The translations under genes and the position numbers were made by a program. The notes under the pieces were generated by a model. The model was not told the origin of the DNA. It was given only the letters and a program-made list of their open reading frames with translations, and searched no databases. 12,506 bases of DNA from contig JBBIOR010000007.1 in assembly GCA_037443265.1 (NCBI GenBank), positions 57,845 to 70,350 on the forward strand. Direction: 5' to 3'. Source of the DNA: Candidatus Fraserbacteria bacterium. Its GTDB lineage: Bacteria > Bipolaricaulota > Bipolaricaulia > RBG-16-55-9. Shown here one piece after another: positions 1 to 12,506 of this stretch. How positions within the stretch are numbered: the stretch's first letter is position 1; each line of letters starts with the position of its first letter.

Positions 1-752
1 GCCACGCGCCAGGGGATCGTGATCTGCTCTGCATGAAAGAAGGACGGATTGACGTTCAAAATGATCAGATTCATCGCCAGCGCGGAAAGTATGGTGAGGT
101 GCAAGATGAGCGCGCTCGTGCCGGTAGCAATTTTGATGGGGATCTTCTGGCGCACGGTCAAGAAGGTGTTGGAGATCTCGCCGATGGCGATGCCCACCAG
201 TCCCGCAAAGGCTCCTGCGGCTCCCAGAATGAATTGATCCAGCCCGCCCAGACGAAGCGCGCTGGAGTTCGCCCTGTTCGCCCGCCGGAGCAGATAGACC
301 CTCGGGCGATAGTCCGGCAGAGCTTCTGTGGGACGGCGATGGGCGCGGTAGAGAATTGCTGCTAATGCCAAGAGCAAGAATCCAAAGACGAGCAAGAGAC
401 CCTGGGCGGGGGCGAAATAGGAGAGGCCACGGGCGAAGATGGCCAAGGGGATGGTCAGAGCCAGTGCCTTGCCGGCGATAGAAAAATCGATCTGGCGGCG
501 GAACCAGTAGCCGGTCACGCTGCTGGTGTAGCCGAAGAATTCGATCGTGATGGCCAGTCCGATCGCTTCATTGGGCGTGATCTGTGGGAAATTTGGGATC
601 AACGCCGGAAAGAGAAAGAGAAATGCGGGCGTAAAGAGCACCGCAGCCTCCATGGCCAGCGAGCAGACGGTCGTGCAGATGGCCAAAGCCACGCCGACGA
701 TGAGCAGAAGCTCCAGAGGCGTAAAGCCCAAGATCGTCAGGGTCTCACTCAT
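1..752 (-). CDS. Sulfite exporter TauE/SafE family membrane protein (3' end runs off the window)
   Basis: Not in the ORF track; translated by hand from ATG at 752: MSETLTILGFTPLELLLIVGVALAICTTVCSLAMEAAVLFTPAFLFLFP...AIGLAITIEFFGYTSSVTGYWFRRQIDFSIA...GAAGAFAGLVGIAIGEISNTFLTVRQKIPIKIATGTSALILHLTILSALA. Many TM helices, with a two-repeat pattern typical of TauE. Start overlaps the upstream gene's stop by 8 nt. Confidence 0.8.
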   Translation of the reverse strand, partial: MSETLTILGFTPLELLLIVGVALAICTTVCSLAMEAAVLFTPAFLFLFPALIPNFPQITPNEAIGLAITIEFFGYTSSVTGYWFRRQIDFSIAGKALALTIPLAIFARGLSYFAPAQGLLLVFGFLLLALAAILYRAHRRPTEALPDYRPRVYLLRRANRANSSALRLGGLDQFILGAAGAFAGLVGIAIGEISNTFLTVRQKIPIKIATGTSALILHLTILSALAMNLIILNVNPSFFHAEQITIPWRV

Positions 753-1518
753 GGTGCCTGCCGTAGGGTGCGATGCAAGGTCGCTTACAGAGCCCGAACT
801 CGCACGTCGAAAACAGCTCAAACACGAGCGGTGGGAGCCCTTCGCGCACGGGCAGCCCCAGGCTCTCCACAGATTGCAAAGAGATTGGCGTATCGTGAGT
901 CACATAGCCGCCGGTCAGAAAATCCGCCAGTTGAGCGGCCTTCTCCTTAGGCAGTTTCCCCTGCAAGAGCCATTGCACGAAGGCTTTCACCTCGGCGATG
1001 GCCTTCTCAGCGATATCGGCATAGACGATCGTCTCATCAGCAATGGCTTCGAGGGGTTTCTGGGCTAGGAGCCCCAGCAGTGAAGCGGCAGGCACTCCCT
1101 GGATTTGGGGGTCCAGCGGGCCCAAGATGGAAAATTTCTCCATCAAGATCTCATCCGCTGCCAGAGCGATCAGCGTCCCACCGCTCAGGGCATAGAAGGG
1201 GACGATAGCCGTCACTTTCGCCTCGTGATGTTTGAGGGCCATGGCAATCATCTCCGCCGAGAGGATGATTCCCCCGGGCGTGTGGATGATGAGATCCAGG
1301 GGTTTTGCAGGGGGCGTCTTATGGATCTCCATGAGCACGAATTCACTGTCTTCAATTGTGATCGAGTCATCGTCTTCTGACCATGGTTCCCGTCGGTGGA
1401 TGAGAGTGATGACTTTCGTCCCGCGCTCAGCTTCAAGTTGAGCGACGATCTTTTGCCGCTGGGCCAGAAGGCGCTCCTTGAGGGCTTCCTTCTCGCGGCG
1501 CTCTTCATCGGTCATCAT
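745..1518 (-). CDS. SDH-family (ClpP/crotonase-fold, DUF114-like) serine protease
   Basis: Motifs LIIHTPGG, VPFYALSGGTLIALAADEILM (Ser), GPLDPQ (Asp) and THDTPI (His). AGGAGGA RBS 9 nt upstream of ATG 1518. Confidence 0.88.
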   Translation of the reverse strand: MMTDEERREKEALKERLLAQRQKIVAQLEAERGTKVITLIHRREPWSEDDDSITIEDSEFVLMEIHKTPPAKPLDLIIHTPGGIILSAEMIAMALKHHEAKVTAIVPFYALSGGTLIALAADEILMEKFSILGPLDPQIQGVPAASLLGLLAQKPLEAIADETIVYADIAEKAIAEVKAFVQWLLQGKLPKEKAAQLADFLTGGYVTHDTPISLQSVESLGLPVREGLPPLVFELFSTCEFGLCKRPCIAPYGRHHE

Positions 1519-1553
1519 AAGGAATCATCCTCCTTCTCTTCCAGAGAATAGCC

Positions 1554-1591
1554 GCAGCCCCCGACTCCAGGGGGCCTGGGCCGGGGGCTGC
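1554..1591 (-). other. GC-rich intergenic stem-loop with no U-tract
   Basis: Transcript reads GCAGCCCCCGGCCCAGG-CCC-CCUGGAGUCGGGGGCUGC: about 17 bp with one G-U pair and one bulged A. Confidence 0.6.
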
Positions 1592-1645
1592 CAAGCGGTG
1601 ATGTGGAGGCAGGGCGCGAGGGAAAGGAGGCACGATAGGATGGGG

Positions 1646-1948
1646 CTACTCTCGCCTGAGGCCAAAGGCCTCCAGTTGCTTGAGCGGCTTTCGTAGCTCG
1701 CTCACTTGAACGCGTAGGGTCTGTTCGAAGCCCTTCAGCTGCTGTGCGGCCTTGCGCAGGTTTTCTGCTTGGGTGCGCAACTCCGGCTCCGTAAGGGCCG
1801 TCGGTTCCAGCTTCGCTGCCAGCTCTGTGGCTCGGAGCGCGCCCTTGCAGCAATCCTCCGCGGCCGCCTCCAGCGTGGCAAAGCGCTCCTGTACGCGGGC
1901 CAGCTCTGCCTGCAACTGGAGGAACTCCTTGAGCTTCGGCTCGGCCAT
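1646..1948 (-). CDS. Hypothetical 100-aa coiled-coil protein with a central CC pair
   Basis: Strong RBS GGAGAGGAGGTG before ATG 1948 (MAEPKLKEF...). Heptad-like Leu/Ala/Glu/Lys helices either side of EDCCKG. Confidence 0.75.
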   Translation of the reverse strand: MAEPKLKEFLQLQAELARVQERFATLEAAAEDCCKGALRATELAAKLEPTALTEPELRTQAENLRKAAQQLKGFEQTLRVQVSELRKPLKQLEAFGLRRE

Positions 1949-2040
1949 GGGGCTCACCTCCTCTCCATAGGGGATCGAGTCGGTGAGAGGGGAAAACACT
2001 TTCTCTGATGATCGCCTCTCTCATCCACCACGCATTTTTC

Positions 2041-2083
2041 ATCTTACCATCCTTTCGGCTAATAGGGAAGTAAACATTTCACA
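2041..2083 (-). promoter_or_regulatory. Putative activator-dependent promoter: extended -10 plus a Crp-type half-site
   Basis: Minus strand TGgTAAGAT (2049-2041), no recognisable -35, and TGTGA at 2083-2079. A 16-bp Crp box starting there would be centred near -41.5. Confidence 0.4.
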
Positions 2084-2783
2084 CGCCTGCCCGGTAACGT
2101 AGGGCCCTCTCATCTCGCACGAGAATTCGTCGCTTCGGATCGAAAGCAATCGCTCCTTCCTCGCGGAAACTCTTGAGCACGGAGACCACATGCTCGCGGC
2201 TCGCTCCGATAAGCTCCGCCAGCTCCTGCTGCGTAAAGACCACACTGATCCGTCGCCCTTCTTGAGTTTCTTCTCCGTATTCATCAGTCAGCTTCAATAG
2301 AAGCGTTGCCAATCTCTGCGGGACAGTCTTAAACACCAAATCTTCCAGCTTCATACGAATCTCACTTATGCGCGAGCCCATGAGCTTTATGATTTTGCAG
2401 CAGACCAGCGAGTTCTCTTGAGCGAATCTTATGAGCTTCCCTTTCGGCGTGATGCAGATCCGAGAGTCTTCGAGAGCTTGTGCAAAGAGCTCGCGCTGCG
2501 GGCATTCGGCCAGGGCCAGGACTCCAAAGGGTTGGCCTCGGCCGCGCAGCATCATCAGCGTCAGATGACGGCCCGCCGGGCTCACTTGAGAGATCTTCAC
2601 CACGCCCTCTTCGAGGAAGTAGACGGCCTCGCAAGGATCACCGGGCTGGAAGATCAGCTCGCCCTTCTTATACGAGCGTACCTCTGTTTGTTGGAGGAAT
2701 TCCTCCCGTTCAGATTCCGTCAGATTCTGGAGGAACTCGACGTTCTCCAAGCACCAAAATTGAATGCGATCCTCTTGAGTCAA
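2079..2783 (-). CDS. Crp/Fnr family transcriptional regulator (copy 2)
   Basis: cNMP-binding-like barrel (YKKGELIFQPGDPCEAVYFLEEGVVKI) and C-terminal HTH (FTQQELAELIGASREHV). TTG start with GGAGG upstream. Confidence 0.92.
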   Translation of the reverse strand: MTQEDRIQFWCLENVEFLQNLTESEREEFLQQTEVRSYKKGELIFQPGDPCEAVYFLEEGVVKISQVSPAGRHLTLMMLRGRGQPFGVLALAECPQRELFAQALEDSRICITPKGKLIRFAQENSLVCCKIIKLMGSRISEIRMKLEDLVFKTVPQRLATLLLKLTDEYGEETQEGRRISVVFTQQELAELIGASREHVVSVLKSFREEGAIAFDPKRRILVRDERALRYRAGV

Positions 2784-2807
2784 AGCTCCCAGCCTCCCGG
2801 CTGCGTT

Positions 2808-3509
2808 TCAGCACTTCCCTCCCGACGGATGGTCTCTCGCCGGAACGAGGCGTTGTCCTTCGGCTACCGCGCGCAATCCCAAGGGATCTAGGAGCACCAT
2901 CTTGCCATGGGAGTGGCCCCGGCCGGTATCCAACAGCCCCTCTTGCGCCAGGCAGTCCAGCGCTGCCGTAGTCGTCTCTCGAGCTGCACCGATGAGATAG
3001 GCCAGCTCTTGGTGAGTGATGTAAATTGCAACGCCTTCTGCTGAGGGTTCACCCCACTTCTGGGCCAACTCTAAAAGCTCTCGGGCGATCCGCTGTGGCA
3101 CACTCTGGAAGTGCAGGCGAAAGAGCTTCTCAAGGAGCTTTTGCTCATGCCGTCCCAGCAGAGAGAGGATCTCCAAGCTCAACTCTGCGTCTTCGAGGAT
3201 TTGTTGTCTAAGCTGTCTGAGATCGATGGGGCAGATACAGACGTCCTCCCAAACCTCGGCTAGGAAGAGCTGCTCTCCTCGAGAGAACAGATCCAGCTCT
3301 CCGAAGATATCGCCGGGGCCTAAGATGGCTACGGTCAACCGTCTGCCGCTTTCCGCCAGATAGGAGAGCTTCACCTTGCCGCGGTGGATTCGATAGATGC
3401 GCTCTGCGGGATCGCTGGGAAAGTAGATCACTTCTCCCGCTCCATAATTGATCTGCTCCGGGCAGCAGGGGAGATGGTCGAAATCGCTCCACTTCTCCAG
3501 ATCGATCAC
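2808..3509 (-). CDS. Crp/Fnr family transcriptional regulator (copy 1)
   Basis: GEVIYFPSDPAERIYRIHRGKVKL...LGPGDIFGEL and HTH ITHQELAYLIGAARETTT. Start placed at GTG 3509, 2 nt after the merB stop, giving 233 aa, similar to its neighbour. The start is uncertain. Confidence 0.88.
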   Translation of the reverse strand: MIDLEKWSDFDHLPCCPEQINYGAGEVIYFPSDPAERIYRIHRGKVKLSYLAESGRRLTVAILGPGDIFGELDLFSRGEQLFLAEVWEDVCICPIDLRQLRQQILEDAELSLEILSLLGRHEQKLLEKLFRLHFQSVPQRIARELLELAQKWGEPSAEGVAIYITHQELAYLIGAARETTTAALDCLAQEGLLDTGRGHSHGKMVLLDPLGLRAVAEGQRLVPARDHPSGGKC

Positions 3510-3511
3510 GC

Positions 3512-4141
3512 CTAGCTTCTGGTTGATGCTTCCTCCTCTGTGCTTAGGCATAAGCCCTTGGCCAGTGCGAATGCCTGAGATAGCGTGAGTTGAGCTCCCA
3601 CGACGTTCTTGTTTTGAGTCATCCATTGCTTCAAGTGCTCCGGGTGATCGAAGAGATTGATAAACGGGCAGACGGATTGCTTGATAGCATCAAAACCCGA
3701 CTTGCCAGCACAGCAAACTCTGCCCTCAGAGGAGACCCCCAGCCAGAGCACGGCAGACTCAGGTGCCCAAGAGGTGATCTCTTTCTTGCGCACGGCGGCT
3801 TCGATCAGGTGATCACAGATGGGACAGCGCGATTGGATCTCCGCCTCTTGCCCTGTGATCAGTGGGTACATCAGGGCATCCAAAGCGCAGTGAACGTGCA
3901 AGTGCTTATCTTTCAGTCGAACTACATGGCGCGTTGGGGTGGGCGAGACTAACAGCTCTGCCGAAGAAAGCACCCAGACCCGGCCCGCCTCGCGCCTTAG
4001 AGCTATCAGTTCCTCTAGATCCTTGGGAGTTCCCTTCAAGCCATAAAGCTCCCGGAGCCTCTGGGCGAATTCCTCAGGCAGCGGGATCGTCAACTCACCC
4101 TCAGGATTCACCGGCAGGCTGCAACATCCAGGCCTAGCCAT
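3512..4141 (-). CDS. merB: Organomercurial (alkylmercury) lyase MerB-like protein
   Basis: PTRHVV...HCALDALMYP matches MerB WCALD (Cys96/Asp99). SRCPIC matches MerB SHC. KQSVCPFINLF matches RQSFCCHVHFF (Cys159). Start is ATG 4141 or GTG 4144. Confidence 0.85.
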   Translation of the reverse strand: MARPGCCSLPVNPEGELTIPLPEEFAQRLRELYGLKGTPKDLEELIALRREAGRVWVLSSAELLVSPTPTRHVVRLKDKHLHVHCALDALMYPLITGQEAEIQSRCPICDHLIEAAVRKKEITSWAPESAVLWLGVSSEGRVCCAGKSGFDAIKQSVCPFINLFDHPEHLKQWMTQNKNVVGAQLTLSQAFALAKGLCLSTEEEASTRS

Positions 4142-4150
4142 CACTCTCCA

Positions 4151-4696
4151 TTAGCTTTGCAGGGCGAAGCCCAGGGGATACTCGCAGGCCAAGGGGACGC
4201 CATTTTGCAGACCAAGCACCGCGGGCGGACGCCGATCGCTGGGCAAGTCGCTCAGCGACTCCGCTACATCGAGAATCAGAATGTGCACTTGGTAGACGGG
4301 CAAATCTTTGCTCATGTCGCTGACGGTCAAGTTGCTATTCGGGATCTTCAAGCTGAGCTGTGCGCTGCCGCTTCCGTCGGTTGAGAAGTCTAGCGTGACG
4401 ATGGGTTTATTCGTGGCGTTGAAGCTGACGGCCTGCGCGATGGCCCGATAGGGGTTGAATATCCTGAGCCCGCGCAGCTCTAAGCTCACTTGAAAGTCCT
4501 TGGCGACCGGCGTGTAGGTAGCCGAGCCCAGCGCTGTCTCCCAACGCGACCAGCCGGGATAGACCAGCCTCACCAGCGCTCCCGGCGGCTGTTGAACCGG
4601 CTGAGCTTGCCCCTGCAGTGCCAGCACGCCCAGCAGCGGGCCAGAGGTAGCCAGCCCGATCGCTCCCTTCAAGAGATCACGACGACTACAACACAT
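4151..4696 (-). CDS. Hypothetical Tat-exported protein
   Basis: N-terminus MCCSRRDLLKGAIGLATSGPLLGVLALQGQAQ has a twin-arginine motif, an h-region and a plausible cleavage site. AGGAGG 9 nt upstream. Mature part is beta-rich. Confidence 0.75.
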   Translation of the reverse strand: MCCSRRDLLKGAIGLATSGPLLGVLALQGQAQPVQQPPGALVRLVYPGWSRWETALGSATYTPVAKDFQVSLELRGLRIFNPYRAIAQAVSFNATNKPIVTLDFSTDGSGSAQLSLKIPNSNLTVSDMSKDLPVYQVHILILDVAESLSDLPSDRRPPAVLGLQNGVPLACEYPLGFALQS

Positions 4697-4701
4697 ACAT
4701 C

Positions 4702-5901
4702 TCAGCCTCCTTTGTTAACGGTGATGTTCACGCTCCATGCCCAAACGCGATTGGGCAATATGGAATTGCCTTGCTCGTTCCCCAGAGCGATAATCCTGTC
4801 TCCCCTCAGCAAAAGAGCTAGAATTGTCCCTGGCACCGGCGTTTGCCAGAGCGGCTGATCATCTGAGAGGCGACGCACTCCAACGACTCTCCCGTGGGTA
4901 ATTGCCAGGCGATCGCTGACTGCATCAACAGCCATGTGAACGGAATCTGACTGTGGGAAGAATCGCCGCGGGCGACCGTCGTCCGTCGGGATAAGAGCCG
5001 CTTCAGATCCCAAATTCCCTTCGACTAAAACAAGTTGTCCTCGCTCGTCTATGCTCAGCTTCGGGGCATTCACCTTGCCGAGTGGGATCAAGCGCGCTTC
5101 GGAGCTCTGCTGCAGGAAGATGTTGACTGACAGATCTGCCTGACCCCACATTGGGTTTCCGGCAATCGCAAAACTGCTCCCATCCTGGGAGATGGCCGGA
5201 ATCACCATGGGGCCTTGGTACGTCAGCTCCCCCCGCCGGATCAGTTGCTGGTCTGAAGTTCTATACAGCTGAAAAGCGTGTGAGGTCGCCACGAGCAGAT
5301 ACTGCCCATCCCCGGAGAGCGCGACTGAAGGTACGTCCTTGGAGTCAGATGTCCAGAGAAGCTGCCCATCTTGTGAGAAGAGATAGGCCCGTCGACTGGA
5401 CGCTGCAGCGATGAATTTTCCGTCACGGCTTATGTCGGCACTGAAGGCGAATTCGCTGTCTTCCTGAAAACTATATGTCTTTAGCTCTTGGCCGTCTTGG
5501 GTATAGAGATGCAGCTGCTTGCCTGCCCCCAAGATCAGCTGACCGTCGGGAGTGGCCTTCACGATGGGCGTGGAGCAGCAGTTGGGATTGGCGTACACCT
5601 TTGACCACATGGCCTCGCCGGTCTCTAAATCAAACAAGCTGAGCTCGGTCAGGTTGGCTCGCTCTTTTTCAGACCAGAAGTTGCGCGCCAGCGCCAGATA
5701 TTTCCCGTCGGCAGAGGCAGCGATGCCCGCTAGCGTGCTCGGCTGGGGAAGAGCGAAGACAAAATCCACTTTCGTCTGTTGGTGCTTCGCGTTTACGGCG
5801 CCCGATGGCAGGTTTTCCGGTGGGCTGGCCCTCATGAATAGGAGCAAAGCCACCAGCCCGACTGCGATCAGCACTACATAAATTGGCATTCGAAGCTTCA
5901 C
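4702..5901 (-). CDS. Exported or membrane-anchored WD40/PQQ-like beta-propeller protein
   Basis: Repeated blade ends (ASADGKYLA, ATPDGQLIL, ISRDGKFIA, LSGDGQYLL, ISQDGSSFA). N-terminal hydrophobic segment. Start reassigned to GTG 5901 (GGGAGG 8 nt upstream); ATG 5889 is an alternative. Confidence 0.8.
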   Translation of the reverse strand: MKLRMPIYVVLIAVGLVALLLFMRASPPENLPSGAVNAKHQQTKVDFVFALPQPSTLAGIAASADGKYLALARNFWSEKERANLTELSLFDLETGEAMWSKVYANPNCCSTPIVKATPDGQLILGAGKQLHLYTQDGQELKTYSFQEDSEFAFSADISRDGKFIAAASSRRAYLFSQDGQLLWTSDSKDVPSVALSGDGQYLLVATSHAFQLYRTSDQQLIRRGELTYQGPMVIPAISQDGSSFAIAGNPMWGQADLSVNIFLQQSSEARLIPLGKVNAPKLSIDERGQLVLVEGNLGSEAALIPTDDGRPRRFFPQSDSVHMAVDAVSDRLAITHGRVVGVRRLSDDQPLWQTPVPGTILALLLRGDRIIALGNEQGNSILPNRVWAWSVNITVNKGG

Positions 5902-5963
5902 GACATTTGCCTCCCTTCTTCTCAAGTTATAAAATCTGCTCTCAAGACAGCCGAGGTGAGAGG

Positions 5964-5997
5964 GGGCCCGCCCCCAGGAGGCAACGAGGGCGGGCCC
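5964..5997 (-). other. Intergenic inverted repeat (10-bp perfect GC stem), no U-tract
   Basis: GGGCCCGCCC (5964-5973) and GGGCGGGCCC (5988-5997), starting just downstream of the stop at 6020. Confidence 0.55.
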
Positions 5998-6019
5998 TTG
6001 GGAAAGGGGACTTCCACTC

Positions 6020-6733
6020 TCATGATGAGCTTTCCGGTGTGGAGCGCAGAATTTCAAAGATCGTCCCCCTCTCTTTGACGAATCTCTCTGCCACAAGCCC
6101 CAATACCGCACCGAAGGCGATATGCGCGGCCAGCGTCGTCAGGAAGTACCATGGAGCTCCAGTGTTAGTTCCAAAGGGCCCCACACCCATCAGCAGCATC
6201 GGCGGAGTTGTCATCATGAGCACCTCCACGATTAGGCCCCACACGACGCCCCAATACCAGCGGACCTTGCCTGCGATCAGCGTGTAGACGAGCCCAAAGT
6301 CCGCCCCGTTTAGATAGTGATAGAGATAGCCCACCAGCAGAAGATCCCCGGTGACTTCATCCGTGCCGAAGATGAATTGGCCAAACATGGTGGGCATGTC
6401 GCCGGGCAGGGTCTGGAGCCCCACGCCCACAGGATAACGGATCAGATCGAGGGCGACTGTCGCCACAGCCCCGGCCCACAAGCCCGTGATGGCCCGATTG
6501 GACAGGCGCGGATAGTTTCGACGGCTTTTGACGAGCACCACCACCAAGACGATGAGCGATAAGATTAAGAACGGCATGTAGCTGCTCATCACGGAGTGAA
6601 TGGACATCATCATGGCCAACATGTCCGCGGGTTGGCGGGCCATGGTGATGGACGTTGAGACCAGCAGGAGACCAATGGGCGCGGCCCCACCGGTCAGAAG
6701 AGCGACCAGGGTCCAGAACAGCTCTGCATTCAA
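6020..6733 (-). CDS. Hypothetical polytopic membrane protein, Met/His-rich
   Basis: About six hydrophobic segments, with DMLAMMMSIHSVMSSYM, YLYHYLNGADFG, LMMTTPPMLLM and AAHIAFG. TTG start with AGGAGG 5 nt upstream. Confidence 0.78.
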   Translation of the reverse strand: MNAELFWTLVALLTGGAAPIGLLLVSTSITMARQPADMLAMMMSIHSVMSSYMPFLILSLIVLVVVLVKSRRNYPRLSNRAITGLWAGAVATVALDLIRYPVGVGLQTLPGDMPTMFGQFIFGTDEVTGDLLLVGYLYHYLNGADFGLVYTLIAGKVRWYWGVVWGLIVEVLMMTTPPMLLMGVGPFGTNTGAPWYFLTTLAAHIAFGAVLGLVAERFVKERGTIFEILRSTPESSS

Positions 6734-6751
6734 TGCGGCCTCCTCTCTAAG

Positions 6752-7489
6752 CTACAAACGAATTATGCCGCTGTAGATCAAGTTGTAGTAGATCAGATAC
6801 GCACCGGCCCCGACCATCACAAGAGCCGCGGCCCTGGGGACGTACTTCATCAGCGGGCGAAGGTACTGCTGAACGAACTCCTTCGAGAAGCTCATCAGCA
6901 GCGATAAGGCGACCATCATCAGGGCCATGCCGCTGGCGTAGGCGAGGAAATTGAACAGCCCGCCTACGAAGCCCTGCAGCAAGGGCTGAATGACCCAGAT
7001 GAGAAAGATGGGCAGCGTACAACCCACGGAGCCCACCGCGTAGCCGATCCCATAGAGATAGTAGGGCAGAAGCCCCTGACGAGGAGCCGGGTTGCCCATC
7101 AACCGCGCCGCCAACCGGTCCAGTGAGAGCCCCATCGAGAAGGAGCCGAAGAACATGAGCAGGCCCAGCACAATGAGCAGGGCTCCGATAGTTGCCGCAA
7201 TCCAGGGCAACTGAGGGCCGAGAAGCCTCATTATGCTTCCGCCCACCAGCGAGAAGGCCAATCCCAGCACCCCGAAGACCGTGAAGAAGCCGACACTGAC
7301 GATCAATCCCAAAAGGAGGCCGCGCCCGCCGCTCCTAAGCCAAGCGTCTTTTGAGATCGGAGCTTCACTGGGATTGTTGCACCGGCCCAGATAATACGAG
7401 ACATAGGCCGGCAGGAGCGCAAACCCGCAAGGGTTGAAGAACGTGATCACACCAGCACTAAACGCGATCGCCAGCATCTCCGGGTTCAT
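6752..7489 (-). CDS. ccdA: CcdA / DsbD transmembrane-domain electron transporter
   Basis: Both redox Cys motifs present (FFNPCGFALLPAY and SVGCTLPIF). Six TM segments. ATGA overlap with the upstream redoxin. Confidence 0.9.
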   Translation of the reverse strand: MNPEMLAIAFSAGVITFFNPCGFALLPAYVSYYLGRCNNPSEAPISKDAWLRSGGRGLLLGLIVSVGFFTVFGVLGLAFSLVGGSIMRLLGPQLPWIAATIGALLIVLGLLMFFGSFSMGLSLDRLAARLMGNPAPRQGLLPYYLYGIGYAVGSVGCTLPIFLIWVIQPLLQGFVGGLFNFLAYASGMALMMVALSLLMSFSKEFVQQYLRPLMKYVPRAAALVMVGAGAYLIYYNLIYSGIIRL

Positions 7490-8121
7490 GGCTGCTCTTT
7501 CGCCACTCGCTCGAGTGTCTGCTGAAAGGCTTGCGTCCCCACCGAGAAAGTTCCTCGAAAGGCAATGACCCCACGGCGATCGAGAAGATACTCCGTCCCC
7601 AGGGCATAGACTTGGTACCGCTTGGCGATCTCATTGGTCGGGGTGTCGAGGGCGTACATGAAGCTGGGCCGGGCGTAGCGCCGGCGGTGCTCGCGCAGGC
7701 TCTGCGGTGAATCACCCGCCGGATCGACGCTGATCCAGAGAATGTTGAGATTGGGATAGCGGTCTTTGAGTCGAGCCAGCTCCTGAGTCTCTGGGATGCA
7801 GGGAGTGCACCAGGAGGCGGAGAAGTAGAGGATCACCGGCTGGCCTTGAAAGTCGCTCAGCGCAAAGCTTTGGCCGTCGATGTCTGTGAGCGCAAAATCC
7901 GGCGCCCGCTCGCCCACTCGCGTCCCCAGGGGAGTCGTATCGTTTAGGGATTGAGCCTGCCCTTGGGATGCAGAGGGCTCGTTGGGCGTGAGTCTCCCGA
8001 TCCAACTCGCACACGAGGGACAGACCGCCGGAAGCGCGAAGAAGGCCAACACGAACAGCCCTAAAAGCCCGACCCCGCCGATCAAGAGAATCTTCAGATT
8101 CTTCGTAGTTTGCTTCTTCAT
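7486..8121 (-). CDS. Membrane-anchored TlpA/ResA-like thiol:disulfide oxidoreductase
   Basis: GERAPDFALTDIDG...LSDFQGQPVILYFSASWCTPC...ISVD. Basic N-terminus followed by a TM anchor. Confidence 0.9.
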   Translation of the reverse strand: MKKQTTKNLKILLIGGVGLLGLFVLAFFALPAVCPSCASWIGRLTPNEPSASQGQAQSLNDTTPLGTRVGERAPDFALTDIDGQSFALSDFQGQPVILYFSASWCTPCIPETQELARLKDRYPNLNILWISVDPAGDSPQSLREHRRRYARPSFMYALDTPTNEIAKRYQVYALGTEYLLDRRGVIAFRGTFSVGTQAFQQTLERVAKEQP

Positions 8122-8136
8122 AGACCCCCCCCTTTT

Positions 8137-9528
8137 TCAGACGACACAACAGCTCATAGTCTTGAGATTGCGCTCAAAGCTCTGAGCACAGATCTTCCAG
8201 GCCTCGGCGTAGGTGGGAAAGACGTGGACCGTCTCGATCAGCTCGTCGATCGTAAGGCCCGCCCGCAGGGCCAGCAGGGGCACGTGGATGATCTCGGCGG
8301 CATTGGCGGCCACCGCATGGGCGCCTAAGATTCTGCGGGTTTTCGGATGAACGACGAGCTTTACAAGTCCGCGGGTGTCTCCCGCGGCGTGGGCTTTAGG
8401 GACTGCCTCGAGAGGGAGCGTGCGACACCAGCACTCCCCCAGCTCTTGCATCTCGCGTTCTTCTGTCCAGCCCACGGAAGCCACCTGCGGGTCCGTGAAG
8501 ACGGCGTGCGGGACGAGATCATAATTGATCGTTCGCGCTTCGCCCGTAAGCGCGTTGTGCGCCGCGTTGAAGCCCTGCTTGGCCGCTATGGTCTCCAGGG
8601 GCATTCTGCCCGTGACATCCCCTGCAGCGTAGATGCCCTTTACATTCGTCTCTTGGCGCTCGTCCGTGATAATGAAGCCCCGCGGATCGAGCTTGACTCC
8701 GGTATTTGCTAGCCCGAGATGGTCGGAGTTGGGCCGGATGCCGGTGGCGGCTAAGACCCTTTCGACTTCCACCACGCAGCCTCCGGAGTCATAGAGCTTG
8801 ATTTTCCCCGGCTGGCCTTCGACTTTCGTGAGGCGACAACCAGCCTTAATAGTCATGCCTTCACTCTGAAGAATTTCTGTCAGGGCTTGAGAGATCTCCG
8901 GCTCATGCTGAGGCAGGATGCGGCCCATCAACTCCACGGTAGAGACATCCGTTCCTGCCCGATGGAAGATCTGGGCGAACTCTAAGCCCAAGGGACCGCC
9001 GCCGATGACGGCCATGGAGCGCGGTAACTCTTCCAACTCAAGGGCCGTCACGTTCGTCAAAGGCTCAGCTTCGTTTAGGCCGGGGACCGGCGGGATGAGA
9101 GTCCTAGCCCCCGTAGCGATGATGATCCGCTCCGCTGAGAAGCGCTCGCCGTTGACTTCCACGGCGTGGGGGGCAACGAAGTGGGCACGACCCTCGATCA
9201 GAGTGACGTTCCCCAGGGCTTTGAGCACATCGCGGTAATTGCGCTTGCGCAGAGTCGAGACGAGCGCGTCTTTGCCCTTTTTGAGTTTTGCGTAATCGAG
9301 CGTAGCGTTTGAAGAGAGCCAGCCGTCTCGGCCCGCGCGGGCGTGTGCATATTCTTTAAGAGCTTCCATGAGAAATTTGCTGGGGATGCAGCCCACATTC
9401 ACGCACGTCCCTCCCAGGGGTAAGCCGTGGTTGATCATGAGCACTTCGGCTCCGAGGTCTCTGGCGCGCGTGGCCGCTGCGAAGGCCGCCGCTCCTCCGC
9501 CAATCACGATGAGATCATAACGATTCAT
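8137..9528 (-). CDS. merA: Mercuric reductase MerA, catalytic core only (no NmerA domain)
   Basis: FAD motif IGGGAAAFAAA, redox centre GGTCVNVGCIPSK, conserved Tyr in LRKRNY, HVFPT, and the C-terminal vicinal pair MSCCVV. Confidence 0.9.
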   Translation of the reverse strand: MNRYDLIVIGGGAAAFAAATRARDLGAEVLMINHGLPLGGTCVNVGCIPSKFLMEALKEYAHARAGRDGWLSSNATLDYAKLKKGKDALVSTLRKRNYRDVLKALGNVTLIEGRAHFVAPHAVEVNGERFSAERIIIATGARTLIPPVPGLNEAEPLTNVTALELEELPRSMAVIGGGPLGLEFAQIFHRAGTDVSTVELMGRILPQHEPEISQALTEILQSEGMTIKAGCRLTKVEGQPGKIKLYDSGGCVVEVERVLAATGIRPNSDHLGLANTGVKLDPRGFIITDERQETNVKGIYAAGDVTGRMPLETIAAKQGFNAAHNALTGEARTINYDLVPHAVFTDPQVASVGWTEEREMQELGECWCRTLPLEAVPKAHAAGDTRGLVKLVVHPKTRRILGAHAVAANAAEIIHVPLLALRAGLTIDELIETVHVFPTYAEAWKICAQSFERNLKTMSCCVV

Positions 9529-9899
9529 ACAAGCACAGCCTCCTTCTCTAAGCGCAAATAGCGCTGGACGACGGGCTCATTGAGCGAATAGAAGATCGTC
9601 TTGGCATCGCGGCGGGCCCGGACAAGATTATATTTTCTCAGCACGCGGAGTTGATGGGAGACGGCCGAGACGGACTCGTCTAAAATATCGGCCAGATCAC
9701 AGACGCACAGCTCCGATTCCCGATGGAGCAGATATAAGATCTTTAAGCGTAAGGGGCCGCTGAGCGCATGTAAGATCCCGCGCAGCCGCTGCAATTCCTC
9801 GTTCTCCACCAGCTCTTGGCGCAGGCGTAAGATGCGCTCCGGCGTGATGGTGGGACCTAGACACTTGAAGCCTAGATGCTGCACAGTTCGTTGAAGCAT
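9525..9899 (-). CDS. ArsR/SmtB family metalloregulator, CadC-like
   Basis: ALSGPLRLKILYLL...ELCVCDLA...SAVSHQLRVL...RRDAKTIFYSL. ATG 9899 has AAGGA 8 nt upstream. ATGA overlap with merA. Confidence 0.92.
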   Translation of the reverse strand: MLQRTVQHLGFKCLGPTITPERILRLRQELVENEELQRLRGILHALSGPLRLKILYLLHRESELCVCDLADILDESVSAVSHQLRVLRKYNLVRARRDAKTIFYSLNEPVVQRYLRLEKEAVLV

Positions 9900-9910
9900 G
9901 AGCACCGTCC

Positions 9911-9936
9911 TTCATTTGAAAAAATATTCAAATGAA
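9911..9936. promoter_or_regulatory. ArsR/SmtB-type operator (12-2-12 inverted repeat)
   Basis: TTCATTTGAAAA-AA-TATTCAAATGAA, 11/12 symmetric with a perfect outer 10 bp. Lies between the -10 and the RBS of arsR. Confidence 0.85.
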
Positions 9937-9965
9937 ACTCTAGCACACCCTGCGCCCAAAGTCAA
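9937..9965 (-). promoter_or_regulatory. sigma70 promoter of the arsR-merA operon
   Basis: TTGACT (9965-9960), 17 nt, TAGAGT (9942-9937), with an extended -10 TG. Confidence 0.75.
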
Positions 9966-9982
9966 GGGGGCCACGGCATCCG

Positions 9983-10011
9983 TTGACAGATGCCTTTCAA
10001 GGGTCTACAAT
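9983..10011 (+). promoter_or_regulatory. sigma70 promoter of lgt
   Basis: TTGACA (9983-9988), 17 nt, TACAAT (10006-10011), then AAGGAGG and ATG 10034. Confidence 0.8.
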
Positions 10012-10033
10012 TCAAGTCTCAAAGGAGGAGAGT

Positions 10034-10882
10034 ATGAGTCCGGTCATCTTCGAGATCGGGCCGGTCTCCGTGCGCTGGTACGGCCTGATGTATGTGGTGG
10101 CCATCATTGTGGGCATCTTTCTTACCCAGCGCGAGGTGAGGCGTCGAGGACTGCCGCTCAATCTCGATGACATTTTAGATTTCGTGCTCATTACGATCCC
10201 TCTGGCCATCGTCTTTGCCCGGCTCTACTATGTGGCCTTCCGCTGGGACTACTATGGCCAAAATTTAGCAGACATTTACAAGATCTGGCAGGGAGGGCTG
10301 GCCATTCATGGGGGGCTTCTCGGTGGCTTCTTGGCGCTTGGGATCTTCTCCCGCTGGAAGAAGATCTCATTCTGGAAATTTGCGGATATCATCGCCCCGG
10401 CCGTCATCTTAGGCCAAGCCCTGGGTAGATTTGGGAATTTTATGAATGGCGATGCCTACGGCACGCCCACGGATCTGCCCTGGGGAATCGTCTTCCCAAG
10501 AAGTTCTCCCGCCGGAGCTGCGTATCCTGAGTTACACATCCATCCCTCGATGCTCTATGAGATGAGCGGGGATCTGCTCATCTTTGGCCTGCTCTTTTGG
10601 CTGAGAACGAAGCCGTTCAAAGAGGGCTTTCTCGTCTCGCTGTATGCTATTCTTTATTCCTTGTTGCGCTTCTTCGTGGAGTTCACCCGCGGAGATGCGC
10701 TCTGTCTAGTGGGCGGGAGCGCCTGTGTTCTGGGAGCTTCGAATCTCTTGGAATCGCTGCGGGTGGCCCAAGTCATGAGCGTGCTGCTCTTTACCGTCTT
10801 TCTAGGGCTGATGCTTAAAAGAAAGCTCTATCAGCAGGAGACTGCTCCCCCGAAGCCGGAGCCGGCGGGCTTGCCTTCTTAA
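10034..10882 (+). CDS. lgt: Prolipoprotein diacylglyceryl transferase
   Basis: VRWYGLMY, IWQGGLAIHGG, GQALGRFGNFMNGDAYG, HPSMLYE and LRFFVEFTR. Start reassigned to ATG 10034 because the track's TTG 9983 is the -35 box. Confidence 0.95.
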   Translation: MSPVIFEIGPVSVRWYGLMYVVAIIVGIFLTQREVRRRGLPLNLDDILDFVLITIPLAIVFARLYYVAFRWDYYGQNLADIYKIWQGGLAIHGGLLGGFLALGIFSRWKKISFWKFADIIAPAVILGQALGRFGNFMNGDAYGTPTDLPWGIVFPRSSPAGAAYPELHIHPSMLYEMSGDLLIFGLLFWLRTKPFKEGFLVSLYAILYSLLRFFVEFTRGDALCLVGGSACVLGASNLLESLRVAQVMSVLLFTVFLGLMLKRKLYQQETAPPKPEPAGLPS

Positions 10883-10883
10883 A

Positions 10884-11213
10884 TTATTTCTTCGCCAGCC
10901 GCTGCGGAGCTGCTTTGAGAAAGGCCAGAAAATCTGCAAAAGCTTCTTCAATCCTATCGAGATGGAGGGAGTAGTATTTTGTTTGTCCCTCCCGGCGTGA
11001 GGTCACAAAGCCCTGCTGCTTAAGCATGGTGAGATTGCGCGAGATGCTGCTCATGTCGCGGTCCTCGAAGGTCTCGCCCTGGACCTCACCCTGAAAGGCA
11101 GCGGCAATAGCGGTCACAGGCATCTCCCCATGCGCAGCTAAGAGCTCCATCAGCCTAAGGCGGGAGCGATGAGAGAAGCACTTGAACAAGTAAACGTAGC
11201 GACTGTAGACCAT
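10884..11213 (-). CDS. Second ArsR/SmtB family regulator
   Basis: FKCFSHRSRLRLMELL...SSISRNLTMLKQQGFVTSRREGQTKYYSL. ATG 11213 with AAGGAGAGGA upstream. Confidence 0.85.
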   Translation of the reverse strand: MVYSRYVYLFKCFSHRSRLRLMELLAAHGEMPVTAIAAAFQGEVQGETFEDRDMSSISRNLTMLKQQGFVTSRREGQTKYYSLHLDRIEEAFADFLAFLKAAPQRLAKK

Positions 11214-11241
11214 CGTCCTCTCCTTCTTAAAGTTTCGCCCC

Positions 11242-11270
11242 TTGACAAAGGAGGCCGGGGGTATTATAAT
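11242..11270 (+). promoter_or_regulatory. Perfect consensus sigma70 promoter
   Basis: TTGACA (11242-11247), 17 nt, TATAAT (11265-11270). Confidence 0.88.
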
Positions 11271-11281
11271 ACTCATCACCG

Positions 11282-11310
11282 TAGTAGCGCAAGTGCGCAA
11301 GTATACAAGT
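11282..11310. promoter_or_regulatory. Putative operator: imperfect 10-2-10 palindrome overlapping three 8-bp direct repeats
   Basis: TAGTAGCGCA-AG-TGCGCAAGTA (11282-11303, 8/10 symmetric) and GCGCAAGT-GCGCAAGT-ATACAAGT (11287-11310), just downstream of the predicted +1. Confidence 0.55.
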
Positions 11311-11509
11311 ATGGGCAGAGGACCCATGGAGTGATCACATACGCCCGACGATGAAGTAACCTCCCCAGATGCCGCTGATCCAGAGAGCCTCGGGATCTCT
11401 TATCTCAGCTCAGCTGGCCCAACGTGTCCGTACACCCTCTTCCGCTGGCAGACTATTTGGCATTCGTTGGGCTCGTTCAAGAACCCTCATAAGAAAGGAG
11501 CTGGTTCCC

Positions 11510-11824
11510 ATGGCCAGAGCAGAACTCGTGCGCAGTGGGCTGCTTGCCATCGACCCTCAGGCAGGGAGCGTGAATTATCGAGATCTTTTCGAAAAGACCC
11601 TCCAATTGCTACAGCGCGACGATGAGCGGTACCTACATATCGCAAAGAAGTTGGATGCTCTCATCCTTTCCTTGGAGGACCACCATCTCATCGAGAGCGC
11701 TCTTGTGCGCTTTAAGCTGCAGGAGATCGCCGATTACAGTCGTGTGATGGCCGGTGAGCTCCCCATTTACCGTAAGCGAGGACTCCCAGAGAAGAGGTAC
11801 GGACACGATGGCAGCACCAGCTAA
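11510..11824 (+). CDS. Hypothetical 104-aa helical protein
   Basis: AAGGAG RBS before ATG 11510 (MARAELVRSG...). Amphipathic helical composition. Confidence 0.65.
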   Translation: MARAELVRSGLLAIDPQAGSVNYRDLFEKTLQLLQRDDERYLHIAKKLDALILSLEDHHLIESALVRFKLQEIADYSRVMAGELPIYRKRGLPEKRYGHDGSTS

Positions 11825-12029
11825 GCGTGTAGGCGCTATTGTCCCCACAGAGACAGGACAAGGTCATTACATCAACTATTACGCGCTCTATCAGGAGGCG
11901 CTCGCCCGGTTGAAGAAGAGGGAAGAGCTGGTAGCTAGGCTTGAACAGCTCCTCTCAAACCTCGATCTGAAGAACTCCTCCCACGGTGAAGAGCTGCTCA
12001 GAATTCTCAAGGAGCTTCGCGGCGGCTGA
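11808..12029 (+). CDS. Hypothetical 73-aa helical/coiled-coil protein
   Basis: ATG 11808 (MAAPAKRVGA...) preceded by GAGG. Overlaps the previous gene by 17 nt. Leu heptads. Confidence 0.62.
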   Translation: MAAPAKRVGAIVPTETGQGHYINYYALYQEALARLKKREELVARLEQLLSNLDLKNSSHGEELLRILKELRGG

Positions 12030-12078
12030 TGCAGCAACAGAGCAGAGGACCATGAAGCAGAGAAGGAGATGAATCGTA

Positions 12079-12282
12079 ATGGCAAAGGTGACCAGAGTCA
12101 CCGTGTACTGGACATGCGCTTTCTGCCACAAAGCCATCCAGGAGAGCAAGGCTTTGAGGATCGTCCAAGACGGTCAGATTTATTACGTCTGCAGTTCCCG
12201 CTGTCGGGAACGCTTCCTGGCCATCGCGAGCAGATATGCTGTCCCGTCGGGGACGAACTCGAAATGCTCTGACAGGGAGTGA
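12079..12282 (+). CDS. YHS/TRASH-like metal-binding small protein
   Basis: CAFCHKAI...DGQIYYVCSSRCRERF matches the TRASH/YHS pattern CxxC-x~21-CSxxC. AAGGAG upstream. Confidence 0.78.
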   Translation: MAKVTRVTVYWTCAFCHKAIQESKALRIVQDGQIYYVCSSRCRERFLAIASRYAVPSGTNSKCSDRE

Positions 12283-12291
12283 TCTACACCG

Positions 12292-12506
12292 ATGGAGAAC
12301 AAAGTTCTGGCACTCTTAGTCATTGTTGGCCTGTTGCTGCTTGCGCTCCTCTTCTCGTGGTTTAGGCTGCCTAGGTCAGAAGCCCAGGGGGTGAAGGTCA
12401 CATTATCCGAGTGGAAGTTGGAACCCACAAGCCTAACTCTTCCGCCCGGCCCCATCCAATTCATGGTGACCAACTCCGGCCAGATGGAGCACGCTTTCGA
12501 AATCGA
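12292..12506 (+). CDS. Exported cupredoxin-domain protein (runs off the window)
   Basis: Not in the ORF track; translated by hand: MENKVLALLVIVGLLLLALLFSWFRLPRSEAQGVKVTLSEWKLEPTSLTLPPGPIQFMVTNSGQMEHAFEI. Signal/TM segment followed by the cupredoxin VxNxGxxxHxF motif. Confidence 0.75.
   Translation, partial: MENKVLALLVIVGLLLLALLFSWFRLPRSEAQGVKVTLSEWKLEPTSLTLPPGPIQFMVTNSGQMEHAFEI

Follow-up and report, generated by a model that had tools for sequence, protein, structure and literature searches.

Mercury resistance operons are best described for MerA (TIGR02053; PDB 4ywo, 1zk7) and MerB (PF03243; PDB 3f0p, 5c17) and, outside the cytoplasm, for MerP, a periplasmic Hg(II) scavenger whose partner is MerT (passages of PMC3466566). 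According to the same passages, merP and merT are missing from roughly half of the mer operons covered by that survey, and ArsR-type regulators, a known minority type, are found in 8% of mer operons. Here, we describe a stretch of 12,506 nucleotides (the window) from the genome of a Candidatus Fraserbacteria bacterium (G000, estimated to be 88% complete), which likely holds a merA/merB operon under ArsR control, with a role in mercury resistance, from a bacterium of the Bipolaricaulota type. Its genes include no merR, merT or merP. Compared with known mer operons, with which it shares the MerA and MerB signature residues, it adds tlpA, ccdA, a Cys-free membrane protein, a propeller with two adjacent cysteines (CC), a twin-arginine exported (Tat) protein and two Crps. 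Novel among these is the CC propeller, which is predicted to face outward. The features of the window are the following:

1..752, minus strand: TauE/SafE-family exporter (PF01925, 64.5 bits), running off the window
745..1518, minus strand: SDH-type Clp-fold protease with a C-terminal Cx3C, travelling with tauE in some mer loci
1646..1948, minus strand: 100-aa helical (coiled-coil) protein; CC at 1847-1852, its only Cys
2079..2783, minus strand: Crp/Fnr regulator 2 (Crp2); CC at 2397-2402, at the start of a long helix
2808..3551, minus strand: Crp/Fnr regulator 1 (Crp1); N-terminal CC at 3462-3467 and central CxC
3512..4141, minus strand: MerB; N-terminal CC tag at 4121-4126, loop CC at 3710-3715
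4151..4696, minus strand: Tat-exported beta-sandwich protein; CC at 4688-4693 in the signal n-region, conserved C-terminal Cys
4702..5901, minus strand: eight-bladed beta-propeller with N-terminal hydrophobic anchor; CC (C108-C109) at 5575-5580, in the loop between blades 1 and 2
6020..6733, minus strand: Cys-free, Met/His-rich membrane protein with a weak DUF6789 match, linked to mer loci
6752..7489, minus strand: CcdA-like membrane thiol-reductant carrier, both catalytic-type Cys present
7486..8121, minus strand: membrane-anchored TlpA/ResA-like thioredoxin (AhpC-TSA, 75.8 bits); active CxxC and N-terminal CxxC
8137..9528, minus strand: MerA without NmerA; C-terminal CC at 8146-8151, Phe at the position-605 site
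9525..9905, minus strand: ArsR/SmtB metalloregulator; N-terminal Cys and CVC, overlapping the merA start
9911..9936, no strand: perfect 10-6-10 inverted repeat between promoter and arsR, a candidate operator
9937..9965, minus strand: promoter-like site TTGACT-17-TAGAGT with extended TG, ahead of arsR (9 of 12)

The two enzymes are readily recognized. MerA scores 528.1 bits against TIGR02053 (cut-off 454.45) and has the MerA of M. sedula (4ywo) as its best PDB match, with which C42, C47 and a Tyr equivalent to Tyr264 align; its vicinal pair C460-C461, judged by section 5 of PMC8261052, is the textbook C-terminal pair. All signature residues given in that section are kept in both MerA and MerB. 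This MerA lacks NmerA and has, at the equivalent of position 605 in the 4ywo alignment, an archaeal-type Phe in place of the bacterial Tyr. MerB reaches 93.9 bits against PF03243 (cut-off 27), and its C85, D88, C106 and C158 align with C96, D99, C117 and C159 of a solved alkylmercury lyase. It scores below the NCBIfam full-length cut-offs (62 versus 200 bits for NF033555, 76 versus 193 for NF009710), with a match covering residues 69 onward only, and is filed here, from its sequence, as a divergent MerB-family protein. Its N-terminal CC tag and CC loop insert are missing in solved MerBs, and in 5 of 13 aligned rows the loop pair is reduced to a single Cys or lost altogether.

In relatives, the N-terminal CC peptide of MerB appears to have been passed to MerA by deletions. 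Three near-identical strains carry the loci L026, L027 and L028; compared with L026, the other two have a deletion of ~0.7 kb with 100% identical flanks, which has moved the first 19 codons of merB onto merA. The same peptide is found at other junctions in L017 and L018, where merA of L018 additionally has an RBS and ATG of its own further downstream. Between the L018 and L026 peptides, five of the first nine codons differ, all synonymously, and these changes may predate the deletions.

An initial annotation of this DNA had drawn attention to eight CC pairs, with six of the genes consecutive, and all eight are indeed present as in-frame codon pairs on the minus strand where it had placed them (see the list), the consecutive genes being those for the coiled-coil protein, Crp2, Crp1, MerB, the Tat protein and the propeller. 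As background we used the 1,632 genes that our own hexamer gene caller finds in G000 (0.86% Cys), which contain 51 CC in 46 genes (2.8%). Against these 46 of 1,632, 7 of 10 neighbouring genes carry CC locally, and 16 of 44 local Cys lie within CC versus 99 of 4,351 genome-wide. With the start codons of the initial annotation, 7 of 10 compares with 0.83 expected from per-protein Cys counts (P 1.2e-7) and, without MerA and MerB, 5 of 8 are left (P 2.5e-6), both P values being uncorrected for a motif and window picked post hoc. The Tat pair and the MerB N-terminal pair depend on start codon choice and are lost with the caller's blind starts, which leave CC in 6 of 10 consecutive genes; six is reached anywhere in the genome in 0 of 3,000 gene-order shuffles and in 2 of 3,000 simulations that keep Cys counts, and the longest run with blind starts, four genes, is equalled in 3 of 3,000 and 14 of 3,000, respectively. 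Called proteins in the public collection include the Tat form of 181 aa and MerB forms of 209 aa and, without the N-terminal tag, 193 aa. Chance, or mere local Cys richness, is thus a very remote explanation for the cluster as a whole: local Cys content is twice the background (1.74%) and the motif was picked after the fact, but the simulations that keep Cys counts still reach six only twice, and the propeller pair is invariant, as described below. For the propeller, MerA and Crp1 pairs chance is refuted, and the Tat and coiled-coil pairs may be due to it.

The initial annotation went further and read all pairs as one Hg/As-binding handle, forming a relay or sink across seven folds. The strong enrichment agrees with this. 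So does the survival of five of the eight pairs in one or more homologues with 45-70% identity or less, and so does the presence of a CC-tailed extra gene, of the CMD family, in four related loci. Conservation, however, divides the pairs: it is complete for the propeller (21 of 21 homologues) and for Crp1 (4 of 4 mer-locus orthologues versus 0 of 40 other Crps), whereas the Crp2 pair is half lost in a 46% orthologue, the MerB loop pair varies, and the Tat pair, situated in the n-region of the signal peptide, is lost in homologues at 33-38% identity and likely incidental. The coiled-coil pair is known only from homologues at 75-88% identity. Moreover, the predicted compartments of the proteins differ, five of the seven other merA neighbourhoods of the phylum have no CC outside MerA, and gene content varies widely among related loci: Crp2 is absent from the G001 locus, the Tat gene, which has an in-frame stop in G001, occurs in 3 of 41 genomes, and the coiled-coil gene in 2 of 41. 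A single relay, already weakened, is therefore hard to credit. The proposed tie of the hypothetical genes to merA and merB has fared better, since the propeller shares a contig with merA in all five genomes that encode it, and a Tat homologue and the DUF6789 protein adjoin merA or merB in relatives. In several of these unrelated proteins, selection for soft-metal binding has likely acted on each CC site separately.

The propeller represents a hitherto unnamed family, predicted to be membrane-anchored, in which the only two Cys are the invariant pair. The structure model of the 399-aa window protein (pLDDT 86) matches eight-bladed structures with Z 26-31 and an rmsd of ~3 Å over ~316 residues; generic WD40, BamB and YxaL propellers make up the top 50 structural matches listed, and PQQ dehydrogenases are not among them. 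Invariance of the pair extends down to 20% identity, each of the 21 rows having exactly two Cys, and two of the 13 invariant columns in the eight most distant rows (20-42% pairwise identity) are the CC Cys, in a homologue list biased towards CC retention by the high reward that phmmer gives to Cys matches. CC-x-x-P is absent from all 140 other propeller matches. Among 184 genomes of the phylum, five encode the family, each with a merA above cut-off; 13 have merA, and the propeller is not required, because eight of these lack it. Its neighbours are merA in 8 of 8 loci that are long enough, tlpA in 7 of 7 that reach far enough and ccdA in 7 of 8, counts that leave out the six most distant members (P0005, P0006, P0019, P0033, P0046 and P0077). 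In a 17-row tree, propeller-linked MerAs stand at three places with propeller-less ones between, so that the link spans different MerA lineages; the loci with known context are not independent, because all belong to one phylum and largely to one island.

The transmembrane reducing pathway of CcdA/DsbD and TlpA/ResA usually serves apocytochrome c, whereas here its apparent client is the propeller of a mer operon. The active CxxC of TlpA is conserved in 8 of 8 rows, and the two CcdA Cys motifs are present in the window and in the loci of six of six relatives. The TlpA-like protein combines a thioredoxin fold and its CxxC with a membrane anchor, and scores below the ResA NCBIfam cut-off. The CcdA-like protein has no Pfam match at E 0.05 and a single NCBIfam match, to ArsG (26 bits, cut-off 200), and owes its name to the Cys motif and to the CcdA naming of its cluster-mates by JGI. 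In P0182 (604 aa, 2 contigs), a CcdA is fused to the propeller and replaces its own anchor; this is a single record of the 15 listed, and the fusion could have arisen as a local accident.

Vicinal disulfides are described in parts of PMC13573614 as common in eight-bladed PQQ alcohol dehydrogenases, exported propellers of the MxaF/XoxF type with vicinal Cys ~105 residues in (C104-C105 in XoxF). The propeller CC could likewise be a redox-active or structural disulfide, with propeller, TlpA and CcdA forming an envelope thiol-redox module that repairs damage by metals or oxidants, or processes a small substrate, and is a mere passenger of the mer island that binds no Hg. The similar sequence position of the pair and a weak PQQ_2 match below cut-off fit this view, and tlpA and ccdA are the tightest propeller neighbours, with a second tlpA-tlpA-ccdA set in G000 2-5 kb beyond the window. 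We consider it a serious but less likely alternative: the PQQ alcohol dehydrogenase model (TIGR03075) matches 0 of 21 propellers at E 0.01, none in G000 or G001, its 530 positions exceed the propeller length by far, and in five loci (L017, L018 and L026-L028) the propeller gene is immediately followed by merA or merB. A search for pqqC found none in the five genomes, nor in control genomes.

The reading that we prefer is that the propellers likely catch mercury outside the cell. Like MerP, the propeller would be an exported dithiol capturing Hg and encoded beside merA, but MerP is a small HMA-fold CxxC protein and the propeller is anchored, eight-bladed and equipped with adjacent Cys and its own CcdA and TlpA; MerT was found in only one of the five propeller genomes, and not in G000 at its estimated completeness. 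That the propeller is itself a MerP can be dismissed, its fold being a propeller and no window protein having an HMA match, and it may work like MerP.

Regulation points to ArsR (NF033788, 87 bits, cut-off 55), which has retained its three Cys in three relatives. G000 has no second perfect inverted repeat that is AT-rich, 10 bp long and spaced by 4-8 nt, and the one at 9911..9936 likely serves as an ArsR/SmtB operator; its TTGAA..TTCAA core is kept in G001, G009 and G003, as is, at the same place, the -35 box of the promoter-like site, the score of which alone is not above shuffle counts. FNR and FLP regulators have an N-terminal Cys and a central strand Cys, and FNR holds a four-Cys Fe-S site. 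Crp1 shares this layout, but its four conserved Cys form CC and CxC with a spacing unlike that of FNR, it scores 19 bits on the Fnr model (cut-off 228), and the CC form is seen only in mer loci; a Crp adjoining merA in G113 has no CC.

An ArsR/SmtB regulator in place of MerR would also suit a multi-metal island including merA and merB, whose accessory CC sites serve to bind a different soft metal or metalloid (As(III), organoarsenicals, Cd, Pb or Cu). The weak ArsG match, P1B-type ATPases encoded by two related operons (L017 and L028), and a chromate transporter with a second Cys-rich ArsR 8-10 kb beyond the window point the same way. This is improbable in our view, as ArsR is an established, if infrequent, regulator of mer operons (see above), no ars reductase or efflux gene is seen in the operon, and merA is the constant neighbour.

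We therefore return to individual thiol sites for soft metals that have come together in a likely ArsR-repressed mer operon, where a propeller dithiol kept reduced by CcdA and TlpA would trap Hg(II) or organomercurials on the cell surface, an explanation that has about an even chance of being correct and that builds on the observed motifs, enrichment, conservation and gene neighbourhoods. In the proposed model, metal would make ArsR leave the palindrome, followed by joint transcription of the minus-strand genes. Electrons would pass outward from CcdA via TlpA to the propeller dithiol, which would bind Hg and so do the job of MerP with another fold. In the cytoplasm, MerB would cleave R-Hg and MerA reduce Hg(II) via its known C-terminal pair, with the N-terminal CC peptide of MerB likely standing in for the missing NmerA domain, and Crp1, through CC and CxC, likely acting as a thiol sensor. 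A bolder and decidedly tentative extension is that the CC propeller founds a new class of mer accessory proteins, an anchored surface scavenger of Hg and organomercurials with its own CcdA/TlpA line that replaces MerP where merT and merP are missing, with the Cys-free DUF6789-like protein as importer and the nine-residue CC peptide, passed from MerB to MerA, as a minimal portable substitute for NmerA.

CC chemistry itself is already well known. What the locus offers is a candidate for envelope mercury handling in operons without merP and merT, namely a soluble propeller that should be easy to express, has just two Cys, adjacent to each other, and comes with an encoded reductant supply. The near-identical strains, in which MerA does or does not bear a short CC tag, amount to a natural experiment. 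CC clusters can, in addition, flag unknown metal-handling genes, provided that each pair is tested separately.

The eight adjacent Cys-Cys (CC) pairs that the initial annotation had read from seven proteins of the mer locus are all in frame on the minus strand, with six of the genes consecutive, and their local frequency exceeds the background of the source genome (G000; 1,632 genes, called with a hexamer model), in which Cys content is 0.86% and CC occurs in 46 genes. When the gene caller's own starts are used, a run of 10 genes contains 6 with CC, a level reached anywhere in the genome in 0 of 3,000 gene-order shuffles and in 2 of 3,000 simulations that preserved Cys counts. With the starts of the initial annotation, 7 of the 10 genes have a pair where 0.83 would be expected (P 1.2e-7, uncorrected for the post hoc choice of motif and window), or 5 of 8 with MerA and MerB left out. 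The clustering is real and is not accounted for by Cys richness, and chance is a scarcely credible explanation of the pattern. Duplication as the origin of the sites was rejected, since their codons differ and no informative DNA repeats link them. Vicinal CC pairs in mer proteins are already well known. The density seen here characterises this island rather than merA loci at large, because no CC was found outside MerA in 5 of 7 other merA neighbourhoods (related genome G009 was examined separately).

The genes from arsR to tauE appear to form one autoregulated operon. Their junctions mostly overlap or are shorter than 25 nt, three being 118-130 nt, and upstream of arsR lie a promoter-like site and a palindrome that is the only one of its kind in G000 and whose core is retained in three relatives.

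Features of the mer locus and its surroundings (window coordinates)
9905 downward, minus strand: arsR, merA, tlpA, ccdA-like gene, Cys-free membrane protein, propeller, Tat protein, merB, crp1, crp2, 100-aa helical protein, SDH protease, tauE
9911-9936: perfect 10-6-10 palindrome
5962-6000: GC-rich inverted repeat between the membrane-protein and propeller genes, read by eye, no T-run
10884-11213, minus strand: second ArsR-family gene
11242-11270, plus strand: perfect sigma-70 consensus promoter (12/12)
12079-12282, plus strand: 67-aa TRASH/YHS-like zinc-finger ORF

The inverted repeat is possibly an RNA-stabilising stem or attenuator. The consensus promoter points away from the second ArsR-family gene, and short unannotated ORFs lie downstream of it. 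The zinc-finger ORF, 2.5 kb from merA, has weak matches and was not called by the hexamer gene caller; PMC3466566 reports stand-alone TRASH genes from archaeal mer operons alone. More of the metal island lies beyond the left edge of the window, at G000:C7:47904-57052 (locus L169). It encodes a chromate transporter, a peptide of 53 aa that has 9 Cys, an ArsR containing a CCC motif, a two-component pair and two DUF4399-like proteins, and includes two TlpA-like genes and a second ccdA-like gene.

The initial annotation took the pairs to be one shared Hg/As handle, forming a relay or sink across unrelated folds. Taken pair by pair, conservation held for the propeller, MerA and Crp1, was lost in distant Tat homologues and varied for Crp2 and both MerB pairs, and a single relay through all of the pairs is quite unlikely. 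The MerA CC is the known hallmark, kept in 15/15 MerA rows, and the window MerA carries all the signature features of section 5 of PMC8261052, with an archaeal-type Phe. The window MerB keeps all four signature residues and scores below the NCBIfam cut-offs. Its N-terminal CC occurs in 7 of 13 rows and is missing from two close rows (one truncated) and four distant ones (one with a C-terminal CC); its loop CC is a pair in 8 of the 13, a single Cys in four and absent in one, and solved MerBs are without it.

The Crp1 CC is present in the orthologues of G000 and of related genomes G001, G009 and G024, which are 43-80% identical, lie without exception in mer loci and share a central CxC; it occurs in 0/40 other Crp rows at that column (50 rows aligned, three being fragments of counted genes). 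Two spaced Cys are found near the N-terminus of a 43% Crp1 paralogue outside any mer locus, so a Cys sensor may predate the link to mer. The Crp2 CC is found in G000 and G009 (68%), is a single Cys in G024 (46%) and occurs in none of the 40 others; crp2 is absent from the G001 locus, which is left with a single Crp, and a Crp adjoining merA in G113, another related genome, is without CC. The Tat CC, which sits ahead of the twin arginines, is retained in G001 (81%) and replaced in a cluster of homologues at 33-38% identity, still beside merA. In the G001 Tat gene (L016:12988-13533) a TGA interrupts the reading frame where the window protein has Arg84; as the position is an Arg, selenocysteine was rejected and the codon read as a stop. 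The low-confidence model of the Tat protein (pLDDT 48) has generic Ig/Fn3-like sandwich matches only (Z up to 7.4). Conservation of the CC in 4/4 coiled-coil protein rows is uninformative, since these are 75-88% identical and agree throughout at about 70 of 100 columns.

The MerB N-terminal pair also occurs on MerA in related loci. Locus L026 (1270-3427) has merB followed by merA; relative to it, L027 and L028 have a ~0.7-kb deletion with 100% identical flanks, which joins the first 19 codons of MerB, CC included, to MerA. The same nine-residue CC peptide is found on the MerAs of L017 and L018 at other junctions, making three different junctions in all, each in frame, and in L018 5 of the 9 codons differ, all synonymously.

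CC-tagged MerA regions (also present in L027)
L028:10084-11559
L017:1926-3356
L018:2970-4481

The tagged MerAs are without the N-terminal domain NmerA. From these sequences, selection for the CC peptide as a small Hg-catching tag on MerA is plausible; alternatively, the deletions simply borrowed the start of merB, a view favoured by a second RBS and ATG in L018. Separately, merB operons of related genome G014 encode short Cys-rich peptides (68-69 aa, 11-12 Cys; L149:6459-6665, L152:6753-6962) that contain a GDCCVxC motif.

One product of the operon cannot be a thiol relay, as it is Cys-free. Homologues of this membrane protein adjoin merA, merB, MerR-like genes or the same arsR, and a Stutzerimonas plasmid has one (39% identity) at a distance of two genes from merR, which makes the family a candidate for an unnamed mer membrane component.

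DUF6789-like membrane proteins
6020-6733 of the window, minus strand: Cys-free, Met/His-rich, weak DUF6789 match; found in 11/184 phylum genomes
L129:1396-2178: homologue
L149:6677-7423: homologue
L150:2234-3001: homologue
L151:6174-6935: homologue

The propeller (399 aa; 4702-5901, minus strand) has the most strictly kept pair. Rows comprised full-length matches, chosen by coverage before the sequences were seen, and close matches; two long generic WD proteins, the window's own copy and the 92-aa fragment P0027 were left out. Each of the 21 rows contains two Cys and no more, those of the CC pair, and the 8 most distant (20-42% pairwise identity) share 13 invariant columns, among them C108, C109 and P112. 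CC-x-x-P occurs in 0/140 other propeller matches; phmmer scores Cys highly, so that the matches behind this invariance are somewhat biased. A strongly hydrophobic N-terminal stretch is present in 19 of the 21 propellers, the remaining two being short at that end. The predicted structure (pLDDT 86) has eight blades, with the CC in the loop that leaves the final strand of blade 1 and enters blade 2 at its first strand. Propeller loops of this type form the ligand-binding face. In the model the pair would thus lie on that face, and with an N-in anchor the propeller domain would be outside the membrane.

Homologues include one 98% identical at L020 (Candidatus Fraserbacteria), one 39% identical from Candidatus Acetothermia, and P0002, which groups only with unnamed and PQQ_2/WD40 clusters. 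The propeller is above the cut-off of no NCBIfam family, genome and metagenome scans returned close relatives only, and searches of plasmids (with the window propeller, P0019 and P0033) and viral contigs gave no match. A vicinal disulfide at this pair, with a redox or structural role in an envelope redox module, is a doubtful, if serious, alternative: such a disulfide belongs to PQQ alcohol dehydrogenases (PMC13573614) and the chemistry may be alike, but the propeller fails that family's profile. PQQ dehydrogenases are absent among the best 50 matches of each of three fold searches; a pqqC search gave no match, and control genomes were equally without one.

The propeller family occurs in 5/184 phylum genomes, merA over cut-off in 13/184, and in 5/5 propeller genomes both are on one contig, from adjacent to ~8.5 kb apart. 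Across the loci of these genomes and four metagenome loci, which are kin and include the near-identical strains L026-L028, its neighbours are tlpA (7/7 loci reaching far enough), ccdA (7/8, not G027) and merA (8/8). By topology alone, since group statistics ignore ungrouped rows, propeller-linked MerAs occupy three places in the MerA tree, with propeller-less MerAs between them. P0182 (604 aa, on 2 contigs) is a CcdA-propeller fusion in which CcdA stands exactly at the propeller's anchor position and the anchor is missing. A complex prediction of propeller (44-393) with TlpA (62-208) scored 0.01 and counts neither way. Among the propeller genomes, a MerT search found only that of G024, fused to two HMA domains; its 28-kb contig (G024:C69; L062, L019) also has two merA of different lineages, merB, three Crps and two ccdA/tlpA sets. 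Four related mer loci further contain a CMD/AhpD-family gene, not present in the window, whose product ends in a CC tail.

CMD/AhpD-family CC-tail genes
L017:6768-7157
L019:4161-4535
L027:3166-3552
L028:7000-7386

Searches of open-licence PMC and bioRxiv texts brought up no description of ccdA/tlpA, a CC propeller or Crp/Fnr within mer operons, and Bipolaricaulota merA as a table row only. Binding of another soft metal by the CC sites is unlikely. The reading we favour, at about an even chance, is that the pairs are independent soft-metal thiol sites gathered in a single mer operon, in which CcdA and TlpA would keep an outward-facing propeller dithiol reduced. This dithiol would catch Hg or R-Hg, and the propeller may thus do the job of MerP, the periplasmic Hg(II) scavenger and partner of MerT, with a different, new fold.
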